Origin: Flavobacterium sp. UBA5153
GTDB taxonomy: Bacteria; Bacteroidota; Bacteroidia; Flavobacteriales; Flavobacteriaceae
Reading direction: 5' to 3' (one strand)
Assembly (NCBI RefSeq): GCF_002413745.1
Contig: NZ_DHXP01000073.1
DNA length: 64,000 nt
Below are positions 1 to 64,000 of the stretch, one piece after another (position 1 is the first letter of the stretch; each line of letters starts with the position of its first letter). Under the pieces are notes generated by a model. That model did no database searches, was not told the DNA's origin, and saw only the letters and a list, made by a program, of their open reading frames with translations. Both the position numbers and the translations under genes were made by a program.

Positions 1-12
1 TAAATAACAAGT

Positions 13-1683
13 ATGACAGAAGTTGAGTTAAAGCAATACATCCAAACCCATTTTCCAAAAGAAAATGAAGCTTGTGAATGGAAAGATTTCAAATCTTTAA
101 AGCACTCCTTTGGTGGGCAAGCTGGTGATGATATAATTTCCTATATTTCTGCTATTGCTAATATGGAAGGCGGTTATATTGTGGTAGGTATTAAAGACAA
201 AACACAAGACATATCAGGCATTACAGAATTTAATAATTATACGACACAGAACATAAAGCTTAAAATTGTTGAAAAATGCACCAATATCAATTCTGAAAAA
301 CTAAAAGTAGAAGAATTTAAAACTTCTGATACTGAAAAAATAGTATGGGTTTTTCATATACCAAAACATCTGCCTAGATTGATTGTTTATTCGCATTCTA
401 AAGCTTGGCAACGTATTGAAGATAGCTTGGTAGATTTAAAAAAAGAACGCCAAGATGCCATTTTAAAAGAACCTATCTCAATTAATGAAGATTGGTCATC
501 ACAAATAATTCCAACAGCAACTTTAGATGATTTAGACCCGAAAGCCATCACAAAAGCTAGGGAAGAGTATAAAGAAAAAAAACCAAAAAAAGCCACTGAG
601 TGCGATTTATGGGATGACACTACATTTTTGAATAAGGCAAAAGTAACCATTCAAGGTAAAATCACCAATACGGCTATTTTATTGCTGGGTAAAGAAGAAT
701 CAGCACATTATATCAATCCAGCGATAGCGAAAATTTCTTGGATTCTAAAGGATGAATATAATGTAGAACGAGATTATGAGCATTTTTCAGTTCCTTTTAT
801 TATCAACTCAACGGAAGTTTTTAATAGGGTAAGGAATTTGACTTATCGCTATATGAAAGACGATTCGCTTTTCCCTACCGAAATAAAAATGTATGATTCA
901 TTCGTTATTCGAGAAGCATTACACAATTGTATTGCACATCAGGATTACGCTATGCAAGGACGAATTACGGTAGTGGAAAAACCAGACGAATTAATTTTTT
1001 CAAACGTAGGAAGTTTTATTCCAAAGAGTGTTGAGACTGTAATAGAACAAGATGCACCACAGGAATACTATAGAAATGCTTTTTTAGCAGAAGCAATGGT
1101 TAACTTGAATATGATTGATACTATTGGAAGCGGAATAAAACGAATGTTTATTGAGCAACGCAAAAGATTTTTCCCTTTGCCTGATTTTGATTTGTCTGAC
1201 CCGAGTAAAGTTGTGGTAAAAATTGCGGGTAGAATTTGGGATGAAAACTACACCAAGTTACTAATGAGTAAAACAGATTTAGACTTAAAAACTGTTGTTT
1301 TATTAGATAGAGTTCAGAAATCACTACCAATATCAGAAAACGAAATTAAGCTACTCCGAAAAGAAAAATTGGTTGAAGGCAGAAAAAACAGTTTATATAT
1401 TTCGGCTTCTATTGCCAAAGTAACAGGAGACAAATCATCTTACATAAAGTTAAGAGGGTTCAAAGATGAACATTATAAAAAAATGATTCTCGACTATTTA
1501 GGTGCATATCGAACCGCAAGTAAACAAGATATAGACAAACTAATTTTAGACATACTTCCTAATATTTTAGATGAAAACAAAAAGGCAAATAAGGTTCGGA
1601 ATTTAGTATATGCAATGTCAAAAAGAGATAAAACCATAGTAAATAAAGGGACTACAAGAAATCCAGTTTGGCAGAAAGTATAA
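13..1683 (+). CDS. AlbA_2 (Schlafen-like) + HATPase_c_4 putative DNA-binding/ATP-binding regulator (RecG-like family)
   Basis: 556-aa ORF. The N-terminus (DIISYISAIANMEGGYIVVGIKDK) is typical of the divergent AAA/AlbA_2 domain. The middle (IREALHNCIAHQDY...GRITV, MIDTIGSGIKRM) is typical of HATPase_c_4. The C-terminus looks wHTH-like. Confidence 0.7.
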   Translation: MTEVELKQYIQTHFPKENEACEWKDFKSLKHSFGGQAGDDIISYISAIANMEGGYIVVGIKDKTQDISGITEFNNYTTQNIKLKIVEKCTNINSEKLKVEEFKTSDTEKIVWVFHIPKHLPRLIVYSHSKAWQRIEDSLVDLKKERQDAILKEPISINEDWSSQIIPTATLDDLDPKAITKAREEYKEKKPKKATECDLWDDTTFLNKAKVTIQGKITNTAILLLGKEESAHYINPAIAKISWILKDEYNVERDYEHFSVPFIINSTEVFNRVRNLTYRYMKDDSLFPTEIKMYDSFVIREALHNCIAHQDYAMQGRITVVEKPDELIFSNVGSFIPKSVETVIEQDAPQEYYRNAFLAEAMVNLNMIDTIGSGIKRMFIEQRKRFFPLPDFDLSDPSKVVVKIAGRIWDENYTKLLMSKTDLDLKTVVLLDRVQKSLPISENEIKLLRKEKLVEGRKNSLYISASIAKVTGDKSSYIKLRGFKDEHYKKMILDYLGAYRTASKQDIDKLILDILPNILDENKKANKVRNLVYAMSKRDKTIVNKGTTRNPVWQKV

Positions 1684-1699
1684 CTAAAAGCAATTTTAT

Positions 1700-1732
1700 T
1701 TAGATGAACTTTAGATGAACTTTAGATGAACT
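1700..1732. repeat. 3 perfect tandem copies of the 11-bp unit TTAGATGAACT
   Basis: Read directly: 1700-1710, 1711-1721 and 1722-1732 are identical. A partial copy (GTAGATAAG) sits at 1739-1747. The array is 49 bp upstream of the HsdR-like start. Confidence 0.9.
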
Positions 1733-1780
1733 TGCAAAGTAGATAAGCCTATAACTGAATCACAAAAAGAAGAACAAAAT

Positions 1781-4700
1781 ATGGCAAAAGGCATACATAC
1801 AGAACTAACCTTTGAATCTGCAATTGAAATTTCATTGCTGGAATCTGGTGGCTATAGAAAAGGTTTTTCAGAAGATTTTGATGCACAGTTGGGTTTGTTT
1901 CCAAAATACATTATTGATTTTCTTAAAACATCACAACCAACAGCGTGGGATAAATTAGCCAACATCCACAAAGATGAGGTGGATAAAAAAGTAATTCAAA
2001 GACTTGTAAAAGAAATTGACCTTCGTGGTATTCTGGATGTAATTCGTAAAGGCTTTACCGATTATGGTGTGAAGTTTCAAATGGCTTATTTTAAGCCCGA
2101 AAGCACACTCAATCCCGAAGCGGAATCACAATATTTATCCAATCATTTATCAGTCACCAGACAGCTTTATTATGAGCGAGTTGGCAAGAATTCGTTGGAT
2201 ATGGTATTGTCTTTGAACGGTCTTCCAATTGCCACCATTGAACTTAAAAATCAATTCTCTGGACAATCCGTTGACAATGCCAAAAAGCAATATGTGTATG
2301 ACCGTGAACCCAATGAACCCATCTTTCAATTCAAGAAAAGAACGTTGGTACATTTTGCAGTAGATACCGATGAATGTTTTATGACCACCAAATTAGATGG
2401 AAAACGAACTCGTTATTTACCGTTTAACATTGGAAATAATAATGGTGCTGGAAACCCAGTAAATAAAATTGGTTACAGAACTTCTTATTTATGGGAATAC
2501 GTTTGGTCAAAAAGCAGTTTTATGGATATTATTGGCAAATTCCTTCATCTGAGTGTGGAAGAATTTGAAATGAATGGGGTGAAAAAGAAAAAAGAAACTA
2601 TCATTTTTCCAAGATTCCATCAAATGCAAGTGGTGCGAAAAATTACCAATGATTCCAAATTAAATGGAGCTGGTAAAAACTACTTGATTCAACATTCTGC
2701 TGGTTCAGGAAAATCAAATTCAATTGCTTGGTTATCCTATAGATTATCGAGTCTTCACGATGATGCAAACAATCGAATTTTTGATTCAGTTATTGTAATA
2801 ACTGACCGTAAAGTATTGGATTCACAGTTGCAAAACACCATTTACCAGTTTGAACATAAAGATGGTGTGGTTCAGAAAATTGACAAAGATTCACAACAAC
2901 TTGCCGATGCACTTTCAGCTGGTTCAAACATCATAATTACTACACTCCAGAAATTTCCTTTTATCCTGGATAAAATAGGTGAATTACCATCCAGAAAATA
3001 TGCAGTTATCATTGATGAAGCTCATTCCTCACAAGGTGGTGAAGCAACCAAAAAAATGAAAGAAGTTCTTTCTGCAAAATCATTGGAAGAAGCTGAAAAA
3101 GATGAAGCATACTCAGGATTGGAAGAAGATGCCGAAGATGAAATTAGAAAATCAATGTTGGCACGTGGCAAACAAACAAATCTGAGTTTCTTTGGATTCA
3201 CTGCAACACCAAAACCAAAAACAGTTGAGGTTTTTGGCACAATGGGAAGCAATGGTAAACCAGAACCGTTTCATTTGTATTCGATGAAACAAGCCATTGA
3301 AGAAGGTTTCATTTTAGATGTATTGAAGAATTACACCACTTATAAAACCTACTTCAAATTATCGAAAGAGATTAAAGATGACCCAAAAGTAAACAAGAAA
3401 AAAGCATCCAGAGCCATAGCAAGATTTATGTCACTCCACCCACATAATTTGGCTCAAAAAACGGAAGTAATGGTGGAACACTTCAGACAAATAGTGTCCA
3501 AAAAAATTGGTGGTAAAGCCAAAGCAATGGTGGTGAGTAGCTCTCGCCTTCACGCTGTGAGATACAAAGAAGAATTTGATAAATACATCCAAGAAAAAGG
3601 ATATAAAGACATTAAAACAATAGTGGCATTTTCTGGAAAAGTGATTCACAACTTTGCACCAGAAGGTGTTACCGAAGTGGAACTGAATGGTTTTAGTGAA
3701 AAAATGCTTCCAAAGAAATTTGCATCCGATGAATATCAATTATTATTGGTTGCTGATAAATATCAAACAGGATTTGACCAGCCCTTATTGCATACAATGT
3801 ATGTAGATAAAAAATTATCAGGTGTGAAAGCAGTGCAAACCCTATCCAGATTAAACAGGATGTGTGCTGGGAAAGAGGACACATTTGTACTGGATTTCGC
3901 AAATGATACCGATGAGATTTTGAATTCATTTCAACCATATTATGAACTTACATCCATCAAAGAAAACTCAGACCCAAATCATTTGTATGATTTAAAAGGA
4001 GAGATAGAAAAAGCAAATATTATTTGGGAAACGGAGATAAATAATTTTTGTAATGTGTTTTTCAAATCTGTCAAAACACTATCAGTATCGGAACAAGGGA
4101 AATTGAATTCTTACATTGACCCAGCAGTAGAACGATTCAAACAATTACCATTAGAAAACTCAAAAGATGATGTTATTGGAACAGAAATAACACAGGAAGA
4201 TTTTAAAAACACGCTTCAAAGCTTCAATAGAACCTATTCGTTTCTGACCCAAATTATGCCGTTTTCGGATGTGGAATTGGAAAAGTTATTTACCTACACC
4301 AGATTCCTGTATAAGAAGTTACCTAGAACAAGTGAAAACGATAAATTCAAATTGGGTGATGAAGTTTCATTGGAATATTACCGACTTCAAAAGATTGCAG
4401 AGAATAACATTCTAATGGAAGACCAAGCCGTTTATGAGTTAGAAGGTGGTGGTGAAGCTGGAATCAGATTATCCAAAGAAGACCAAGTTGCATTATCTGA
4501 AATAATAGACGTTTTAAACAAGCGATTTTCAACTGAATTCAATATGGCTGATAAATTATTCTTTGACCAAATCGAAGAAGAATTAGCATCCGATTTAAAG
4601 TTATCAGAACAGGCGAAAAGCAATCCAATTGAGAATTTCAAGTTTGGTTTTGACGATTTGTTTATGGATAAGCTAATTGCAAGAATGGAACAAAATCAGG

Positions 4701-4792
4701 ATATATTTTCTAAGATGATGGATGATAAAGATTTTGGAAATATTGTTAAGAGTTATATGTTGAAGAAGGTTTATAATAGGTTGAGTAAGTAA
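1781..4792 (+). CDS. HsdR-like type I restriction R-subunit family nuclease-helicase (no hsdM/hsdS in window)
   Basis: 1003 aa. N-terminal PD-(D/E)xK motif (LDMVLSLNGLPIATIELKNQ = D...ExK). SF2 helicase motif I (HSAGSGKSNS), motif II (IIDEAHSSQ) and motif III (GFTATPKP). Long helical C-terminal region. Confidence 0.8.
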   Translation: MAKGIHTELTFESAIEISLLESGGYRKGFSEDFDAQLGLFPKYIIDFLKTSQPTAWDKLANIHKDEVDKKVIQRLVKEIDLRGILDVIRKGFTDYGVKFQMAYFKPESTLNPEAESQYLSNHLSVTRQLYYERVGKNSLDMVLSLNGLPIATIELKNQFSGQSVDNAKKQYVYDREPNEPIFQFKKRTLVHFAVDTDECFMTTKLDGKRTRYLPFNIGNNNGAGNPVNKIGYRTSYLWEYVWSKSSFMDIIGKFLHLSVEEFEMNGVKKKKETIIFPRFHQMQVVRKITNDSKLNGAGKNYLIQHSAGSGKSNSIAWLSYRLSSLHDDANNRIFDSVIVITDRKVLDSQLQNTIYQFEHKDGVVQKIDKDSQQLADALSAGSNIIITTLQKFPFILDKIGELPSRKYAVIIDEAHSSQGGEATKKMKEVLSAKSLEEAEKDEAYSGLEEDAEDEIRKSMLARGKQTNLSFFGFTATPKPKTVEVFGTMGSNGKPEPFHLYSMKQAIEEGFILDVLKNYTTYKTYFKLSKEIKDDPKVNKKKASRAIARFMSLHPHNLAQKTEVMVEHFRQIVSKKIGGKAKAMVVSSSRLHAVRYKEEFDKYIQEKGYKDIKTIVAFSGKVIHNFAPEGVTEVELNGFSEKMLPKKFASDEYQLLLVADKYQTGFDQPLLHTMYVDKKLSGVKAVQTLSRLNRMCAGKEDTFVLDFANDTDEILNSFQPYYELTSIKENSDPNHLYDLKGEIEKANIIWETEINNFCNVFFKSVKTLSVSEQGKLNSYIDPAVERFKQLPLENSKDDVIGTEITQEDFKNTLQSFNRTYSFLTQIMPFSDVELEKLFTYTRFLYKKLPRTSENDKFKLGDEVSLEYYRLQKIAENNILMEDQAVYELEGGGEAGIRLSKEDQVALSEIIDVLNKRFSTEFNMADKLFFDQIEEELASDLKLSEQAKSNPIENFKFGFDDLFMDKLIARMEQNQDIFSKMMDDKDFGNIVKSYMLKKVYNRLSK

Positions 4793-4804
4793 AATATTTA
4801 GAAA

Positions 4805-6067
4805 ATGACAAAAGCTGAATTAAACAAGAAAATTGCAGAATCTGTTAATTATGAATGGTTTAAAACTCCACAGGAGGTTTTTAATTTTCACTATGTGAAC
4901 ATCGTTATGACCTTTACAGGAGTGTCTGCTATTTACGAATTTGTTAATCAACAGGTAAATGGTTGGGAAGGAATTGAGCAGGATTTGCCTAATGAATTTG
5001 TTCAATCGAAACAATATTTTAAAAGCATCCAGTCTAGTATTATTCAATTTGTTCAAAATTATTCAGAACTTGATGTTAACCAGCTTAATGGTCAATGGTC
5101 AACAGTCAAAAATACTATAATACAAATAAATCCAAAACCAATCACTTACAATTCTTCAATTACGAGTTTTTTAATTGACTTATATTCAAGTAATAGGGAT
5201 TATTTTCAAGGGGCTTATAATTTTATTTTTGGGATAAGTTATAATATAAATGATAAGAATTTATTTTTCGGGGCAGTATTAGCCTATGAATTCACATTAA
5301 AAGAAAAAACAGAAATAACTGGTAGAAAAAAGCAAGAGCAGAAATCAATTTCAAGATTGAAAAATGATTTCCAAAAATACATTGAAAAATCTGAACTAGA
5401 GGTTGTTGATTACATTGAGAAAACATATATTTCATTCAATGATTATGTTCAAAAAATTGATGATTTAAAAAATGAAAAAGAAACAGAATTTTCCGAATGG
5501 TTTGAGAACACAAAAACAGAAGAATGGCAAAAATGGTATGATGAAAAAATTCAATCTCTAAAACGATTAGAAATTACCTATGAAGCAAATCTCAAATTAG
5601 AAAAACCAGCAAAGTATTGGCAAATTAAATCTACAAAATATTATGAACAAGGAAATACTGCAAAAAAAATATTGTTTTGGGTGATTGGGATTTCAGTAGT
5701 GTTTTTAGGAGTTATTCTAGTAGTTTCACCAAGTTGGATTTTCAATACCGTATTTAATGGAAATTCAATTGCTATTGTTAGATGGTCGATTGTCTTTATC
5801 ACACTAATTTCATTAATAGCTTTTTCAGTAAAAGCACTAACTAAGTATATGTTTAGTTCATATCATTTAGCAAGAGATGCAGAAGAAAGACATACTTTAA
5901 CCTTTTTCTATTTGGCTTTATTAAAAGATACAGAAGTAAAAGATGAAGACCGAAATTTAATATTACAATCATTATTTAGTAGAGTTGAAACAGGATTGCT
6001 CAAGGATGATTCATCTCCTACTATGCCTAGCGATACTATAAGTAAAATATTTACTAAAAATCAATGA
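4805..6067 (+). CDS. Hypothetical coiled-coil protein with two C-terminal transmembrane helices
   Basis: 420 aa, starting 12 bp after the HsdR-like stop. Charged coiled-coil-like middle. Hydrophobic segments ILFWVIGISVVFLGVILVV and IVRWSIVFITLISLIAFSV. Conserved-looking tail YHLARDAEERHTLTFFYLALLKD. Confidence 0.6.
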   Translation: MTKAELNKKIAESVNYEWFKTPQEVFNFHYVNIVMTFTGVSAIYEFVNQQVNGWEGIEQDLPNEFVQSKQYFKSIQSSIIQFVQNYSELDVNQLNGQWSTVKNTIIQINPKPITYNSSITSFLIDLYSSNRDYFQGAYNFIFGISYNINDKNLFFGAVLAYEFTLKEKTEITGRKKQEQKSISRLKNDFQKYIEKSELEVVDYIEKTYISFNDYVQKIDDLKNEKETEFSEWFENTKTEEWQKWYDEKIQSLKRLEITYEANLKLEKPAKYWQIKSTKYYEQGNTAKKILFWVIGISVVFLGVILVVSPSWIFNTVFNGNSIAIVRWSIVFITLISLIAFSVKALTKYMFSSYHLARDAEERHTLTFFYLALLKDTEVKDEDRNLILQSLFSRVETGLLKDDSSPTMPSDTISKIFTKNQ

Positions 6068-6211
6068 CACTAAATCAAAGTTAATGAAGGAAAATCAGAG
6101 GAAAAACTCTAGCAATCAAAAGAAAATTATTTGAGATTGATAAATGATTAAGTTTATTAGAATTCAATAACACTTTTTTTCCTTATTGTAATATGGTTCA
6201 GACAAAAATAA

Positions 6212-7699
6212 ATGGAAAAACCTATCCTTTCAAAATCAACTTTTATTAGAGGCTTACAATGTGAGAAGTCATTGTATTTATACAAACATAATTACAATTT
6301 AAGAGATGGGATTTCATCTCAACTACAAGCTATTTTTAATCAAGGTACAAATGTTGGGATATTTTCACAACAATTATTCCCCAATGGTGCGGATGCTTCT
6401 CCAGTTGACCATTTCAAAATTCAAGAATCGGTTTTAAAAACAAAGGAATTTATGGACAATGGTGAATCAATTATTTATGAAGCCACTTTTCAATATAATG
6501 GTGTGTTGGTTGCCTTGGATTTATTGGTAAAAGACAATGAGGGGTGGAAAGCTTTTGAAGTAAAAAGTTCAACAAGTATCTCTGAAACTTATATAAATGA
6601 TACTGCCATACAGTATTATGCAATTACCAATTCTGGAATCGAACTTAAAGATATTTCAATTGTTTACATAAATAATCAATATTTAAAAAACGGTGATATA
6701 GAAGTAAAGGAACTGTTTACAATTGAATCGGTTTTGGAAAGAGTTAAAGCAGTTGTTCCATCGATACCAAATCAAATTGAGTCTTTTAAAAAATTAATAG
6801 TACAAGATTCTGTCCCTGATATTGATATTGGAATTCAATGTTCCACACCTTACGGTTGTGATTTTATGGGTCATTGTTGGAAACATATTCCAGAATATTC
6901 CATTTTTAATATTTCTAATTTATACACCACCAAAAAGTTTGAACTATATGAAAATGGTATCATTTCTTTTGAACAATTGGATTTAAACAATTCCAAATTA
7001 AATCCAAATCAACTTTTACAAGTTACAAGTGAATTAAACAGCACTACATACATTGATAGAAATAATATTATAGAATTCATAAAAGACATTGAATACCCAT
7101 TGTATTATCTCGATTTTGAAACAATGACATCAGCTGTTCCAATCTTTGATAACAGCAGACCATATCAACAGCTAGTTTTCCAGTATTCATTGCACATTCA
7201 AACAGAAAACGGTAAATTAGAACATAGAGAATACTTAGCAGAAGCTAATCCAAATATAGACCCCAGAATTAACTTCATTAAACAATTGATAAATGATTGT
7301 GGTGACACTGGTGATATTTTGGTTTATAACATTGGATTTGAAAGGGGTAAACTAAATGATTTAATTTCATTGTTTCCTATCTACACTTATGAAATTAGTA
7401 ATATCATTGGTCGCCTTAAAGATTTGATGATACCATTTCAAAAAAAATGGTATTACACCCCAGAAATGAAAGGCAGTTACTCAATCAAATATGTATTACC
7501 AGCTTTAGTTCCAGAACTCTCGTACCAAGATTTAGAAATAAAAGAGGGTGGTACAGCAAGTTCAATATTTGCTAAAATGGTTTTAGGTGAGTTTCAAGGT
7601 GATATTGATAAAACTAAAATGGATTTATTAGAGTATTGCAAATTAGATACTTATGCAATGGTTAAAATATTGGAAAAGCTAAAAGAAGCTACTCAATAA
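6212..7699 (+). CDS. DUF2779-like protein: Cas4/RecB-like PD-(D/E)xK nuclease N-domain fused to a DEDD/RNase H-like C-domain
   Basis: 495 aa. Four Cys (C17, then CSTPYGCDFMGHC). ALDLL...FEVKSS matches a D...ExK motif. C-domain has YYLDFET (DxE), NIGFERG and KLDTYAM. Confidence 0.7.
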   Translation: MEKPILSKSTFIRGLQCEKSLYLYKHNYNLRDGISSQLQAIFNQGTNVGIFSQQLFPNGADASPVDHFKIQESVLKTKEFMDNGESIIYEATFQYNGVLVALDLLVKDNEGWKAFEVKSSTSISETYINDTAIQYYAITNSGIELKDISIVYINNQYLKNGDIEVKELFTIESVLERVKAVVPSIPNQIESFKKLIVQDSVPDIDIGIQCSTPYGCDFMGHCWKHIPEYSIFNISNLYTTKKFELYENGIISFEQLDLNNSKLNPNQLLQVTSELNSTTYIDRNNIIEFIKDIEYPLYYLDFETMTSAVPIFDNSRPYQQLVFQYSLHIQTENGKLEHREYLAEANPNIDPRINFIKQLINDCGDTGDILVYNIGFERGKLNDLISLFPIYTYEISNIIGRLKDLMIPFQKKWYYTPEMKGSYSIKYVLPALVPELSYQDLEIKEGGTASSIFAKMVLGEFQGDIDKTKMDLLEYCKLDTYAMVKILEKLKEATQ

Positions 7700-7763
7700 A
7701 ATATTTATCATACTTAAAGTAGCTTTCATATTTTCATTGACACAAGTGTGTACTTGAATGAGA

Positions 7764-8162
7764 TTAATAAACGAAGTTCTCACAGTGGCTATTCCAGTTA
7801 AATGATTCTAACTCAAATTTTATTATTTCTTGAATGGATTTATTAATTGGTTCATTTCCATACCAAACCATGACAATAGAAGAACCATCAAATTGATTTT
7901 TTTTATCATTTACAGGTTTGCTGGTCAACCAAGCCGAATACGTAAAAGGTTTGAGTTCCGTTTCTGAAATTTTTATATTGGCTTGTTTGTAAACAACTTT
8001 TCTTTCGCCCCATTCAGATGGATATGATGTTCTTTTTAAGATTTCATCGTTTAATTCTTCATTTGGCTTACCTGATATTAATCCAGAATATGTAGGAGTC
8101 ATATTGAATCCTTCAATTGTTATTATTTTTCCTGTGCTTAGTGTGATTATTAAATTTCTCAT
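7764..8162 (-). CDS. Hypothetical small cytoplasmic protein (orphan; immunity-protein-like size)
   Basis: ORF track gives 7764..8192 with a TTG start. The first ATG (MRNLIITLS) is at 8162. I recognise no motif. Confidence 0.45.
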   Translation of the reverse strand: MRNLIITLSTGKIITIEGFNMTPTYSGLISGKPNEELNDEILKRTSYPSEWGERKVVYKQANIKISETELKPFTYSAWLTSKPVNDKKNQFDGSSIVMVWYGNEPINKSIQEIIKFELESFNWNSHCENFVY

Positions 8163-8324
8163 TTTTATCTCTTTATTTATAAATATCTTCAATATTGAAA
8201 ATGACCAAAAAGTTTGACTTCTAAAAATAGTGAAACCCTAAATTATAAATAAAAAATCTCTTAGCCCAGGAAAAACAGGCTTTTACTTGTGTAATCCAAA
8301 AATCCCTGGAACCTTTGCAAAGTT

Positions 8325-8356
8325 GTTATAAAATAAGGTTTACCTTTTCGTATAAC
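8325..8356. promoter_or_regulatory. 32-bp imperfect palindrome GTTATAAAATAAGGTT|TACCTTTTCGTATAAC upstream of the small serine recombinase
   Basis: The arms match at 12 of 15 positions by eye. Located 80 bp upstream of 8437. Size is comparable to serine recombinase crossover sites. Confidence 0.3.
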
Positions 8357-8436
8357 AGCAAAAGAGCAAAAAAAGACCTTTGAGACCAACAAAATGACCT
8401 CAATAATCAGTAACCCTTTTTTTATAACAGTAAACT

Positions 8437-9060
8437 ATGAAAACACCAGTTGCAATTTTCGGAAGAGTAAGTTTGGATTCTATGGATTTCCAAAGACAGA
8501 TTAGTGATTTACAAAAGGTCGCTGATAGATTGAATTATGAAGTTGTAAGTATAATAACAGAGAAAATATCAGGTGCTAAGAACAATGATGAACGTTTGGG
8601 TATTCGGCAATTGCTTCTTGAAGCCCGACAAGGTAAATTTCAAAAAATTTTATGTACTGAGGTCTCAAGATTAGGTAGGTCAACCATTCAAACTTTAAGA
8701 CTTTTGGAAGAACTACACCAAATGGGAATTAGTGTTTATCTACAAGACCTAAATTCAGAAACTTTAAATGAAAATGGAGAAATAGGATTTCAAACAGAAA
8801 TTATGCTTCACATGTTAAGCTTGTTCGCAAAAAATGAGAGAAGAAATTTGATTGATAGGATTCGTTCTGGAATGTTACAAGCAAAAAAAAATAATATCCA
8901 TTGTGGAAGACCAATTAACAGCAAAGAAAAGAAAGCTGATTTTTTAGCAAAATACCCAAAAGTAATAGATGGGCTTGGTAGAGGATTCAGTATTAGAGAG
9001 TGTGTAAAATTGTATGATGTATCATTGGCTACTGTGGCTAAGGTAAAGGGATGTTTGTAA
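8437..9060 (+). CDS. Small serine recombinase (resolvase/invertase family)
   Basis: 207 aa. N-terminal AIFGRVSLDSMDFQRQ contains the catalytic Ser motif. C-terminal HTH (FSIRECVKLYDVSLATVAKV). Confidence 0.85.
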   Translation: MKTPVAIFGRVSLDSMDFQRQISDLQKVADRLNYEVVSIITEKISGAKNNDERLGIRQLLLEARQGKFQKILCTEVSRLGRSTIQTLRLLEELHQMGISVYLQDLNSETLNENGEIGFQTEIMLHMLSLFAKNERRNLIDRIRSGMLQAKKNNIHCGRPINSKEKKADFLAKYPKVIDGLGRGFSIRECVKLYDVSLATVAKVKGCL

Positions 9061-9067
9061 TATCCAG

Positions 9068-10903
9068 TTAATCAATTATTTTATCTTGATGAATTTGTAA
9101 TAAGTTATCAGTTATCGTTGTGAAGCCAGCTAAAATTTCACTTAATTCAGATACATTTTCATACTCATACATTGAATCATCATAATATCTTTCATAATAA
9201 TCTTCATCCATTTGTTCAGAAGGGTCAAATGCACTTAAATACTTATCTTGATATTGATATATGAATGGTTTTTTCCTTAATCCTTTTCGGCACACAACAA
9301 CTTTAAGTGTTCCTCCAATTTCTTGACCATTGATTTGCAATTTAATATCCAACCTAATAAACTGAAAGTTGATAGCTGTAATTTTAACATTCTTTATAAT
9401 TTGTTTAAATATAGATTGTAGTTTGTTTCTATCATTTTTGGCTTGTTTTAAAATGCTATCGTCAAGTTTAATTTTTGATAGATTCTTTAAAGATTTTTTA
9501 TTTGATTCAAGTTGTTTTGTTTGTGTTGAAAGTTGAACTGATAGGTTATTTGATATTGATATTAATTCAGCTTTTTTAATATTGTGTCGTGTTTTTGATG
9601 CAACTTTAACATCTTCAGTATCATTTTCGTTTTCATCAAGGTAAGCATTAACCAACTTGTCGATTTTAATTTCATTTTGTTTTATCTCTTTTTCAATAAA
9701 TGGAATTGATGTTTCAAGTAAACTTATTTTATTAGTAATATCTATTTTGATACTGTCAGTATCATTTAAGTATTTTAATACAGTTGGAGATTTACAAAGT
9801 ATGTTATATATTGAACTATCAACAAGGTCAATATTCACACCTAAATTCGCACAAGGTTTAACATCATTTACAACCCTTGACGAACAAACATACACTTGTT
9901 TTAAATCTGATACTTGATGCGTATAATTACGACCACATACACCGCATGTAGTTAAATATTGAAGTAGTATAACATTCTTTGTATGTATATTTCTACCATT
10001 CCCTTTTTTACCTAGACGTATATCAGTACATTCATCAAATATTTTTTTTGATATAATTGCTATATTTGGTGCATCGAATGGTTCAGAATTATCAATTAAT
10101 TTCCCATTAGCATCTTTTCTTTTTTTCTTTTTGAATATTCGTTTACCATAGTATATAGTATTTGTTAAAATGACATATATTTGATTTGCTGTCCATTTAA
10201 TATTATTAGCTTGTTTGCCTTTATATTCTTTGTCTTCGAATGCTTTATTGGTTCTTGTTGGTATATTATCTTTGTTTAATTCCTTTGCAATATGCCCCAT
10301 TCCAAAACCTTGTTTATATTGTTCAAAAATCAATTGAATTATCTTTGATTCTTCTTTATCAATTGCCAGTTTTTTATGTTCATCTTTTAAATATCCATAA
10401 GGTTGCATTAGTCCACCAGTTACACCACCATCAAAAATTTTTTGTTTCAATCCAGATGAAGCCCTAGATTTAAAAACATCAATTTCAATTTGAGCAAAAT
10501 CCATCAACAACCCAAGTACAGCGAATTTTGTTTTATCAATACTACCGTCAGGATTTAAGAAATGTGAACCACCATTTGTTGATGTTACACACACATCAAT
10601 ACCTTGTTCAAGTAGGTTAGTTACTATTATTCTTGCCTCAATAGGTTTTCTTCCTACACGAGAAAGTTCAGTAACGTAAAGACATTTATAAAATTTGGGT
10701 TTAGATTCAACTTTATTTAAAAAACGTGTTAACTCGGGTCTCTCTTTTGAACCTTTGAAACCACTTATTTTTTCAGCATAAACATCAATATTTATTTCAT
10801 TTTCTTTATACTGACTATGTATATACTTTGTTATATCTGTTATTTGTCGTTCAAACATTTGATTTTTTGTTGAGACCCTTACATAAATTGCTAAATTTAC
10901 CAT
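9068..10903 (-). CDS. Large serine recombinase (integrase)
   Basis: N-terminus MVNLAIYVRVSTKNQMFERQ (start ATG at 10903). Recombinase domain, zinc ribbon (CGVCGRNYTH...YVCSS) and a long coiled-coil C-terminus. 611 aa. Confidence 0.85.
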   Translation of the reverse strand: MVNLAIYVRVSTKNQMFERQITDITKYIHSQYKENEINIDVYAEKISGFKGSKERPELTRFLNKVESKPKFYKCLYVTELSRVGRKPIEARIIVTNLLEQGIDVCVTSTNGGSHFLNPDGSIDKTKFAVLGLLMDFAQIEIDVFKSRASSGLKQKIFDGGVTGGLMQPYGYLKDEHKKLAIDKEESKIIQLIFEQYKQGFGMGHIAKELNKDNIPTRTNKAFEDKEYKGKQANNIKWTANQIYVILTNTIYYGKRIFKKKKRKDANGKLIDNSEPFDAPNIAIISKKIFDECTDIRLGKKGNGRNIHTKNVILLQYLTTCGVCGRNYTHQVSDLKQVYVCSSRVVNDVKPCANLGVNIDLVDSSIYNILCKSPTVLKYLNDTDSIKIDITNKISLLETSIPFIEKEIKQNEIKIDKLVNAYLDENENDTEDVKVASKTRHNIKKAELISISNNLSVQLSTQTKQLESNKKSLKNLSKIKLDDSILKQAKNDRNKLQSIFKQIIKNVKITAINFQFIRLDIKLQINGQEIGGTLKVVVCRKGLRKKPFIYQYQDKYLSAFDPSEQMDEDYYERYYDDSMYEYENVSELSEILAGFTTITDNLLQIHQDKIID

Positions 10904-10951
10904 CTGAAAAAGTTTAAATTCAATTACAAATATAATTAAATAAATCAAAGT

Positions 10952-11494
10952 ATGGTTCACTTATGCTTGCTCCGTGGCATCAATGTTTCCGGACACAATA
11001 TGATAAAAATGGAGGCTTTGAAAACGACTTTAGAAGCCATTGGTTTCGAAAATGTGCAAACCTATGCACAATCTGGAAATGTTTTTGTGGATACCAATGA
11101 AGAAAATGCTGCCAAGGTAGGTTTCCAAATCAAGCAGGAAATCTTCAAGGTTTTTGGTCACGAAGTTCCGGTCGTGGTTATTGGCAAAACAGATTTAGAA
11201 TCCTGTTTGAAGAACAATCCTTTTTTGAAAGAGGCGGCTATGGATTCCAAGAAATTATACGTGGCTTTTGTTTCTATGGAGTTACGAAGCGACAGTATCA
11301 ACGATTTGAGAATTAGCCAATTTAAACCCGACGAAGCCAGTATTGACTCCAGTCGGATCTACATTAAATATGCCGTTGGTGCTGGAAAAACAAGGTTTGA
11401 CCAAAAATATATTGAAAAAAGATTGAATGTAACGGCGACGATTAGGAACTGGAATACGGTGAGGCAATTGTTGAAAATGTTTGAAGAGAAATAA
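10952..11494 (+). CDS. DUF1697 domain protein
   Basis: LLRGINVSGHNMIKMEALK...QTYAQSGNVF is the typical DUF1697 N-terminus. Confidence 0.8.
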   Translation: MVHLCLLRGINVSGHNMIKMEALKTTLEAIGFENVQTYAQSGNVFVDTNEENAAKVGFQIKQEIFKVFGHEVPVVVIGKTDLESCLKNNPFLKEAAMDSKKLYVAFVSMELRSDSINDLRISQFKPDEASIDSSRIYIKYAVGAGKTRFDQKYIEKRLNVTATIRNWNTVRQLLKMFEEK

Positions 11495-11517
11495 ATAATC
11501 GTATAAGTGATAAATGT

Positions 11518-11575
11518 TGTCAAGTCGGGCACATTCAAGACCAAACGTTGAATCTCGATTGCGCCAGACTTGACA
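11518..11575. repeat. Nested hairpin between convergent genes
   Basis: TGTCAAGTCGGGC / GCCAGACTTGACA form a 13-bp stem with 1 mismatch. An inner ATTCAA...TTGAAT pair sits in the loop. No T-run follows. Confidence 0.6.
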
Positions 11576-11682
11576 GTTAAAGAGATTAAGGACAGAATTA
11601 GTGGAAATTTGTGTAATTCGTAGCGAAGAGCATCCAATACGAATCGTCTTAAAAAACCTTTTTTTAATAGTTCAAAAACAAC

Positions 11683-12417
11683 CTATTTCCCCACCAAATC
11701 ACAATACCAAAACCCAAAATCAAAAGCATCGGAAGTATTGCTGTCGCAAGCTGTATCCGAAGAATCCTCTTTCGGTTTTTCGTATTTTCGATACACGACT
11801 TCGCCAATTTCAAAGTCTATGGGCTTGGAGAAAATAGGGCCGTCAAAAGTGAAAGTGTGGAATTCTCCGTTCTCGCCGCAAACATCCACGTTTTTGGGCA
11901 AATCGTTGATGAAATCTTGATCGATGACGCGACCCACAAAACTTTTGTCCAGAAAACGCTCGTTGACACAAACCACAATGGTTTTAAAACCCAGACTTAT
12001 AAATTCCTGTATTAGGTTTTGGGTTGGAATTTTCCAAAGCGGGAATACGCCTTCAAAACCTATTTCGGACAATTTATCTTCCCGATATTTTCGTAAATCC
12101 TCCAGAAAAATATCTCCAAAAACAGAATGGGTGACGCCTTGGTCTTTCAGTTTTACCAATATTTCCCGCATCACCTTTTCATAGACTTCCATCGAAGGCA
12201 TTTCGGGAATTTGCATAATTTCAAGCGGTAACCCGATGCTTTCGGCTTGTTGTTCCAGTAATTCTACCCGAACGCCGTGCATAGAAATGCGCTGAAACTG
12301 TTGGTTTACGCTCGTGAGTAAACAGGCAATATCAAATTCTTGATCTTGCACTATTTTGTATAAGGCCAGCGCGGAATCTTTTCCGCTGCTCCAGTTAAAT
12401 AAGGCTTTCTTTTTCAA
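11683..12417 (-). CDS. Dph6-related PP-loop ATP pyrophosphatase (DUF71/MJ0570 family)
   Basis: N-terminal FNWSSGKDSALALYK PP-loop motif. 244 aa. Confidence 0.75.
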   Translation of the reverse strand: MKKKALFNWSSGKDSALALYKIVQDQEFDIACLLTSVNQQFQRISMHGVRVELLEQQAESIGLPLEIMQIPEMPSMEVYEKVMREILVKLKDQGVTHSVFGDIFLEDLRKYREDKLSEIGFEGVFPLWKIPTQNLIQEFISLGFKTIVVCVNERFLDKSFVGRVIDQDFINDLPKNVDVCGENGEFHTFTFDGPIFSKPIDFEIGEVVYRKYEKPKEDSSDTACDSNTSDAFDFGFWYCDLVGK

Positions 12418-12484
12418 TGGGATTTTCTTATGGTTTTTGTAGTTGTAAATTTAAACTATTAATTTGTTGTGCTGAATATTTTGT

Positions 12485-12505
12485 GTAGAGACTATGCGTC
12501 TCTAC
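12485..12505. repeat. REP-like hairpin GTAGAGAC-TATGC-GTCTCTAC
   Basis: Perfect 8-bp stem. It shares the 9-mer ATGCGTCTC with the palindromes inside the adjacent Y1 transposase gene. Confidence 0.7.
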
Positions 12506-12640
12506 GTCGTACGTTTCTGCAAATCTAATCGGTTAAAAAATCTGGGGTTATTTTGAATTCTTGCTTTAGAATTTATAGCAATAAAATGCTTACTTTTATT
12601 GCTTTCATCTTTTTGCAAATTAACAAAACCCTTTGATTAA

Positions 12641-13367
12641 ATGTCATTATTCAAAAACAAATACAGAATTGAATCAAACCGATTGAAAGATTGGGATTAT
12701 TCCAGCAATGCCATTTATTTTCTAACTATTTGTACTTCACATAGAGAATGCATTTTCGGTTCAATTGAAAATAAAAAAAATGATTTTAAATGAAAAGGGG
12801 AATATCGTCGAAGAAGAAATTCTAAATTCCATAAAAATCAGGGAAAATTGGATTTTTCATAATTGGAAAGTTATGCCAAATCACGTCCATTTATTGATTG
12901 AAATAAACAAACCGTTTATCCAAAAATGGAATTATTCTATAAAAACAATTTTGCAAGAGGATATAGATATTGAATTAGAAAATTTAGTTCTTTTCAATAA
13001 AAATTTTGAAACACAATCCAAAGAGACGCATAGCAATGCGTCTCAACAATCCGTTAAAAAAAAATCTAAAGAGATGCATAGCAATGAGTCTCAACAGAAT
13101 AAACTAACGGATGAAAATGAAAATAGCACAAAAAAATTATCAAGGAGGCCAAGATCGATTTCCTCATTTGTTGGAGGAATTAAAGGTACCGTTACATCAA
13201 AAATCAATGAATTAAACAATCTTTTCGAAGGTTCAATTTGGCAATCTAATTTTCACGACCATATTGTAAGAAGTTATGAGGAATTCAAAACTGTCTATTA
13301 CTACATAGAAAACAATCCGAAGAATTGGGAAGATGACACTTTTAATCCAATAAATTCTAAAAAATAA
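12641..13367 (+). pseudogene. REP-associated/IS200-like Y1 tyrosine transposase (RAYT-like), interrupted by a frameshift in an A8 run
   Basis: The ORF from ATG 12641 (MSLFKNKYRIESNRLKDWDYSSNAIYFLTICTSHRECIFGSIENKK) stops at 12791. The family continues in the next frame (MILNEKGNIV...WKVMPNHVHLLIE...WQSNFHDHIVR). Deleting one A from 12773-12780 fuses the two frames. Confidence 0.75.
13023..13092. repeat. Two tandem palindromic copies inside the Y1 transposase coding sequence
   Basis: GAGACGCAT-AGCA-ATGCGTCTC at 13023-13044 is a perfect 9-bp stem. GAGATGCATAGCAATGAGTCTC at 13071-13092 is a degenerate copy. They encode ETHSNASQ and EMHSNESQ. Confidence 0.8.
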
Positions 13368-13380
13368 CTTTTGATTAATT

Positions 13381-15486
13381 ATGCGCTATCTTTTTCTCTT
13401 AATTTCCACCATCACATTTGCACAACAAACTAAATTTGTTGATTTCAAATCGGTTTCCGGTCAAGTGACAATTAATCCCAAAGAAAAATCAGTTTCGGGA
13501 GCGGTTCGTTATTGGTTTGATGTTTTGAAACCCATTGACACCATCAAAATTGACGCCCAGAATATGACGTTTTCCGAGGTGGAAATGAACGAACAGAAAA
13601 TTAAATTCAGCACCAATGGGAAACAACTTTTGTTGATTTTTCCGTTCGAAAAAGGGAAAAACACAATCCGCTTTAAATATAAGGCAATCCCAAAACAGGC
13701 ATTGTATTTTGTTGGACATTTCGACTGTGCTCAGTGTGACAAATCGAATGTCATCCCGAGCGCAGTCGAGGGACAGATTTGGACGCAAGGTCAGGGAAAA
13801 TATACCAGCAATTGGTTTCCGAGTTTTGACGACGTGAATGAAAAAATGATTTTTAATTTGGAAGTCGTTTTCGACTCCAAATACCAAGTGATTTCGAATG
13901 GAAAATTAATCAATGGCAATATCAATATCAATGGCAATTTTAAAAATTGGAAATACAGTATGCAAAAACCAATGAGTTCCTATTTATTGATGCTTGCCAT
14001 CGGGAAATTCGACAAAAAAATCGAGTTTTCAAAGTCCAGAATTCCTTTGGAAATGTATTATGAACCCAATACTTTGGCCAAATTTGAACCCACTTATCGC
14101 TATTCAAAACAAATTTTCGACTTTCTGGAAAAGGAAATAGGAGTAAAGTATCCTTGGAAAATATACAAACAAATTCCGGTTCGGGATTTCCTTTATGGCG
14201 GAATGGAAAACACCTCGGCAACGCTTTTTTCCAGTCAATATGTCGTGGATTCAACCGGTTTTGAAGATAGAAATTACACGAATGTGAATGCACACGAACT
14301 GGCACATCAATGGTTTGGAGATTTGGTCACAGCCGAAAGCGGAAAAAACCATTGGCTTCAGGAAGGTTTCGCCACGTATTATGCCTTGCTGGCCGAAAAA
14401 GAAATTTATGGCGACGATTATTTTTATTCCAAATTATACAACTATGCGCAAGAACTCAAACAGGCTTCAAAAACCGATACGATTCCAATTTTGAATCCGA
14501 AAGCGAGTTCGTTGACTTTCTACCAAAAAGGAGCTTGGGCGTTGTATGTTTTGCGAGAAGGAATTGGCGAAAAAGCCTTTAGAAAATCAGTTCAAAACTA
14601 TCTCAAGAAATATTCCTTCCAGAACGTAACTACGCAGGATTTCCTTGCCGAAATCAAGAAAATTTCGGATTATGATTTGGATAATTTTTGTAAAGTATGG
14701 CTCGAAACACCTGGTTTTAATAGTCAAATTGCCAATGATTTACTTTCTAAAAATAAATCTATCCAAACGCTTTTTGAAATTGAAAAATCAAGAAATAAAC
14801 CTTTGTCCGAAAAGAAAGTGTTTTTTGCCAAAATCCTTCAATCGGATGTGTATTCGTCTGTAAAAGAAGCTATCATATATCAATTGAAAAACGAAAATTT
14901 TGAAGACTCGAAACCGTTGTTGATTCTTGCTTTGGCAACCAAAAATAGGCAAGTTCGCCAAGCGGTTGTTGGTATTTTGACTAAAATCCAGGAAGAATTT
15001 AGAACTCAATATGAAAGTCTGCTTGATGATAAATCGTATCAAACACAGGAAATCTCCTTGTATAATTTGTGGAATAATTTTCCCGAACATCGTATAGAAT
15101 ATTTGGAAAAATCAAAGAATTGGATTGGTTTCAATGATTATAATTTGAGGACTTTGTGGTTGTCGCTGGCATTGTCGACTGCTGAATATTCGGTAAACAA
15201 AGAAGGGTTAATCGATGAATTGATTAATTATTCTTCACCCAATTTTGAAGCCACGACACGACAAAATGCTTTAGAAAAACTGATTGCTTTCCATTTGATA
15301 AACGAAACAGTTTTGAAAAATTTGGTCAACGCAACGACTTCTCCTATGTGGCAATTTTCTAAATTTGGCAGAGAAAATATTCGGGCGTTGCTAAAAAATA
15401 AAGAAATGAGAATTTCATTTGAGAGAATTTTACATAATTTAGACGAAAAAGAGCAATTTCAATTGAACCGATTGTTGAAGGAGTAA
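13381..15486 (+). CDS. M1 family metallopeptidase (aminopeptidase N-like), secreted
   Basis: HELAHQWFGD (HExxH), WLQEGFATY and GGMEN motifs. N-terminal signal peptide. Confidence 0.9.
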   Translation: MRYLFLLISTITFAQQTKFVDFKSVSGQVTINPKEKSVSGAVRYWFDVLKPIDTIKIDAQNMTFSEVEMNEQKIKFSTNGKQLLLIFPFEKGKNTIRFKYKAIPKQALYFVGHFDCAQCDKSNVIPSAVEGQIWTQGQGKYTSNWFPSFDDVNEKMIFNLEVVFDSKYQVISNGKLINGNININGNFKNWKYSMQKPMSSYLLMLAIGKFDKKIEFSKSRIPLEMYYEPNTLAKFEPTYRYSKQIFDFLEKEIGVKYPWKIYKQIPVRDFLYGGMENTSATLFSSQYVVDSTGFEDRNYTNVNAHELAHQWFGDLVTAESGKNHWLQEGFATYYALLAEKEIYGDDYFYSKLYNYAQELKQASKTDTIPILNPKASSLTFYQKGAWALYVLREGIGEKAFRKSVQNYLKKYSFQNVTTQDFLAEIKKISDYDLDNFCKVWLETPGFNSQIANDLLSKNKSIQTLFEIEKSRNKPLSEKKVFFAKILQSDVYSSVKEAIIYQLKNENFEDSKPLLILALATKNRQVRQAVVGILTKIQEEFRTQYESLLDDKSYQTQEISLYNLWNNFPEHRIEYLEKSKNWIGFNDYNLRTLWLSLALSTAEYSVNKEGLIDELINYSSPNFEATTRQNALEKLIAFHLINETVLKNLVNATTSPMWQFSKFGRENIRALLKNKEMRISFERILHNLDEKEQFQLNRLLKE

Positions 15487-15503
15487 TATTTTAAACAAAT
15501 TCT

Positions 15504-16406
15504 ATGAGAGCATTAGTGATTTCGGGAGGAGGGAGCAAAGGCGCGTTTGCCGGTGGCGTGGCTCAGTATCTTTTGGAAAAAGAAAAAAATGAATACGATT
15601 TATTCATAGGGACATCATCAGGAAGCTTACTCATCTCTCATTTGGCTTTGGGAAAAATTGATAAAATCTATGGTGTTTTTACGAGGGTTCATATGGATAA
15701 AATATTCGATATCAACCCCTTTATTGTCAAGAACAAGAAAGGAATAGACGTAGTTACGGTTAACCATTTCAGTGTTATTTGGCAGTTTTTAAGAAAAAAA
15801 AGAACTTTTGGGGAAAGCAAAAATTTACAAAAATATATCAAATCCAATTTTTCTATTTCTGAATTCAACCTTTTGAAAGCTACGAAAATCGATGTTGTGG
15901 TTACCGTTACAAATATCTCAAACAATGAAGCAGAATATAAATCAATAAATGATTGTACGTATGATGAATTTTGCGATTGGATCTGGATTTCAAGTAATTA
16001 TGTTCCTTTTATGAGTTTGGCTACCAAAAATGGAAATGAATATGGTGATGGAGGTTTTTCGAGTTTGGTTCCAATTAAGGAAGCAATTAATCGTGGAGCT
16101 ACAGAAATTGACGTTATTATTTTGGAAACAGAAATTGCAGTTAGCAAAATTTCAACTGGCAAAAATCCTTTTTCATTGCTGATAGATTTGTTTAGAATTA
16201 CATTGGATCAAGTCGAAAAACAAAATATTGCATTAGGCAAACTAATCGCAAAAAATAGGAATATAAAACTTAATTTATATTATACCCAAACAAAACTAAC
16301 TGACAATTCACTTATTTTCAATACAATAAATATGAAAAAGTGGTGGAAAGAAGGATATGAATATGCTCAAAACAAGAGTGATATTATGAGCGACAATAAA
16401 CTATAA
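15504..16406 (+). CDS. Patatin-like phospholipase
   Basis: GGGSKGAFAGG oxyanion motif, GTSSGS nucleophile elbow, GDGGF. Confidence 0.85.
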   Translation: MRALVISGGGSKGAFAGGVAQYLLEKEKNEYDLFIGTSSGSLLISHLALGKIDKIYGVFTRVHMDKIFDINPFIVKNKKGIDVVTVNHFSVIWQFLRKKRTFGESKNLQKYIKSNFSISEFNLLKATKIDVVVTVTNISNNEAEYKSINDCTYDEFCDWIWISSNYVPFMSLATKNGNEYGDGGFSSLVPIKEAINRGATEIDVIILETEIAVSKISTGKNPFSLLIDLFRITLDQVEKQNIALGKLIAKNRNIKLNLYYTQTKLTDNSLIFNTINMKKWWKEGYEYAQNKSDIMSDNKL

Positions 16407-16928
16407 TTACCACAATTGTGCCACTTCATTTTTGATAAATGCCAATGCGGCGCTACTTGGAGATGGTTTTTCCAATAAATCTCTTAAAATTACTTCCCGC
16501 AATTGATTGGCATCATTTATTTTTTCATTTTTTGTGGCCAAAAGTATCATTTGTATTGTAGCATTTTTGGCAGTTGTGATTGTTGACCAACATTCGTCTG
16601 AAATATAAATTTGTTGTGCTAAATTGTGCTCATATTCTTGTTCGATTTGTGCAATTACAAAGTTTTGGTAGTCTTTTTTATCTTCTGAAATAGGCGTAAT
16701 TCGAACCAATAATTGAGATGGATTAATGCGCTCCAAAAACAAAGTCATTCGCTCATAAGCTTGTAAACGCAGTGCTAAAGTGTCAGGTTTTGTGTCTTTT
16801 TGCAATAAATATTTTCTTTTTTCAGTCTCATTTTTTGTGTACAATTCAAAGAAACTATAAGCCACAAATGCCATTATTAATGTTGGCAAAGTGTAACTTA
16901 CTAATTCTATTATTCGTGTTGAATCCAT
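16407..16928 (-). CDS. Hypothetical membrane-anchored protein
   Basis: 173-aa ORF with one N-terminal hydrophobic helix. No motif recognised. Confidence 0.5.
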   Translation of the reverse strand: MDSTRIIELVSYTLPTLIMAFVAYSFFELYTKNETEKRKYLLQKDTKPDTLALRLQAYERMTLFLERINPSQLLVRITPISEDKKDYQNFVIAQIEQEYEHNLAQQIYISDECWSTITTAKNATIQMILLATKNEKINDANQLREVILRDLLEKPSPSSAALAFIKNEVAQLW

Positions 16929-17016
16929 TGGTGATTTTTATTTTTTATTAACCAAAGACAAATTAACGAATAAACAAATAAACTTATATATTACATTTGG
17001 TAAAATTTTAATAAAA

Positions 17017-17784
17017 ATGGAAACCTACATCATTGTTATACTTTGTTTAGCCGCTTTTGCCGCTGGATTTATAGATGCCATCGTGGGTGGCGGCGGATTG
17101 ATACAAACCCCGGTTGGATTGATTATGCTGCCCAATTTTCCCGTTTCCACAGTCATTGGCACATTAAAAGTACCCGCTTTCAGCGGAACTTCCTTTGCTG
17201 CCTATCAATATCTTAAAAAAGTGGATATGAACTGGAAACTACTCATTATTATGATGCTTTTAGCATTTCCATCGGCATTTTTGGGATCGACTTTGTTGAC
17301 TTATGTGAGCAATGATTTTATGAAACCTTTATTGTTGGTTGTTCTGTCGTTTTTGGTGATTTACACTTATGCCCAGAAAAATTTTGGGCAGCATATTGTA
17401 AAAACGCATTCTGCCAGAACCCAAGTTCTTTATGCCGTCCTAATCAGTTTTGTGGTTGGTTTTTACGATGGATTCATTGGTCCCGGCACAGGAAGTTTTT
17501 TAGTTTTGGCTTTCATTGCCTTGATGGGATTTGATTTTTTGCACGCTTCCGCCAATGCAAAAATGGTCAATCTGGCGACCAATTTTGGTTCAATTTGCCT
17601 GTTTATGTTGAAAGGCAAAATCTTATGGGCAATCGCAATTCCAATGGCTTGTTGCAATGCATTTGGTGGCTGGCTTGGCGCAAAATTAGCCATCAACAAA
17701 GGGAATAAGTTTATTCGGATTTTCTTTTTGGTCGTCGTTGTTGGCACCTTGATCCGGTTTGCTTACGACGTGTTTTATAAATAG
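17017..17784 (+). CDS. TauE/SafE family sulfite exporter-like membrane protein
   Basis: 255 aa, polytopic. The N-terminus has GFIDAIVGGGGLIQ, typical of the family. Confidence 0.85.
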   Translation: METYIIVILCLAAFAAGFIDAIVGGGGLIQTPVGLIMLPNFPVSTVIGTLKVPAFSGTSFAAYQYLKKVDMNWKLLIIMMLLAFPSAFLGSTLLTYVSNDFMKPLLLVVLSFLVIYTYAQKNFGQHIVKTHSARTQVLYAVLISFVVGFYDGFIGPGTGSFLVLAFIALMGFDFLHASANAKMVNLATNFGSICLFMLKGKILWAIAIPMACCNAFGGWLGAKLAINKGNKFIRIFFLVVVVGTLIRFAYDVFYK

Positions 17785-17813
17785 TTTTAAATCTACTTTT
17801 AAAGTCCCAGTAT

Positions 17814-17854
17814 TCAGTTGCAGTGTGCGGTTGCTTGCTGAAAACTGCGACTGA
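17814..17854. repeat. Hairpin TCAGTTGCAGT / ACTGCGACTGA after the TauE gene
   Basis: 11-bp stem with one G-T pair and a 19-nt loop. Followed by CTGAAAACTG word repeats. No T-run. Confidence 0.5.
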
Positions 17855-17893
17855 AAACTGTTTACTAAACTCAATTCTTAATTCTTAAATCCT

Positions 17894-17901
17894 TATTTTT
17901 G
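17894..17901 (+). promoter_or_regulatory. Candidate Bacteroidota -7 box (TAnnTTTG) for the helicase gene
   Basis: TATTTTTG lies 20 bp upstream of ATG 17921. Confidence 0.3.
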
Positions 17902-17920
17902 CATTCAACAGAAAAATTTT

Positions 17921-20254
17921 ATGCGTAAATACATTGACCAACTTAACGAAGCCCAACGTGAACCCGTATTGCAAAAAGATGGGCCAATGATTATTATTGC
18001 CGGTGCCGGTTCAGGAAAAACGCGTGTATTGACGATTCGTATTGCCTATTTGATGAGTTTGGGAGTTGATGCTTTTAGCATTTTGGCACTTACTTTTACC
18101 AATAAAGCGGCGCGCGAAATGAAAAAACGTATCTCCGATATTGTGGGTTCCAATGAAGCCAAAAATCTTTGGATGGGGACTTTTCACTCGGTTTTTGCAC
18201 GAATTCTGCGTTCCGAAGCGGATAAATTGGGTTATCCTTCAAATTTCACGATTTACGATACTCAAGATTCTGTTCGGTTGATTTCGGCAGTCATCAAGGA
18301 AATGCAATTGGATCGAGACGTTTATAAACCCAAACAAGTTTTAAGTCGGATTTCAAGTTACAAAAATAGTTTGATAACCGTAAAAGCCTATTTCAACAAT
18401 CCCGAATTGCAGGAAGCCGATGCGATGAGCAAAAAGCCTCGATTGGGCGAAATTTACCAAAATTATGTGGACAGATGTTTCAAGGCTGGCGCAATGGATT
18501 TTGATGATTTATTATTGAAAACCAATGAACTGCTGACTCGTTTCCCAGAAGTTTTGGCCAAATATCAAAACCGTTTTCGATATATTTTGGTCGATGAGTA
18601 CCAAGATACCAATCATTCACAATATTTGATTGTTCGAGCTTTATCGGATAAATTCCAGAATATATGCGTCGTGGGCGATGATGCTCAAAGTATTTATGCG
18701 TTTCGTGGCGCCAACATCAATAATATCCTGAATTTCCAGAAGGATTATGAAGGCGTGAAAACCTTTCGATTAGAACAGAATTACCGTTCGACAAAAAATA
18801 TTGTGGAAGCGGCGAATTCGATTATAGACAAAAACAAAACCAAACTTGACAAAATTGTTTGGACTGCCAATAGTGATGGTGCCAAGATAAAAGTGCATCG
18901 CAGTATGACTGATGCCGAAGAAGGGCGTTTTGTGGCCAGCACTATTTTCGAACAAAAGATGCAAAATCAGATGCTCAATGGTCAATTTGCCATTTTGTAT
19001 CGCACCAATGCGCAGTCCCGTGCTATGGAAGATGCGCTCCGGAAACGAGATATTCCGTATCGAATTTACGGTGGTTTATCCTTTTACCAAAGAAAAGAAA
19101 TCAAGGATGTTTTGTGCTATTTGCGATTGGTCATCAATCCAAAAGATGAAGAAGCTTTGATTCGGGTTATCAATTATCCGGCGCGTGGAATTGGAGACAC
19201 AACAGTCGAAAAATTGACTGTCGCCGCCAATCATTACAAGCGTTCCATATTCGAAGTAATGCAGAATATTGATAAAATTGACTTAAAACTGAATTCGGGA
19301 ACCAAGCAAAAACTACAAGATTTTGTTACGATGATTCAGAGTTTTCAGGTGATAAATGAAAATCAGGACGCCTTTTATATCACGGATCACGTGGCCAAGA
19401 AAACAGGATTAGTACAAGAATTAAAGAAAGACGCCACGCCGGAAGGAATGGCAAAAATCCAAAATATCGAGGAATTATTAAACGGAATCAAGGATTTTAC
19501 CGAAGGTCAAAAAGAAATTGACGGAGCCCGTGGTGCCTTATCCGAGTTTATGGAAGATGTGGCATTGGCAACTGATTTGGACAAAGATACCAGTGACGAA
19601 GATCGTGTTGCGTTAATGACAATTCATTTGGCTAAAGGACTCGAATTTCCGTATGTTTTTGTCGTGGGAATGGAAGAAGATTTGTTTCCTAGCGCGATGA
19701 GTATGAGCACCCGAAGCGAGCTCGAGGAAGAACGCCGGTTGTTTTATGTGGCATTGACAAGGGCTGAACATCAGGCGTATTTGACGTATGCGCAATCGCG
19801 TTACCGTTGGGGAAAACTGACCGATAGTGAACCTTCCCGTTTTATTGAAGAAATCGACGGACAATACCTGGAATATCTCACCGCTGAAGAAACCAATTAT
19901 CGCTACAAACCGATGATTGACAGCGATATTTTTGGTGATATTGATAAATCCAGATTGCGTTTGGCAAAACCTGTTACAGGAACTCCACCCAAATATATTA
20001 CAGATAATGAGCCGGTTTCTTCGGTAAATATTCGTAAATTGAAACCAGTTTCCAATAATTCTTCTTCGGGAAGTGCCAATTTATTTGACAATAAATTGGT
20101 CGCAGGAAATATCGTGATGCACGAACGTTTTGGTAAAGGAGAAGTCTTAAACCTTGAAGGCACGGGTGCCGACAAAAAAGCGGAAATCAAATTTGAAGTG
20201 GGAGGAATCAAGAAATTGTTGTTGCGATTTGCGAAATTGGATGTGATTGGATAA
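17921..20254 (+). CDS. uvrD: UvrD/PcrA/Rep family ATP-dependent DNA helicase
   Basis: AGAGSGKT (Walker A), VDEYQDTN, TIHLAKGLEF, and the typical C-terminal GKGEV...KF tail. Confidence 0.9.
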   Translation: MRKYIDQLNEAQREPVLQKDGPMIIIAGAGSGKTRVLTIRIAYLMSLGVDAFSILALTFTNKAAREMKKRISDIVGSNEAKNLWMGTFHSVFARILRSEADKLGYPSNFTIYDTQDSVRLISAVIKEMQLDRDVYKPKQVLSRISSYKNSLITVKAYFNNPELQEADAMSKKPRLGEIYQNYVDRCFKAGAMDFDDLLLKTNELLTRFPEVLAKYQNRFRYILVDEYQDTNHSQYLIVRALSDKFQNICVVGDDAQSIYAFRGANINNILNFQKDYEGVKTFRLEQNYRSTKNIVEAANSIIDKNKTKLDKIVWTANSDGAKIKVHRSMTDAEEGRFVASTIFEQKMQNQMLNGQFAILYRTNAQSRAMEDALRKRDIPYRIYGGLSFYQRKEIKDVLCYLRLVINPKDEEALIRVINYPARGIGDTTVEKLTVAANHYKRSIFEVMQNIDKIDLKLNSGTKQKLQDFVTMIQSFQVINENQDAFYITDHVAKKTGLVQELKKDATPEGMAKIQNIEELLNGIKDFTEGQKEIDGARGALSEFMEDVALATDLDKDTSDEDRVALMTIHLAKGLEFPYVFVVGMEEDLFPSAMSMSTRSELEEERRLFYVALTRAEHQAYLTYAQSRYRWGKLTDSEPSRFIEEIDGQYLEYLTAEETNYRYKPMIDSDIFGDIDKSRLRLAKPVTGTPPKYITDNEPVSSVNIRKLKPVSNNSSSGSANLFDNKLVAGNIVMHERFGKGEVLNLEGTGADKKAEIKFEVGGIKKLLLRFAKLDVIG

Positions 20255-20267
20255 AAAATTTGTTTCA

Positions 20268-20330
20268 AGTTTAAGGTTTAAAGTTGTTGGTAAGAAGAAC
20301 TTTAAACTTTAAATATTTTAACCTTAAACT
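20268..20330. repeat. Word-like palindromic element (AGTTTAAGGTT...AACCTTAAACT, with an inner TTTAAAGTT/AACTTTAAA stem)
   Basis: Outer 11-bp perfect arms and inner 9-bp arms. It shares AAGTTGTTGG with the element at 50294-50370. Confidence 0.8.
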
Positions 20331-20337
20331 AAAAAAA

Positions 20338-20958
20338 ATGGCACAATTCATAAAAATATACCCGGATAAACCCAACGAAGCGGCTATAGCCAAAGTCGTA
20401 AAGGTTTTAAAAGAAGGTGGTTTGGTTATTTATCCAACGGATACGGTTTACGGATTGGGTTGCGATATTACCAATACTAAGGCTCTGGAACGCATTGCCA
20501 AAATAAAAGGAGTGAAGTTGGAGAAAGCTAATTTTTCGTTTATTTGCCACGATTTAAGCAATCTTTCGGATTATGTGAAGCAGGTGGATACGGCTACTTT
20601 TAAATTGCTAAAAAGAGCTTTGCCGGGTCCATATACTTTCATTTTGCCCGGAAATAATAACTTGCCCAAGGAATTCAAGAAGAAAACTACTGTCGGAATC
20701 CGTATTCCGGATAATTCGATTGCATTGGAAATTGTCCGTCAATTAGGCAACCCAATTGTTTCCACTTCCATTCACGATGAGGATGACGTAATTGAATACA
20801 CCACAGATCCAGAACTCATTTTCGAGAAATGGCAAAACTTAGTTGACGTTGTTGTTGATGGCGGTTATGGTGACAATATCGGTTCAACCATTATTGATTT
20901 ATCAGGAGATGAACCAATTGTAGTGAGAGAAGGGAAGGGGAGTTTGGATATTTTATAA
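20338..20958 (+). CDS. Sua5/YciO/YrdC family L-threonylcarbamoyladenylate synthase-like protein
   Basis: YPTDTVYGLGCD and GPYTFILP motifs. ATG at 20338 is preferred over the TTG at 20284 in the ORF track. Confidence 0.85.
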   Translation: MAQFIKIYPDKPNEAAIAKVVKVLKEGGLVIYPTDTVYGLGCDITNTKALERIAKIKGVKLEKANFSFICHDLSNLSDYVKQVDTATFKLLKRALPGPYTFILPGNNNLPKEFKKKTTVGIRIPDNSIALEIVRQLGNPIVSTSIHDEDDVIEYTTDPELIFEKWQNLVDVVVDGGYGDNIGSTIIDLSGDEPIVVREGKGSLDIL

Positions 20959-21131
20959 AATCCAACAATTCAGTGTGAAATAATTGTTACCGTAATGTTG
21001 TTATGTAGGGAATAATTTATACATTTACATAATTTCTTAAGAAGATTTCACTTCTGATATGACAATATATACCGAATGTTGTTCTTAATTTATATATTTA
21101 ATTGGTTATTAATAAACGAATTAGGAAACAT

Positions 21132-21160
21132 AAAAAGCAGGTCAATTGACCTGCTTTTTT
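21132..21160. terminator. Bidirectional intrinsic terminator
   Basis: AAAAAGCAGGTCAATTGACCTGCTTTTTT is a perfect palindrome flanked by an A-run and a T-run, between convergent genes. Confidence 0.75.
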
Positions 21161-21188
21161 CTTGATTATAAAATAATAAAAGAAATAT

Positions 21189-22022
21189 TTACTGTTGTTG
21201 TTTTTTCATTTCTTTTTCAACCATTTCGTAGAACTGATCGATTTTTGGCAATACCACAATACGTGTTCTTCTGTTTCTTGCTCTGTTTTCAGCAGTATCA
21301 TTTCCAACTAATGGAACATATGAACTTCTACCTGCAGCAATAAGTTGCGCTGGATTTACTTTCAAATCATTAGCTAACACACGGATGATAGAAGTAGAAC
21401 GTTTTACGCTTAAATCCCAGTTATCAAGTAAAACTCCGTTGCTGATATAAGGAACATTATCCGTATTACCTTCAACCATACATTCAAAATCAGGCTTATC
21501 GTTAACCACTTTGGCCACTTTTGCCAAAACTGATTTTGCTTTATCTGTTACATCGTAGCTACCACTTTTAAATAATAATTTGTCGGCGATTTGTATAAAA
21601 ACCACTCCTTTTTCAACATTTATTTCGATATCTGGATCAGAAATTCCAACCGAAGCTTTTAAACTTGTTACAACAGCAAGTGTCACACTGTCTTTTTTGG
21701 TAAGGGCATCTTGCATTCTGCTTATTTTCAAATCTTTCTCTTTAATTGACTCCAAAGCTTTTTCAACATTATCAGCCCCTTTCGTGGTCAATATTGTCAT
21801 ATCTTTTGAGCTGTTGATTAAAGTTTGGTTGTGTTCTTTTAAACCAGCAACAGTTGCCGTAAGACCCGCTTTGTCTTCCAGACAAGAATTCAATTTTACA
21901 GTACAAGTATTCAGTAAATCTTGAGTTTCTTTATTTCTGGCTTCAAGATCAGTGTATTTCTTTTTTGAAACACAGGAAGTCAAAAGAGCTAAGACGGATA
22001 AGGCAATTACAATTTTTTTCAT
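21189..22022 (-). CDS. OmpA family lipoprotein (peptidoglycan-binding C-domain)
   Basis: Lipoprotein signal MKKIVIALSVLALLTSC (ATG at 22022). The C-terminal OmpA-like domain has NTDNVP...NRRTRIV. Confidence 0.8.
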   Translation of the reverse strand: MKKIVIALSVLALLTSCVSKKKYTDLEARNKETQDLLNTCTVKLNSCLEDKAGLTATVAGLKEHNQTLINSSKDMTILTTKGADNVEKALESIKEKDLKISRMQDALTKKDSVTLAVVTSLKASVGISDPDIEINVEKGVVFIQIADKLLFKSGSYDVTDKAKSVLAKVAKVVNDKPDFECMVEGNTDNVPYISNGVLLDNWDLSVKRSTSIIRVLANDLKVNPAQLIAAGRSSYVPLVGNDTAENRARNRRTRIVVLPKIDQFYEMVEKEMKKQQQ

Positions 22023-22089
22023 AAATTTAGAGTTAAGTATTAGTGACAAATTTAGGTTTTAATGATTAAATATTATATATAATTTTTTG

Positions 22090-23082
22090 TTAATTTTTTT
22101 TAACAAAAACTGTGCCGCCATTTATATAATAGGAATAAACGATACTTCTCTTATTATAGTATTTTTCGGATTGAAATTTGGCTCTTTTTTTATAATGAAC
22201 AGAAAAAAGAGCATAAAATGAAAAATGTGCTTTTACTATTGCCAATAAATGTTTGGATTTTCCCTGCAAAAGAAATTGTATTCCGGCAATTCCATCTAAA
22301 ATTAGACGAGTGAAAATCACGGGAAACAATTGTTTTTTTGGTAGGTTTTTCAATAACATCAACAACGAATTTCTGAAATTCAAAAAGGTTTTTTTAGGAT
22401 TTCCCAGTTGCAAAGTGGCTCCACCCACGTGATAAACAACTGATTGTGAATTGTATTTTACTTTATATCCTTTATTGAGCGCTCGCCAACACAAATCTAT
22501 TTCCTCTTGATGCGCAAAAAAATCGGCATCGAAACCTTCTAATTCATTGTAAACCGAACTTCGAATGAAAAAGCAGGCACCCGAAGCCCAAAATATTTCA
22601 CAATTGTCATCGTATTGCCCCTTATCTTTTTCCAAAGTTTCAAAAATGCGACCACGACAATAAGGGTAACCGTATTTATCAATAAATCCTCCGGCAGCAC
22701 CGGCATATTCAAAGTATTCCTTGCGCTTATAATCCAATATTTTAGGTTGAATAATGGCCGTTTGAGGTTCGTTTTCGAAAGTTTCAATGATAGATTGTAG
22801 CCAATTTTCGGTCACCTCAATATCCGAATTGACCAAGGCATAAATTTCGGCATCAATATGCTTTAAAGCTTCATTATATCCTCTGGCAAAGCCAAAATTA
22901 CTTTCGTTCCTGATGATTTGTACCGTCGGGAAATTGGCTTTTACAAATGCAATAGAATCGTCTGTTGAAGCATTATCTGCGACATAAATTGTGGCTTCAG
23001 GGGAAAATTGGACAATGGAGGGTAAAAACTGTTCCAACAATTTTGTTCCATTCCAATTGAGTATAACAACAGCTATTTTCAT
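22090..23082 (-). CDS. Family 2 glycosyltransferase
   Basis: MKIAVVILNWNG...ADNASTDDS is a typical GT2 N-terminus. A DxD-like motif is present. Confidence 0.85.
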   Translation of the reverse strand: MKIAVVILNWNGTKLLEQFLPSIVQFSPEATIYVADNASTDDSIAFVKANFPTVQIIRNESNFGFARGYNEALKHIDAEIYALVNSDIEVTENWLQSIIETFENEPQTAIIQPKILDYKRKEYFEYAGAAGGFIDKYGYPYCRGRIFETLEKDKGQYDDNCEIFWASGACFFIRSSVYNELEGFDADFFAHQEEIDLCWRALNKGYKVKYNSQSVVYHVGGATLQLGNPKKTFLNFRNSLLMLLKNLPKKQLFPVIFTRLILDGIAGIQFLLQGKSKHLLAIVKAHFSFYALFSVHYKKRAKFQSEKYYNKRSIVYSYYINGGTVFVKKN

Positions 23083-23544
23083 TTAGATTATTTCATTTTT
23101 AGATTTGAAATCCGGCAATGCTGCCAAAAACTCGTATTTTTCGTTTTCAAAATCCATAAGGCAAAAGTAATGATTATGACCATTGGTTACCATCAAATAT
23201 TCGGCTTTCAAAGTCATATTGTAACGGGCAATTTGGTCAAAAGTGGCTTGAGCCGTTTTAATTTCGGGAGCTTTGCATTCGATTAATAGAAAGATGGAGC
23301 CATCAGGATTGAAAACAACAACATCATATCTTTTCCGTAATCCATTGACATTTAGAACTTTTTCTACGTTTATCAATGATTTCGGGTATTTTTTTTCTTC
23401 CAATAAAAAACGGACAACGTGTTGGCGAACCCATTCTTCGGGAGTGAGAATGATAAATTTTTTCCTGATTTCATCAAAAATAGATACTTTATTTTCGCTA
23501 TTTTTGAAACGGAAAGAATAAGAAGGAAAATTCAGTTGCTGCAT
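23083..23544 (-). CDS. HsdR N-terminal (PD-(D/E)xK-like) domain stand-alone protein
   Basis: PEEWVRQHVVRFL...DVVVF...LLIECKAP. This small conserved protein is typically found next to holA in Bacteroidota (from memory). Confidence 0.7.
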   Translation of the reverse strand: MQQLNFPSYSFRFKNSENKVSIFDEIRKKFIILTPEEWVRQHVVRFLLEEKKYPKSLINVEKVLNVNGLRKRYDVVVFNPDGSIFLLIECKAPEIKTAQATFDQIARYNMTLKAEYLMVTNGHNHYFCLMDFENEKYEFLAALPDFKSKNEII

Positions 23545-23565
23545 CTTGCAAAAATAGTTAATTTA

Positions 23566-23617
23566 GTTTAAGGTTTCAAGTTTCAGGTTGCGCAACTTGA
23601 AACTTGAAACCTTAAAC
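23566..23617. repeat. 52-bp near-perfect palindrome in a divergent promoter region
   Basis: GTTTAAGGTTTCAAGTTTCAGGTTGC | GCAACTTGAAACTTGAAACCTTAAAC. The 26-bp arms have 1 mismatch. Confidence 0.85.
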
Positions 23618-23631
23618 CTGAAACAAAAATA

Positions 23632-24636
23632 ATGGACGAAGTAATAAAAATAGTAAACAATATCAAGAGCGGCAATATCAAACCCATCTACTTTTTGATG
23701 GGGGAGGAATCGTATTATATTGACAAATTATCCGATTATATTGAGCAAAATGTGTTGACCGAAGACGAAAAAGGCTTCAATCAAACTGTTTTGTATGGAC
23801 GTGATGTTTCGATAGAAGATATTGTTTCGACAGCCAAACGTTATCCAATGATGGCCGAACGCCAAGTCGTGATTGTAAAGGAAGCACAGGATTTGTCACG
23901 AACCATTGACAAACTCGAAAGTTATGTCGAAAACCCAATGCCATCAACGGTTTTGGTTTTTTGTTATAAATACAAAACATTGGACAAGCGCAAGAAAATG
24001 ACCAAAATGTTGGACAAAGTTGGCGTGGTTTACGAAAGCAAGAAATTGTATGAAAATCAAGTGGGCGAGTGGATCAAGCGCGTTTTATCAGGAAAAAGTT
24101 ATTCGATTGAACCCAAAGCCAATGCAATGTTGGTGGAATTTTTGGGAACTAATTTGAGTAAAATCAATAACGAATTAGAAAAATTGCAAATTATTTTGCC
24201 GAAAGGCAGCACGATTACTCCCAAGCATATCGAGGAAAATATTGGATTCAGCAAAGACTTTAATGTGTTTGAATTGCGAAAAGCCATTGGAGAACGCAAC
24301 CAACTCAAAGCCTACACCATCGCCGATAATTTTGCGCAAAATCCAAAAGACAATCCAATTGTAATGACCACAAGCTTGGTTTTTGGATTTTTTGTCCAAT
24401 TATTAAAGTATCACGGATTGAAAGACAGAAATCCCAAAAATGTTGCGGCAGCATTGGGGGTAAACCCATTTTTCTTAAAAGAATACGACGTCGCTTTGCG
24501 CAATTACCCAATGAGGAAAGTGAGCCAGATTGTTGCCGCTTTAAGAGATGTTGACGTAAAAAGTAAGGGAGTTGGCGCTAATGCCTTGTCACAATCGGAT
24601 TTGTTAAGAGAAATGCTTTATAAAATTTTTAATTAG
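23632..24636 (+). CDS. holA: DNA polymerase III subunit delta
   Basis: 334 aa. The N-terminus (IKPIYFLMGEESYYID) and overall layout are typical of HolA. Confidence 0.85.
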   Translation: MDEVIKIVNNIKSGNIKPIYFLMGEESYYIDKLSDYIEQNVLTEDEKGFNQTVLYGRDVSIEDIVSTAKRYPMMAERQVVIVKEAQDLSRTIDKLESYVENPMPSTVLVFCYKYKTLDKRKKMTKMLDKVGVVYESKKLYENQVGEWIKRVLSGKSYSIEPKANAMLVEFLGTNLSKINNELEKLQIILPKGSTITPKHIEENIGFSKDFNVFELRKAIGERNQLKAYTIADNFAQNPKDNPIVMTTSLVFGFFVQLLKYHGLKDRNPKNVAAALGVNPFFLKEYDVALRNYPMRKVSQIVAALRDVDVKSKGVGANALSQSDLLREMLYKIFN

Positions 24637-24693
24637 CCGCTAAAATTCACGATATTTACACCTCCAAAAAATATAATATATAATAATAGAATT

Positions 24694-24876
24694 ATGGGAA
24701 TGAATAAAAATACCGTTTTAGGATGGGCTACTTTAATAATGCTAGTAATGGGATTGTTATTGATAGGATTAGGTGCTTTCAGATACGATGATGTGGCAGG
24801 TTGGGGATTTGTAGCTGTTGGAGTAGGTTTTTTGGCTAATGCCTGGGTATTTAGTTCATTAAAAGGAAGGCTTTAG
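24694..24876 (+). CDS. Small 2-TM membrane protein (hypothetical)
   Basis: 60-aa ORF with two clear hydrophobic helices, in its own intergenic slot. Confidence 0.4.
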   Translation: MGMNKNTVLGWATLIMLVMGLLLIGLGAFRYDDVAGWGFVAVGVGFLANAWVFSSLKGRL

Positions 24877-24949
24877 AAATTATATTAAACATTGACCCGA
24901 GCCTGAAAGGCGAATTGACGAAGTAATTTTAAATTTTAAACTAAAAAAA

Positions 24950-26644
24950 ATGGCAGACGATAAAAAGGTAATATTCTCAATGTCTAAATTGAGTAAAACC
25001 TATTCAAGCAGTAATAAGCAAGTTCTAAAAGATATTTATTTAAGTTTCTTTTATGGAGCAAAAATTGGTATTTTGGGTCTAAACGGTTCAGGGAAATCCA
25101 CCTTATTGAAGATTATAGCTGGAGTGGATAAAAACTACCAAGGCGATGTGGTTTTTGCGCCGGGTTATACCGTGGGTTATCTGGAACAAGATCCACAATT
25201 GGACGACACAAAAACGGTGATCGAAATCGTAAAAGAGGGTGTTGCAGAGACAATGGCGGTTTTGGACGAATTCAACAAAATCAATGATAGTTTTGGTTTG
25301 CCGGAAGTCTATGAAGACGCCGATAAAATGCAACAATTAATGGATCGTCAAGCCGACTTGCAGGACAAAATAGACGCGCTTGGTGCTTGGGAAATCGACA
25401 CCAAATTGGAGATTGCGATGGATGCGTTGCGCACACCGGAACCAGACACACCAATCAGAAATTTATCTGGAGGAGAGCGTCGTCGTGTGGCTTTATGCCG
25501 CTTGTTGTTGCAACAACCGGATGTTTTGCTTTTGGATGAGCCAACGAATCACTTGGATGCCGAAAGCGTACTTTGGTTAGAACAACACTTGGCACAATAT
25601 GCAGGAACTGTAATTGCGGTAACGCACGATAGATACTTTTTGGATAACGTGGCAGGTTGGATTCTAGAACTCGATAGAGGAGAAGGAATTCCTTGGAAAG
25701 GAAATTATTCTTCTTGGCTGGAACAAAAAACGGGACGTATGGCCCATGAAGAAAAAGTGGCCTCAAAACACAGAAAAACACTGGAGCGTGAGTTGGACTG
25801 GGTTCGCCAAGGCGCGAAAGGACGCCAAACGAAACAAAAAGCCCGTTTGCAGAACTATGACAAACTCTTGAACGAAGACCAAAAACAATTGGATGAAAAG
25901 CTGGAAATCTATATTCCAAATGGACCAAGGTTGGGAACTAATGTAATTGAAGCTAAAAACGTGTCGAAAGCATTTGGAGATAAATTATTATATGACAACT
26001 TGAATTTTAAGTTGCCACAAGCTGGAATTGTTGGGATTATTGGTCCAAATGGTGCCGGTAAATCAACCATTTTCAAAATGATTATGGGAGAAGAAAAACC
26101 AGATAGTGGCGAATTTATCATTGGTGACACCGTAAAAATCGCTTATGTGGATCAAGCGCATTCGAATATTGATCCGAATAAATCGATTTGGGATAACTTT
26201 GCCGATGGTCAGGAATTAATTATGATGGGCGGACGCCAAGTAAATTCTCGTGCTTATTTAAGCCGATTCAACTTTGGTGGTAGCGATCAAAACAAGAAAG
26301 TTTCAATGCTTTCGGGTGGAGAAAGAAATCGTTTGCACTTGGCGATGACTTTGAAAGAAGAAGGAAACGTGCTTTTACTGGATGAGCCAACAAATGATTT
26401 AGATATCAACACGCTTCGTGCTTTGGAAGAAGGTTTGGAGAATTTTGCCGGTTGTGCCGTTGTTATTTCGCACGATAGATGGTTCTTGGACAGAATTTGT
26501 ACCCATATTCTAGCTTTCGAAGGCAACTCCGAAGTGTATTATTTTGAAGGCGGATTCTCTGATTATGAGGAAAACAAAAAGAAACGCTTGGGTGGTGATT
26601 TAACTCCAAAACGATTGAAATACAGAAAGTTGATTCGAGGTTAA
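24950..26644 (+). CDS. ettA: ABC-F energy-dependent translational throttle protein
   Basis: Two ABC cassettes (GLNGSGKST / GPNGAGKST; LSGGERRR / LSGGERNR). Typical EttA length and termini. Confidence 0.9.
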   Translation: MADDKKVIFSMSKLSKTYSSSNKQVLKDIYLSFFYGAKIGILGLNGSGKSTLLKIIAGVDKNYQGDVVFAPGYTVGYLEQDPQLDDTKTVIEIVKEGVAETMAVLDEFNKINDSFGLPEVYEDADKMQQLMDRQADLQDKIDALGAWEIDTKLEIAMDALRTPEPDTPIRNLSGGERRRVALCRLLLQQPDVLLLDEPTNHLDAESVLWLEQHLAQYAGTVIAVTHDRYFLDNVAGWILELDRGEGIPWKGNYSSWLEQKTGRMAHEEKVASKHRKTLERELDWVRQGAKGRQTKQKARLQNYDKLLNEDQKQLDEKLEIYIPNGPRLGTNVIEAKNVSKAFGDKLLYDNLNFKLPQAGIVGIIGPNGAGKSTIFKMIMGEEKPDSGEFIIGDTVKIAYVDQAHSNIDPNKSIWDNFADGQELIMMGGRQVNSRAYLSRFNFGGSDQNKKVSMLSGGERNRLHLAMTLKEEGNVLLLDEPTNDLDINTLRALEEGLENFAGCAVVISHDRWFLDRICTHILAFEGNSEVYYFEGGFSDYEENKKKRLGGDLTPKRLKYRKLIRG

Positions 26645-26679
26645 AAAATAATATTTTTTTAATTTTTTAACAAAATTAC

Positions 26680-26712
26680 AAACCCGACAGGTTTTAAAAA
26701 CCTGTCGGGTTT
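26680..26712. terminator. Bidirectional intrinsic terminator
   Basis: AAACCCGACAGG-TTTTAAAAA-CCTGTCGGGTTT lies between convergent ettA and the DCC gene. Confidence 0.85.
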
Positions 26713-26723
26713 TATATTTAACC

Positions 26724-27137
26724 TTATAGAAATCTGGATTCAGATTCTTTTGTTGGAATCATACAACTTTCTTTTTTGCCATACCATTTATAACGATTTT
26801 TGGCAATGTAATCATAAAGATGGTTTCTAATTCCCGCGGGTATAATCCTGAAAATTGTTCCAAAATGTAAAAATCCACCTAGACTTTTTGCAATTTCCAA
26901 TGCAGCTTGTGATTTGTAATAATAAGCAATTCCCGGTTGGTAAAGAATGATACTGTCAATGTTCATTGGGTTGATACCAATGTGTTTCAAAATTTGTTGC
27001 CCTAAATCAGATTGCAATGCGACAAATCGAAAGACGTCTTTCGTATCGTGTTTGATAACAAAATGAACAGCTGAATCGCATAAATTACAAACGCCGTCAA
27101 AGAGGATTATTTTTTTGTTCTTAGGTAAGTTTTGCAT
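26724..27137 (-). CDS. Thiol-disulfide oxidoreductase DCC family protein (DUF393)
   Basis: FDGVCNLCDSAVHFV motif. Confidence 0.8.
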   Translation of the reverse strand: MQNLPKNKKIILFDGVCNLCDSAVHFVIKHDTKDVFRFVALQSDLGQQILKHIGINPMNIDSIILYQPGIAYYYKSQAALEIAKSLGGFLHFGTIFRIIPAGIRNHLYDYIAKNRYKWYGKKESCMIPTKESESRFL

Positions 27138-27183
27138 TTTTCAATTATATATTTTTCTATCACAAATCGTATGTGATTTTTTT

Positions 27184-27292
27184 GCCACGAATTACACAAA
27201 TTTTCACGAATTATTTTTTTATAATTTTAAAGAAATTAGTGCAAATTCGTGACCCGAGACCAAAGGTCGAACAGACGTAGTAAATTCGTGGC
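27184..27292. repeat. Nested inverted-repeat element built from CACGAATT words
   Basis: Outer pair: GCCACGAATT (27184-27193) / AATTCGTGGC (27283-27292). Inner pair: TCACGAATT / AATTCGTGA. A small GACCAAAGGTC hairpin is also present. Confidence 0.7.
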
Positions 27293-27328
27293 TGACTTTT
27301 TTTGCGATATTTGATAGCCAATTAATGA

Positions 27329-29494
27329 TTACTTTTTAACCGCTTCAACTAATTCCAAAACATCCAAACTCACTTTTGAAGTGAATATTCCGTAATTTAC
27401 GGTTGCCTTATTTTTCTCAATGTTATCAATACTTCCCACGGCTTTTCCGTCAATCATTCGTACTCGATCTCCCACTTTCAAAATAGCTTTTGGTTTTTCG
27501 ATAACGGGTTTGAGTTTCTTTTCCTTTTTGGCAACCCTAATTTCTTCAACCTTAACCTCAATCTCTTTAATAACTTCCTTTTTCTTTTCGACAATTGCCT
27601 TAATTTCTTTGGGAGTTGCTTTTTTGCGTTTTGAATTTTCGATTTCGATAATCTTCAAAAACTCGCCAATAAGATCTTTCTTGTTTTTATTATTGAAATA
27701 TTTCTCGGCAATATCTTCAATTTTTTGTCCAATGTAAATCGTTTTCTGGTTACTGTCATACAATTCTTGGTAGCTTTCCAGTTTTTGCTTGATTTTCACG
27801 TTGATAGTTTCCATTTTTTTGCCTTCCTCACGCGCTTTTGTTTCTTCTTCTTTCAGCGTTTGCGATGTTTTTTCCATCTTCGAACGCTCTTTTTGCAAGG
27901 TGGCGATGGTTTTGTCAAAACGCACTTTTCCCACTTCAATTTTCTTTTTCGCCCGATTGATTAAACTAAACGGAATTCCATTTTTCAGTGCCACTTCAAA
28001 TGTGAAAGAACTTCCTGCTTGGCCTAAAACCAATTTATACATTGGTTCCAAGGTTTTTTCGTCAAACAACATATTAGCATTTATGGCAAAAGGCAATTCG
28101 TTGGCAAGAATTTTCAGGTTCGAATAATGGGTCGTAATTATGCCGAAAGCTTCCCGATGATAGAACTCTTCCAAGAAAATTTCTGCCAAAGCACCACCCA
28201 ATTCCGGATCAGAACCGGTACCAAATTCATCAATCAGGAACATCGTTTTCTTGTTGCATTTCTTCAAGAAGTAGTTCATATTCTTGAGTCGGTAACTGTA
28301 GGTACTCAGATGGTTTTCAATAGATTGGTTATCTCCAATATCCGTTAATATTCTATCAAACAAAAAGGTTTCGCTGCGTTCGTGAACGGGAATTAACATT
28401 CCGGATTGCAGCATTAATTGGAGCAATCCCACAGTTTTTAGTGAGATTGTTTTTCCTCCTGCATTGGGTCCTGAAATCACGATGATTCTTTTTTCCTGAT
28501 TTAACTCAATAGTTTGAGGATGCGTAACCTCGTTCTTCTGTTTGTTATTCAAATACAAAATGGGGTGGAAGGCATCCCGAAAATACAACCTTCTATTTTC
28601 AGTAATTGCCGGTAAAATCCCGTTGATTCTGTTGGCGTATTTGGCTTTGGCTGCAATCACGTCAATATCGCTCAAGAATTCCTGATATTGAATAAGCAAC
28701 GGTAAAAAAGGACGAATCTGGTTGGATAATTGTTTCAGAATTCGGGTGATTTCTTCTTTTTCCTCATATTCTAAATTACTCAATTCACGCGAATATTTCA
28801 AGGTAGTTTCGGGTTCAATATAAGCGATACTTCCCGTTTTGGAACTGCCCAAAATAGAACCTTTGACTTTGCGACGATACATAGCCGAAACCGCCAAAAC
28901 TCTACGATTTTGAACAAAACTTTCTTTAATGTCGTCTAAATAGCCAAGTGCATTATATTGCGTTAATGCCACTCCAAAACTCTGGTTGACTTTGCCACGA
29001 ACGAGATTCATTTCTCGACGAATATTTGATAATTCGGGAGAAGCATTGTCTTTTATTTCCCCATATTTATCGACCACAACATCTACAAGGCTGCTTATTT
29101 CCTTGGTTAATTGCACTTCGGAAGCTTTTACATTTAGATTGGGATAATAATCATCGAATTTTTTGAAATAATTCAGCAGGAAATTCGTGGTTTCTGATAT
29201 GGTGGCAATTTTTCTAAAACTTCCCACTTCAAGAAAACTGTCTTCTATAGCCAAGAACTTGATTTCGTAGGTAATGGCATCAAATCCGTGATTGGGAATA
29301 GCATTATTATTTTGGAAAGAGGAAACATATTCGGTGGTTTGCATCAAAGCCTTCATCAAGGTTTCTTTCTCGTTGAAAGGCGTGATTTCCAAGGCTTTTT
29401 GCTTACCAATATCGGTATTGCAAATTGCCGAAATGGTTTCGAGAACGGTTGGAAATTGTAAATCTTGAAGTGTTTTTTCTGTAATGGAGATCAT
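27329..29494 (-). CDS. mutS2: MutS2 family protein (no obvious Smr domain; KOW-like C-terminus)
   Basis: GPNAGGKT Walker A, DEFGTGSDP, a long Lys/Glu-rich linker, and C-terminal VGDRVRM...GKAVG. Confidence 0.85.
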   Translation of the reverse strand: MISITEKTLQDLQFPTVLETISAICNTDIGKQKALEITPFNEKETLMKALMQTTEYVSSFQNNNAIPNHGFDAITYEIKFLAIEDSFLEVGSFRKIATISETTNFLLNYFKKFDDYYPNLNVKASEVQLTKEISSLVDVVVDKYGEIKDNASPELSNIRREMNLVRGKVNQSFGVALTQYNALGYLDDIKESFVQNRRVLAVSAMYRRKVKGSILGSSKTGSIAYIEPETTLKYSRELSNLEYEEKEEITRILKQLSNQIRPFLPLLIQYQEFLSDIDVIAAKAKYANRINGILPAITENRRLYFRDAFHPILYLNNKQKNEVTHPQTIELNQEKRIIVISGPNAGGKTISLKTVGLLQLMLQSGMLIPVHERSETFLFDRILTDIGDNQSIENHLSTYSYRLKNMNYFLKKCNKKTMFLIDEFGTGSDPELGGALAEIFLEEFYHREAFGIITTHYSNLKILANELPFAINANMLFDEKTLEPMYKLVLGQAGSSFTFEVALKNGIPFSLINRAKKKIEVGKVRFDKTIATLQKERSKMEKTSQTLKEEETKAREEGKKMETINVKIKQKLESYQELYDSNQKTIYIGQKIEDIAEKYFNNKNKKDLIGEFLKIIEIENSKRKKATPKEIKAIVEKKKEVIKEIEVKVEEIRVAKKEKKLKPVIEKPKAILKVGDRVRMIDGKAVGSIDNIEKNKATVNYGIFTSKVSLDVLELVEAVKK

Positions 29495-29576
29495 TTAAAT
29501 AGGTAGAAATTTTATACAAAGTTACAAACTTGTTAAGTTGTATTAATCTAAAACAATTAATTTTTATATTTGTTAA

Positions 29577-29867
29577 ATGAAAAAGGATGAAATAATCGAT
29601 ACTTTACAAACGGAAAAGCAATTCCTTAAAGATAATTACGGTGTTATTACCATTGCTTTGTTTGGTTCTTATGCAAAAGGAATGGAAAATCCGGATAGCG
29701 ATGTTGATTTCATTGTCGAATTCAAAGAGCCATCTTATAGCTTGTTGATGGGTTTGTATTCCTATTTAGAAAATAAATTAAATTCCAAAATTGAAATTGT
29801 TAGAAAAGGACCTCATTTATCGGAGCGATTTCTTAATAACATCAAAAACGACTTGATTTATGTATGA
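29577..29867 (+). CDS. mntA: MNT-type nucleotidyltransferase antitoxin
   Basis: LFGSYAKG...DSDVDF minimal nucleotidyltransferase motifs. Overlaps the next gene by 8 bp. Confidence 0.8.
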   Translation: MKKDEIIDTLQTEKQFLKDNYGVITIALFGSYAKGMENPDSDVDFIVEFKEPSYSLLMGLYSYLENKLNSKIEIVRKGPHLSERFLNNIKNDLIYV

Positions 29868-30222
29868 TGCTGTTTATAAATATTCGCTGGAAACTATTTT
29901 AGATCATATCAACATTTGTAATAAAAGATTTTCTGAAATTCATAATCCTATTGATTTTACTTCAACCGATTATGGGAAAACGCTACTCGACTCCATTGTT
30001 ACTAGGCTTCAAGCCATCGGTGAAAACTTAAAAAACACTTCAAGAAAAAACAATTTATTGCAGACCAATTATCCGGAAATTGAGTGGAACAAAATCATTC
30101 GATTTCGGGATTTTATTTCTCATCATTATGAAATGTTGGATTATGAGATTGTTTTTGAAATATGTGAGGATTATTTACCAAAATTAGAATTGGTCATAAA
30201 AGAAGAATTAGCTAAATTTTAA
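29860..30222 (+). CDS. hepT: HEPN (DUF86) toxin
   Basis: RFRDFISHHY contains the Rx4-6H HEPN motif. 120 aa. Confidence 0.8.
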   Translation: MYDAVYKYSLETILDHINICNKRFSEIHNPIDFTSTDYGKTLLDSIVTRLQAIGENLKNTSRKNNLLQTNYPEIEWNKIIRFRDFISHHYEMLDYEIVFEICEDYLPKLELVIKEELAKF

Positions 30223-30227
30223 TAAGG

Positions 30228-30252
30228 ATGCAACCCAAACTCAATCCTTCTT
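30228..30252 (+). repeat. 25-bp perfect copy of the ung start (ATGCAACCCAAACTCAATCCTTCTT)
   Basis: Identical to 34783-34807. Homology ends after CCTTCTT. Confidence 0.9.
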
Positions 30253-30506
30253 TTAGCCGATATGCGCTGTTTTTTACCCAATACGCAACGTATTTTCAGT
30301 CTTTCAGCACCCTAAAATTAAAAGTCCTTTCGCTGATTCGTAATAATTTATCTATATATTTGATAAAAAATAATGTATGTAGGATTATCATACAAAGCCG
30401 CCCAAATAAGGGAGGATTGGAATGATTTTATCAGATTAATCTACGAGTTACCTGATATTTTCGAGCAACAGAAACAGAAACAAAAACTAAAACAAAAATT
30501 AAAATT

Positions 30507-31046
30507 ATGAAAAACAAATTATTACTTACAATTGCAATTCTTTTATGCGCAATTTCTTATTCTCAAGATTTTCCTAAACTAAAATTAACACCAAATGGTG
30601 TTGAACCAATAATTGTAAATACAGATAGTTTAAAAGCAACAGATTTATATGAAAAAGCATTGAATTGGGTACAAGAAACTTATAAAAACCCTGAAAAAGT
30701 TCTTAAAGCAAAAATAGAAAACGAAAAAATTAGAATAGATGCTTTTGCTGAAAATGCTTGGTGGTATAAATCACTTGGAATGAAACAGAATTATAATATG
30801 GCATATTCTGTAGAAATTTCATTCAAAGATGGTAAATACAAGTTTGAGTATATAATTGGACAATTTTTTATTGAAGGCGGACAAAAAGTATTGTATGATT
30901 ACAAAACATTTTATAAAAAAACAGGAGAAGTAAGGAGTGCTTATACTGACGCTGTTCCGAGTTTAGAAGAAACAATGAATAATTTATCATTGAATTTTTA
31001 TAATTATTTGACTGGAAAAACAACAAAAAAAGATGATAAATGGTAA
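30507..31046 (+). CDS. Hypothetical lipoprotein (possibly DUF4468-like)
   Basis: Signal peptide MKNKLLLTIAILLCAISYSQ. 179 aa. The family name is from memory only. Confidence 0.6.
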   Translation: MKNKLLLTIAILLCAISYSQDFPKLKLTPNGVEPIIVNTDSLKATDLYEKALNWVQETYKNPEKVLKAKIENEKIRIDAFAENAWWYKSLGMKQNYNMAYSVEISFKDGKYKFEYIIGQFFIEGGQKVLYDYKTFYKKTGEVRSAYTDAVPSLEETMNNLSLNFYNYLTGKTTKKDDKW

Positions 31047-31055
31047 AATAGTCAA

Positions 31056-31697
31056 ATGAAAAATTTAGAAATTTATAAAGAATTTTATTTTAGAGAAATC
31101 GACCGTAAAAATGAATTAAACAACATCATAAATATACCGATTTTAATTATTACAGGGATTATTTCAGTTCAGTTTTATTTTTACAGCCAACAAATTGAAA
31201 ATTCTTTAAAAATATATTTGGAAGTTTTATCTATAATTTGTGCGTTAAGTATTCTTTATTCAATATTTTATCTTTTGAAATCATTTGGTAATTTTTTCAA
31301 AAATCATAGTTATAAAGAATTGAATGAAATGAACTCAATTTATAAGTATGAAAGGGAATTAATAAAGGAACAAACAAAAATTGCGGACGCTGAAAGTTTC
31401 TTTTTAGAATACTTAAACGAACAGTTTTCTGATTGTGCAAGTCATAATTTTTTAATCAACAAAACAAGAACTGAAGACATAGCAAAATCAAAAAAAGGAA
31501 TTTTTATAAGTATAATTTGCACAATTTTATTTTCAATAATATTTTTAATTTCAATTATTACTATGGCAAAAAAAACTGAAAATACCAAACCAATAGTTAA
31601 ACCAGTTACAACTATTCAACAACCACAAAGTGTTTTAATAAAAAATAGTAAACAGACAAAAGAAACACCTAAAACAAACATAAAGAGAAGTAATTAA
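31056..31697 (+). CDS. Hypothetical membrane protein (3 predicted TM helices)
   Basis: 213 aa, starting 9 bp after the previous stop. Hydrophobic helices at about residues 25-45, 55-75 and 150-170. Confidence 0.55.
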   Translation: MKNLEIYKEFYFREIDRKNELNNIINIPILIITGIISVQFYFYSQQIENSLKIYLEVLSIICALSILYSIFYLLKSFGNFFKNHSYKELNEMNSIYKYERELIKEQTKIADAESFFLEYLNEQFSDCASHNFLINKTRTEDIAKSKKGIFISIICTILFSIIFLISIITMAKKTENTKPIVKPVTTIQQPQSVLIKNSKQTKETPKTNIKRSN

Positions 31698-31754
31698 AAA
31701 CATCAGGTAATCGAGTAGACGGCTCCGCCAGAAACTGACGGAGTGCGCCTCTCA

Positions 31755-31790
31755 CACCACCGAACGTACGGGTCACGTATTCGGCGGTTC
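31755..31790 (-). ncRNA. Group II intron domain V
   Basis: About 34-nt hairpin ACCGCCGAA/UUCGGUGGU with upper stem UACG/CGUA. The CGC triad is typical of IIC introns. Confidence 0.75.
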
Positions 31791-33068
31791 GCAAAGTGAT
31801 GGGTTGAGTTCGATGTAAACATCGGTTAATGATTGATAGCCTCGCTGTTTCAAGCGTTTCAAAGTAATGGTGGTATTCAAAATTGGACTCTGTGCAATTG
31901 CCCAACCGCCTTTCCTCGTCCTGCTCCAAGCATAGGCGTGGTCTTGGTCAACGCCTAATCGAATCAGGTTTTTCCTTTTTCGTTCGGGTTTCTTCCAGTC
32001 GTGCCAAATGCAATAGCGCAGGCGATTTCGTAGCCAGCCGTCTAAATCACGTAATTTGCCCATAATGCTCGTTCCCCGAAAATAGTTTAACCATCCTCGT
32101 TGCACTTCTTTTATCTTGGCAATCCGTTCTTCTAGCTTGACTGGTGCGGTTTTTCGGCTGATGCTTTTGAGCCGTTCTTTGAGTTTCTTCCACGCCTTTT
32201 CTGCCACTACCAACTGGTATTGGTTTTTGCTCCCTTTTTGATACGTTGGCACAAACCCAAATCCCAACAAAGTGAAGTTTACAGGACGTCTAATCCCGCT
32301 TTTCTCGGTGTTGATGGTGAGTTGGAGCTTCGTTTTCAAGAATTTTGCAATTACCTGTGCTGTGGCTTTCGCCTGATTTTGGCTTTTGCAGTAGATGCTA
32401 AAATCATCGGCATAGCGAACGAATTTCAGTTTCCGCCTTGTCATTTCTTTGTCCAACTCATTGAGTAGAATATTAGACAATAACGGACTCAATGGGCTTC
32501 CTTGCGGAACGCCTTTTGTTCGTTTTTGTAATTTTCCGTTGATTCGTATCGGCACTCGCAACCAGTTTCGTATCAAGCGCATTGTGGTTTGGCATTTCAC
32601 TTTTCGATAGACTAAATTCAGCAATAAACAATGATCTACTTCGTCAAAGAAGTTCTTGAGGTCGATGTCCACGATGTGGTTCAGTCCCTGATGGATGTAT
32701 TCCCTCGATTGCCCAACGGCTTGTCGGGCGTTTTTGTTGGGTCTAAATCCAAAACTATTGCTACTGAATTCGGGTTCAAATAGTGGTGCAATTACTTGTG
32801 ATACGGCTTGTTGCAACACTCGGTCGGTGGTGGTGGGAACGCCCAAAAGTCGGGTTTTGCCGTTGCCTTTGGGAATCTCTACGCCTAAAATGGCTTGTGG
32901 CAAGTAGTTGCCTTGTCTGATGGCTTCGAGCAATTGTGCTTTCTTTTGGGGGAATAACATCTTGAGTTGAGTGGTTTTTATACCATCGACTCCTGCGCTT
33001 CCTTTGTTGGAAATCACTTGCTCTACTGCTTTTTGCAGATTGTAAGGATGTACTACTCTCTCAATCAT
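31773..33068 (-). CDS. Group II intron reverse transcriptase/maturase (no endonuclease domain)
   Basis: RT motifs including VRYADDF (YADD). Maturase X region. 431 aa. Confidence 0.9.
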   Translation of the reverse strand: MIERVVHPYNLQKAVEQVISNKGSAGVDGIKTTQLKMLFPQKKAQLLEAIRQGNYLPQAILGVEIPKGNGKTRLLGVPTTTDRVLQQAVSQVIAPLFEPEFSSNSFGFRPNKNARQAVGQSREYIHQGLNHIVDIDLKNFFDEVDHCLLLNLVYRKVKCQTTMRLIRNWLRVPIRINGKLQKRTKGVPQGSPLSPLLSNILLNELDKEMTRRKLKFVRYADDFSIYCKSQNQAKATAQVIAKFLKTKLQLTINTEKSGIRRPVNFTLLGFGFVPTYQKGSKNQYQLVVAEKAWKKLKERLKSISRKTAPVKLEERIAKIKEVQRGWLNYFRGTSIMGKLRDLDGWLRNRLRYCIWHDWKKPERKRKNLIRLGVDQDHAYAWSRTRKGGWAIAQSPILNTTITLKRLKQRGYQSLTDVYIELNPSLCEPPNT

Positions 33069-33613
33069 TTTGTTGTTTTAATCGGTTAACCTGTTCTTGT
33101 TTTTCAGAGCTATAACTTGCGCCATTCCGTTGAAAATTAAGAACCATTTTGCGTTCGGTCCTTCCTTGTTTGTGAGTCCTATGCGGTATCTATTCGCAAC
33201 TCGTTGCCCCAAGTACTATGACTTCTGCTGACTTCTTTGCCTAACCAACTCGTGGTTGCAAAGACCTCCCCTGGTAAGAACTTTTTCCTTCATCCAATCA
33301 CTGGAGCATCTACATCTAAAAGGTTTGGTAATCTTCGGACGTTACGTTGCTGTGGACGCTTATCCCCTTTTAAATGCCTCGTATGCACTTTCTGTTCGTC
33401 AGTACCGGATTTTGTCGTTTCGCTTCCTTCAGTTCTGGCTTCACAGCCAACAACCTTGCGACGTACTAGTGGTTCGGGTTTTCAATCCGCCCACAAGGGA
33501 CTTGCACCCTCTGGAAAAATAACACGCTGTAAGATTTGTTTTCTAATCCAAAATTTGTAATTTCGGATTTTTATCAAAGCCTACAGCGTGTGTCCTGCTC
33601 ATGCAGGGCACAC

Positions 33614-33734
33614 ACAGCCGTTTTGAGCTAGTGTGTGATTTAGTGGAATTAGCGTTTCGCATTATGTTTTCTGCAAAGCCGAAAATTGAAAGGTTACGAA
33701 ATCCCCACCATCTCAAAGCAGCGGAACGTTAGGC
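33614..33734 (+). repeat. attC-like junction element 1 (right part; the left 10-14 nt are at 31701-31714, split by the intron)
   Basis: Read across the intron: AGGTAAT (R''-like), 6-nt spacer, GCCGTTTTGAG (33617-33627) pairing with CTCAAAGCAGC (33712-33722), 5-nt spacer, GTTAGGC (33728-33734, matching GTTRRRY). About 131 nt without the intron. Confidence 0.45.
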
Positions 33735-33777
33735 ACAATGTTGCCAAAAAAAAACAATTAACTTAAAATAAAAATAA

Positions 33778-34275
33778 ATGGGATTTTTCACATCAAAACC
33801 GAAAAAAAAAGCACTTCAAATTTTAGAAATTGAAATAACAGATAGTCTTTTATCAAAATTAGTTGAAACGCAAAAACTGAATGGTTTTACAGACTATTCA
33901 ATTGAAATTTCAGAAAAATTTAAACTATTTGATATTGCAATTTTCAGAAGTTTTGAAAACACAAAAGAACTTACAAACGAAACTTCATTCAATTTAATTC
34001 TCGAAAACAAAAATCAATCAATAACTATAAATAAAGTTAAAGAATTAGTGAATTCTTTTTCAGCTGAATATGGAAATGACAGAAATGGAAAATCAAAATG
34101 GACGAATGAAGATGATAAAGCAATCTCAACTTATTGGGAAGGGCGTGAATGGATTTTAGATAGTAAAAGAAAATCTCAAAAGGTTTTTGAAAAAGATTGC
34201 TGTCAAATTAATTTTCATTTTAACCTAGATGACGGAGTAGATTTTTCAATTTTAGGAGCAAATAGTCAAATTTAA
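33778..34275 (+). CDS. Hypothetical cytoplasmic protein (cassette-like ORF)
   Basis: 165-aa ORF flanked by the inverted 15-mers GTTAGGCACAATGTT (33728-33742) and AACACTGTGCCTAAC (34295-34309). Confidence 0.55.
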   Translation: MGFFTSKPKKKALQILEIEITDSLLSKLVETQKLNGFTDYSIEISEKFKLFDIAIFRSFENTKELTNETSFNLILENKNQSITINKVKELVNSFSAEYGNDRNGKSKWTNEDDKAISTYWEGREWILDSKRKSQKVFEKDCCQINFHFNLDDGVDFSILGANSQI

Positions 34276-34302
34276 AAAAATTAACATCGAAAGAAACACT
34301 GT

Positions 34303-34360
34303 GCCTAACAGCTAGAGTTTCGTTGCGTGCGCAGTACGAACAATGAAACTCGTGTTGAAC
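34303..34360 (+). repeat. attC-like junction element 2 (58 bp)
   Basis: GCCTAAC (matches RYYYAAC), spacer AGCTA, stem GAGTTTCGTTG / CAATGAAACTC, spacer GT, GTTGAAC (matches GTTRRRY). The right spacer is shorter than canonical. Confidence 0.4.
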
Positions 34361-34495
34361 GGAACCAAAGTACCTGCCGTTAACACTATGGAGTTATCAT
34401 AAAGTTTTTAGAGAGAATGCAAATAGTCCAATAGCCGTCAGGATTGTCCGCTTCGCTTAATGCTAAAGTGTAAACATTAACCATTGCATTTTGCG

Positions 34496-34651
34496 AAAAC
34501 TTCACGAACTTTACTGCAAATTAAATTGTATGCAACTCAAACTCAATCCTTCTTGGCAAACTATTTTAGATGACGAAATCCAGAAACCTTATTTCCAGGA
34601 TTTGATGAAGGCTGTCGATGAAGAATACAAAAATCATACTTGTTTTCCCCC
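34496..34651 (+). pseudogene. Truncated, diverged copy of the ung upstream region plus the first ~41 codons
   Basis: Aligns to 34748-34904 with roughly a dozen mismatches by eye (MQLKLNPSWQTILDDEIQKPYFQDLMKAVDEEYKNHTCFPP versus the intact gene). Homology stops after CFPP. Confidence 0.85.
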
Positions 34652-34750
34652 TGCTGGCGCAAGCATTAGGTAACACAGACGCTAGTGCGAGTTTCCAAAC
34701 TCGTACCCTAAATAGTGGGCACAAGCGTGACGCTTGCGACAGCGGAGGAA
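34652..34750 (+). repeat. Junction element 3 (related to elements 1 and 2)
   Basis: CATTAGGTAACACAGACGCTAGTGCGAGTTT parallels CATCAGGTAATCGA|ACAGCC..GCTAGTGTGTGATTT of element 1. Its end, ACAGCGGAG, parallels GCAGCGGAAC of element 1. It has hairpins CGAGTTT/AAACTCG and CAAGCG/CGCTTG. Confidence 0.35.
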
Positions 34751-34782
34751 AACTTTGCGAACTTTACGGCAAATTAAATTAT

Positions 34783-35463
34783 ATGCAACCCAAACTCAAT
34801 CCTTCTTGGCAAACTATTTTATCAGATGAAATCCAGAAACCTTATTTTAAGGACTTGATGAAAGCTGTCGATGAAGAATACAAGAATCACACTTGTTTTC
34901 CTCCAAAGGAATTGATTTTCGCCGCTTTCGATCATTGTTCGTTTGACCATTTGAAAGTGGTCATTATTGGACAAGATCCGTACCACGGGATTCATGAAGC
35001 GAATGGTTTGTGTTTTTCGGTAAACGATGCTGTCAAGATTCCACCTTCGTTGCGCAATATTTTTAGGGAATTGAATGATGATTTGGGAACTGTTTTCCTG
35101 CCTACTTCCGGCAACTTGGAACATTGGGCAAAACAAGGCGTTTTACTTTTGAATGCTTCTCTTTCGGTTCGAATGGACAATCCAAACAGTCATAAACATT
35201 TGAAATGGGCAACTTTTACCGATGCTGTTATCCAGAAAATTTCGGATGAAAAAGAAAATATAGTGTTTTTGCTTTGGGGAAGTTTTGCCAAGAAAAAAGG
35301 TTCCAAAATTGACAGAAATAAACATCTGGTTTTAGAATGCGGACATCCTTCGCCTATGAGCGCCAATCAAGGAAAATGGTTTGGGAACAAACATTTTAGC
35401 CAGACGAATGAGTATTTGAAATCGAAAGGAAAAACCGGAATCGATTGGTCAATTATAAATTAA
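34783..35463 (+). CDS. ung: Uracil-DNA glycosylase
   Basis: GQDPYHG and HPSPMSA motifs. Start at ATG 34783 (MQPKLNPSWQTIL). The upstream extension in the ORF track reads through junction DNA. Confidence 0.9.
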   Translation: MQPKLNPSWQTILSDEIQKPYFKDLMKAVDEEYKNHTCFPPKELIFAAFDHCSFDHLKVVIIGQDPYHGIHEANGLCFSVNDAVKIPPSLRNIFRELNDDLGTVFLPTSGNLEHWAKQGVLLLNASLSVRMDNPNSHKHLKWATFTDAVIQKISDEKENIVFLLWGSFAKKKGSKIDRNKHLVLECGHPSPMSANQGKWFGNKHFSQTNEYLKSKGKTGIDWSIIN

Positions 35464-35509
35464 AAAAATCCCTTAAACATTTAAATTATGGATAAAGGAT
35501 TAATAAAAA

Positions 35510-37027
35510 TTATGAAGCGATTTCTACCGATTTTTTTTGTTTCATGCTTCCCGTTTTTGATAATCGGGTGTAAAAAGTAAAGGCTTCTTCCAAAAGATGA
35601 GGAGTTTGCCCGCCACGTAAACAGGCACGATCATAATAATCGATGAGTTCCTCTTTATATTCCGGATGGGCACAATTTTCGATGATTACTTTTACGCGTT
35701 CTCTTGGCGCAAGGCCTCTCAAATCGGCCAAACCTTGTTCCGTCACCAAAATATCGACATCATGTTCGGTATGGTCCACATGGGGAACCATTGGCACAAC
35801 ATGCGATATGGAATTGAATTCCTTGGAAGCGGACTGCGTAACAAAAATGCTCAAATAACTGTTTCTGGCAAAATCCCCAGAACCCCCGATGCCGTTCATC
35901 ATTTTGGTGCCTGAAATATGCGTTGAATTTACATTGCCATAAATGTCAAATTCAATTGCGGTATTAATTGATATAACTCCTAATCTCCGGATTACTTCCG
36001 CTGAATTGCTGATATTTTGCGGACGAAGAACCATCTTGTCTTTATATTGATCGAAATTGTCTAAAACGTGTTTGTAACAGGCTTCTGAAACTGTAATTGA
36101 CGATGCCGAAGCAAAATCCATTTTTCCGGAATCAAATAATTCAAAGGTACTGTCTTGTAATACTTCCGAATACATGACCAAATTTTCAAAATTTCCTCTG
36201 GAAAATCCTGACATCACCGCATTAGCCACTTTTCCGATGCCAACCTGTAATGGCATTAATGATTTTGTCAATCTGCTAACTTCAATTTCATTTTCAAAAA
36301 ACGCTAACAAATGATTTGCGATTGCTGTAGTTTTTGCATCTGGCTCGCTTACCAAAGCAGCACTGTCGGGAAGTTCTGTAAACACAATTCCGGCAACTTT
36401 GTCAGGATCAATAGTGATATAATCGACTCCGATTCTGTCTTCGGAAGATTTAATGTTGATGACATCCCGATTTGGATATTTTTCATGAATAAAAATATCA
36501 TGTATACCTTTGAAATTTAATGGTATAGAAGTATTTATTTCAATGATAATATTATCTGCTAAATGTGCAAAAGTAGCCGAGTTTCCCACAGAAGTTGTTG
36601 GGATAATATTCCCATTTTCATCAATATAGGTGGCTTCAAGAATGGCAAAATCGAGTTTTGGAAGATGCTTGTTTTCTAATAATTCGGCAGTTTCACTGAG
36701 GTGTTGGTCTATAAAAAGCACGTCACCTTCGTTAATTTTTTGTCTGAGCGAACTATCAGCCTGAAAAGGCATTCTTCGGTATAAGGCATTGTTTTTCGCC
36801 AAATCGGCATCGGTATTGTGTCCTAAAGAAGCGCCGGTAATCAGCGTAATGGCGATATTTTCGAATTCTGCTTTTTTCGCAAAAGCAGGAAGTACGGCTT
36901 TGCTGTCCCCTGCTTTTGTAAATCCGCTTGTGCCAACTACCATTTTATCTTTTAAAAAATTGGCGGCTTGTTGCGCAGAAATTACTTTGTCTTTGTAACT
37001 TTGAAATCGAATTCGCTCTAAGTTCAT
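35510..37027 (-). CDS. Acetyl-CoA hydrolase/transferase family protein (succinate/acetate CoA-transferase-like)
   Basis: 505 aa. Typical N-terminus (VVGTSGFTKAGDSKAV) and GIGGSGDF motif. Confidence 0.85.
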   Translation of the reverse strand: MNLERIRFQSYKDKVISAQQAANFLKDKMVVGTSGFTKAGDSKAVLPAFAKKAEFENIAITLITGASLGHNTDADLAKNNALYRRMPFQADSSLRQKINEGDVLFIDQHLSETAELLENKHLPKLDFAILEATYIDENGNIIPTTSVGNSATFAHLADNIIIEINTSIPLNFKGIHDIFIHEKYPNRDVINIKSSEDRIGVDYITIDPDKVAGIVFTELPDSAALVSEPDAKTTAIANHLLAFFENEIEVSRLTKSLMPLQVGIGKVANAVMSGFSRGNFENLVMYSEVLQDSTFELFDSGKMDFASASSITVSEACYKHVLDNFDQYKDKMVLRPQNISNSAEVIRRLGVISINTAIEFDIYGNVNSTHISGTKMMNGIGGSGDFARNSYLSIFVTQSASKEFNSISHVVPMVPHVDHTEHDVDILVTEQGLADLRGLAPRERVKVIIENCAHPEYKEELIDYYDRACLRGGQTPHLLEEAFTFYTRLSKTGSMKQKKSVEIAS

Positions 37028-37198
37028 ATTTTTGGTTTTTTAGTAATTAATTTGACGATAATGTTTTTTTTCATTAATAAATTAAAAGAAAATTAAAATT
37101 TAATTTATTTATATTACAATAATAGTAAAATAAACAATTGACAAATTATCTTAAAAAGACAAATATGTATTCATTTCGGACACTATAAAATTAAATAA

Positions 37199-38014
37199 AT
37201 GACAAAAGAAAAATATTATATAAAGGAAGTTGATGCGGATAAAAAAAGTATTTATTGTCATCATGACTTAATGGGAGAACTATTGATTCCGACCCATAAA
37301 CATGACAAAGCGCAAATGTTGTATACTGAAGGCGGAATAGTTTATGTTATTACCCAAACGAATACTTATTTCTTGCCTGCCCGTCATTTTATGTGGATTC
37401 CAAAAGGAGTGGAACATAGTATCCATACCAATTCTGAAAACGTAATAATGAGAAATTTATATTTTCCGGTAAAAACAAACGAGCATCTTTTTTATGAAAG
37501 TGAAGGAATTTATCCGATTAACGATTTGTTATTGCAAATGATGCTTTTTACCAATAGATGGGATGGAAATTTGAAGAAAGGAACCAGAAATTACGATATC
37601 ACCAAAGCGATTAAAGCGATTATGCCTAAAATTTGTTTGAATAATTTACCGTTATCATTGCCTTTTTCAAAGGATATTCGGCTGACAAAAATAGTGGATT
37701 ACTTAGATGGGAATTTAGCTGAACCCATTTTATTTTCTAAGATAGCTATTCAATTTGGATTTAGTGAACGCTCTTTATATCGGTTGTTTCAAAAAGATTT
37801 GGGAATGTCATTTATTCAATACCTTACTATTCGAAGAATTTTAAAAGCAATAGAATTGTTGTTGGAAAAACACCTTACCGTTAACGAAGTGGCACTAGCT
37901 GTAGGTTATAATAGCGTGCCGACTTTCAGCAACACTTTTTACAAAATTCTTAGACAGCGACCATCAGATTATTTAAATGGAGAGCGAATCCTAAAAAAAA
38001 AGTTAGCCATTTAA
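37199..38014 (+). CDS. AraC family transcriptional regulator (cupin N-domain)
   Basis: C-terminal double HTH (FSERSLYRLFQK...VGYNSVPTFSNTFYK). Confidence 0.85.
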   Translation: MTKEKYYIKEVDADKKSIYCHHDLMGELLIPTHKHDKAQMLYTEGGIVYVITQTNTYFLPARHFMWIPKGVEHSIHTNSENVIMRNLYFPVKTNEHLFYESEGIYPINDLLLQMMLFTNRWDGNLKKGTRNYDITKAIKAIMPKICLNNLPLSLPFSKDIRLTKIVDYLDGNLAEPILFSKIAIQFGFSERSLYRLFQKDLGMSFIQYLTIRRILKAIELLLEKHLTVNEVALAVGYNSVPTFSNTFYKILRQRPSDYLNGERILKKKLAI

Positions 38015-38054
38015 TTGGTTAACTTTTTTAATAATTTCCAAAAGTCAATACATT

Positions 38055-38921
38055 TTACTCCGCTAATTTATCCAAGGCATACGCAATCAATTCATCAACA
38101 GCTTTATACGGATCTTCGCTAAAAGTGCCGTTGGCACGGTTCGCAATTATGGCATTTAGCGACAAACAATGATGTCCCATTAATTTTCCAAGTCCATAAA
38201 TAGCGCCAGTTTCCATTTCTAAATTAGTAATTCGATTTCCTTCAAAATTGAAATTATCCATTTTTGAATTCAAGTTTTCGTCCTGGATATTCAACCGCAA
38301 AACACGACCTTGAGGGCCGTAAAATCCGCCGGCAGTTGCTGTAATTCCTTTAAATATTCTGTCACTTTCCATTCTTTTTTCCAGTTTTTCCGAGCAAGTA
38401 ATGATGTAAGGTCTCCCTTTTCTTAAATCCCAGTTGGTGTGTTTTATAAAAGCGTCTTCCATTGCAGTTTCCGAAATTTCATCGATCAAGTAGGAGCGGA
38501 GCATATTATCTAAGCCCAATCCAAATTTTGCCATCACAAAACTATCCACGGGAATATCGGCTTGTAAAGAACCCGAAGTTCCGATTCTGATGATATTCAA
38601 AGAGGTAAGATTTTCTTTTGGAGTTCTGGTTTTCAAATCAATGTTGACCAAAGCATCTAATTCGTTCATCACAATATCAATATTGTCAGGACCAATTCCG
38701 GTTGACATTACCGTGATTCGTTTGCCTTTGAAAAGACCGGTTTGGGTTTTGAATTCTCTTTTTTGGGTCGAAAACTCTATGCTGTCAAAAAACTGCGTAA
38801 TTTTTTCGACACGATTTTGGTCACCAACGAAGATGACATCGTTCGCAACATGTTCGGGTTTTAAGTTCAGATGATACACACTCCCGTCTGGATTAAGTAT
38901 CAATTCGGATGATTGGATCAT
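38055..38921 (-). CDS. PNP_UDP_1 family nucleoside phosphorylase
   Basis: 288 aa. RIGTSGSL and EMETGAIYG motifs. Confidence 0.8.
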   Translation of the reverse strand: MIQSSELILNPDGSVYHLNLKPEHVANDVIFVGDQNRVEKITQFFDSIEFSTQKREFKTQTGLFKGKRITVMSTGIGPDNIDIVMNELDALVNIDLKTRTPKENLTSLNIIRIGTSGSLQADIPVDSFVMAKFGLGLDNMLRSYLIDEISETAMEDAFIKHTNWDLRKGRPYIITCSEKLEKRMESDRIFKGITATAGGFYGPQGRVLRLNIQDENLNSKMDNFNFEGNRITNLEMETGAIYGLGKLMGHHCLSLNAIIANRANGTFSEDPYKAVDELIAYALDKLAE

Positions 38922-38935
38922 TGTTTATTTTTTAC

Positions 38936-38973
38936 CGCAAAGGCGCAAAGTTTTTTCGCAAAGCACACAAAGC
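38936..38973. repeat. Four direct C(G/A)CAAAG words
   Basis: CCGCAAAGGCGCAAAGTTTTTTCGCAAAGCACACAAAGC, read directly. Confidence 0.6.
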
Positions 38974-39019
38974 TAATTAGTGTTGTTTTTTAGTTTTAAA
39001 TCTGAATATTGCAACAGAA

Positions 39020-39349
39020 TTATCCTCCTACTCGTTTTACTTTAAATCCTTTTTCTTTAAATATTTGCATAATTTTATCACGATAATCTCCCTGTATAAT
39101 TATGGAATCGTCTTTGAAAGTACCGCCAACGCTCAATTTAGTTTTAATTTCTTTGGCTAGAATTTTAAAATCCTCGTCTGTCCCTTCGTAACCCTCAATT
39201 ATGGTCGTGGCTTTTCCTTTTCGCTTTTCGAATTTGCAAATCATGGGTTCTTTTTGAATAAAAAGCACGTGATTTTCTTCTTGAATTTCTTCAGGTTCCG
39301 ATTCTATATGGTCTGGAAATAAATTTTTTAATTGCTCTTGTAAGTCCAT
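39020..39349 (-). CDS. SUI1/YciH family translation initiation factor
   Basis: KGKATTIIEGYEG...KLSVGGTFKDD...IQGDYRDKI is a typical SUI1 fold sequence. Confidence 0.85.
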   Translation of the reverse strand: MDLQEQLKNLFPDHIESEPEEIQEENHVLFIQKEPMICKFEKRKGKATTIIEGYEGTDEDFKILAKEIKTKLSVGGTFKDDSIIIQGDYRDKIMQIFKEKGFKVKRVGG

Positions 39350-39389
39350 TTTTTATCTTTTTGTAGGCGATTGTATTTATCTAAAAATC

Positions 39390-39426
39390 AAAAAAGACAT
39401 CAAGCAAAAACTCAATGTCTTTTTTA
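39390..39426 (-). terminator. Intrinsic terminator after the oxygenase gene
   Basis: AAAAAAGACAT...ATGTCTTTTTT hairpin with flanking A and T runs. Confidence 0.7.
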
Positions 39427-39443
39427 CAGTATAAATTTATAAT

Positions 39444-40394
39444 TTATTTTTTGATTAATCCCAAATCTACCAATCTTTCGTACAAGTATTCTCCAGCCGT
39501 AATAGCCTCGAATTTCTTTGGATTTTCGGCATCAATACAATTTTCCAAACAATCCAATCGCATATCACTTATGGGATGCATAAAAAACGGAATAGAAAAA
39601 CGCGAAGTTCCCCATAATTCTTTTGGAGGATTCACCACTTGGTGAATGGTGGATTTTAATTTATTATTGGTGTGACGCGATAACATGTCGCCTACATTTA
39701 TGACTAATTCGTCAGGTTGGGCAATGGCGTCAATCCAAACTCCATCGTGATTTTGAACTTGCAAACCTCGACCTTGGGCGCCCATCAAAAGCGTAATCAA
39801 GTTAATATCGCCGTGAGCTGCGGCTCGAATGGCATTTTCGGGTTCCGAAGTAATGGGTGGATAATGAATTGGTCTTAAAATCGAGTTTCCTTCTTTGGCA
39901 TATTCATCAAAATAAAACTCGTCTAATCCAAGGTATAAAGCCAAAGCTCTCAATACATAAACTCCTGTTTTTTCGAGCATTTGGTAGGCTTCTTTTCCCA
40001 CAATATTAAAACGAGGCAATTCTTTAACTTCTACATTATCGGGATATTCTGCTGCGTGTTTTGAGTCTTTTTCAACATATTGTCCAAAGTGCCAAAACTC
40101 TTTCAAATCACCTTCTTTTCTACCTTTAGCGTGTTCTTTTCCACAAGAAACGTAACCTCTTTGTCCTCCAATTTCCGGGATTTCATAACTGTGTTTTGTT
40201 TCTAAGGGAAGGGAGAAAAAATTCCTTATTTCGCCGTACAATTCATCAACCAATTGGTCGTCTAAAAAATGACCTTTCAAGGCTACGAATCCAATTTCTT
40301 CAAAGGTGCTTCCTATTTCATTTACAAATTTTTGTTTACGTTTCGGGTCATCCGAAAGGAAATCACGCAAGTCAACACTAGGTATTTTTAGCAT
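39444..40394 (-). CDS. 2OG-Fe(II) oxygenase (isopenicillin N synthase family)
   Basis: HGDINLITLL (HxD), HQV (distal His), RFSIPFF (RxS). Confidence 0.8.
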   Translation of the reverse strand: MLKIPSVDLRDFLSDDPKRKQKFVNEIGSTFEEIGFVALKGHFLDDQLVDELYGEIRNFFSLPLETKHSYEIPEIGGQRGYVSCGKEHAKGRKEGDLKEFWHFGQYVEKDSKHAAEYPDNVEVKELPRFNIVGKEAYQMLEKTGVYVLRALALYLGLDEFYFDEYAKEGNSILRPIHYPPITSEPENAIRAAAHGDINLITLLMGAQGRGLQVQNHDGVWIDAIAQPDELVINVGDMLSRHTNNKLKSTIHQVVNPPKELWGTSRFSIPFFMHPISDMRLDCLENCIDAENPKKFEAITAGEYLYERLVDLGLIKK

Positions 40395-40536
40395 ACTATT
40401 AACTATTTTTTAATATCTTAGAAGTCCTTAAACCTCGTGTCAACAAATGTAAAGAATTATTCTAATTCATAATTTTAAAAGTTACAAACAAAGCGAAATT
40501 AATATAACAAAATCAAGTGAAACTGTTATTTTTTTA

Positions 40537-40544
40537 TACTTTTG
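40537..40544 (+). promoter_or_regulatory. Candidate -7 box TACTTTTG (TAnnTTTG)
   Basis: 25 bp upstream of ATG 40570. Confidence 0.3.
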
Positions 40545-40569
40545 AACCACAATAAATAAAGCAAAACTA

Positions 40570-42546
40570 ATGAATTTCGACAGAAAAAATCTTACCGACA
40601 ATCAATTATTGGATTTATATAAAAGATTGGTAAAACCAAGGTTAATTGAAGAAAAAATGTTGATCCTTATCCGACAAGGAAAAGTGTCCAAATGGTTTTC
40701 CGGAATTGGTCAGGAAGCCATTTCTGTGGGAGTTACGGCGGTTTTGGACGCTGACGAATATATTTTGCCAATGCACCGAAACCTCGGTGTTTTCACCGGA
40801 CGAAACATTCCGTTATACCGACTTTTTTCGCAATGGCAAGGCAAAGCCAATGGGTTCACCAAGGGTCGCGATAGAAGTTTTCACTTTGGAACCCAACAAT
40901 ACAAGATTATCGGGATGATTTCGCATTTGGGTCCACAATTGGGTGTTGCTGACGGGATTGCATTGGCAAACAAATTGAAGAAAAACGGAAAAATTACCGC
41001 CGTTTTCACTGGCGAAGGAGCTACCAGCGAAGGTGATTTTCACGAAGCCTTGAATATTGCCGCCGTTTGGGAATTGCCAGTACTATTCATTATTGAAAAT
41101 AACGGTTATGGACTTTCAACACCCACAAACGAACAATTCCGTTGTGAAAACATTGCTGATAAAGGAATCGGTTACGGAATGGAAAGCCATATAATTGATG
41201 GAAATAACATTCTTGAAGTTTATAATAAATTATCAGAATTGAAAGTTTCGATGACTGCGAATCCGCGTCCCGTTTTATTGGAATTCAAGACATTTCGAAT
41301 GCGCGGACATGAAGAAGCAAGTGGAACTAAATATATACCTCAGGAGTTAATGGATTTATGGGCCATCAAAGATCCCGTAGATAATTACAGAAAATACTTA
41401 TTCGAAAATAAAATACTAACTGCCGGTTTTGATGAAACTTTACGTTCTGAAATCAAGGCAGAAATTGATGAAAGTCTGGCGCTTGCCAATACAGAACCAG
41501 AAATTGAAGCCGTTTTAAGTGAAGAATTAAATGATGTTTACAAACCATATCAATTTGAGGAAGTTAATCCTTCTGACGAAGTAGAAAATATTCGTTTCAT
41601 AGATGCAATTTCCAGTAGTTTGAGACAATCTATGGAACGCCATAAAAACTTGGTAATTATGGGCCAGGATATTGCCGAATATGGTGGTGCTTTCAAAATT
41701 ACGGATGGTTTTGTGGCGCAATTTGGTAAAGAGCGTGTTCGTAATACGCCAATTTGCGAAAGTGCCGTGGTTTCGGCAGGAATGGGATTGTCAATCAACG
41801 GTTATAAAGCGATAGTAGAAATGCAGTTTGCTGATTTTGTTTCGACTGGATTCAACCCGATCGTGAATTTATTGGCAAAATCACATTATCGTTGGCAGGA
41901 AAAGGCAGATGTTGTTGTGCGGATGCCTTGCGGAGGAGGTACACAAGCGGGACCTTTCCATTCGCAAACCAATGAAGCCTGGTTTACCAAAACACCGGGT
42001 TTAAAAGTGGTTTATCCGGCCTTTCCTTATGATGCCAAAGGGCTTTTGGCAACTTCAATCAATGACCCAAATCCGGTGCTGTTTTTTGAGCACAAACAAC
42101 TGTACAGAAGTGTTCACCAAGATGTGCCAAAAGACTATTATACCATTCCGTTAGGAAAAGCGGCTTTATTGAAAGAAGGAAAGGATGTTACTATTATTTC
42201 GTTTGGAGCTGCAGTGCATTGGGCTTTTGATACATTAGCTAAAAATCCTGAAATTTCAGCTGATTTATTGGATTTAAGAACGCTCCAACCTTTGGATACG
42301 GAGGCTATTTACGCTTCTGTAAAGAAAACGGGAAGAGTAATTATATATCATGAGGATTCGATGTTTGGTGGAATTGCCAGTGATATTTCGGCTTTGATTA
42401 TGGAAGAATGTTTTGAATATTTAGATGCGCCAGTAAAAAGAGTAGCAAGTTTAGACACGCCAATTCCGTTTACAAAAGCATTGGAAGATCAGTATTTACC
42501 AAAAGGAAGGTTTGAAATTGTTTTGAGGGAATTACTAATATATTAG
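40570..42546 (+). CDS. Fused alpha/beta E1 component of a 2-oxoacid dehydrogenase (TPP-dependent)
   Basis: 658 aa. The N-half resembles E1 alpha (GEGATSEGDFHE). The C-half resembles E1 beta (transketolase-like pyrimidine-binding and C-terminal domains). Confidence 0.85.
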   Translation: MNFDRKNLTDNQLLDLYKRLVKPRLIEEKMLILIRQGKVSKWFSGIGQEAISVGVTAVLDADEYILPMHRNLGVFTGRNIPLYRLFSQWQGKANGFTKGRDRSFHFGTQQYKIIGMISHLGPQLGVADGIALANKLKKNGKITAVFTGEGATSEGDFHEALNIAAVWELPVLFIIENNGYGLSTPTNEQFRCENIADKGIGYGMESHIIDGNNILEVYNKLSELKVSMTANPRPVLLEFKTFRMRGHEEASGTKYIPQELMDLWAIKDPVDNYRKYLFENKILTAGFDETLRSEIKAEIDESLALANTEPEIEAVLSEELNDVYKPYQFEEVNPSDEVENIRFIDAISSSLRQSMERHKNLVIMGQDIAEYGGAFKITDGFVAQFGKERVRNTPICESAVVSAGMGLSINGYKAIVEMQFADFVSTGFNPIVNLLAKSHYRWQEKADVVVRMPCGGGTQAGPFHSQTNEAWFTKTPGLKVVYPAFPYDAKGLLATSINDPNPVLFFEHKQLYRSVHQDVPKDYYTIPLGKAALLKEGKDVTIISFGAAVHWAFDTLAKNPEISADLLDLRTLQPLDTEAIYASVKKTGRVIIYHEDSMFGGIASDISALIMEECFEYLDAPVKRVASLDTPIPFTKALEDQYLPKGRFEIVLRELLIY

Positions 42547-42560
42547 AATAAATAATAGTA

Positions 42561-42596
42561 AAAAATGGTTTTCAAATTTTGAAAACCATTTTTTAT
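42561..42596. terminator. Bidirectional intrinsic terminator
   Basis: AAAAATGGTTTTCAAA-T-TTTGAAAACCATTTTTT lies between convergent genes. Confidence 0.8.
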
Positions 42597-42635
42597 ATTT
42601 TAATAATTGATGCTCTGATTAATAAAATTACATAC

Positions 42636-44180
42636 TTATCGATTACTCAACTTGGCTTTTTCCTTAATAATATCACCGATTTTTCTATTTTCAATTTTAC
42701 TTTCGAGCCATGAGATAATATCAAGATATAGAAAAGCTCTTTTTTCGTAAGTGTTTTTTTCCAGTTCTATAAATCGTTCCTTAATTTTTATGAATTCCTT
42801 TTTGATATCTGTAGGATAAATAGTGCTCAATTTTTTCAAAAAACGAATCATTTCCTTTTGCACTTCATGTAAATCATTCATTTTTATCAGAAATTTATAT
42901 GTACTTTTTAGCTGATTTTCCATGTTGAAATCTTTACCCGATTCATAATGGGCAATCAAACACAAAATACGTGCAAAACACGCTAAATCTTCCCGAACAT
43001 AGAGATTTTTGTTGTTAATGATTTTTTCGAGATAAAATATCGATTCAGTATATTTTTCGTTTCCAAAATAAATACAGGCGATTTTATAGTAAAATAACAT
43101 TTCGTGATGCTCATCGAGATGTTCGCTGTGCAACTTTATTTTGTCTAAAATTTCAGGAATCAGATATTCACTTTCAGCAAAAGTACCTTCCAGAATATGA
43201 TAATTCAATTTGTTGTTATACAAATACAAGAACGATAATGAAGCAATATTGTCATTCACCGGAAATTGGGGATCATTTATTGTTTCTTCCAATAATTCCA
43301 AGTATTTTTTGAAATTTGATTTATATTTTAGCATAAATAGAGACTCCAATAAATAATGGTTTCCTTTCAGGAAAAACACGGGATTTAGAAAAATCATATT
43401 TCTATTGTCATAGAAAAGAGTCACCCATTTGTGAGCATATTTATAGCAGGACAGGAAGTCTTGGACTAAAAAACTACGCCAAAGATAGGCATTGTAATAC
43501 CAGTATTTCTCTCGAAACCCAAACTTGCTTTCATCAAATCTAGAAATGTGTTTCTTGAAATAGTCATCGATGTATTTATATTCTTCATCACTTTTTACAT
43601 AGCCGGTCTTAAGCATAATGCCGTATAATTGCAATGATAAATTTGATAATTTGCTTGAAATGGTATTTTTATAGTTCAATTCTTTGGCCTGGACAACCAA
43701 TTCATCGGCGCGTCCTTGAATACTGCGGGTAATGTATTGTGATTCTATCAGTTTTTCGAATTCAACAATTTCATAAGCCATATATTTCTCGTCATTTTCA
43801 AGAGCCTGTTGTTTGGTTTTGTCCAAAATTTTTAAACTTTGTTTATACAAACCTTTATTGTATAGTATTGTGGCAAAATCAATCTGTTCGCGTAACTGGT
43901 AGCGAATGTTTTGGCTGGGAATATTCAAACGAATACTCACCAAAATTTGTTTGTATAAATACGATTTAAGGTTGGATAATTGTACTTTCTTGATGATGCC
44001 GCTTTTCAAAATAATTTTCTCATCATAGACTTCTGATTTGTCTAAAATGTTGAATAATTCGATAAACTTTGTGTTAGAACTCGTTTCGAGCCGACTTGCA
44101 AAAATCTTGAATTGTCTTTTTTCAGACTTCGAAAGCGATTTTATCAATACAAATAAAGAATCTTTTTGATGGTTAGCCAT
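42636..44180 (-). CDS. Hypothetical all-alpha (TPR-like) protein
   Basis: 514-aa ORF. No catalytic motif recognised. Confidence 0.5.
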   Translation of the reverse strand: MANHQKDSLFVLIKSLSKSEKRQFKIFASRLETSSNTKFIELFNILDKSEVYDEKIILKSGIIKKVQLSNLKSYLYKQILVSIRLNIPSQNIRYQLREQIDFATILYNKGLYKQSLKILDKTKQQALENDEKYMAYEIVEFEKLIESQYITRSIQGRADELVVQAKELNYKNTISSKLSNLSLQLYGIMLKTGYVKSDEEYKYIDDYFKKHISRFDESKFGFREKYWYYNAYLWRSFLVQDFLSCYKYAHKWVTLFYDNRNMIFLNPVFFLKGNHYLLESLFMLKYKSNFKKYLELLEETINDPQFPVNDNIASLSFLYLYNNKLNYHILEGTFAESEYLIPEILDKIKLHSEHLDEHHEMLFYYKIACIYFGNEKYTESIFYLEKIINNKNLYVREDLACFARILCLIAHYESGKDFNMENQLKSTYKFLIKMNDLHEVQKEMIRFLKKLSTIYPTDIKKEFIKIKERFIELEKNTYEKRAFLYLDIISWLESKIENRKIGDIIKEKAKLSNR

Positions 44181-44312
44181 TGTAAAATATAGTATAGTAA
44201 CTTATTGTTTATCAGTTGTTTATAAAGTTTTCATTTACTTTATAAACAGTATAATTCATGAAAATGGATTTTATATTAAAGTAATGAAATCTATTTTTGT
44301 TTCGAAATGTGA

Positions 44313-45509
<1,197 letters not shown>

Positions 45510-45559
45510 TACCCATTTTAGCATTCAAATTATAGCATACCTTTACAAAAAAATATAAA

Positions 45560-46678
45560 ATGGACTTAAAAATAGCAGTGCTTTCGGGAGACGGAATTGG
45601 TCCTGAGGTTATCTTACAAGCAAAAAAGGCATTGAATGCAATTGGAGTGGTTTATGATCACGAATTTGTATTTGAAGATGCTCTTGTAGGTGCCGTTGCT
45701 ATTGATCAAACTGGAAATCCACTTCCAAATCAAACATTAAATCTTTGTTTAAATACGGATGCAGTTTTGTTTGGAGCTATCGGACATCCAAAATATGACA
45801 ATAATCCTGATGCCAAAGTGCGTCCAGAACAAGGATTACTTAAATTAAGAAATGAATTAGGGCTTTTTGCCAATATCAGACCTATAAAACCATACAAAGC
45901 ATTATTGGATTGCTCTCCGTTAAAAAGAGAAATAATCGAGGGTGTTGATTTTGTTGTTTATAGAGAACTCTCCGGGGGTGTTTATGTTGGTGAAAAAAAA
46001 TTAAATGAAGATGGAACAATAGCTTCTGATTCCTATGAATATTCAGAAGAACAAATTAGCAGAATTACACATTTAGCTTTTAAAGCAGCCCAAAAACGTA
46101 GAAAAAAAGTAACAATGGTCGATAAAGCCAATGTTCTCGAAACTTCCAGATTATGGAGACGATTGGTAAAAAAAATTGGAGAAAGTTATCCCGACGTTGC
46201 TTTGAATTTTCTTTTTGTGGATAATGCAGCAAAGCAAATTATTCTGAATCCAAGACAATTTGATGTTATCTTGACCGAAAATATGTTTGGCGATATTCTT
46301 TCTGATGAAGCCAGCGTAATTGCAAGCTCAATCGGATTATTGGCTTCTGTATCATTAGGAAATGACAAGGCACTTTTTGAATCCATTCACGGTTCATATG
46401 TCGAGGCAACAGGGAAAAATATTGCAAATCCAATTGCTTCCATATTATCGGCGGCGATGCTTTTGGAACATTTTGGACTCGATAAAGAGGCACAAAAAGT
46501 ATATGAAGCTGTTGAAAAAGCTTTCGAATATAAAATAGTAACCGCTGATTTGAATTCATTTTCAAAATTTGGCACCAATGAAGTAGGAGACTTTGTCTCG
46601 AATTTTATTTTAAGTAAAGAAGACTTATTATATTTTAATAATGATAATGTTTATATAGGACAATCAACTATAGTATAA
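45560..46678 (+). CDS. leuB: 3-isopropylmalate dehydrogenase
   Basis: [13 protein letters not shown] and [12 protein letters not shown] motifs. Confidence 0.9.
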
Positions 46679-46680
46679 GC

Positions 46681-46782
46681 CCCCCGACCCCCGAAGGGGG
46701 AGTAAGGAAAGAAAAAATAATAAATAATAAATAATAACAGTCCGCTTACGGCTCCCTCTCCTTTGGAGAGGGTCGGGGTGAG
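46681..46782. repeat. GC-rich double-hairpin intercistronic element, copy 1
   Basis: CCCCC-GAA-GGGGG (46688-46700), an A-rich spacer, then CCCTCTCC-TTT-GGAGAGGG (46754-46772) followed by TCGGGGTGAG. The ends CCCCCGACCC and GGGTCGGGGT are inverted. Confidence 0.8.
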
Positions 46783-46799
46783 AAAAAATTAAAAAAATA

Positions 46800-48473
46800 A
46801 TGGAATTAAATAAATACAGCAAAACCATAACGCAAGATGTAACCCAACCCGCGGCACAAGCAATGCTTTACGGGATAGGTTTGACTGAAGAAGATTTGAA
46901 AAAAGCGCAGGTAGGAATTGTGAGTATGGGCTATGAAGGCAATACTTGCAATATGCACTTGAACGATTTGGCAAAAGAGGTTAAAAAAGGAGTTTGGGAT
47001 GCAGATCTAGTCGGATTAATTTTTAATACTATTGGCGTAAGCGACGGAATTTCGAATGGAACCGAAGGAATGCGTTTTTCATTAGTTTCACGTGATGTCA
47101 TTGCTGATTCTATTGAAACAGTTATGGGAGCACAATGGTACGATGCTTTGATTGCAGTTCCAGGTTGTGATAAAAATATGCCAGGAGCTTTAATCGCAAT
47201 GGGAAGAGTAAATCGTCCTTCCATTATGGTTTATGGTGGAACAATTCACTCAGGAAGATGGAAAGGAGAGCACCTTAATATTGTTTCTGCTTTTGAAGCT
47301 TTAGGAAAAAAATTCAAAAATGCTATTTCTGATGAGGATTTTAAGGGAGTTATAAAAAATTCTTGTCCTGGACCAGGTGCTTGTGGCGGAATGTACACGG
47401 CAAATACAATGGCTTCTGCAATTGAAGCATTGGGAATGAGTTTGCCTTATAGTTCATCAAATCCTGCAGTGAGTAATGATAAATTACAAGAATGTGAAGA
47501 TGCTGGAAAAGCCATCCGAATATTATTGGAAAAAGATATTAAGCCAAAGGACATAATGACTCGCAAGGCTTTTGAAAATGCAATTACTATTGTAGCTGTT
47601 TTAGGAGGTTCCACCAATGCGGTAATGCATTTAATCGCAATGGCTCACTCCGTTGATATTGAAATTACGTTGGAAGATTTTCAGGCGATAAGTGATAGAA
47701 CACCTGTTTTAGCAGATTTAAAACCTAGCGGAAAATTTATGATGGAAGATTTACACGCTGTTGGAGGTGTTCCAGCTGTATTGAAATATTTATTGAAAGA
47801 AGGTTATATTCACGGAGAATGTTTAACTGTGACAGGAAAAACAATGGCCGAAAATTTAGCTAATGTTCCTGATTTGGATGAAGGACAAGAAGTTATTTTT
47901 GAAATTCAAAACGCATTGAAATCGACAGGAAACATTCAGATTTTATACGGAAATCTAGCTTCAGAAGGTTGCGTTGCCAAAATTAGCGGTAACGAAGGAG
48001 AATATTTTGAAGGAACCGCAGTAGTTTTCGAGAGTGAATTTACAGTTATACCGGGAATTCAAAGTGGACTGGTTAAACCTGGAGATGTCGTCGTCATTAG
48101 ATATTGTGGACCAAAAGGCGGACCAGGAATGCCAGAAATGTTAAAACCAACATCGGCCATTATGGGAGCTGGACTTGGAAGCAGTGTAGCTTTGATTACT
48201 GATGGTAGATTTTCAGGAGGTTCACACGGTTTCGTGGTAGGACACATCACACCAGAAGCCTACGATGGAGGTGGAATTGCTCTCGTTGAAAATGGAGATT
48301 TGATTACTATTGACGCTGTTAAAAACACCATCAATTTAAAAATTTCTGACGAGGAATTTGCCAAAAGAAAAGCAGCTTGGGTTCAACCAGCTTTGAAAGC
48401 AACAAAAGGAGTTTTACTAAAATATGCCAGGTCAGTTTCAAGTGCTTCAACAGGATGCGTAACCGATAAGTAA
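46800..48473 (+). CDS. ilvD: Dihydroxy-acid dehydratase
   Basis: PGCDKNMPG and TDGRFSGG motifs. 557 aa. Confidence 0.95.
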
Positions 48474-48580
48474 AGTCCTCCCCAACCCCTCCGAAGGAGG
48501 GGCTTTAAAAGGAGAATAAAAAAATAGTAATATTATACCAGTCTCGGCTCCCTCTCCTTCGGAGAGGGTCGGGGAGAGGA
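48474..48580. repeat. GC-rich double-hairpin intercistronic element, copy 2
   Basis: CCCCTCC-GAA-GGAGGGG (48486-48502), an A-rich spacer, then CCCTCTCC-TTC-GGAGAGGG (48550-48568) followed by TCGGGGAGAGG. Confidence 0.8.
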
Positions 48581-48595
48581 AAAAAAATACAATCA

Positions 48596-50290
48596 ATGGA
48601 AAAAAATAAAATATCTGGTGCAGAAGCTGTTATTAGATGCTTGTTAGAAGAAGGAGTAGACTTGGTTTATGGTTATCCCGGTGGTGCCATAATGCCGGTT
48701 TATGACGAATTATATAAATTTAAAGAGCAATTGCATCACGTTTTGGTGCGTCACGAACAAGGTGCAACGCATGCTGCCCAAGGTTATGCCAGAGCAACCG
48801 GTAAAGTGGGTGTTGCCATTGCGACTTCGGGTCCAGGCGCAACAAATTTGGTGACTGGAATTGCCGATGCACAGATTGATTCCACTCCAATGGTTTGCAT
48901 CACGGGTCAAGTGGGAAAACATTTACTGGGTTCGGATGCTTTTCAGGAAACTGACATCATCGGAATTTCAACTCCTGTAACCAAATGGAATTATCAAATT
49001 ACCGAAGCTTCAGAAATTCCTGAAGTTATTGCCAAAGCTTTCTATATTGCAAAATCAGGTCGCCCAGGACCAGTATTGATTGATATTACAAAAAATGCCC
49101 AGTTCGAGGAATTCGAATTTAGTTATAAAAAATGTACTGGGATTAGAAGTTATAATCCAAAACCGGTTTTAAATCTTGAAAAAGTAAAAGAAGCCGCTGA
49201 TTTAATTAATAATGCCAAAAAACCATTCATCATCTTTGGACAAGGAATCATCCTTGGACAAGCCGAAGCCGAATTAAAAGCATTGGTTGAAAAATCAGGG
49301 ATTCCCGCCGCTTGGACTATTTTGGGACTTTCTGCATTACCAACGGATCATCCTTTGAATATGGGTATGTTAGGAATGCACGGTAATTATGGACCTAATG
49401 TTCTAACCAATGAATGTGATGTTCTGATTGCGTTTGGAATGCGTTTTGATGATCGTGTTACGGGAAATTTGGCAACATATGCCAAACAAGCCAAAGTAAT
49501 TCATTTCGAAATCGACCCTTCTGAAATCGATAAAAATGTAAAAACTACAGTGGCCGTTTTGGCAGATGTAAAAGAATCTTTGCAAGCATTGCTTCCTCTT
49601 ATCGAAAGCAAAACGCACGAATCTTGGCACAACGAATTCAAGGAAAAATATAAAATTGAATTAGAAGCTGTAATCAATGATGAACTAAAACCTAAGACGG
49701 AGGGAATTTCTATGGGAGAAACCATAGAAATGATCAATAAACATTCCAAAGGAGATGCAATAATCGTTTCTGATGTTGGTCAACATCAAATGTTCGCTTG
49801 TCGTTATTCTAAATTTAATTCCACAAAAAGTAATATTACTTCGGGAGGATTGGGAACAATGGGATTTGCATTACCTGCATCCATTGGCGCCAAAATGGGA
49901 ATGCCTGATCGCGAAGTGGTTGCCATTATAGGTGATGGTGGTTTTCAAATGAACATTCAGGAATTAGGGACTATTTTTCAAACTAAAGTTCCTGTGAAAA
50001 TTGTAGTGCTAAATAATGAATTTTTGGGAATGGTGCGTCAGTGGCAACAATTGTTTTTTGACAAAAGATACGCTTCCACCGAAATGACAAATCCTAATTT
50101 TGTGGCTATTGCCGAAGGATATCATATAAAATCAAAAAAAGTAACCAAAAGAGAAGATTTGGATGCAGCCGTTGCTGAAATGTTGGCTTCAAAACAATCT
50201 TATTTCCTAGAAGTAATGGTTGAAAAAGAAAATAATGTATTCCCAATGATTCCAGCAGGAGCTTCTGTTTCTGATGTTCGTTTAAGATAA
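48596..50290 (+). CDS. ilvB: Acetolactate synthase large subunit (biosynthetic type)
   Basis: TPP enzyme motifs (GYPGGAIMP, GDGGFQMN...LNN). 564 aa. Confidence 0.9.
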   Translation: MEKNKISGAEAVIRCLLEEGVDLVYGYPGGAIMPVYDELYKFKEQLHHVLVRHEQGATHAAQGYARATGKVGVAIATSGPGATNLVTGIADAQIDSTPMVCITGQVGKHLLGSDAFQETDIIGISTPVTKWNYQITEASEIPEVIAKAFYIAKSGRPGPVLIDITKNAQFEEFEFSYKKCTGIRSYNPKPVLNLEKVKEAADLINNAKKPFIIFGQGIILGQAEAELKALVEKSGIPAAWTILGLSALPTDHPLNMGMLGMHGNYGPNVLTNECDVLIAFGMRFDDRVTGNLATYAKQAKVIHFEIDPSEIDKNVKTTVAVLADVKESLQALLPLIESKTHESWHNEFKEKYKIELEAVINDELKPKTEGISMGETIEMINKHSKGDAIIVSDVGQHQMFACRYSKFNSTKSNITSGGLGTMGFALPASIGAKMGMPDREVVAIIGDGGFQMNIQELGTIFQTKVPVKIVVLNNEFLGMVRQWQQLFFDKRYASTEMTNPNFVAIAEGYHIKSKKVTKREDLDAAVAEMLASKQSYFLEVMVEKENNVFPMIPAGASVSDVRLR

Positions 50291-50293
50291 AAA

Positions 50294-50370
50294 GTTTAAA
50301 GTTTAAGGGTTGAAGTTGTTGGAACAGAAAAAATGAAATTAAAAATGTTGCTCAATTTGAAACTTTAAAC
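50294..50370. repeat. Word-like palindromic element (GTTTAAAGTTT...AAACTTTAAAC)
   Basis: 11-bp perfect arms with a 55-nt loop. It shares GTTTAAGG and AAGTTGTTGG with the element at 20268-20330. Confidence 0.75.
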
Positions 50371-50393
50371 AAAAAACTTTAAATAAAAAAAAT

Positions 50394-50918
50394 ATGGAAA
50401 ATAAAACATTCACCGTTTCTGTATATTCAGAAAACAACGTTGGTTTACTCAATAGAATATCCGGGATATTCTTGAAAAGGCATATCAATATCCTCAGTTT
50501 AAATGTGTCCGAATCAGAAATCGAAAATATTTCCCGATTCATCATTGTGGTAAACACCACCGAAAAATGGGTTCAAAATATTGTGGGTCAGATCGAAAAA
50601 CAGATAGAAGTTGTCAAAGCATTTTATCATGTTGATGAAGAAACTATTTTTCTCGAAAGTGCCATATTTAAAATTGAGTCCAGTTTATTATTTGACGAAA
50701 GACAAATACAAAATATCATAAAAGAAAGCCATTCGGAAATCGTAACGGTTTCAAGGGACTTTTTCGTAATTTCAAAATCAGGAAAACGTTCCGAAATAGA
50801 AGATTTATATAAAAAATTAAAGCCTTTCGGAATTATGCAGTTTGTACGTTCAGGAAGAATTTCCGTTTCCAAAGAAAAAATGGAAATATCAACATTATTA
50901 TTAGAAGAGTTAAAATAG
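50394..50918 (+). CDS. ilvN: Acetolactate synthase small (regulatory) subunit
   Basis: N-terminal ACT domain (FTVSVYSENNVGLLNRISGIF). 174 aa. Confidence 0.85.
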   Translation: MENKTFTVSVYSENNVGLLNRISGIFLKRHINILSLNVSESEIENISRFIIVVNTTEKWVQNIVGQIEKQIEVVKAFYHVDEETIFLESAIFKIESSLLFDERQIQNIIKESHSEIVTVSRDFFVISKSGKRSEIEDLYKKLKPFGIMQFVRSGRISVSKEKMEISTLLLEELK

Positions 50919-50978
50919 GAATTAGGCAAAAAGGCAAATAGCCAAAAAAATCATTAAATATTAAATAACAATTAGAAA

Positions 50979-52448
50979 ATGGCAAATTATTTCAATTCAT
51001 TACCACTTAGATTACAATTAGAACAATTAGGCGTTTGCGAATTTATGGATCAATCCGAATTTTCAAATGGAATAGATGCACTTAAAGGAAAAAAAGTTGT
51101 TATCGTAGGTTGCGGAGCTCAAGGTTTGAACCAAGGATTAAATATGAGAGATTCAGGTTTAGATATTTCTTATGCTTTACGTGCCGAAGCCATAGCGCAA
51201 AAAAGAGCTTCTTTTATGAATGCTGCAGATAATGGTTTCAAAGTGGGAACTTATGAAGAATTAATCCCAACAGCTGATTTGGTTTGCAACCTTACGCCAG
51301 ACAAACAGCATACTGCCGTAGTTACAGCTATTATGCCATTGATGAAAAAAGGTTCAACTTTGGCTTATTCTCATGGTTTCAATATCGTTGAAGAAGGGAT
51401 GCAAATCCGTAAAGATATTACGGTAATAATGTGTGCTCCAAAATGCCCAGGATCAGAAGTTCGCGAAGAATACAAAAGAGGTTTTGGTGTGCCAACTTTA
51501 ATTGCGGTTCACCCTGAAAACGATCCAAATGGAGAAGGTTTCGAACAAGCAAAAGCGTATGCAGTTGCTACTGGTGGTCATAAAGCAGGAGTTTTAAATT
51601 CTTCTTTTGTTGCCGAAGTAAAATCGGATTTAATGGGAGAACAAACTATTCTTTGCGGAATGTTGCAAACAGGTTCTATTTTATGCTTTGACAAAATGGT
51701 CGAAAAAGGAATCGAACCAGCTTATGCTTCAAAATTGATTCAATACGGTTGGGAAACTGTTACTGAAGCCTTGAAACACGGTGGAATTACCAATATGATG
51801 GATCGTTTGAACAATCCTTCAAAAATTCAAGCTTTTGAATTAGCCGAAGAATTAAAAGATATTATGCGTCCATTATTCCAAAAACACATGGATGATATTA
51901 TTTCTGGAGAATTTTCAAGAAATATGATGATTGACTGGGCAAATGACGATATCAATTTATTGACTTGGAGAGCTGCAACTGCTGAAACTAATTTCGAAAA
52001 AACAGCTCCAACAGCTGCTCATATTTCTGAACAAGAATATTTTGACAACGGAGTTTTGATGATTGCTATGGTAAAAGCCGGTGTTGAATTGGCTTTCGAA
52101 ACAATGACTCAAACAGGAATTATCGAAGAATCTGCGTATTATGAATCATTGCACGAATTGCCTTTGATTGCCAACACGGTTGCCCGTAAAAAATTGTACG
52201 AAATGAACAGAATCATTTCTGACACAGCTGAATACGGTTGCTATTTATTTGATCACGCCTGCAAACCTCTATTGACTGATTTTATGAAAACGGTTGATAC
52301 CAATGTTATCGGGAAACCATTTTCTAAATCGAATGGCGTTGATAATGCAGTTTTAATTGCAGTAAATAATGAAATTCGTCAACATCCAATAGAAGAAATA
52401 GGAGCGTGGTTGAGAGAATCAATGACGGCAATGAAAAAAATTGGATAA
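50979..52448 (+). CDS. ilvC: Ketol-acid reductoisomerase, class II (long form)
   Basis: [17 protein letters not shown] and a duplicated knotted C-domain. 489 aa. Confidence 0.95.
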
Positions 52449-52614
52449 TAAATACCACTCTAAGAGTGTTGGGATTGCGCAGTTTTTTATTTAATATTTT
52501 GAATTAGTACCCTAAATTATTAATAAAAAAAGGATATATTTATATTACATTCACTTAACTTCAGAACGAGATTGAAAGTTAAGTGAGGTAATCCCTAGTT
52601 ATTTAGAATTATGG

Positions 52615-52645
52615 GCGAGGTAGAAAATCTACTTCGCATTTTTTC
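52615..52645 (+). terminator. Intrinsic terminator about 165 nt downstream of ilvC
   Basis: GCGAGGTAG-AAAAT-CTACTTCGC (9-bp stem with 1 G-U pair) followed by ATTTTTTC. Confidence 0.65.
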
Positions 52646-52703
52646 AATAATAATATAATTATTTAATAGTATCGAAAAACCATTAATAATGAAGCAGTTT
52701 TTT

Positions 52704-52711
52704 TATTTTTG
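52704..52711 (+). promoter_or_regulatory. Candidate -7 box TATTTTTG for the PKS cluster
   Basis: Matches TAnnTTTG, 43 bp upstream of ATG 52754. Confidence 0.3.
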
Positions 52712-52753
52712 AAAAACACTTTTTGTGAAAAAAATTGCTAAATTAGCAAATCT

Positions 52754-53887
52754 ATGAAGACAAATGCTGATGTTATTATTATTGGGGGAGGTTTGGCAGG
52801 GCTTACAAGTGCCATTCATTTATCGAAATTAGGGTTGCAAGTAACCTTGATAGAAAAAAATGAATTCCCAAAACACAAAGTTTGTGGCGAATACATTTCA
52901 AATGAAGTTTTGCCATATCTAAAATGGCTAGACTTAAATATAGCTGAATTACATCCTTCAAACATTACAAAACTACAATTTTCAACTGGCAACGGAAAAA
53001 CAATTTATAGTAATTTACCGCTTGGCGGATTTGGCATTAGCCGATATGCTTTAGATGAATTTTTGTATAAAAAAGCAATAGCCAATGGTTGTAAAATCAT
53101 TCAGGAAACTATTGAAACTATTGTTTTTAAAGACAATCTATTTACTGTAACGACTTCAGATAATACCATTTTAAAAGCCGAAATTGTTATTGGCGCATTC
53201 GGAAAACGTTCTAATATTGATCAAAAACTTAATCGTGATTTCATTCAAAAAAAAGCCCCTTGGTTAGCTGTTAAAGCCCATTATTCAGGAGATTTTCCTG
53301 ATAATTTGGTTGGTTTGCATAATTTTAAAGGTGGTTATTGCGGTGTTTCAAAAGTAGAAAATGACAGAATCAATATTTGTTATCTAGCTGATTATGAAAC
53401 TTTCAAACGATACAAGAATATTGAGGATTATCAAAAGCAAGTGGTTTCCCAAAATCCACATTTAAAAGCAATTTTCGAAAATTACACCTTGCTTTTTGAA
53501 AAACCATTAACAATAAGTCAAATTTCTTTCGAGAAAAAAGAAGCAGTCGAAAACCACATTTTGATGATTGGAGATACTGCCGGATTGATTCATCCTTTGT
53601 GTGGCAACGGAATGGCAATAGCTATTCATAGTGCGAAAATTGTATCTGAATTAATCTACAACTATTATAATAATGAAATAAAATCCAGAACTGAATTAGA
53701 AAAAAAATACATTCGGGAAAGGAATGCTAATTTCAAAAAAAGACTAAGAACCGGAAGGTTTTTATCCAATCTTTTACAAAAGCAAAAACTATCAGTAGTA
53801 TTGATGTATATATTAGTTCTATTTCCATTTCTATTGCCAAAAATCATCAAAAAAACTCATGGAAAACCTATAATTTTAAAACTATAA
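52754..53887 (+). CDS. FAD-dependent oxidoreductase (geranylgeranyl reductase / flavin monooxygenase-like)
   Basis: DVIIIGGGLAGL dinucleotide-binding motif. MIGDTAGLIHPLCGNGM. Confidence 0.8.
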   Translation: MKTNADVIIIGGGLAGLTSAIHLSKLGLQVTLIEKNEFPKHKVCGEYISNEVLPYLKWLDLNIAELHPSNITKLQFSTGNGKTIYSNLPLGGFGISRYALDEFLYKKAIANGCKIIQETIETIVFKDNLFTVTTSDNTILKAEIVIGAFGKRSNIDQKLNRDFIQKKAPWLAVKAHYSGDFPDNLVGLHNFKGGYCGVSKVENDRINICYLADYETFKRYKNIEDYQKQVVSQNPHLKAIFENYTLLFEKPLTISQISFEKKEAVENHILMIGDTAGLIHPLCGNGMAIAIHSAKIVSELIYNYYNNEIKSRTELEKKYIRERNANFKKRLRTGRFLSNLLQKQKLSVVLMYILVLFPFLLPKIIKKTHGKPIILKL

Positions 53888-54601
53888 ATGTCTCTAAATA
53901 CTAAATCCAGAACCGACAAACCTGAAAGTATGGATGATTTTGCCATGGAAGGTGAAATCTTGCGTGATACGTTAGATAAAATTGCCAAAATCAATCAATT
54001 TTTAGGCGGAAATAAACTGACTTTACAAGGAGTTCAGTCTTTAATTGCCTACATTCCTCAATCTACAGAAATTACTATTGTAGACATAGGTTGTGGCAAT
54101 GGAGATATGTTAAGATTATTGGCAGATTATGGATTGAAAAACGATTTAAAATTTCAATTAATAGGAATTGATGCAAATAATTTTACCATCAACCACGCAC
54201 GAAAATTGTCGACAAATTACCCAAATATAAGTTACCAATGGGAAGATGTTTTTAATAAATCTTTTAGTGAGTTAAGATATGATATAGTATTGTGTACGTT
54301 AACATTACATCATTTTAAAGACAAAGAAATAATTCAATTAATAACTGTTTTTAACACGAATTCGAGAATAGGAATTGTAATAAATGATTTACAAAGAAAT
54401 GCAATAGCATACCGTTTATTTCAAGCCTTATGTTTTGTATTTCAATTGAATAAAATGGCTCGAGAAGATGGGTTAACATCCATTTTAAGAGGTTTTAAAA
54501 AAGAAGAATTGGTTCATTTTTCAGAAAAATTAAATTTCAAAAACTATAAAATCCAATGGAAATGGGCTTTCCGTTATCAATGGATAATTTCAAAACTATG
54601 A
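53888..54601 (+). CDS. Class I SAM-dependent methyltransferase
   Basis: Motif I VDIGCGNGD. Starts immediately after the upstream stop. Confidence 0.8.
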   Translation: MSLNTKSRTDKPESMDDFAMEGEILRDTLDKIAKINQFLGGNKLTLQGVQSLIAYIPQSTEITIVDIGCGNGDMLRLLADYGLKNDLKFQLIGIDANNFTINHARKLSTNYPNISYQWEDVFNKSFSELRYDIVLCTLTLHHFKDKEIIQLITVFNTNSRIGIVINDLQRNAIAYRLFQALCFVFQLNKMAREDGLTSILRGFKKEELVHFSEKLNFKNYKIQWKWAFRYQWIISKL

Positions 54602-55650
54602 GTGTAAAAATTAAAACCGTAACCAAACAGTTACCAAAATATTCCAGGGCAACAAATGAAATTATTCCATTTCTTGACGCTTGGTTAGTCGGACAAGACC
54701 AACGTTTTATCAAAAAAGTTAAGAAAATTTTCGAAGGTGCTGCCGTTGACAAAAGATATTCTATCATGGATCCCATCGAAGTTTTTACCAAAACATCTTT
54801 TGAAGAAAGAAATGATATTTATATTCGGGAGGTGGTTGATTTAGGAGAAAAAGTACTGGAAAAAGCGTTGCTAAAAGCGCAATGGAATCCTGAAGATTTA
54901 GATTACATCATCACGGTAAGTTGTACCGGAATTATGATTCCTTCATTGGATGCGTATTTGATCAATAAATTAAAATTACGTCAGGATATCGTGCGCCTTC
55001 CAGTAACTGAGATGGGCTGTGCGGCAGGTATATCAGGAATTATATATGCTAAAAACTTTCTTCAGGCCAATCCTGGAAAACGAGCTGCCGTAATTTCTGT
55101 CGAAAGCCCAACGGCAACGTTTCAACTAGATGATTTTTCGATGGCAAATATTGTCAGTGCTGCGATTTTTGGCGACGGAGCAGCTTGTGTTTTGCTTTCT
55201 TCTCATGAAGATGATGAAGGCCCAGAAATTCTAGCTGAAGAAATGTATCATTTTTATGATAATATTGATATGATGGGTTTCAAACTCACGAATTCAGGCT
55301 TACAAATGATTTTAGATATTGAAATTCCAGAAACTATTGCATCTCATTTTCCTGATATTATTCATCCGTTTTTGGCAAAAAATAACTTAAAAATTGATGA
55401 TATTGATCATTTGATTTTTCACCCCGGTGGAAAAAAAATTGTACAAACTGTCGAAAATTTGTTTTCTGATTTAGGAAAAAATATAGACGACACAAAAGAA
55501 GTTTTACGTTTGTATGGAAACATGTCGAGCGCTACTGTTTTGTATGTTTTAGAACGATTTATGGAGAATAGGCCTGAAAAAGGAACTAAAGGATTAATGT
55601 TGAGTTTTGGGCCCGGATTTTCGGCACAAAGAATTTTATTGCAATTTTAA
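54598..55650 (+). CDS. Type III polyketide synthase (chalcone/stilbene synthase superfamily)
   Basis: Cys-His-Asn triad contexts: TEMGCAAG, FHPGGKKI, YGNMSSATV. The start at 54598 has an ATGA overlap with the methyltransferase stop. Confidence 0.85.
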   Translation: MSVKIKTVTKQLPKYSRATNEIIPFLDAWLVGQDQRFIKKVKKIFEGAAVDKRYSIMDPIEVFTKTSFEERNDIYIREVVDLGEKVLEKALLKAQWNPEDLDYIITVSCTGIMIPSLDAYLINKLKLRQDIVRLPVTEMGCAAGISGIIYAKNFLQANPGKRAAVISVESPTATFQLDDFSMANIVSAAIFGDGAACVLLSSHEDDEGPEILAEEMYHFYDNIDMMGFKLTNSGLQMILDIEIPETIASHFPDIIHPFLAKNNLKIDDIDHLIFHPGGKKIVQTVENLFSDLGKNIDDTKEVLRLYGNMSSATVLYVLERFMENRPEKGTKGLMLSFGPGFSAQRILLQF

Positions 55651-55762
55651 ATTAGAACTAGAACACAAAACTATCTATTTAGAGTTCTGTTTAAACTTTT
55701 GTAAAAGATTGAACAATGTTTTAGAAAATAATTATAGAAAATATTTTGCCTTTGCATACAAA

Positions 55763-56197
55763 ATGAATAAAGAACAAATTATATCAAAATTGCCGTATTC
55801 AAAACCATTTTTGTTTGTAGATGAATTGCTGCAAATCAATGAAAATGGGGTAGAAGGAACCTATACTTTTAATGAAAACCTAGATTTTTATAAAGGACAT
55901 TTTAAGGATTTACCGGTTACACCAGGTGTTATTTTGACTGAAGTCATGGCACAAATTGGATTGGTTTGTTTGGGAATTTATTTATTGGATGATAAATTCG
56001 ATAAAAGTATTACAATTGCTTTAACTTCAACAGAAATTGAGTTTTTAAAACCTGTTTTTCCAAATGAAAAAGTAATCGTTATTTCAGAAAAAATATACTT
56101 TAGATTTGGTAAATTAAAATGCAAAGTCATTATGAAAAATGAAAATGGAGAAGAAGTTTGTATGGGAACAATTGCAGGAATGATAACTTCTATATAA
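55763..56197 (+). CDS. FabZ/FabA-like 3-hydroxyacyl-ACP dehydratase
   Basis: YKGHFKDLPVTPGVILTEVMAQ hot-dog active-site motif. ATG at 55763. Confidence 0.75.
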   Translation: MNKEQIISKLPYSKPFLFVDELLQINENGVEGTYTFNENLDFYKGHFKDLPVTPGVILTEVMAQIGLVCLGIYLLDDKFDKSITIALTSTEIEFLKPVFPNEKVIVISEKIYFRFGKLKCKVIMKNENGEEVCMGTIAGMITSI

Positions 56198-57469
56198 ATG
56201 ATTAAACGAGTAGTAATAACGGGTCTTGGTGTTGTTGCTCCAAATGGAGTGGGGCTTGATGCGTTTACAAACGCCATTAAAAACGGAATTTCAGGAATTA
56301 AACATGATCCTGAATTAGAAAGATTGCATTTCTCCTGCCAAATTGCAGGTAAGCCAAATATTTCAACTGAATTATCACTAAATTATTTCACTGAATTAGA
56401 ATTGAGAAACTTCAATTCATCAGGAATTTTATATGGTGTGATTGCAGGAATTGATGCTTGGAAAGACGCAGGATTGTCAATGGAAATTAATGAAGAACCA
56501 GATTGGGACAGTGGAACTATTTTTGGAACCGGAACTTCTGGAATAGATAAATTCAGGGAAAGTATTTATAAAATTGACGATTTACAAACCAGACGATTAG
56601 GAAGCACAGCCGTGGCACAAACCATGAATAGTGGTGTGAGTGCTTATTTAGGCGGAAAATTAGGATTGGGAAATCAAGTCACAACAAATTCTTCTGCATG
56701 TGTCACAGGCACCGAAAGTATTTTGATGGGATTTGAACGGATAAAATTAGGGCTTGCAAAACGCATTTTGGCAGGAAGCACAAGCGATTCCGGTCCTTAT
56801 ATTTGGGGCGGATTTGATGCAATGAAAGTATGCACTTTTAAGCATAACAAAACGCCAGAACAAGGCTCAAGACCAATGAGCGTAAGTGCTTCCGGATTTG
56901 CACCAGGAAGTGGAGCAGGAGCTTTAGTTTTGGAAGATTTAGAAACTGCTTTGGCTCGTGGTGCAAAAATTTATGCTGAAGTTCTTGGTGGAAACTTGAA
57001 TTCCGGTGGTCAACGGGGACAAGGAACAATGACGGCTCCAAATCCTGTAGCCGTACAAAAATGTATTAAAGATACATTAGAAAATGCCGGAATTCATCCA
57101 AATGAAATTGATGCCATCAACGGACATTTGACCGCCACATCAAAAGACAGTTTGGAAATTCGGAATTGGAGCGAAGCTTTGAATAGAAAAGGGATTGATT
57201 TCCCGTACATCAACTCATTGAAATCAATGGTTGGACATTGTTTGTCTGGCGCGGGAAGCATTGAAAGCGTGGCTTCTGTTTTGCAATTGCATCACGGATT
57301 TATTTTTCCTAATATCAATTGTGAAGATTTGCATCCCGAAATCACTGCTATTATTGATGCGACCCGGATTCCACAACAATTAATTGAAAAAGAATTGAAT
57401 ATTGTCGCAAAAGCCAGTTTTGGTTTTGGAGACGTGAATGGATGCGTAATTTTTAAGAAATACAAATAA
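56198..57469 (+). CDS. Beta-ketoacyl-ACP synthase (FabF/FabB-like KS)
   Basis: Cys-His-His contexts: NSSACVTG, INGHLTAT, SMVGHCLSGAG. Confidence 0.85.
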   Translation: MIKRVVITGLGVVAPNGVGLDAFTNAIKNGISGIKHDPELERLHFSCQIAGKPNISTELSLNYFTELELRNFNSSGILYGVIAGIDAWKDAGLSMEINEEPDWDSGTIFGTGTSGIDKFRESIYKIDDLQTRRLGSTAVAQTMNSGVSAYLGGKLGLGNQVTTNSSACVTGTESILMGFERIKLGLAKRILAGSTSDSGPYIWGGFDAMKVCTFKHNKTPEQGSRPMSVSASGFAPGSGAGALVLEDLETALARGAKIYAEVLGGNLNSGGQRGQGTMTAPNPVAVQKCIKDTLENAGIHPNEIDAINGHLTATSKDSLEIRNWSEALNRKGIDFPYINSLKSMVGHCLSGAGSIESVASVLQLHHGFIFPNINCEDLHPEITAIIDATRIPQQLIEKELNIVAKASFGFGDVNGCVIFKKYK

Positions 57470-57472
57470 AAT

Positions 57473-57727
57473 ATGAACAAACCGGAAATTATCGAAAAGT
57501 TAAAAATTATAGTTAAACCCTATATTAAAAACCAGGAAGCCTTCGACAATCTTACTGAAAGTACTGATTTCATCACTGATTTACAAATTAATTCGGCAAA
57601 TTTGGTCGACGTGATTTTAGATATTGAGGAAGAATATAATATTGTAATCGACAATCAATCGATGGAAAGAATGCTCGACGTGAAATCGGCGATGGAGATT
57701 ATTGAAACCAAATTATCCGAAAAGTGA
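57473..57727 (+). CDS. Acyl carrier protein
   Basis: 84 aa, acidic. DLQINSANLVDVILDIEEEY carries the phosphopantetheine Ser. Confidence 0.8.
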   Translation: MNKPEIIEKLKIIVKPYIKNQEAFDNLTESTDFITDLQINSANLVDVILDIEEEYNIVIDNQSMERMLDVKSAMEIIETKLSEK

Positions 57728-58221
57728 TAGGAAACGACATTGTAGATTTGGCTTTAGCCCGAAAAGAAAGCAATTGGAAAAGGAATGGTTTTTTGGATAA
57801 AGTTTTTACCAAAAAAGAACAATTGTTAATTTTAAATTCAGGAAATCCAGAAATTATGGTCTGGAATTTATGGAGTAGAAAGGAAGCGGCTTATAAAATT
57901 TACAATCGGAAAACCCAAATTCGTGGATATTTTCCTTTGCAACTGGAATGTTTTGAAATAGAAATTATTGACGATATTTCTTTCGGAAAGGTTGCCATAA
58001 AAGACCATATATATTTCACAAAAACAGAAATTACATCTCAATTTATCAATACGATTGCAGTTGAAAACAGAAAAGATTTTGACAAAATTAAAACGTTGGA
58101 AAATTCTGAAAATATTCAAAGAGATAAAGGAATACCAAGCTGTCTTGAAAAAGATAATTTAGTTCCAAAACCTGTATCCATAAGCCACCACGGAAGATTT
58201 AAACAAATTATTTCTCTTTAG
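57724..58221 (+). CDS. 4'-phosphopantetheinyl transferase (AcpS-like)
   Basis: GTG start overlapping the ACP stop. IGNDIVDL N-terminus and WSRKEAAYK motif. Confidence 0.7.
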   Translation: MIGNDIVDLALARKESNWKRNGFLDKVFTKKEQLLILNSGNPEIMVWNLWSRKEAAYKIYNRKTQIRGYFPLQLECFEIEIIDDISFGKVAIKDHIYFTKTEITSQFINTIAVENRKDFDKIKTLENSENIQRDKGIPSCLEKDNLVPKPVSISHHGRFKQIISL

Positions 58222-58814
58222 TTCAGTCCTAATCTTGACTTTAATTTCAGGAAAAGCAACGCTATTTTATAGGCGTCTTCGGACGAAGAATTTCTGTCAC
58301 TTTTTGGAATTTTGTAAATACCGCATAATTCGTCAAGCGAAAATTGTTTATTGCTAATATCATGTAGTTTACGGTGCATTACATCAATATCCAGCGCTTC
58401 ATTTTTTAATCTTCCGCAACCTAATCTTTCCAAGGCTGCATTTATCATTTCCACATCAAAATCAACGTGATGTCCAACCAATACAGCATTTCCAATAAAC
58501 TCGATAAGAGCCTGTATTGCGTCGGGTTCTCCGAGTTTTTTCATTTTGCTTTCAACAACAAACTCATTTGTAAGACCGTTGTCGTGGAAAAATTTATATT
58601 GTAACAAAACAGTCTCAAAACTATCTCCTATAAGGATGCTATTATTAACTACGGCAAAGGAACCAATTGACACAATTACATCCTTGCTTGGATTTAAACC
58701 CGAGGTTTCAGTGCTTAAAACAACAAAACGCTTTGATTTTTTATCGAATTTAGAAACGTATTCCTTCCAAAATTCGGGATATTCCTTGTTGATATTTTTT
58801 ATCCAGTCTAACAT
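58218..58814 (-). CDS. DnaQ/DEDD-like exonuclease-fold protein with substituted catalytic positions
   Basis: ExoI reads VLSTETSG (Ser where Asp is expected). ExoII reads GHHVDFD. ExoIII reads RNSSSEDAY (Asn where His is expected, by eye). Confidence 0.75.
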   Translation of the reverse strand: MLDWIKNINKEYPEFWKEYVSKFDKKSKRFVVLSTETSGLNPSKDVIVSIGSFAVVNNSILIGDSFETVLLQYKFFHDNGLTNEFVVESKMKKLGEPDAIQALIEFIGNAVLVGHHVDFDVEMINAALERLGCGRLKNEALDIDVMHRKLHDISNKQFSLDELCGIYKIPKSDRNSSSEDAYKIALLFLKLKSRLGLN

Positions 58815-58816
58815 AG

Positions 58817-60733
58817 TTATGAAAATTGGGTAAGTTGAAACTTGGTTTTTATTAATTCTTCCAATTCTTTCATGGGAGCCAAAGCACTTTTCAAATTTTC
58901 CTTGTCAACTTTTGATAGCTCCTGTAAATCAATATATTGTCCGGAATTATCATTATTTAAGCCTTCCAATGTCCTGAATTTTGACAAAGTCAAAAAAGCT
59001 TCGGCACAATTAAGATAAATTTCACTGTTTTTAGGATCTGTAATTGCTAACTGTTTAAAACGCATATACGTATTATTTACATTTCGAATGTTATGACTCA
59101 AAGCAAATAAACGAGCCCCATCGATAAGCGGCATCAAAGCACGAGTTTTTATGTCAAACTTACCTTTGTTAGTACCTTCGTCTTCGACGATAAATTTCTT
59201 AAAAAAGCTTAGTGGCGAGTTTTTTCGTAATGCATCATTTCCTAAAAAATCAAAGAATAAGGCATTATTATGAACATTGGTATAAATTATGTTTTCAATT
59301 GCTTCTTCAATTCTTTTCTCTCCAAAGACGATTTCATAATCAAAGAAAATACTGCTTATATCATTACTGTTTTCTCCTGGAGTATTGATCCAAGTATTGT
59401 ATTGTTTTGTCCAGTCAGTCAATGATTTACACCATAACATATTGCTTCCCATGTGGCCGTTTGGACATAATTCATAACCCACTTTTTCTAAAATCGCCGT
59501 GGTTCTTTTTCCTAATTTCAGGAAATAATCCTTCACATCTCTGTATTTATCGGCAGTTACATCTTCAAAAATCAAAATACTGTCTTGATCCGTGAGCAAT
59601 AATTGTTCTTTTCTTCCTTGGCTACCAATGCTAAACCAAGCAAAACTGGCAGGAGGGGAGCCTAAATCTAAAATTGACAACTCGATTGATCTCTTAATAA
59701 TGGCCAAATTAATTTCACTGGCAATATTGTTAATGTGAGAAAGTGGAATATTTTTATGAATTGATTTTTGGATGAGATCAGTTAGACGTTCCCTTATCAA
59801 TTTTAAGTCCTTTGGGCTTTTAGAACGTTTAATTTCTTTTATCAAAACACCTGGATTATTGGCTTGGGCTACTATTAAATCGTGTTCGGAAATAATTCCT
59901 TTAACGGCTGATTTATCGGTTCCGTCTTGAGTAACACATAGATGAGTCACGTTGTGTTTGAGCATCAGTAACTGGGCTTCCGCCAAAGAAACATTCTCGA
60001 CAACAGTCACTACCGGTGATGACATAATTTTATCTACAGTACTTGTGATATTAAATCGGCCAGTAGCAATTTTTGTGCACATATCAGTATTCGTAACAAT
60101 TCCGATAGGGTTGTTGTTTTCACAAATTAAAACACTATTGGAAATCGAATTTGTCATAAGTTGTGCAACTTCCTGTATTATATTTGTTTTTGTTGCTCTT
60201 AAAGGAGATAAATTATAAGACAATGATTGAAAATACTGCATTTCAGAATGCTGGTCAGAATAGTAGACATTGTCAGAAATCAGTTTTCCGTGCAAATTTT
60301 CACTTTCACTTGGATTGCTCGTGTTTGAGGCAAAACTCTGCAATAAGTAATCTAATACTTCTGGGTTGTTGGCTACAAATGGACGAAAAGTGGCAATGGG
60401 AATGGCATAAATAATGCTTTCTTCACGAGCTTTGGCGGTCATCAAATAATTATTCTTGGCAAAAAACGGACGCAAACCAAAAACATCACCCTCAACACAT
60501 TTGTTTAATATCGTGTCTTCTGCATCCGCAATGACCGATAAATTAATAACACCAGAAGCCACGACATAAAAACAATCGTGCAAATCATCATTGATTTGAA
60601 ACAAAGTTTTGTGTTTTTCCAAGTTAAGAACACGAATACTTATGGCAATTTCTGACAACTCTTGAAAAGTTAAATTATCAAATGGCGGATATTCCTTTAA
60701 AAAATCAGCAATATGTTCTGCAATTGTGTTCAT
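58817..60733 (-). CDS. Cyclic-nucleotide-binding + CBS pair + DUF294 nucleotidyltransferase protein
   Basis: The cNMP-binding N-terminus has GDVFGLRPFF. A CBS pair follows. GSQGRKEQLLLTDQDS is a nucleotidyltransferase motif. 638 aa. Confidence 0.8.
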   Translation of the reverse strand: MNTIAEHIADFLKEYPPFDNLTFQELSEIAISIRVLNLEKHKTLFQINDDLHDCFYVVASGVINLSVIADAEDTILNKCVEGDVFGLRPFFAKNNYLMTAKAREESIIYAIPIATFRPFVANNPEVLDYLLQSFASNTSNPSESENLHGKLISDNVYYSDQHSEMQYFQSLSYNLSPLRATKTNIIQEVAQLMTNSISNSVLICENNNPIGIVTNTDMCTKIATGRFNITSTVDKIMSSPVVTVVENVSLAEAQLLMLKHNVTHLCVTQDGTDKSAVKGIISEHDLIVAQANNPGVLIKEIKRSKSPKDLKLIRERLTDLIQKSIHKNIPLSHINNIASEINLAIIKRSIELSILDLGSPPASFAWFSIGSQGRKEQLLLTDQDSILIFEDVTADKYRDVKDYFLKLGKRTTAILEKVGYELCPNGHMGSNMLWCKSLTDWTKQYNTWINTPGENSNDISSIFFDYEIVFGEKRIEEAIENIIYTNVHNNALFFDFLGNDALRKNSPLSFFKKFIVEDEGTNKGKFDIKTRALMPLIDGARLFALSHNIRNVNNTYMRFKQLAITDPKNSEIYLNCAEAFLTLSKFRTLEGLNNDNSGQYIDLQELSKVDKENLKSALAPMKELEELIKTKFQLTQFS

Positions 60734-61000
60734 GGTACAATAAGTATAGTCTTTTTGTAAAAATAATAAATTAAAATCTTGTAATGGAAAGATAGAGTAT
60801 GAAAATAATGTTATTTTATGTATATACGAGCAATAGGAAGTGAAGTGGTCAAAACAAAAAGGAATTATTGTAAATTCTATTTTACATAATATAAATTATA
60901 GTTCAAAATAAGGAAAAATATAAAATTTATGTTAAATATAAATATGGGATTAATAAAATACTTATCATTATAGTTCAAAAAATTGTTTCAGACTTAAATA

Positions 61001-61618
61001 ATGAATTCTATGAGAAACCTCCTTTGTATTTGTTGCCTTTTTTGCTGTTTGTGGACAAATGCCCAGACGGAAAACTTAGTTTATGATTTAAAGGTTGCAG
61101 GGAATACTATTGGCACAGTAACGGCAAAAAAAATTACACAGGGAGATTATGTGACTTATATTTCAGATACTGATGCGGAAATTAAGTTTTTAGTTACAAC
61201 ACAGATTAAAACAAGGATGAAAGTAATTTTTAAAAATGGAGAACTTTATGAAAGCAGCTATAAATTTTTCAAAAACAACAAAATTAAAGAAGAAACTTCC
61301 ATAACATTCAAGAATGGTCAATATACCATAATTCATGATGGAAAAACTAATACCACAACTGAACCCATTTATGTGAGTTCAATCATGCTCCCTTTTTATA
61401 AACCTAAAAATAATGAAAAAGTATTCGAAGAAGTCGATGGCTATTTCAAATCTATCCAACTTATAACCAACAAAAGTTTCCAGTTGGTTGATCCTAAAAG
61501 CAGCCACAGGGATAAATATATTTATGAAAACGGAAAATTGGATTATTGCCTAGTAAACAACACTTTTGTGGATTTTGAAATGATTTTGCAATCAAAAATA
61601 TTATTCTCAAAACATTAA
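61001..61618 (+). CDS. Hypothetical secreted protein
   Basis: Signal peptide MNSMRNLLCICCLFCCLWTNAQ. 205 aa. Confidence 0.5.
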   Translation: MNSMRNLLCICCLFCCLWTNAQTENLVYDLKVAGNTIGTVTAKKITQGDYVTYISDTDAEIKFLVTTQIKTRMKVIFKNGELYESSYKFFKNNKIKEETSITFKNGQYTIIHDGKTNTTTEPIYVSSIMLPFYKPKNNEKVFEEVDGYFKSIQLITNKSFQLVDPKSSHRDKYIYENGKLDYCLVNNTFVDFEMILQSKILFSKH

Positions 61619-61668
61619 AATATTGGAGTAACAAAAAAAAACGAAACAATATTGATTTTTCTTACAAA

Positions 61669-62940
61669 CTATATATCCCCTTTTGTTTTTTTTTCGGGTC
61701 TGATAATCATTCTTAAAGATTGGTCTTTCGAGAAATAGGCAATCATCCAATGATATAAAGTATTGATTCGGTTGCGATAGGTTATCAGGGACATTAGGTG
61801 CACAAACAACCAAATCATCCAGGCAAAAATGCCTTTGAAGTGAATTTTTGGTTTGGGCAAATCAACAACGGCTTTATTCTTTCCTATAATTGCCATAGAG
61901 CCTTTGTCTTTGTATTTAAATGTATTTAACGGCTTATTTTCAAGCATTAGTTTGAAGTTTTTCGCTAAATTAACTCCTTGTTGAATGGCGACTTGGGCGA
62001 CTTGGGGATGTCCTCCCGGAAAATCTGCATCGTTGAGTTGGATACAGGTGTCACCAATGGCATAGACGTTTTCGGTAGCGTTTACTTTATTAAAGGCATC
62101 CGTAGCCATTCGTTTACCACGACCATAACTTTCTGTTGGGATCCCTTCAAATTCTTTAGCCGAAACTCCTGCCGCCCATATTAAATTCTTGGTTTGAATG
62201 GTTTCACCATTAGCAAAAAAAACAGTATCATCTTTATAATCAATTACTTTTGTGTTTAGCTTTACAACAACCCCAAGATTGGTTACGGCTTCGAGAGTGT
62301 CTTTTTGAGATTCTTTACTCATGGGAGATAACAAGGCATCGCCTCCATCAACCAAATAAATATTACTGGCTGATGTATCTAATTCAGGATATTCTTTGAG
62401 CAATATGGTTTTTCGCATTTCGGCAAACATTCCCGAAACTTCCACTCCAGTTGGACCTCCTCCAACAACTACAATGGTCAATAGCACTCTTCGTTTGTGG
62501 ATGTCTTTGCAAATGGCCGCTTTTTCAAGATTTTTCAATAATGTATTGCGCATTTCAATGGCATCATTGAGTGTTTTCATAGGAATTGCATTTTTTTTGA
62601 TATTTTCCATTCCGAAATAACTTGTTTCAGCTCCTGTGGCAAAAACCAAATAGTCATAATTCAATTCGCCATTATTGAGAATAATTTTGTTTTCTGCAGG
62701 AATTACTTTTTGCAATTCGCCCAAACGAAACTGTAAATTCTTTTTGCCTGAAAAAAACTTTCGAAAAGGATAACTGATACTGGAGGGCTCCAAAAATGCT
62801 GTCGCTACTTGATAGATGAGTGGCGGAAAGAAATTATAGTTGTTTTTGTCAACAAGTATTACTTCAATACCTTTATGGTTTGTCAGTTCTTTGACTAAAT
62901 TGATTCCGGCAAAACCTCCTCCTATTATTACAATTTGCAT
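61669..62940 (-). CDS. ndh: Type II NADH dehydrogenase (NDH-2) family flavoprotein
   Basis: MQIVIIGGGFAG and VVGGGPTGVE dinucleotide-binding motifs. C-terminal membrane-anchoring helix. Confidence 0.85.
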   Translation of the reverse strand: MQIVIIGGGFAGINLVKELTNHKGIEVILVDKNNYNFFPPLIYQVATAFLEPSSISYPFRKFFSGKKNLQFRLGELQKVIPAENKIILNNGELNYDYLVFATGAETSYFGMENIKKNAIPMKTLNDAIEMRNTLLKNLEKAAICKDIHKRRVLLTIVVVGGGPTGVEVSGMFAEMRKTILLKEYPELDTSASNIYLVDGGDALLSPMSKESQKDTLEAVTNLGVVVKLNTKVIDYKDDTVFFANGETIQTKNLIWAAGVSAKEFEGIPTESYGRGKRMATDAFNKVNATENVYAIGDTCIQLNDADFPGGHPQVAQVAIQQGVNLAKNFKLMLENKPLNTFKYKDKGSMAIIGKNKAVVDLPKPKIHFKGIFAWMIWLFVHLMSLITYRNRINTLYHWMIAYFSKDQSLRMIIRPEKKTKGDI

Positions 62941-62997
62941 ATTGAAACTTTTATAAAATGATTATTTATAAAAGTACAATTTTAATTATGAACAATA

Positions 62998-64000
62998 TTA
63001 GTTTTTGAATTTTTTAACTGGTTTTCCAGTTATTTCAATTTTGTTTTGCAACAAGTAATTGGCCAATAATTTATCAATCAGTTCATCCTTAGTCAAATGG
63101 TGAAAAACCGTTTTAATCTTGTCTTTTAAATCTGCTGAAACATCGTGGTTAGGCTTCGTTTTAAAAATTTGTTTGGCCCACAATAAAGTATTGTTTTCCT
63201 CGATGTTTTCTGTAGTTGGCTTTTTAAATTTGGTAAATTTTATTCCCAATTCCCTTTCGAAATCAGCAATTTCGGCAACTTCTTCTTGTTGCAAAACGGT
63301 CAATGAAAGTCCTTTGGCCCCAGCTCTGGCAGTCCTTCCGCTGCGGTGGACATAAACTTCATAAACGTCCGGCAAATGATAATTGACCACATAAGAAATC
63401 TCCTTTACGTCAATTCCTCTTGCCGCCAGATCAGTTGCAACCAAAATATTGATATGTCCTTCACGGAATTGTTCCATAATTCGATCCCGGATTCCTTGTG
63501 ACAAACTTCCGTGCAATGCACCTGAAGAAAACCGGTTGATGACTAAATTCTTGGCCAATTTATTAACCGCCGCTTTAGTTTTGCAAAAAATAATACCGCG
63601 TTCTCCGTCTTTTGAAGTTAGAAAATGCATCAATACATCCAGTTTTTCTATCGGATCTACGACAATATATTGATGGTCGATTCCTTGATTTCCAATAGTT
63701 TCCATATTAGCACTCACTTGTACAACGTTTTTGGACAAGTAGTTTTGGATCATTTGCTTAATCGTTCCTGGCAAAGTCGCTGAAAACAAAAATGTTTTGT
63801 GATTTTTGGGTAATTCGGCAATAATTTCATCTAAACCTTCTTTCAAAATGGTAACCATTTCATCGGCTTCATCAAGAACTAGAAATTTTGTTTCTTTTAA
63901 ATTGATTGCTTTGCGTTGGATTAAATCAATCAAACGGCCTGGCGTTGCGACAACAATATGCGTTGGTGTTGCTAATCGTTCGATTTGTGGTTTTATTGGA
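62998..64000 (-). CDS. DEAD-box RNA helicase (N-terminus beyond the window end)
   Basis: VLDEADEM (motif II), SAT, HRSGRTARAG (motif VI). The reading frame stays open to the window edge. Confidence 0.85.
   Translation of the reverse strand, partial: PIKPQIERLATPTHIVVATPGRLIDLIQRKAINLKETKFLVLDEADEMVTILKEGLDEIIAELPKNHKTFLFSATLPGTIKQMIQNYLSKNVVQVSANMETIGNQGIDHQYIVVDPIEKLDVLMHFLTSKDGERGIIFCKTKAAVNKLAKNLVINRFSSGALHGSLSQGIRDRIMEQFREGHINILVATDLAARGIDVKEISYVVNYHLPDVYEVYVHRSGRTARAGAKGLSLTVLQQEEVAEIADFERELGIKFTKFKKPTTENIEENNTLLWAKQIFKTKPNHDVSADLKDKIKTVFHHLTKDELIDKLLANYLLQNKIEITGKPVKKFKN

Follow-up and report, generated by a model that had tools for sequence, protein, structure and literature searches.

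The first codons of ung occur three times in a stretch of DNA from Flavobacterium sp. UBA5153, on either side of accessory genes and of a short palindrome, which raises the question of how one gene start came to be repeated. We analysed 64 kb around this locus (the window) together with 80 related loci used as species representatives, and counted the layout of the mutS2-ung interval in 76 Flavobacterium loci. Most likely, the two extra ung starts are stubs of earlier alleles left by recombination at a gene-exchange hotspot.

The 25-mer ATGCAACCCAAACTCAATCCTTCTT is found at 30228-30252 and 34783-34807 with no mismatch and at 34530-34554 with one mismatch. There are no further copies in the 64 kb, and none of 100 dinucleotide shuffles contained a match (expected number 0). 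Copies 2 and 3 lie in a direct repeat of 157 nt (34495-34651 and 34748-34904) that is 90% identical and free of indels (BLAST gives 15 mismatches over 154 nt) and comprises 34 nt of upstream leader and about 40 ung codons. The first-pass annotation, made from the sequence alone, had reported three ung starts, identity of copies 1 and 3 at 25 of 25 positions, and a longer copy 2 with about 34 nt upstream and about 41 codons, all of which we find. Its end point for copy 2, after 'CFPP' (+123), needs correction: the ung part stops at about +117 to +119, because the C-run at 34647-34651 belongs mostly to the terminal C-run of the palindromic element. The identity of copies 1 and 3 is uninformative on their age, since the 25-mer is also identical in other species (L003, L005, L006 and L010). 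The same arrangement is present in at least eight independently assembled contigs (JGI, ENA, NCBI), and the three-copy structure is no assembly artefact.

The left flank of the locus is mutS2 (27329-29494, minus strand; Pfam MutS_V, 4.7e-29), which is syntenic in 76 of the 80 related loci at 87-96% amino acid identity. The empty site sought in relatives exists: mutS2 lies directly next to ung, 82-222 bp away, in 60 of the 76 loci. A second layout, configuration b, places MNT and HepT between the two genes (12 of the 76 loci; 13 of all 80 carry the pair there), with the HepT stop about 5-10 nt upstream of the ung ATG, or about 40 nt in L050. In the window, MNT (29577-29867, plus strand; Pfam NTP_transf_2, matching PADLOC PDC-S09 models) and HepT (29860-30222, plus strand; Pfam HepT-like) form a toxin-antitoxin pair that makes up configuration b together with copy 1. 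This copy (30228-30252, plus strand, an exact match to the 25-mer) holds the first 25 nt of an ung allele, broken after CCTTCTT. It begins 5 nt past the HepT stop, and the same HepT-TAATAAGG-ATG junction leads into an intact ung in L008. Because configuration b relatives have the ung ATG at this distance from the HepT stop, copy 1 is in the position of a native ung start; by this comparison it is the native start of a mutS2-MNT-HepT-ung arrangement, cut after +25. The functional ung (34749-35463, plus strand; Pfam UDG) has its own 34-nt leader (34749-34782) and a true start at 34783 that aligns with 77 relatives. Gene callers start it at 34618 (281 aa) and read through the palindrome.

The accessory segment opens with 93 nt (30253-30345) that have no significant fold and for which neither blastn nor tblastx against 1.5 Mb of related loci returns a homolog. 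A conserved promoter-proximal hairpin motif, HP1 (30351-30452, plus strand), lies upstream of the first accessory gene. The covariance model R1 locates 13 copies of HP1 in 1.47 Mb, and 13 of its 18 pairs have compensatory changes, a value reached by none of 500 shuffles; no Rfam family matches it. The genes that follow on the plus strand encode a DUF4468 protein (30507-31046; Pfam DUF4468, 9.5e-8) and a predicted membrane protein (31056-31697). This pair has a GC content of 22-28%, compared to about 37-41% in the flanking genes, and no homologs in the 80 loci. The minus strand carries a group II intron (31715-33613, ends placed to within a few nt) with ribozyme domains and an RT/maturase ORF (31773-33068; Pfam RVT_1 and GIIM). 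On the minus strand its 5' end, at 33613, has the sequence GTGTG, and Rfam scores are 122 bits for group-II-D1D4-3 and 36 bits for D1D4-1, with Intron_gpII D5-D6 at 31710-31789 reaching 36.4 bits, short of the gathering score of 40. The last accessory gene, orf165 (33778-34275, plus strand), has no Pfam or PADLOC hit, and its exact protein is found at this locus only, in 23 contigs. In none of the 80 loci are the segment contents conserved as a unit. As the first-pass annotation stated, the intron RT is the only recombinase, here among the called genes of 23778-44275.

Copy 2 belongs to a second stub with another history. Stub 2 (34495-34648, plus strand, ATG at 34530), delimited by the direct repeat and by alignment, consists of a 34-nt promoter/leader and ung from +1 to about +117/119; over the aligned stretch its leader matches that of L009 by eye. 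Upstream of it, M2 (34393-34494, plus strand) is 82.5% identical over 103 nt to positions 9864-9966 of L011, which there lie immediately upstream of the leader of an intact ung. Between stub 2 and copy 3 there are 12 coding differences; 8 affect third codon positions, none is an indel or creates a stop, and other species of the genus also show each of the variant states. Third-position-biased differences, an intact frame and polymorphic states suggest two functional alleles of different lineages, and the linkage of M2 to L011 likewise points to an allelic origin of stub 2 that differs from that of the intact gene. The third-position bias discriminates weakly against duplication in situ (estimated likelihood ratio about 4). 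Sequence relatedness shows stub 2 and the intact ung to be of different allelic origin. The description of copy 2 as an 'older' scar is not upheld, the order of the two events not being readable from the sequence.

The palindrome (34647-34748), CCCC(C)TGCTGGCGCAAGC ... GCTTGCGACAGCGGAGG, has both termini intact and separates stub 2 from the ung promoter, which it meets at position -34. It folds at -23.9 kcal/mol (z -4.15), and none of 200 shuffles folds as well. L091 holds a full copy that is 94% identical, and L089, L090, L092 and L011 hold left-half copies. A profile gives 10 matches with differing flanks (E 4e-21 to 2.5e-12) in L089-L092, L011 and the window; since it was built from those same ten sequences, its scores hold by construction, and the independent support comes from a pattern scan and BLAST hits. 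In L090 and L092, both metagenome contigs, the copies enclose a RAYT gene, with a left unit ahead of it and a right unit behind; the gene scores 89.6 bits on NCBIfam NF047646 (REP_Tyr_transpos, cut-off 80) and also matches Pfam Y1_Tnp; the L092 protein was joined across a frameshift. In L091, left units stand beside a partial RAYT ORF at the contig end. The RAYT protein of these relatives shares the YIHNNP and WQ motifs listed for the Bacteroidetes-rich RAYT (TnpA-REP, HUH-Y1) subclasses 2.4/2.6 (PMC6006769). Like the REP/REPIN of these subclasses, the element is an imperfect palindrome of about 100 nt with a strong fold and dispersed relatives that flank a REP-associated tyrosine transposase gene. 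Its palindrome, dispersed copies and RAYT-flanking copies identify 34647-34748 as a predicted REPIN of a RAYT family. Unlike a typical REPIN, it occurs once in the 64 kb, with no RAYT (by tblastn) or other transposase in the window, and unlike a plain intergenic REPIN it has a copy of a promoter and gene 5' end on either side, the two copies being diverged. Two points were absent from the first-pass annotation: that copy 1 is the native ung start, and that its 'junction element 3' is a complete REPIN-type palindrome ending at the joint.

The joints themselves are scattered on one side only. Left joints fall at +25 and about +119 in the window and, in relatives, at +8 (L004/L017), at +157 (L106), just before the ATG (L014) and at HepT codon 72 with a deletion (L029), with no shared motif or constant crossover among them. 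The right-hand sides are seamless in every case. In the window, the second joint coincides precisely with the outer terminus of the REPIN, and the layout of ung stub, intact hairpin element, promoter and intact ung is repeated with an unrelated MITE in L004/L017 and L106. These comparisons show that the layout has arisen independently in other Flavobacterium lineages. The right flank of the MITE is constant across L004, L017 and L106 while the left flanks differ, and element termini are intact at the joints for both REPIN and MITE. In L106, the MITE, leader and ung are nearest to those of L004 (93.0, 92.4 and 91.2%), HepT is nearest to configuration b loci (89%), the backbone is closest to L019/L008, and the stub is 82.8% identical to its intact ung; by these similarities, backbone and ung block come from different lineages. 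Readable joints share 0-3 bases: CC at the joint near +119, and C or CG where the MITE is joined.

The anatomy of the locus, the empty sites, the differing allelic origins, the identity of the REPIN and the recurrence of the layout are shown. From them we infer that the resident ung was probably replaced or displaced by allele exchange in which homology on the ung side served as the anchor and the left joint, often at the end of a hairpin element, was illegitimate. Such replacement by DNA of other lineages would have happened at least twice, in agreement with the two or more separate events first proposed. The incoming DNA would have brought accessory DNA and, downstream of it, an ung promoter and gene of its own, so that an intact ung 5' end was regenerated each time, again as proposed. 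On the right it would merge seamlessly by homology within or past ung; on the left an illegitimate joint would connect it to a site within the 5' part of the resident gene. Stubs of the old alleles would be left behind, one of 25 nt downstream of HepT and one at 34495-34648 that comprises the leader and about 119 nt of ung. In the second event the REPIN, a hairpin-forming non-autonomous element of a RAYT family, would have stood just upstream of the incoming ung promoter and supplied the joint with its outer end. Three joints exactly at element termini are not predicted by random illegitimate joining and require an extra assumption. We hypothesize that hairpin-element termini are preferred illegitimate joints, because the same event recurred independently with a different hairpin MITE. 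The left joint may reflect a hairpin-protected DNA end, a nuclease cut at the hairpin base, or a transposase; which side came in and the route of DNA entry into the cell are likewise inferred. Among the 80 species representatives there is no stub-free donor (IGR-REPIN-leader-ung or IGR-MITE-leader-ung). Compared with that of L003, the window ung is 95% identical over its first 120 nt, and identity drops to 79-85% across most windows in the 3' half; this noisy signal is a weak sign of mosaicism.

One alternative is one-ended or aberrant transposition, in which the transposase of the hairpin element (RAYT/HUH-Y1 for the REPIN, some other enzyme for the MITE) would cut only the outer end of the element and join it inside ung, on the sister or incoming strand or by way of a small circle that holds the element, the promoter and the start of ung. 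Promoter and ung 5' region, being adjacent to the element, would come along, and homology would resolve the other side, yielding the order stub, element, promoter and ung. HUH-type IS91/ISCR elements mobilise neighbouring DNA by one-ended transposition, and our locus resembles them in that one element end is constant and a variable length of adjacent DNA would be mobilised. It differs in that a REPIN or MITE has no transposase gene, and in family and chemistry (Y1 peel-and-paste). All three hairpin joints (about +119 in the window, +8 in L004, +157 in L106) fall exactly at intact termini, the other flank of the element is constant, and a RAYT gene accompanies the REPIN family, all of which favours this alternative. 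However, there is no transposase in the window and no conserved target motif at the left joints, IS200/IS605-type enzymes normally insert precisely and without duplications, and the +25, L014 and L029 joints lie at no recognisable element end. Moreover, the L106 ung is entirely of the donor lineage, not at its 5' end alone, which simple allele replacement explains too. We regard transposition of this kind as possible but unlikely.

The direct repeats that flank the inserts, and the leader region of L102 with its three tandem copies, which shows that amplification can occur, would also suit a tandem duplication in situ of the ung promoter and 5' region, after which the element or accessory DNA would have been inserted where the duplicates meet and the copies would have diverged slowly. 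The outer pair is no local duplication, however, because copy 1 has HepT upstream and not the leader, and the right-hand leader of L106 (-87 to -1) has no local source. Stub 2 carries the L011-like M2 and third-position-biased differences with no signs of decay, the REPIN is much nearer to the L011 and L091 copies than to any upstream window sequence, and on three occasions an element would have had to hit the very joint of the duplication; this course of events is very improbable. Site-specific integration into the gene start with target restoration was one of two routes initially suggested. An integrase acting in trans on ung-targeting elements with a replacement 5' end could, by tandem accretion, leave three att-like repeats bracketing two segments and restore the gene each time. 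Yet no integrase occurs in or near the segment (Pfam on the segment ORFs; called genes of 23778-44275), and a shared crossover site is lacking, since the repeats break off at +25 and about +119 here and at +8 and +157 in relatives. The second 'element' would amount to no more than a 102-nt REPIN, and the contents are not kept as a unit in any of the 80 loci, which leaves this route with very little probability. The other route suggested, recombination anchored on ung of another lineage, fits the data. Finally, small co-oriented low-GC ORFs with structured spacers, GTTAGGCACA (33729) and TGTGCCTAAC (34301) resembling R'/R'' core sites around orf165, and a putative class C attC-targeting intron just past a stop codon in opposite orientation, as IIC-attC introns sit (PMC3001079), recall an integron-like cassette array whose junction elements would be attC sites in a cluster without integrase. 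But the GTTAGGC/GCCTAAC pair does not exceed chance, about 10 pairs of 10-nt inverted repeats being expected in 4.6 kb by calculation, and the spacers J_A, J_B and J_C fold no better than shuffles. The REPIN is the exception, and this sole strong palindrome belongs to a RAYT-associated REP family, not to attC; searched with the REP-L profile, none of the other spacers is related to it. With intI absent from the called genes, and with a cassette insertion expected to leave ung unduplicated, we rejected the integron reading as highly unlikely. Complete integrons are almost unknown in Bacteroidetes (PMC9024848).

The locus and the preferred explanation, homology-anchored allele exchange, can be compared with several known systems. 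Like gene-end genomic islands, which restore their target at tRNA 3' ends or the dusA 5' end, the insert is flanked by gene-end direct repeats and the gene is intact; unlike them, the locus has no integrase, constant crossover point or conserved element. Homology-facilitated illegitimate recombination, with one homologous anchor and a microhomology joint, has been described for Acinetobacter and Streptococcus pneumoniae. Our locus likewise appears to have one seamless homologous side and, on the other, a scattered and probably illegitimate joint (0-3 shared nt at the readable joints), with foreign DNA between. It differs in that the joint is often downstream of the start of homology, giving a duplicated stub and not a deletion, and in that three joints coincide with the exact end of a hairpin element.

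Transfer hotspots or 'minimal mobile elements' classically have their contents swapped by double homologous recombination that leaves no scar. The interval resembles them in its conserved flanks (mutS2/ung; ung/PNP), its variable contents (empty, MNT-HepT or other genes) and its lack of self-mobility genes, and is unlike them in that one flank gene, ung, appears to have been repeatedly truncated and replaced. Only short or diverged stubs would persist, because long identical repeats are lost by recombination and ung must stay expressed. As part of this explanation, the mutS2-ung interval is probably a gene-exchange hotspot in Flavobacterium.

The 25-mer ATGCAACCCAAACTCAATCCTTCTT at the start of ung is found exactly at 30228-30252 and 34783-34807 and with one mismatch at 34530-34554. 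No further copy was found in the window and no match in any shuffle. We refer to these starts as copy 1 (stub 1), copy 3 (the intact ung) and copy 2 (stub 2) respectively. A direct repeat of 157 nt (34495-34651 against 34748-34904) aligns with 90 % identity and no indels, and both the 25-mer search and this alignment agree with the coordinates and the number of ung-start copies reported in the first-pass annotation. At least eight contigs of independent assembly (JGI, ENA and NCBI MAGs) share exactly this structure, which rules out an assembly artefact.

The locus reads from mutS2 (27329-29494, minus strand) through the toxin-antitoxin pair MNT-HepT (MNT 29577-29867 and HepT 29860-30222, both plus strand) to stub 1 (30228-30252, plus strand), followed by a 93-nt left end of the insert (30253-30345), the conserved hairpin motif HP1 (30351-30452, plus strand), a DUF4468 gene (30507-31046, plus strand), a predicted membrane-protein gene (31056-31697, plus strand), a group II intron on the minus strand (about 31715-33613, with its RT at 31773-33068) and orf165 (33778-34275, plus strand). 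A spacer (34276-34494), the right part of which we call M2 (34393-34494), then leads to the leader and stub 2 (34495-34648, plus strand), a 102-nt palindrome (34647-34748), a 34-nt ung leader (34749-34782, plus strand) and ung itself (34783-35463, plus strand). The accessory ORFs have a GC content of 22-28 % versus about 37-41 % in the flanking genes. Such a structure misleads gene callers and could also pass for an integrative element or an integron: while homology places the true start of ung at 34783 (226 aa), the gene is called as 281 aa (34618-35463), 55 codons too long, from an out-of-frame ATG within stub 2 and reading in frame across the palindrome and the leader.

We compared 80 Flavobacterium loci containing ung, obtained from a scan of one genome per species. 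Both mutS2 and ung are present in 76 loci and 60 of these have only 82-222 bp between the two genes (configuration a), so the empty site that the first-pass annotation proposed to look for among relatives does exist. In 12 loci, and in one contig without mutS2, MNT-HepT lies between mutS2 and ung (configuration b) with about 5-10 nt from the HepT stop to the ung ATG (about 40 nt in locus L050). The remaining distances are 312 bp in L046, 321-322 bp in L004 and L017 and 1269 bp in L014, and the distance in the window is 5288 bp. At locus L008, HepT is joined to the ATG through TAATAAGG as in the window and an intact ung follows. Together with the configuration b loci, this junction identifies copy 1 as the native start of a configuration b ung, cut after +25 (joints are counted from the ung ATG, negative positions being in the leader). 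The synteny holA-ABC-DCC1-mutS2-ung-(variable)-PNP-SUI1-2OG is conserved, and on this ground we reject a large chromosomal rearrangement as the origin of copy 1.

The ung-PNP interval (35464-38054 in the window) is a second variable spot, with 0-4 kb of differing DNA before PNP/SUI1 elsewhere; among the 80 loci, acoaH-AraC is found there only in the window, L011 and L013. In the MAG contig L011 (1-10000), ung is located beside a response-regulator/PglZ gene, tsaE and alanine dehydrogenase, not mutS2, and has ParDE, a REP half-copy and M2 upstream; the contig carries a second UDG-superfamily gene at 1952-2431. The mutS2-MNT spacer (29495-29576, 82 bp) is 95-98 % identical in loci L050, L055, L064 and L080, in which MNT itself is only 75-85 % identical, and is probably a conserved promoter or operator. 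The spacer identity had raised the idea of a recent horizontal spread of MNT-HepT, which we rejected: MNT is only 75-90 % identical and the spacer identity is thus plain conservation.

The palindrome at 34647-34748, named "junction element 3" in the first-pass annotation, is a REPIN, a non-autonomous hairpin element. Four contigs were recovered when metagenomes were scanned with its core, GAGTTTYCAAACTCGTACCC. One of them, L091, has a full copy that is 94 % identical and bears near-perfect terminal inverted repeats (CCCCTGCTGGCGCAAGC / GCTTGCGCCAGCAGGGG). Two others, L090 and L092, have a gene between a left and a right half of the element, and a partial copy of this gene is found beside left units at the end of L091. 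This gene scores 89.6 bits with the NCBIfam model for REP-associated tyrosine transposases (RAYT; cut-off 80) and matches Pfam Y1_Tnp, the L092 protein having been joined across a frameshift. RAYT subclasses with atypical flanking structures are known in Bacteroidetes (PMC6006769). No RAYT was found in the window. The window REPIN folds at -23.9 kcal/mol (z -4.15). Its left terminus corresponds to the C-run at 34647-34651, and consequently the ung-derived part of stub 2 stops at +117 to +119; its right terminus, CAGCGGAGG at 34740-34748, abuts leader position -34. With a profile of the left half, the window gave no copy besides this one, and L011 gave one half-copy, likewise upstream of ung. 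Two spacers, J_B (31698-31714 and 33614-33777) and J_C in its left part, looked like diverged REPs by eye, an impression that nhmmer did not support.

Sequence comparison indicates that stub 2 is another ung allele rather than the product of decay of a local copy. Against copy 3, its coding part shows 12 differences, 8 of them at third codon positions, and neither indels nor stops; each variant state occurs in other species and the 90 % identity is within the between-species range. By eye, its 34-nt leader matches that of locus L009 over the aligned stretch, and M2, upstream of stub 2, is 82.5 % identical to the sequence preceding the leader of the intact ung in L011. The window ung is 95 % identical to that of L003 over its first 120 nt, but most windows of the 3' half reach only 79-85 %; this drop hints weakly at mosaicism.

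Comparable arrangements recur at other loci. In L004 and L017, the stub consists of the leader from -87 to +8 (ATGCAACC); next come a MITE of about 125 nt, the leader once more in a diverged version, and an intact ung. This MITE, a hairpin element unrelated to the REPIN, forms a perfect stem of 27 bp (-43.2 kcal/mol, z -12.9). A short-ORF search for likeness to the ung N-terminus revealed L106, in which the HepT stop is followed by 5 nt, an ung stub from +1 to +157, a copy of this MITE whose ends are intact, the same right flank (the intergenic region from -87 to -1) and an intact ung. The L106 joint falls exactly at the left end of the MITE. Stub and intact gene are 82.8 % identical, with 16 of the 27 differences at third positions. 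The MITE, leader and ung of L106 are closest to L004 (93.0, 92.4 and 91.2 %) and its HepT is closest to configuration b loci (89 %), hence backbone and ung block are of different ancestry. Two other matches of the search, P0003 and P0004, were uninformative, one being a broken ung from a contig of 536 nt and the other a plain nonsense mutation.

Loci L102-L105 carry three tandem copies of the leader (-87 to +8; L102 3880-4170), each ending in an 8-nt MITE remnant GCTCCGCA, upstream of a decayed ung pseudogene at a locus rearranged beside holA. L014 keeps the full leader to the ATG, then has a 1.2-kb insert starting with HP1 and a second, different leader, while in L029 the joint is in HepT codon 72 and is accompanied by a deletion. 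All four MITE copies in the 80 loci (L004 9802-9927, L017 about 9805-9926, L012 622-748 and L021 3781-3904) are within a few hundred bp of ung. Every sampled copy, including L106 591-716, is at such a distance upstream or downstream of the gene, in sampled DNA that is itself centred on ung; the element may target ung or be carried along with ung alleles.

We conclude that at least two recombination events at a hotspot produced the direct repeats of the ung start, which are scars of these events and not att sites. The first-pass annotation had offered two alternatives. Site-specific integration with restoration of the target fails: there is no integrase among the genes called at 23778-44275 and no constant crossover site. 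Recombination using the ung of another lineage as an anchor fits the data, in that every arrangement is seamless on its right side, the left joints vary in position (HepT codon 72, immediately ahead of the ATG in L014, +8, +25, about +119 and +157) with no common motif, and stub and intact gene are different alleles. We therefore favor, as the probable explanation, allele replacement of the resident ung region, leaving the nature of the element-end joint unspecified. In such a replacement, DNA from another lineage would displace the resident region, joining by homology at one end and illegitimately at the other. A joint downstream of the start of the incoming homology would leave a stub behind, one upstream would produce a deletion, as in L029, and selection would act against any that fell inside mutS2. 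The stubs seen are all short or diverged, perhaps because recombination would eliminate long identical repeats. For L106, which DNA came in can be read either way: an L004-like chromosome could just as well have received the HepT-stub block. A literature search on duplication-forming homology-facilitated illegitimate recombination gave nothing useful. In-situ tandem duplication is disfavored for stub 2 and cannot account for copy 1 or L106.

An integron or attC array was also considered. A 10-nt inverted repeat GTTAGGCACA / TGTGCCTAAC (GTTAGGC/GCCTAAC) at 33729-33738 and 34301-34310 brackets orf165 and mimics integron core sites, and the intron, in opposite orientation just past a stop codon, recalls the IIC-attC introns in position and orientation (PMC3001079). 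We reject this reading: about 10 such pairs are expected in 4.6 kb by our estimate, so the repeat is at chance level and probably a coincidence, the spacers fold no better than shuffles, the sole strong palindrome is the REPIN, whose left-half profile has no relatives among the other spacers, intI is absent from the called genes, and complete integrons are almost unknown in Bacteroidetes (PMC9024848). 

Random joining does not account for three joints at exact hairpin-element termini with a constant other flank. It is conceivable that the hairpin shields a single-stranded DNA end from trimming, that breakage occurs at the hairpin base, or that the joint results from a one-ended, transposase-mediated reaction. 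The exact termini and the constant flank would suit a genuinely transposase-driven one-ended event, which we nevertheless consider unlikely. A bolder reading, improbable in our judgment, is that the REPIN or MITE just upstream of the promoter forms the leading end in one-ended transposition or strand transfer and brings promoter and gene along to the homologous locus in other lineages. If true, this would amount to transposase-assisted allele replacement with a 5' gene stub as its diagnostic trace, and REPINs and MITEs might in this way favor gene flow at hotspots more generally.

HP1, the motif near the left end of the accessory segment, is a conserved structured motif of about 100 nt with 13 copies in 1.47 Mb. 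It follows a TAnnTTTG-like promoter box and precedes unrelated accessory genes. Compensatory changes are seen in 13 of 18 pairs, and 0 of 500 shuffles reached the observed values. HP1 matches no Rfam family, and it may be an undescribed Flavobacterium 5'-UTR RNA element. Besides the window copy, HP1 is present at L011 9042-9142, L014 8850-8948, L007 18393-18493 (minus strand), L052 15130-15230, L057 15405-15510, L092 7303-7403 (minus strand) and, at about 15.4-15.7 kb, in L044, L068, L062, L035, L036 and L060. A GC-rich repeat containing GGATGCCGCTTCCATCCCTCACGC lies about 100-200 nt upstream of HP1 at three loci (L011 8830-8950, L052 about 14950-15040 and L057 about 15300-15330).

No homolog of 30253-30345 turned up by blastn or tblastx in 1.5 Mb of related loci, no hairpin was found upstream of the intron insertion site, and look-ups of the exact orf165 and RT proteins gave the same strain and locus only, with no intermediate stages. 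Strain-level variation in the accessory segment is seen in the metagenome contig L084, which lacks 101 bp (window 31061-31161) of the membrane-protein gene and otherwise equals the window. Three same-strain assemblies (L095, L100 and L101) end at about 33524-33760 of the window, between the intron 5' region and orf165, where there may be strain heterogeneity or a repeat.

The process is of a known kind, combining hotspot exchange, REPIN/MITE elements and illegitimate joining beside a homologous anchor. We know of no description of the variant seen here, in which joints recur at the termini of hairpin elements and leave 5' gene stubs. The locus is a readable natural record of accessory DNA entering an integrase-free chromosomal hotspot, on one side by homology and on the other by an off-register joint at which part of the displaced allele stays behind as a stub. 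One gene in one genus shows at least four independent events, and three joints fall exactly at the ends of hairpin-forming mobile repeats, suggesting that REPINs and MITEs mark or create preferred points of illegitimate recombination. This can be tested genome-wide, by looking for gene stubs beside element termini, as well as at the bench, and merits a systematic survey.

Follow-up and report, generated by a model that had tools for sequence, protein, structure and literature searches.

Positions 30253–34782 of the 64,000-nt stretch of Flavobacterium sp. UBA5153 DNA analysed here (the window) raise the question of whether co-oriented genes separated by hairpin elements beside ung are an integron remnant, another kind of mobile cassette array or a chance assembly. 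A preliminary description, made from sequence alone, had proposed a cluster of attC-like sites carrying cassettes with the integrase elsewhere or lost, or alternatively a cassette system not yet characterised, of the kind known from recombinase-associated arrays in Bacteroidales. The cluster is supported, in a window without such a recombinase, and the alternative proves a better label than integron or CALIN: positions 30448–34354 are likely (probability about 0.8) a two-cassette mobile array of an integron-like site-specific recombination system common in Flavobacterium and other Bacteroidota. The locus comprises the following features:

30228–30252, + strand: ung stub (first 25 nt), identical to 34783–34807, directly past the HepT stop codon
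30253–30447, + strand: truncated gene-less promoter module, from about 30321 homologous to inter-cassette modules of other arrays
30448–33728, + strand: cassette 1, with a DUF4468 lipoprotein gene, a membrane protein gene and a long-type site
30507–31046, + strand: DUF4468 lipoprotein gene of cassette 1
31056–31697, + strand: 213-aa membrane protein gene of cassette 1, weak 8xMP match
31699–31709, + strand: long-type attC-like site (element 1), left part, with the R'' distal arm AACATCAGGTA and the first A of AAC; the intron parts it from the remainder
31710–33613, − strand: group IIC intron, inside the long-type site of cassette 1
31773–33068, − strand: RT/maturase ORF of the intron, 431 aa, RVT_1 and GIIM only, no endonuclease domain
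33614–33734, + strand: long-type site, right part, with AC-A, a stem of about 20 bp (GCCGTTTTGAGCTAGTGTG.../...CCACCATCTCAAAGCAGC), spacer GGAAC and R' GTTAGGC
33729–34354, + strand: cassette 2, with orf165 and a short-type site, beginning TTAGGCACAATGTT
33778–34275, + strand: orf165 (165 aa), no family, confident predicted fold
34295–34360, + strand: short-type attC-like site, with R'' arm AACACTGTGCCTAAC, A-GCTAGAGTTTCGTTG, GC hairpin, CAATGAAACTCGT and R' GTTGAAC
34355–34485, + strand: 5' part of a conserved module (TTGAACGGAACC...CTATGGAGTTATCATAAAGTTTTTAGAGAGAATG...) that comes after short-type sites in other arrays
34486–34651, + strand: second ung stub, about 45 nt of upstream sequence and ung nt 1–122, ATG at 34530
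34652–34747, + strand: element 3, a degenerate short-type site (CATTAGGTAACA..GCTAGTGCGAGTTTCCAAACTCGT) within a 12-bp hairpin (GCTGGCGCAAGC/GCTTGCGACAGC)
34748–34782, + strand: ung upstream region
34783–35463, + strand: intact ung, the conserved anchor to the right of the array

Much of the preliminary description holds: its ORFs, the 15-nt inverted pair, the 58-bp element 2, the ung fragment and the GCTAG motif of elements 1, 2 and 3 are all present. None of the three outcomes that it had named as refuting it is seen: the junction elements are members of structured site families (element 1 scores 97 bits, and a single copy of the element 2 core is present in the 64 kb), they are not dispersed repeats in the window, and related sequences break exactly at AC|GTT. 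Several boundaries had to be redrawn. The single ORF proposed at 30507–31697 is two (30507–31046 and 31056–31697), the intron placed from 31715 occupies 31710–33613, and cassette 1, thought to begin at 30253, starts at G|TT 30447|30448. The geometry given for element 1 (6-nt spacer, 11-bp stem) gives way to a 1-nt left spacer and a stem of about 20 bp; the absence of promoters is true of cassette 2 only, a −7 box (TATATTTG) being present in 30253–30447; element 3, proposed together with the ung fragment as a third cassette, is a degenerate short-type remnant inside a hairpin, without an R' GTT; and a further 25-nt copy of the start of ung, the third, had been missed at 30228–30252.

Each window cassette starts with G|TT and 12 nucleotides (TT+N12), a stretch whose reverse complement, N12+AAC, stands at the head of the cassette's own 3' hairpin site; such complementarity is the signature of a circularisable cassette. 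This end rule extends beyond the window: 18 of 35 sites matched an upstream, GTT-preceded 12-mer with at most two mismatches in 12, compared with 5 of 1,155 foreign queries (~0.4%) and none in the sites' own downstream regions. Position 11 is an A opposite C in all 18 rule-obeying sites, and both window cassettes obey the rule with only that mismatch. Reconstituted as circular sites, the two have folding energies of −19.6 and −24.9 kcal/mol, both with a z value of −4.4, against z values of −0.45 and −0.98 in the array context.

In cassette 1 the start, TTACCTGATATT, is complementary to its own R'', AACATCAGGTAAC, with one mismatch in 12. With the intron removed, element 1 reads ...AACATCAGGTAAC-A-(stem of about 20 bp)...-GGAAC-GTTAGGC, with a left spacer of 1 nt and the crossover G|TT at 33728|33729; its R'' AGGTAAC fits RYYYAAC at 5 of 7 positions and its R' GTTAGGC fits exactly. 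It belongs to a family of hairpins of about 130 nt whose 20-bp stem has 15 pairs with compensatory changes and in which 88% of cells are paired, as opposed to 33–39% when slid. A model of our own, built from nine related sites and element 1 itself, scored element 1 at 97 bits (E 1.7e-17), and this Flavobacterium long-type model matches element 1 only.

Element 2 (34303–34360) is 58 bp long, with an R'' GCCTAAC that fits the consensus exactly and a crossover G|TT at 34354|34355, and belongs to a second family, of about 60 nt, whose core recurs unchanged in 19 sites from six sources; within the 64 kb that core occurs once (0.01 expected). The 15-nt inverted pair bracketing orf165, GTTAGGCACAATGTT (33728–33742) and AACACTGTGCCTAAC (34295–34309), is complementary at 14 of 15 positions. 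orf165 has no Pfam or PADLOC family match, and its predicted model has no PDB relative. Homologues occur in at least six other array contexts, with identity stopping exactly at AC|GTT. A cassette carrying an 87%-identical orf165 keeps its ends (GTTAGGCACAATGTT / ACACTGTGCCTAAC) after three different upstream and before two different downstream cassettes, identity being 100% from GTT onward and 40–69% before it, and a 53%-identical homologue shows like breakpoints in three contexts, in another lineage and with another site family. Cassettes of this kind are thus mobile, with breakpoints at AC|GTT, and the end rule together with these contexts meets the criterion of discrete mobile cassettes recombining at G|TT.

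At the locus itself, all 100%-identical copies of orf165 lie here, giving no sign of recent movement, and one metagenome scan for variants of the window array found only other elements. Both window cassettes were absent from all 80 related ung loci compared, in which the mutS2-ung gap is normally about 110 bp. Their DNA has 22–27% GC, against 33–39% in the flanks.

The element parting the long-type site meets the protein and ribozyme criteria of a group IIC intron: Rfam matches its D1–D4 and D5/D6, and the best PDB matches of its RT are the GsI-IIC RT (E 6.5e-100) and the E.r. IIC maturase. It is inserted at bottom-strand TGT|T, so that the two A of the R'' AAC lie on either side of it, and it runs antisense to the cassettes. 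The same target, TGT|T directly past the hairpin and antisense to the cassettes, was used in 9 of 9 sites examined. Group IIC-attC introns insert at TTGT/T at R'', and IIC introns also target terminators (PMC7923331). The window intron follows the IIC-attC insertion rule, sharing with introns of integrons (PMC3001079, PMC7923331) the IIC type, the lack of an endonuclease domain, bottom-strand insertion at R'', the (T)TGT/T target past a stem-loop, the antisense orientation and a position between a gene and its site. The host sites here, however, are not canonical attC, and kinship to the IIC-attC clade, for which no phylogenetic test was made, is not established.

The gene-less module has a Bacteroidetes-type −7 box (TATATTTG, 30355–30362) and ends in a crossover-type box (..CTACGA-G), while its left end cuts through a terminator, leaving GATATGCGCTGTTTTTT without the 5' arm. 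On the right, the conserved module at 34355–34485 is fused to the ung upstream region, as it is also in locus L011. This module, where it follows short-type sites, breaks the end rule, and whether it is a cassette without a gene or part of a site is undecided. The second ung stub belongs to a repeat (34495–34651 and 34748–34904 are 90% identical). Element 3 has no R' GTT, is homologous to L011 9798–9857, and is a degenerate remnant rather than a cassette boundary. Neither it nor the left end of the island is a site-specific junction.

No recombinase of the family described next is encoded in the window (best tblastn E 0.77). Complete platforms in F. faecale, F. cellulosilyticum and Arachidicoccus open with a 350-aa tyrosine recombinase (e.g. 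P0121 and P0146) that has the orientation of the cassettes. In 4 of 4 platforms examined, from two classes (L085, L090, L091 and L092/93), the recombinase is followed by an attI-like motif and then by co-oriented cassettes, with four long-type sites in succession in L090; complete arrays are thus co-located with a recombinase. Although TIGR02249 ('integron integrase') is among its top NCBIfam hits and VchIntIA heads its PDB matches, it falls below the integron-integrase cut-offs of TIGR02249 and PRK15417 (199.6 vs 265 and 133.5 vs 435). Its alignment with VchIntIA falls into two pieces, leaving out residues ~214–247, the IntI-specific insertion; with XerA and XerC-like proteins it aligns over the full length. 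Lacking that insertion, it does not define a canonical integron, and the strict terms integron and CALIN are therefore not met. The 120 best relatives of this recombinase come from Flavobacterium, Pseudopedobacter, Arachidicoccus and Cyclobacteriaceae, none of them named Bacteroides.

In the preferred reading each cassette is the unit TT + N12 ... gene(s) ... N12' + AAC - hairpin body - AC - G. On excision as a circle its two ends join, and the unique N12 and N12' arms pair into a 14–15-bp R box with a fixed non-Watson-Crick position 11 (A.C on the top strand, T.G on the bottom strand), stacked on the hairpin body to form a structured attC-like site. The 350-aa tyrosine recombinase, related to Xer and IntI and with its gene only presumed to lie elsewhere in this genome, would recognise this structure rather than sequence and exchange strands at or beside G|TT; its role as catalyst, folded single-stranded DNA as substrate and the exact cleavage position are all inferred. 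Circles would be inserted at an attI-like site (AGTTGCGTATAYTTRAGA|GTT) next to the recombinase gene, or at other sites. A circular cassette junction is predicted to read ...AATGAAACTCGTG|TTAGGCACAATG..., but none has been observed and no experiment was performed. The window array, without a nearby recombinase, is CALIN-like, with cassette 1 driven by the promoter of the gene-less module. The site of this cassette has been split by a group IIC intron homing to the bottom strand of such hairpins, which probably immobilises the cassette. How the array came to ung is likewise inferred: stubs of the ung 5' end enclose it, so that one-sided homologous recombination with its anchor in ung, and not the recombinase, probably brought it here.

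The resemblance to integrons is extensive. Both have promoterless genes, each with an imperfect hairpin site between ...AAC and GTT..., a crossover at or near G|TT, a linear cassette start that completes its own site in the circle, an attI-like site and promoter beside a tyrosine recombinase, arrays in which toxin-antitoxin and defence genes abound, and satellite arrays without an integrase; lineage-specific site families recall sedentary chromosomal integrons. In contrast, the recombinase here has no IntI-specific insertion and is co-oriented with the cassettes. The circular R box spans 14–15 bp with a fixed position-11 mismatch, not 7 bp, the spacers are asymmetric (1 nt and 5 nt), and no extrahelical-base pattern was identified. 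AAC and GTT are (nearly) invariant, but only some sites meet RYYYAAC/GTTRRRY, most family R boxes (GTTGGCA, GTTAGCA, GGCTAAC and others) misfitting positions 4–7. An Rfam search of 29000–36000 matched the intron and nothing else.

The closest described analogue is rAID-1 of Bacteroidales, defined by at least 44% identity to a B. fragilis recombinase (BF9343_RS08045, XerD-like, at the 5' end) and by immunity genes, and containing repeated intergenic motifs that its authors call reminiscent of integrons (bioRxiv 10.1101/471110; PMC12247911). The phylum and the repeated intergenic motifs are shared, as is the arrangement of two or more co-oriented low-GC genes (22–27% in the window) separated by site families, seen also in L085 and L090–93. 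However, the window array has no recombinase, neither the 44% identity nor an immunity function has been shown or excluded here, and the related Flavobacterium arrays carry mainly defence, TA and unknown genes; hairpin structure, crossover point and cassette signature are undescribed in the rAID-1 literature searched. Vibrio chromosomal integrons contain gene-less, promoter-bearing cassettes, which similarly are non-coding array units supplying promoters to downstream cassettes, but the Flavobacterium module breaks the end rule. In Acinetobacter plasmids, XerC/D move pdif modules, whose pdif sites are conserved 28-bp duplexes. Those too are small accessory or TA modules moved by Xer-type recombinases, but their sites are not cassette-specific hairpins.

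Among alternative explanations, a canonical integron remnant (CALIN), with true attC sites and an IntI-type integrase elsewhere in the genome, would account for the AAC...GTT boxes, two sites with exact GCCTAAC / GTTAGGC, hairpin sites of 58–130 nt, the circular-permutation signature, the IIC-attC-like intron placement and the recombinase matches to TIGR02249 and VchIntIA. It is nonetheless very improbable: the platform recombinase scores under the integron-integrase cut-offs, skips the IntI insertion, is Xer-like end to end and is co-oriented with the cassettes; site geometry is unlike attC, most R boxes misfit RYYYAAC/GTTRRRY, and IntegronFinder surveys are near-empty for Bacteroidetes (PMC9024848).

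We also consider it very improbable that the units were shuffled by homologous recombination between hairpin bodies, or by transposition at terminal inverted repeats, with the recombinase incidental. The bodies are long repeats, 60–90% alike, between which homologous exchange would be feasible, the same R boxes accompany a short-type body in the window and a long-type body in loci L106–109, and the outer island junctions are clearly not site-specific. Against this, the breaks lie at AC|GTT, beyond the repeated bodies, and each cassette has 12-nt arms that are unique to it, complementary to each other and mismatched at a fixed position, features that homologous recombination does not make and a sequence-specific transposase could not read; moreover, a recombinase and a conserved attI-like motif head 4 of 4 platforms examined, in two classes.

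Ordinary intergenic hairpins (terminators or REP-like repeats) with coincidental inverted 15-mers and an intron drawn to any stem-loop are all but excluded. In their favour, IIC introns also use terminators (PMC7923331), the sites sit past stop codons, and element 3 and a 125-nt palindrome of L004/L017/L012/L021 resemble plain hairpin repeats. Against them, each inverted pair has one of its arms upstream of the gene, 0.6–3.3 kb from the other, where it cannot belong to a terminator; the hairpins are not followed by a T-tract, and a terminator scan found none there. The end rule, moreover, holds in 18 of 35 sites against ~0.4% of controls, and one and the same cassette recurs with exact breakpoints in different contexts.

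The preferred reading thus remains a two-cassette array of an integron-like system. IntegronFinder surveys report almost no integrons in Bacteroidetes (PMC9024848), which suggests that standard models are blind to these sites. On this reading the array is part of a cassette system with attC-like sites that is widespread in Bacteroidota, functions in the manner of an integron, is accompanied by a simpler, Xer-type integrase and has apparently not yet been described.

The interval under study, from a Flavobacterium, lies between a toxin-antitoxin pair and ung, in the following setting:

27329-29494, minus strand, mutS2
29577-30222, MNT/HepT toxin-antitoxin pair
between the MNT/HepT pair and ung, interval under study (~4.5 kb)
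34783-35463, ung

Comparison with 80 related genomes revealed that mutS2 and ung are usually divergent neighbours, ~110 bp apart. The toxin-antitoxin pair occurs between them in about a dozen of these genomes (12/80 loci) and the cassette genes of the window in none of the 80, indicating that the interval is a lineage-specific insertion. The GC content of its genes is 22-27%, versus 33-39% in the flanks. We interpret the insertion as a real cassette array of an integron-like system; this cassette and recombination reading is likely (probability ~0.8), and the use of a Xer-type recombinase as its catalyst is inferred. Cassette 1 (30448-33728) ends in a long-type hairpin site (element 1) split by an intron, cassette 2 (33729-34354) in a short-type site (element 2, 34303-34360), and a degenerate remnant (element 3) lies at 34652-34747.

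The preliminary description had reported the open reading frames, a 15-nt inverted pair around orf165 (the gene of cassette 2), a 58-bp element 2, an ung fragment and a common GCTAG motif, all of which were found in the sequence. Its intron boundary had to be corrected. Alignment of nine copies from other Flavobacterium genomes, together with an Rfam D5/D6 match, places the intron at 31710-33613, with termini 5' GTGTGCCC... and 3' ...CTACTCGAT. Without it, element 1 reads AACATCAGGTAAC-A-(stem)...(stem)-GGAAC-GTTAGGC, and its R''-type box, AGGTAACA, is the same as that of element 3 (CATTAGGTAACA) and close to that of element 2 (GCCTAACA). An Rfam search of 29000-36000 (E up to 1) returned no match except the intron.

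Both window cassettes follow a complementarity rule at their ends: the 12-nt stretch that precedes the AAC of a cassette's own 3' site reappears, as its reverse complement, directly after the GTT at the upstream boundary. The paired arms are GTTACCTGATATT (30447-59) and AACATCAGGTAAC in cassette 1, and GTTAGGCACAATGTT (33728-42) and AACACTGTGCCTAAC (34295-309) in cassette 2. The rule was evaluated on all 35 long- and short-type sites with at least 1.5 kb of upstream sequence. The own upstream region matched with a single mismatch in 12 at 14 of the 35 sites, and with two mismatches at 4 more. As controls, foreign-site arms reached two mismatches in 5 of 1155 trials and one or fewer in none, and the own downstream region always gave three or more. 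All 18 good cases have a mismatch at position 11, counted from the G of GTT, with A in the 5' arm and C in the 3' arm, which gives A.C in the coding strand and T.G wobble pairing in its complement; at several poorer sites nine bases are paired, a 2/3-nt irregularity occupies the place of position 11, and pairing then resumes. When their ends are joined to mimic an excised circle, the two window sites give single-stranded DNA folds of -19.6 and -24.9 kcal/mol (z -4.4 for both); in their array context the fold is unremarkable (z -0.45 and -0.98). The arms are unique to each cassette yet self-complementary, which argues for recognition by structure rather than by sequence, a conclusion inferred from sequence alone. 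An excised cassette 2 circle would carry the junction ...CAATGAAACTCGTG|TTAGGCACAATGTTGCC..., and a cassette-loss allele would read ...GCAGCGGAACG|TTGAACGGAACC.... A single metagenome scan for array alleles with another cassette after element 1 yielded only two unrelated long-type sites.

The hairpin sites fall into families. The long type is defined by an alignment across ~130 nt of element 1, the nine intron target sites and a single copy without the intron. In it, an invariant AAC and one base are followed by a ~20-bp stem, by a ~70-nt interior containing a conserved CCGAAAAT motif, and by five bases, the last two of them AC, before GTT. Compensatory changes affect 15 of the 20 stem pairs, 88% of cells are paired versus 33-39% with the partner slid, and none of 500 shuffles equalled the stem score. 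The corresponding covariance model recovers element 1 at 97 bits as its sole match in the 64-kb window, and finds further copies in the arrays of L005, L007, L022, L078 and L082-L088. The short type, (variable)YAAC-A-GCTAGAGTTTCGTTG-(GC hairpin)-CAATGAAACTCNT-GTTGAACGGAACC, follows many genes in Flavobacterium acetivorans and F. faecale arrays and occurs once in the window. Element 3, which lacks a GTT box and is enclosed by a 12-bp hairpin, and its homologue in the ung-region locus L011 (9798-9857) are degenerate relatives of this type. A reading of the window array as a set of terminators or dispersed repeats is rejected. Two further elements were observed. At L082 (2394-4646), a long-type site directly adjoins a gene for a 330-aa Xer/IntI-like recombinase that overlaps an IS91-family Y2 transposase gene; this unit may be a different mobile element that uses or targets long-type sites. 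Separately, a palindromic element of ~125 nt, its terminal arms 26 bp long (GCTCCGCAAAGTCTCCGACTTTGAGG...), is present at L004 (9803-9927), L017 (9805-9935), L012 (621-748) and L021 (3781-3904), with three copies just upstream of ung, one of them after an LRR-protein gene, and one downstream; it is not matched by the long-type covariance model.

The intron provides a separate line of evidence. Its protein is of the group IIC type, with the GsI-IIC reverse transcriptase (E 6.5e-100) and the Eubacterium rectale IIC maturase as best PDB relatives, and lacks an endonuclease domain. At nine of nine sites the intron is antisense to the cassettes and directly follows the bottom-strand hairpin, its insertion point TGT|T lying inside the AAC of the R''-type box. 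Introns of the IIC-attC group have a published target of TTGT/T at R'' (PMC7923331; PMC3001079), and the insertion of the window intron fits this rule. We regard its placement as independent evidence that the bottom strands do fold into these hairpins. In the window, the intron parts the R'' arm of cassette 1 from the remainder of its site by 1.9 kb, and excision of this cassette should therefore be blocked, although this is an inference.

Cassette boundaries are also apparent from the distribution of orf165, whose 22 homologues all appear to be cassette genes. Identical copies are confined to the window's locus in contigs of one strain population. An 87%-identical copy (L106-L109) has the same cassette ends as in the window, AC|GTTAGGCACAATGTTACCC... 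and ...ACACTGTGCCTAAC-A, and is found with three different upstream and two different downstream neighbour cassettes. Pairwise identity among these loci is 100% from the GTT on versus 40-69% in the preceding 60 nt; at the opposite end, similarity between the copies is lost no more than four bases from the next GTT. A 53%-identical homologue on Chitinophagaceae-type contigs (L102-L105) shows a like pattern of exact breakpoints in three contexts; it carries a third, ~135-nt site family, in which the position-11 mismatch also occurs. Comparison of window 33728-34360 with L106 927-1870 shows shared ends (GTTAGGCACAATGTT and ACACTGTGCCTAAC) around a hairpin body that is short-type in the window and long-type in L106-L109. 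The body between the R boxes seems exchangeable, for reasons that remain unexplained.

In F. acetivorans and F. faecale arrays, short-type sites are followed by a conserved non-coding module (e.g. L083 15780-16119; inter-cassette regions of L081, L083 and L085). It starts with TTGAACGGAACC and comprises, in order, CTATGGAGTTATCGTAAAGTTTTGAGAGAGAATG, a terminator, a TTTG/TAnnTTTG promoter and a small hairpin, ending in ...TATATACAA|GTT, in ...CAGACTGAC|GTT or in a ~32-nt mini-element (ATACAAC-GGAGGTTTTTTCACAGACTGAC|GTT). Window 34355-34485 is the 5' part of one such module and window ~30321-30447 the 3' part of another. These modules, which do not obey the end rule, may act as internal promoters or landing pads.

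The products of cassette 1 are a DUF4468 lipoprotein and a 213-aa membrane protein, and that of cassette 2 is a 165-aa protein. PADLOC and Pfam assigned no function to these products beyond DUF4468, and no family to orf165 (33778-34275). The latter has a confident AlphaFold (AF2) alpha/beta model (pLDDT 87), for which no fold relative was found in the PDB (best E 0.49). The cargo of related arrays includes Abi, TIR, GmrSD, AAA_15, restriction-modification, PIN and ParE genes, as well as many unknown ones; for the cassette genes, an accessory part in defence or stress is likely but not shown. In one F. acetivorans array (L083 11451-12728), the cassette of the intron-bearing site encodes a 425-aa protein with MutS domain V; the window array lies near mutS2, perhaps by coincidence. 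In one metagenome contig of the same strain population (L095 526-537, against window 31061-31161), 101 nt are missing from the start of the gene for the 213-aa protein, the remainder being 100% identical to the window.

Searches of the window (best E 0.77) and of the sequence up to 10 kb from ung in each of the 80 related loci returned no relative of the 350-aa recombinase described below. The F. faecale array (L085/86), which contains two intron-bearing sites, is headed by a co-oriented 350-aa tyrosine recombinase adjoining guaA. This family is conserved at 62-81% identity across Flavobacterium, Pseudopedobacter, Arachidicoccus and Cyclobacteriaceae; its loci in F. cellulosilyticum (L090), Arachidicoccus (L091) and a metagenome (L092/93) all have housekeeping genes upstream and co-oriented accessory genes downstream. 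A conserved attI-like motif, AGTTGCGTATAYTTRAGA|GTT, lies between the recombinase and the first cassette, and at L090 four consecutive cassettes are each followed by a long-type site and each obey the end rule. The enzyme is nearest to XerA and integron integrases, under every curated cut-off. Its alignment to VchIntIA (2a3v) is in two pieces that skip ~residues 214-247, the IntI-defining insertion, and it aligns gap-free to XerA and XerC-like proteins. We lean slightly towards this recombinase as the catalyst, its catalytic role being inferred.

Copies of the 5' end of ung flank the island on both sides: 25 nt (30228-52), a stub at 34486-34651 (ung upstream region and nt 1-122; 34495-34651 is 90% identical to 34748-34904), and the intact gene. 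The left junction falls within the terminator of a module, and is therefore not site-specific. Stubs of 6, 8, 25 and 122 nt lie to the left of inserted DNA in at least four lineages, and beyond the insert the ung upstream region and start recur as a second, diverged copy. L004 (9797-9935) and L017 (9795-9935) show a ATGCAACC stub, the 125-nt palindrome and a second diverged ung upstream copy; at L025 (8780-8790), ATGCAA precedes the toxin-antitoxin pair, and at L011 and L012 the ung upstream region directly adjoins a cassette and its hairpin. The simplest account, inferred and untested, is homology-facilitated illegitimate (one-sided) recombination: in repeated replacements, incoming DNA would recombine homologously in the conserved ung and illegitimately at the other end, each time leaving a stub of the resident gene. 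Three other origins were rejected. Recombinase action at a secondary site in ung is contradicted by a left junction that cuts the terminator hairpin and has no G before TT; insertion into ung of a circularly permuted circle of module, cassette 1 and cassette 2, by module halves that do not join; and tandem duplication as the source of the ung fragment, by an element 3 without similarity to ung nt 123-218 and copies that are merely 90% alike. The MNT/HepT pair itself was considered as a cassette and rejected, as it has no complementary ends. Wherever the pair occurs, in the window and in related loci, its end lies 5-8 nt upstream of the ung start codon, and its MNT hits PADLOC candidate family PDC-S09 at E 5e-28. 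The AGTTACAAAG motif adjoining mutS2 is kept in all genomes and reads on the other strand as a mutS2 promoter box.

The window array is not a canonical integron, because the IntI-defining feature is unmet, the site geometry differs and most R boxes depart from the 7-mer consensus. The closest described system is rAID-1 of Bacteroidales, which has a XerD-like recombinase at the 5' end, co-oriented genes of low GC and intergenic repeats termed 'integron-like'. For Flavobacteria, the literature searched described neither the sites nor the end rule nor the intron association; this silence is weak evidence of novelty, since many journals were not covered. A bolder reading, as readily wrong as right, is that of an undescribed Bacteroidota-wide counterpart of integrons, which might also underlie rAID arrays mechanistically. 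It would combine a conserved 350-aa Xer-like enzyme lacking the IntI insertion and an attI-like site, AGTTGCGTATAYTTRAGA|GTT, with hairpin sites particular to each lineage, promoter modules devoid of genes and a dedicated group IIC intron lineage. In their circular form these hairpin sites would carry an R box of 14-15 bp, specific to the cassette, in which one A.C / T.G position is invariant. Such a system could be a sister of integrons or an independent reinvention.

Integrons are held to be nearly absent from Bacteroidetes, and recombination that recognises the folded structure of attC sites is linked to IntI's extra domain. If true, a widespread cassette system based on a plain Xer enzyme in Flavobacteriia and Chitinophagia would bear on whether hairpin recombination needs the IntI insertion, and on whether cassette platforms arose more than once. 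Group IIC introns would be shown to track such sites outside integrons, and the recombinase-associated arrays (rAID) of gut Bacteroidales would gain a testable mechanism. The sequence rules (G|TT+N12 / N12+AAC, the position-11 mismatch and the attI motif) enable annotation of such cassettes, and the origin of many small defence, toxin-antitoxin and orphan genes in Flavobacterium would, if the reading is true, be accounted for.

Follow-up and report, generated by a model that had tools for sequence, protein, structure and literature searches.

The window, a 64,000-nucleotide stretch of DNA from Flavobacterium sp. UBA5153, contains on its minus strand, at 31710-33613, a group II intron of bacterial class C (IIC) in its complete form. 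It is highly probable that this intron arrived by retrohoming, antisense to the neighbouring cassettes, in the bottom strand of a hairpin resembling an integron attC site, and that it represents a Bacteroidota lineage of hairpin specialists, the counterpart of the IIC-attC introns. A role in making integron cassettes has been considered for IIC-attC introns, which to our knowledge have until now comprised one proteobacterial lineage.

Anatomy, ends and class of the intron

Rfam models recognised all parts of the ribozyme, with a match far beyond chance. The core of domains I-III, including GAAGUCAGCAGAAGUCAUAGUAC, occupies 33158-33450 (-), where the D1-D4 models RF02001 (33279-33450; 122.3 bits, E 1.3e-24) and RF01998 (33158-33256; 36.2 bits) were matched, and RF00029 detected domains V and VI in a local scan (E 1.4e-4). 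The domain V hairpin (31757-31790, -), as delimited by the RF00029 alignment and an RNA fold of domains V and VI, contains the string GAACCGCCGAATACGTGACCCGTACGTTCGGTGGTG and reads GAAC-CGC-CGAAUACG..., with a CGC catalytic triad. Domain VI (31710-31754, -) is a long helix that ends in AU, has a 3' end conserved in relatives and carries a bulged branch-point A at 31716, on which Rfam alignment and fold agree, 7 nt from the 3' splice site. Together the two domains fold at -40.7 kcal/mol (z -4.7). The termini are those of a group II intron (GUGUG for 5' GUGYG, ...GAU for 3' AY), and the CGC rather than AGC triad is that of class C, as is a bulged A placed 7-8 nt before the 3' terminus. These results bear out the initial annotation, which had proposed a class C intron and a check of it with Rfam models and folding; its string readings also held, in that the minus strand from 33613 reads GTGTGCCCTGCATGAGCAGG and both GAAGTCAGCAGAAGTCATAGTAC and the domain V string are present on that strand of the intron.

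The exact ends were set by comparison with about 70 related copies, together with tandem copies. Conservation among the related copies starts with GTGTG and ends with CTCGAT, extending through ...GTCTACTCGAT and no further, and the tandem copies abut exactly (CTACTCGAT|GTGTGCCC). Because of this conservation limit, the tandem copies and the branch A 7 nt before the end, we define the intron as 31710-33613, a full-length element of 1904 nt (5' GUGUGCCC ... GUCUACUCGAU 3') with 5' GUGUG and 3' CUACUCGAU at its ends. The earlier placement at 31715-33613 had thus identified a real intron and its 33613 end correctly, with the 3' end off by 5 nt, and the restored junction is CATCAGGTA|ACAGCCG, not CATCAGGTAATCGA|ACAGCCG. 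GC content is 41-48% within the intron against 20-30% in the flanks, as had been judged by eye.

The intron encodes a reverse transcriptase (RT) and maturase (X) of 431 aa (31773-33068, -), whose stop codon lies inside domain V. A Pfam scan returned only RVT_1 (2.6e-42) and GIIM (2.8e-14), with no DNA-binding or endonuclease domain, as initially described, and the NCBIfam model group_II_RT_mat scored 371 bits. The best PDB matches were the RTs of GsI-IIC (6.5e-100) and the E. rectale IIC intron (7e-94), with LtrA at only 1.9e-37; class C RTs as a group ranked at 1e-100 to 1e-94 versus 1e-37 to 1e-35 for IIA and IIB RTs. In a small neighbour-joining tree, the RT's clade falls among class C sequences.

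The target hairpin and its predicted pairing with the intron

The intron interrupts a long attC-like hairpin. On the plus strand, the left part of its R''-like box, AGGTA|AC, lies at 31705-31709, where the family architecture places it, its first base 8 nt past the end of the stop codon that closes the ORF at 31056-31697. The rest of the hairpin extends over 33614-33734, up to an R'-like box GTTAGGC (33728-33734), and is matched by the covariance model (CM) R1 at 33601-33739 (-) with 72.8 bits. Read on the bottom strand, the hairpin is TAAC-GTTCC-GCTG-C-TTTGAG...CTCAAA-A-CGGC-TGT|TA. The insertion point is inside the R''-like box (top AGGTA|AC, bottom GT|TACCT), and not in a spacer between that box and the stem as had been suggested; the target in the window reads GCTGT|TACCT.

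Pairing between intron and exons follows the class C pattern of an upstream stem-loop, short IBS1, IBS3 and no IBS2, the hairpin ending 3-8 nt upstream of the insertion point. A candidate EBS1, 5'-ACAGC-3' (33349-33353, -), lies in the 8-nt terminal loop CCACAGCA (33348-33355), a hairpin loop in both the Rfam consensus structure and the fold. Its complement, IBS1 5'-GCUGU-3' (33614-33618, -), forms the final 5 nt of the 5' exon; the pairing can be written as ACAG(C) with (G)CUGU, followed by IBS3, a T (U in RNA) as the first base of the 3' exon (31709, -). Among relatives every 5' exon ends in TGT, mostly GCTGT, and 3' exons start with T and then A or G. The ACA of EBS1 is invariant, while its fourth position co-varies in part with exon position -4 and is mismatched in several relatives.

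Relatives in Bacteroidota provided about 30 independent insertions, all reading (C)TGT|T(A/G) and each located at the 3' base of an imperfect hairpin of 125-130 nt flanked by AAC...GTT. The pairs C..G, A..T and A..T at AAC/GT|T and an end in TGT|T are shared by 31 of 31 independent sites; conservation of AAC and GTT themselves extends to 30-31 of the 31, and box extensions beyond AAC/GTT are often complementary (e.g. CCGCATAAC/GTTATGCGG). In the window, R' GTTAGGC fits GTTRRRY and R'' AGGTAAC departs from RYYYAAC; only 4 bp (TAAC/GTTA) pair.

Covariation in the hairpin stem is strongly supported. Measured by an anchored pair count with a named structure, 76.8% of the hairpin cells were paired, compared with 34-50% in slid controls, and 133 cells were double changes, compared with at most 58 in controls; none of 500 shuffles reached the observed value. 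In the 19-bp proximal stem, 17 pairs were changed on both sides and 79.7% of cells were paired, with controls far lower. These sites are therefore, like attC, imperfect palindromes of conserved fold and variable sequence. The structural register of the window hairpin is common to 28 other sites, with covariation, and its minimum free energy structure keeps the family register at an unexceptional energy (z -0.3); the fold of the window's own copy is accordingly a comparative prediction. RNAalifold run on a MAFFT alignment of the targets predicted zero pairs because that alignment was not in structural register. A scan of the window for AAC...GTT with a stem pair count was dropped, having returned as many matches as in shuffled sequence.

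In intron loci, the 75 CM matches without exception share the strand of the intron, whereas 112 of the 136 flanking ORFs with a length of 200 aa or more have the opposite one. For IIC-attC introns, the described insertion site is R'' on the attC bottom strand, with the consensus TTGT/T and opposite to the cassettes (PMC7923331; PMC3001079), and the same bottom strand, R'' position, orientation against cassette transcription and matching target, (C)TGT|T, were found here. The earlier proposal that the intron occupies the bottom strand of an attC-like hairpin just 3' of its stem, in the orientation opposite to the cassette ORFs, is thus upheld, and the comparison of insertion sites suggests that the lineage specialises on attC-like hairpins throughout the Bacteroidota.

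Since IIC introns generally follow palindromes or terminators (PMC3001079), an ordinary IIC intron behind a transcription-terminator hairpin, with a coincidental likeness to attC, might also account for an insertion 8 nt after a stop codon at a hairpin of unremarkable local energy. We regard this as extremely improbable, because the stem is followed by no T-run and the hairpin is about 100 nt long, the basal AAC...GTT is conserved in 30-31 of 31 sites, the covarying architecture is common to copies from across the phylum, and the hairpins form arrays after successive ORFs with an adjoining recombinase. Canonical class C introns (O. iheyensis O.i.I1 and B. halodurans B.h.I1; RTs of GsI-IIC, 6AR1, and E. 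rectale, 7UIM) share with the window intron GUGUG, the CGC triad, a short EBS1/IBS1, the lack of IBS2, the need for a stem-loop upstream and an endonuclease-free RT of about 420-430 aa. A close resemblance to the O. iheyensis intron, proposed in the initial annotation, is plausible and has indirect backing in the class C assignment. They differ in that they usually lie behind Rho-independent terminators, whereas the window lineage occupies a recombination-type hairpin with AAC/GTT, and the window RT is only about 41% identical to that of GsI-IIC.

Under the preferred reading of retrohoming into an attC-like hairpin, the intron RNA and its own RT/maturase would recognise single-stranded DNA in which the bottom strand is folded as a long hairpin. 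At the 3' base of this hairpin, (G)CUGU would pair with the loop ACAG(C) (EBS1), and the T that follows with the single base of EBS3; the RNA would then reverse-splice within the R''-like box, between the Ts of GT|T. Lacking an endonuclease, the RT would probably need a host primer to copy the intron into DNA, as in other IIC introns. The intron now stands between the ORF at 31056-31697 and both the following cassette and the remainder of that ORF's recombination site. Being antisense to the cassettes, it could not be spliced out of their transcripts. Promoters of Bacteroidota differ from the sigma-70 consensus.

The intron is probably still mobile, to judge from RTs 92-94% identical to its own that occupy different sites in other Flavobacterium genomes, which we count toward recent mobility. 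The alternative, that the window copy is an immobile relic, structurally complete and no longer splicing or moving, would fit the single copy in the window and the failure to find a second copy in the same genome. It would also fit the observation that contigs with an identical RT all show the same locus. Likewise, no empty site was found among contigs, each contig with the downstream cassette protein that reaches the junction also carrying the intron, and a search of sequencing runs recovered the locus only in DNA metagenome contigs and in no RNA run, with neither an empty site nor a spliced joint; the contigs compared there represented other copies of the intron and not this site. Such a relic is nevertheless unlikely, given an intact ORF with all motifs, ribozyme domains that are each recognisable, an intron sequence identical across several independent metagenome assemblies, and the near-identical RTs at other sites in related species.

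Cassette context and ORF-hairpin arrays

The intron separates cassette-like units on the plus strand. Upstream is a block of two ORFs, 30507-31046 (DUF4468) and 31056-31697 (a membrane protein). Downstream, between the R' box of the long site and a second, short attC-like site, is an ORF of 165 aa with no family (33778-34275). The short site (34303-34360, +) is uninterrupted and reads GCCTAAC-AGCTAGAGTTTCGTTG-loop-CAATGAAACTCGT-GTTGAAC; the site is conserved, with a co-varying loop stem, in loci L091, L004 and L017, the first of which is an integrase array, and sites of this type occur at high copy number in metagenome contigs. Its bottom strand, CTGT|TAGGC, is a potential intron target.

These are the only clear sites in the window, one of each type. 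The initial annotation had aligned the restored junction with a 'junction element 3', CATTAGGTAACACAGACGCTAGTG, which is indeed present once (34664-34687, +) and has ATYAGGTAAC and GCTAGTG in common with the interrupted site, but is not a detectable member of the hairpin family: it gave no CM match and its fold departs from the family architecture. With filters off, CM R1 also missed the other junctions named there (30253-30506 and 34652-34747), which are not family members as modelled. The TCTAC...TTACCTGAT similarity at 30440-30460 was considered as a possible second intron remnant; no domain V or VI is present upstream.

The window block resembles a tiny CALIN (a group of attC sites with no integrase), integrase and recombinase genes being absent within the 64 kb. 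In other Bacteroidota, the hairpins form co-oriented ORF-hairpin arrays directly beside a gene for an Xer/IntI-like tyrosine recombinase. Loci fetched solely by similarity to the recombinase of locus L001 contained 61 CM matches, in arrays that start directly beside the recombinase gene, within about 0.5-1 kb of it, in a fixed orientation (co-oriented downstream or divergent upstream) and with one hairpin after nearly every ORF. In L093 the array counts 11 units and in L103 it counts 7, which are divergent, and tandem co-oriented ORFs with sites, as in attC arrays, were found in L093, L123, L103 and L031. The attC-like interpretation is strengthened by these arrays, by the adjoining recombinase and by the hairpin covariation.

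Likeness to integron attC sites and CALINs extends to an imperfect palindrome after each ORF, a basal pair of boxes of which the left ends in AAC and the right starts with GTT, an asymmetric internal loop, a variable terminal structure and co-oriented arrays. The long hairpin type differs in being unusually uniform in length, with its own conserved sequence, and the relatives' recombinase is Xer-like and lacks the additional domain of IntI. When it is aligned to VchIntIA (2A3V), residues 215-247 are passed over; XerA is just as close a match, and the TIGR02249 score of 204 is below the NCBIfam integron-integrase cut-off of 265. Many loci have an adjacent recombinase, without the IntI insertion, and in view of this and of the sub-threshold score the name 'attC' is used for the hairpins by analogy. 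The hairpins are putative substrates of the Xer-like recombinase.

Alternatively, the hairpins could be non-recombinational repeats of the REP or MITE kind, with a recombinase nearby owing to location in genomic islands and not as substrate and enzyme. This would agree with a recombinase that lacks the IntI insertion by which extrahelical bases of attC are read, with the presence of only one recombinase among the 136 ORFs flanking introns and with the absence of any from the window's block. We consider such repeats improbable: in recombinase-selected loci the arrays begin within about 0.5-1 kb of the gene and keep their fixed orientation and a hairpin after nearly every ORF, and AAC/GTT is conserved exactly at the hairpin base, as a crossover site predicts.

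Relation to IIC-attC introns and to tet(X4)

The initial annotation had seen in this intron an extension of the known IIC-attC subgroup to a flavobacterial host, a view that the RT comparison does not favour. As a stand-in reference for IIC-attC introns we used the published sequence of UHB.F1; of two plasmid matches rejected for this role, one (H65) was only a domain V-like remnant in an IncC backbone and the other (H67) an ordinary sense-oriented class C intron. Identity of the window RT is 34% with that of UHB.F1, about 41% with GsI-IIC and 43-45% with class C RTs from Firmicutes, and it stands apart from UHB.F1 in the neighbour-joining tree (a distance method with one IIC-attC representative and no S.ma.I2). 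Since the RT is outside the UHB.F1 group and the target behaviour is the same, the intron would work like an IIC-attC intron and appears to be a functional counterpart of the proteobacterial IIC-attC introns from a separate, parallel Bacteroidota lineage.

Transfer of a member of the monophyletic IIC-attC lineage (the S.ma.I2 group) into the flavobacterium would explain why strand and orientation are shared and why the target motifs, (C)TGT|T and TTGT/T, agree, as well as a 3' end, ..CUACUCGAU, that resembles the ..CUACCCGAU of the IIC-attC fragment UHB.F1. Such a transfer is nonetheless very improbable in light of the RT identities and tree, of relatives that are almost wholly confined to Bacteroidota, and of Léon et al., in whose study the Bacteroides thetaiotaomicron intron-encoded protein stood for class C in general and fell outside the IIC-attC node. 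With 81% identity to the window RT, further copies are on an element common to Bacteroides, Phocaeicola, Prevotella and Paraprevotella.

IIC-attC introns (S.ma.I2, E.c.I7, Kl.pn.I1, G.s.I1 and Sh.ba.I2; Léon & Roy, Quiroga et al.) and the window intron both have a class C ribozyme and an endonuclease-less RT/maturase, and both are placed in the bottom strand of a folded hairpin, at its R'' end, at TTGT/T-like targets and antisense to cassettes. They differ in the position of the window RT outside the one representative, in the host phylum, in targets that here are 125-130-nt hairpins with flanks of their own (AACGTTTTGC..GC / AAC.GCTGT|T), and in the accompanying recombinase, here Xer-like without the IntI insertion. 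By description, the Bacteroidetes class C introns of the group II intron database (for example Bacteroides thetaiotaomicron AE015928 and Microscilla pSD15) share phylum and class with the window intron; we found no literature describing their targets as attC-like sites or cassette arrays. A second lineage that uses this strand, site and orientation in a different phylum would mean that attC-type hairpins repeatedly attract class C introns, and the intron's target preference could then serve as a probe for recombination hairpins missed by standard attC models.

IntegronFinder 2.0 found essentially no complete integrons in Bacteroidetes proper (PMC9024848). The arrays would expose cassettes beside a non-IntI recombinase in this phylum, where integrons were reported to be nearly absent; our literature search found nothing specific on Bacteroidota attC sites or integron-like arrays, nor on a group II intron beside tet(X4), its incomplete coverage being no proof of novelty. 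In over 200 enterobacterial plasmids, tet(X4) is directly adjoined by a 3' fragment of the window intron family. We tentatively suggest, as a possibility rather than the expected outcome, that Flavobacteriia, Bacteroidia and their relatives harbour a largely unrecognised integron-like cassette system. Its cassettes would be single ORFs ending in an attC-like hairpin of 125-130 or about 60 nt, its recombinase an Xer-like enzyme with no IntI insertion and an N-terminal extension of about 75 aa, and its class C introns a convergent lineage that independently evolved the bottom-strand specificity of the proteobacterial IIC-attC introns. As a further part of this tentative reading, tet(X4) may have left a cassette context with the intron 3' fragment attached, as a fossil of its Bacteroidota origin. 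Recognising the fragment gives a label to sequence next to tet(X4) that had none until now on more than 200 plasmids of clinical and farm origin, and so helps to trace where and how tet(X4) was mobilised.

The class C intron and its boundaries

The intron described in the initial annotation is real and the core of that interpretation holds, with corrections to the 3′ end, the site relative to the R''-type box, the lineage, the type of recombinase and the integrase-less state of the window. Every intron string quoted there was found on the minus strand, where Rfam group II models match at 33279-33450 (RF02001, 122.3 bits, E 1.3e-24), 33158-33256 (RF01998, 36.2 bits) and, in a local scan, 31710-31789 (RF00029, domains V and VI; 36.4 bits, E 1.4e-4, slightly below the gathering score of 40). 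The element is richer in GC than its surroundings, as had been judged by eye (41-48% inside versus 20-30% in the flanking ORFs), and its ORF (31773-33068, minus strand) encodes a 431-aa group II RT/maturase (NCBIfam, 371 bits) containing RVT_1 and GIIM alone, which confirms that there is no D/En domain. The domain V (DV) triad is CGC, replacing AGC. The best solved matches of the RT are the class C enzymes GsI-IIC RT (6AR1, 6.5e-100) and E. rectale intron RT (7UIM, 7e-94), the class C RT-domain structures 5HHJ and 5HHL are also among its closest solved relatives, and IIA LtrA (1.9e-37) and a IIB RT (1.2e-35) are much weaker matches. The triad, the endonuclease-less RT and this ranking support, at the level of sequence, the proposed assignment to class C.

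A scan of species-representative genomes detected RTs 66-94% identical to the window RT at 80 loci, nearly all in Bacteroidota, and the intron ends were set by aligning the junctions of these loci to the window. Similarity starts precisely at GTGTGCCC on the 5′ side, and on the 3′ side extends through ...GTCTACTCGAT and then ceases. Tandem intron copies in two relatives, L073 (1-141) and L064 (about 2300-2419), meet at the junction CTACTCGAT^GTGTGCCC, the second copy abutting the 3′ end of the first exactly, which implies re-invasion of a site already occupied. Rfam alignment and RNA folding agree on a domain VI (DVI) helix whose bulged A, at 31716, precedes the 3′ end by 7 nt; the DV/DVI fold reaches -40.7 kcal/mol (z -4.7). 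Because conservation among relatives, the tandem junctions and the position of the bulged A agree, we place the intron at 31710-33613(-); the earlier 3′ end, 31715, falls directly after the branch A and puts five intron bases into the 'exon'. The restored site reads, on the plus strand, ...TAA TTAAAAA CATCAGGTA^ACAGCCGTTTTGAGCTAGTG.... A sequence similar to the 3′ terminus of the intron joined to its 3′ exon (GTCTACTCGAT^TACCTGATG) stands on the opposite strand at 30440-30460(+), AATCTACGAGTTACCTGATATT; no DV/DVI was found upstream of it, and either chance or the decay of a former site may account for the likeness.

An EBS1 fitting the exon was found in the terminal loop of domain I (CCACAGCA, 33348-33355; Rfam consensus structure and fold), where ACAGC complements GCUGU at the end of the exon. 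Loop ACA is invariant among relatives, as is exon TGT, and the fourth loop base (G, C or U) shows a tendency to match position -4 of the exon: G is paired with exon C in most copies, C occurs with exon G in 3/7 and U with exon A in 2/7, the remainder being mismatched. These sequence patterns give moderate support to a predicted EBS1-IBS1 pairing of 3-5 bp; IBS3 is a conserved T. The intron ORF and all ribozyme parts are intact. Identical intron sequence occurs in several independent assemblies, always at the same locus, and RTs 92-94% identical occupy different sites in other Flavobacterium species. Searches recovered neither an empty insertion site nor spliced RNA. We infer that the window intron splices and is mobile.

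The target hairpin and the intron lineage

A single architecture was present in 33/33 distinct insertion sites of the intron family, reading on the intron-sense strand NNN(Y)TAAC - G(T/G)TT.. - GC.GC - long imperfect hairpin - A.C.GC - TGT^T(A/G)NNN. The AAC lies about 116-128 nt from the insertion point. When both ends are anchored, 30-31 of 31 sites have the C0:G-2 pair and base pairs between both As of AAC and the Ts on either side of the insertion point; pairing continues in register over the next 16 positions of the stem, where compensatory changes are numerous. The named structure, a 7-bp base helix and a 19-bp proximal stem, was scored on 29 reconstituted sites aligned with MAFFT and gave 76.8% of cells paired versus 34-50% for slid controls, 133 double-change cells versus 58 or fewer, and a covariation score of 0.388 versus 0.13 or lower; the observed values were matched by 0/500 shuffles. 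The window's own hairpin retains the family register in its MFE structure with unremarkable energy (z -0.3), and the structural evidence is therefore comparative. At columns 47 and 140 of the hairpin-site alignment (window about 33711 and 33631), G stands opposite T in 26/29 hairpins, mid-stem and among freely co-varying neighbours; this conserved G/T position may be a recognition feature analogous to the extrahelical bases of attC.

The insertion point, GT^T, lies inside the right-hand base helix of the hairpin. The bottom strand there is complementary to an R''-type box (top strand AGGTA^AC), which puts the insertion within the R''-like box and not in the spacer to which it had been assigned. 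An R'-type box, GTTAGGC (33728-33734, top strand), is the counterpart of the left-hand AAC. This geometry closely matches that of IIC-attC introns in attC. Lineage was assessed with a small NJ tree of 15 Bacteroidota RTs, GsI-IIC, three plasmid class C RTs, a IIB outgroup and, representing IIC-attC introns, the fragment UHB.F1 (supplement of PMC7923331). Identity of the window RT is 34% to UHB.F1, 41% to GsI-IIC and 43-45% to Firmicutes RTs, and the Bacteroidota RTs form a clade separate from UHB.F1 in this distance tree with one IIC-attC representative. The comparison, a weak test, points to a parallel lineage rather than to membership of the known IIC-attC clade. Léon et al. used a Bacteroides thetaiotaomicron IEP as a general class C protein, outside the 100%-supported IIC-attC node. 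Loci L018-L022 (Phocaeicola, Prevotella, Bacteroides and Paraprevotella; reported as five gut Bacteroidales genera) hold an intron with an 81% identical RT and identical sequence on both flanks, which indicates that these copies are carried on a shared mobile element.

Hairpin arrays beside a tyrosine recombinase

A covariance model of the long hairpin (R1), built from 29 sites, matched 75 copies on the intron loci, 75/75 on the intron strand, including uninterrupted copies 0.4-1.2 kb apart (e.g. L031 at 2334, 5109, 6238 and 7083). Flanking ORFs of at least 200 aa lie on the strand opposite the intron in 112/136 cases, and one of the 136 is a tyrosine recombinase (L001:4998-6047; Phage_integrase and Phage_int_SAM_4). 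For an independent test, 80 metagenome loci were chosen solely by similarity to this recombinase and then searched with R1, which gave 61 matches on about 27 loci, almost always beginning immediately next to the gene of the recombinase. In most cases the array follows that gene in the same orientation (L093, 10001-21026, 11 units; L123, L104, L101, L102, L114 and L115); in some it lies upstream and runs divergently (L103, 1-11040, 7 units; L098). In ORF maps the units consist of one or two ORFs in the same direction and, no more than a few nt beyond them, a hairpin of 125-210 nt; there are up to 11 units per array, and the layout is integron architecture.

The array recombinase is an Xer-like enzyme, about 350 aa long and extended by 75 aa at its N-terminus. 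It is as near to archaeal XerA (4A8E, 5HXY) as to VchIntIA (2A3V), with values near 1e-35 in each case. The alignment to VchIntIA leaves out residues 215-247, the IntI-specific insertion, and the enzyme scores 204 against the NCBIfam integron-integrase cut-off of 265. It is not a canonical IntI, and we therefore name the sites attC-like and the arrays integron-like. The earlier attC-like reading gains from the shared covarying hairpin and from the arrays adjoining a recombinase. For Bacteroidetes, IntegronFinder 2.0 is reported to have found In0 elements alone, apart from one complete integron in Salinibacter (PMC9024848), and our literature searches turned up no such arrays described for Flavobacteriia or Bacteroidia. 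The most interesting part of these results lies outside the window, in a system revealed by the target preference of the intron.

The cassette-like block of the window and a fragment beside tet(X4)

The 64-kb window contains no R1 site other than the interrupted one and no recombinase homologue, and is a minimal, integrase-less instance of the integron-like system. Comparison identified a short attC-like site at 34303-34360 (GCCTAAC-AGCTAGAGTTTCGTTG-loop-CAATGAAACTCGT-GTTGAAC). This site is conserved in L004, in L017 and, in the same orientation, in the recombinase array L091, and its loop stem co-varies; its bottom strand, CTGT^TAGGC, makes it a potential unoccupied intron target. The short element (YTAAC-AGCTAGAGTTTCGTTG-variable stem-CAATGAAACTCGT-GTTGAAC; window 34303-34400, L091 16254-16386) has a conserved downstream ..TATGGAGTTATC. 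In metagenome contigs from soil, peat and groundwater its copy number is very high, with a depth of 32-93x against 0 in the flanks. Since the long and short sites enclose 33778-34275, the 165-aa ORF there is a cassette bounded by two sites. The junction 'element 3' (34664), used initially for comparison, does have ATYAGGTAAC and GCTAGTG in common with the interrupted site, yet could not be detected as a member of the hairpin family.

Upstream of the intron the block holds ORFs 30507-31046 and 31056-31697. In L084/L175 (JGI 3300011997) a 122-aa ORF replaces the latter (213 aa), with the intron and downstream genes identical, which points to strain-level variation of the cassette block. The block is flanked by ung and by a toxin-antitoxin pair, the overlapping MNT (nucleotidyltransferase) and HepT (HEPN RNase) genes (29577-30222), which form its upstream edge next to mutS2. 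The 5′ end of ung (uracil-DNA glycosylase) occurs three times, as a 25-nt CDS stub directly after the HepT stop (30219-30252), as a 157-nt copy with 90% identity to the true start (34495-34651) and in the intact gene (34748-34904), and the cassette-like block falls between the first and last copies.

The last 91 nt of the intron (query 31710-31800(-)) match more than 200 plasmids of Escherichia, Citrobacter and Proteus at 95.6% identity. On plasmid pNT1N34-tetX4 (NZ_CP075467.1, L171) the fragment, at about 4880-5091, has the ISVsa3/ISCR2 transposase on one side and tet(X4) on the other, in a stretch unannotated in the record, and we found no paper noting a group II intron fragment beside tet(X4). 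Roughly 200 nt by eye, it comprises the RT C-terminus, DV and DVI and ends ...CTACTCGAT^TATGTGCC, antisense to tet(X4) and at a distance of 21 nt from its stop, the same geometry as that of the intron in the window. This suggests that tet(X4) was taken from a Bacteroidota cassette whose site already held such an intron.
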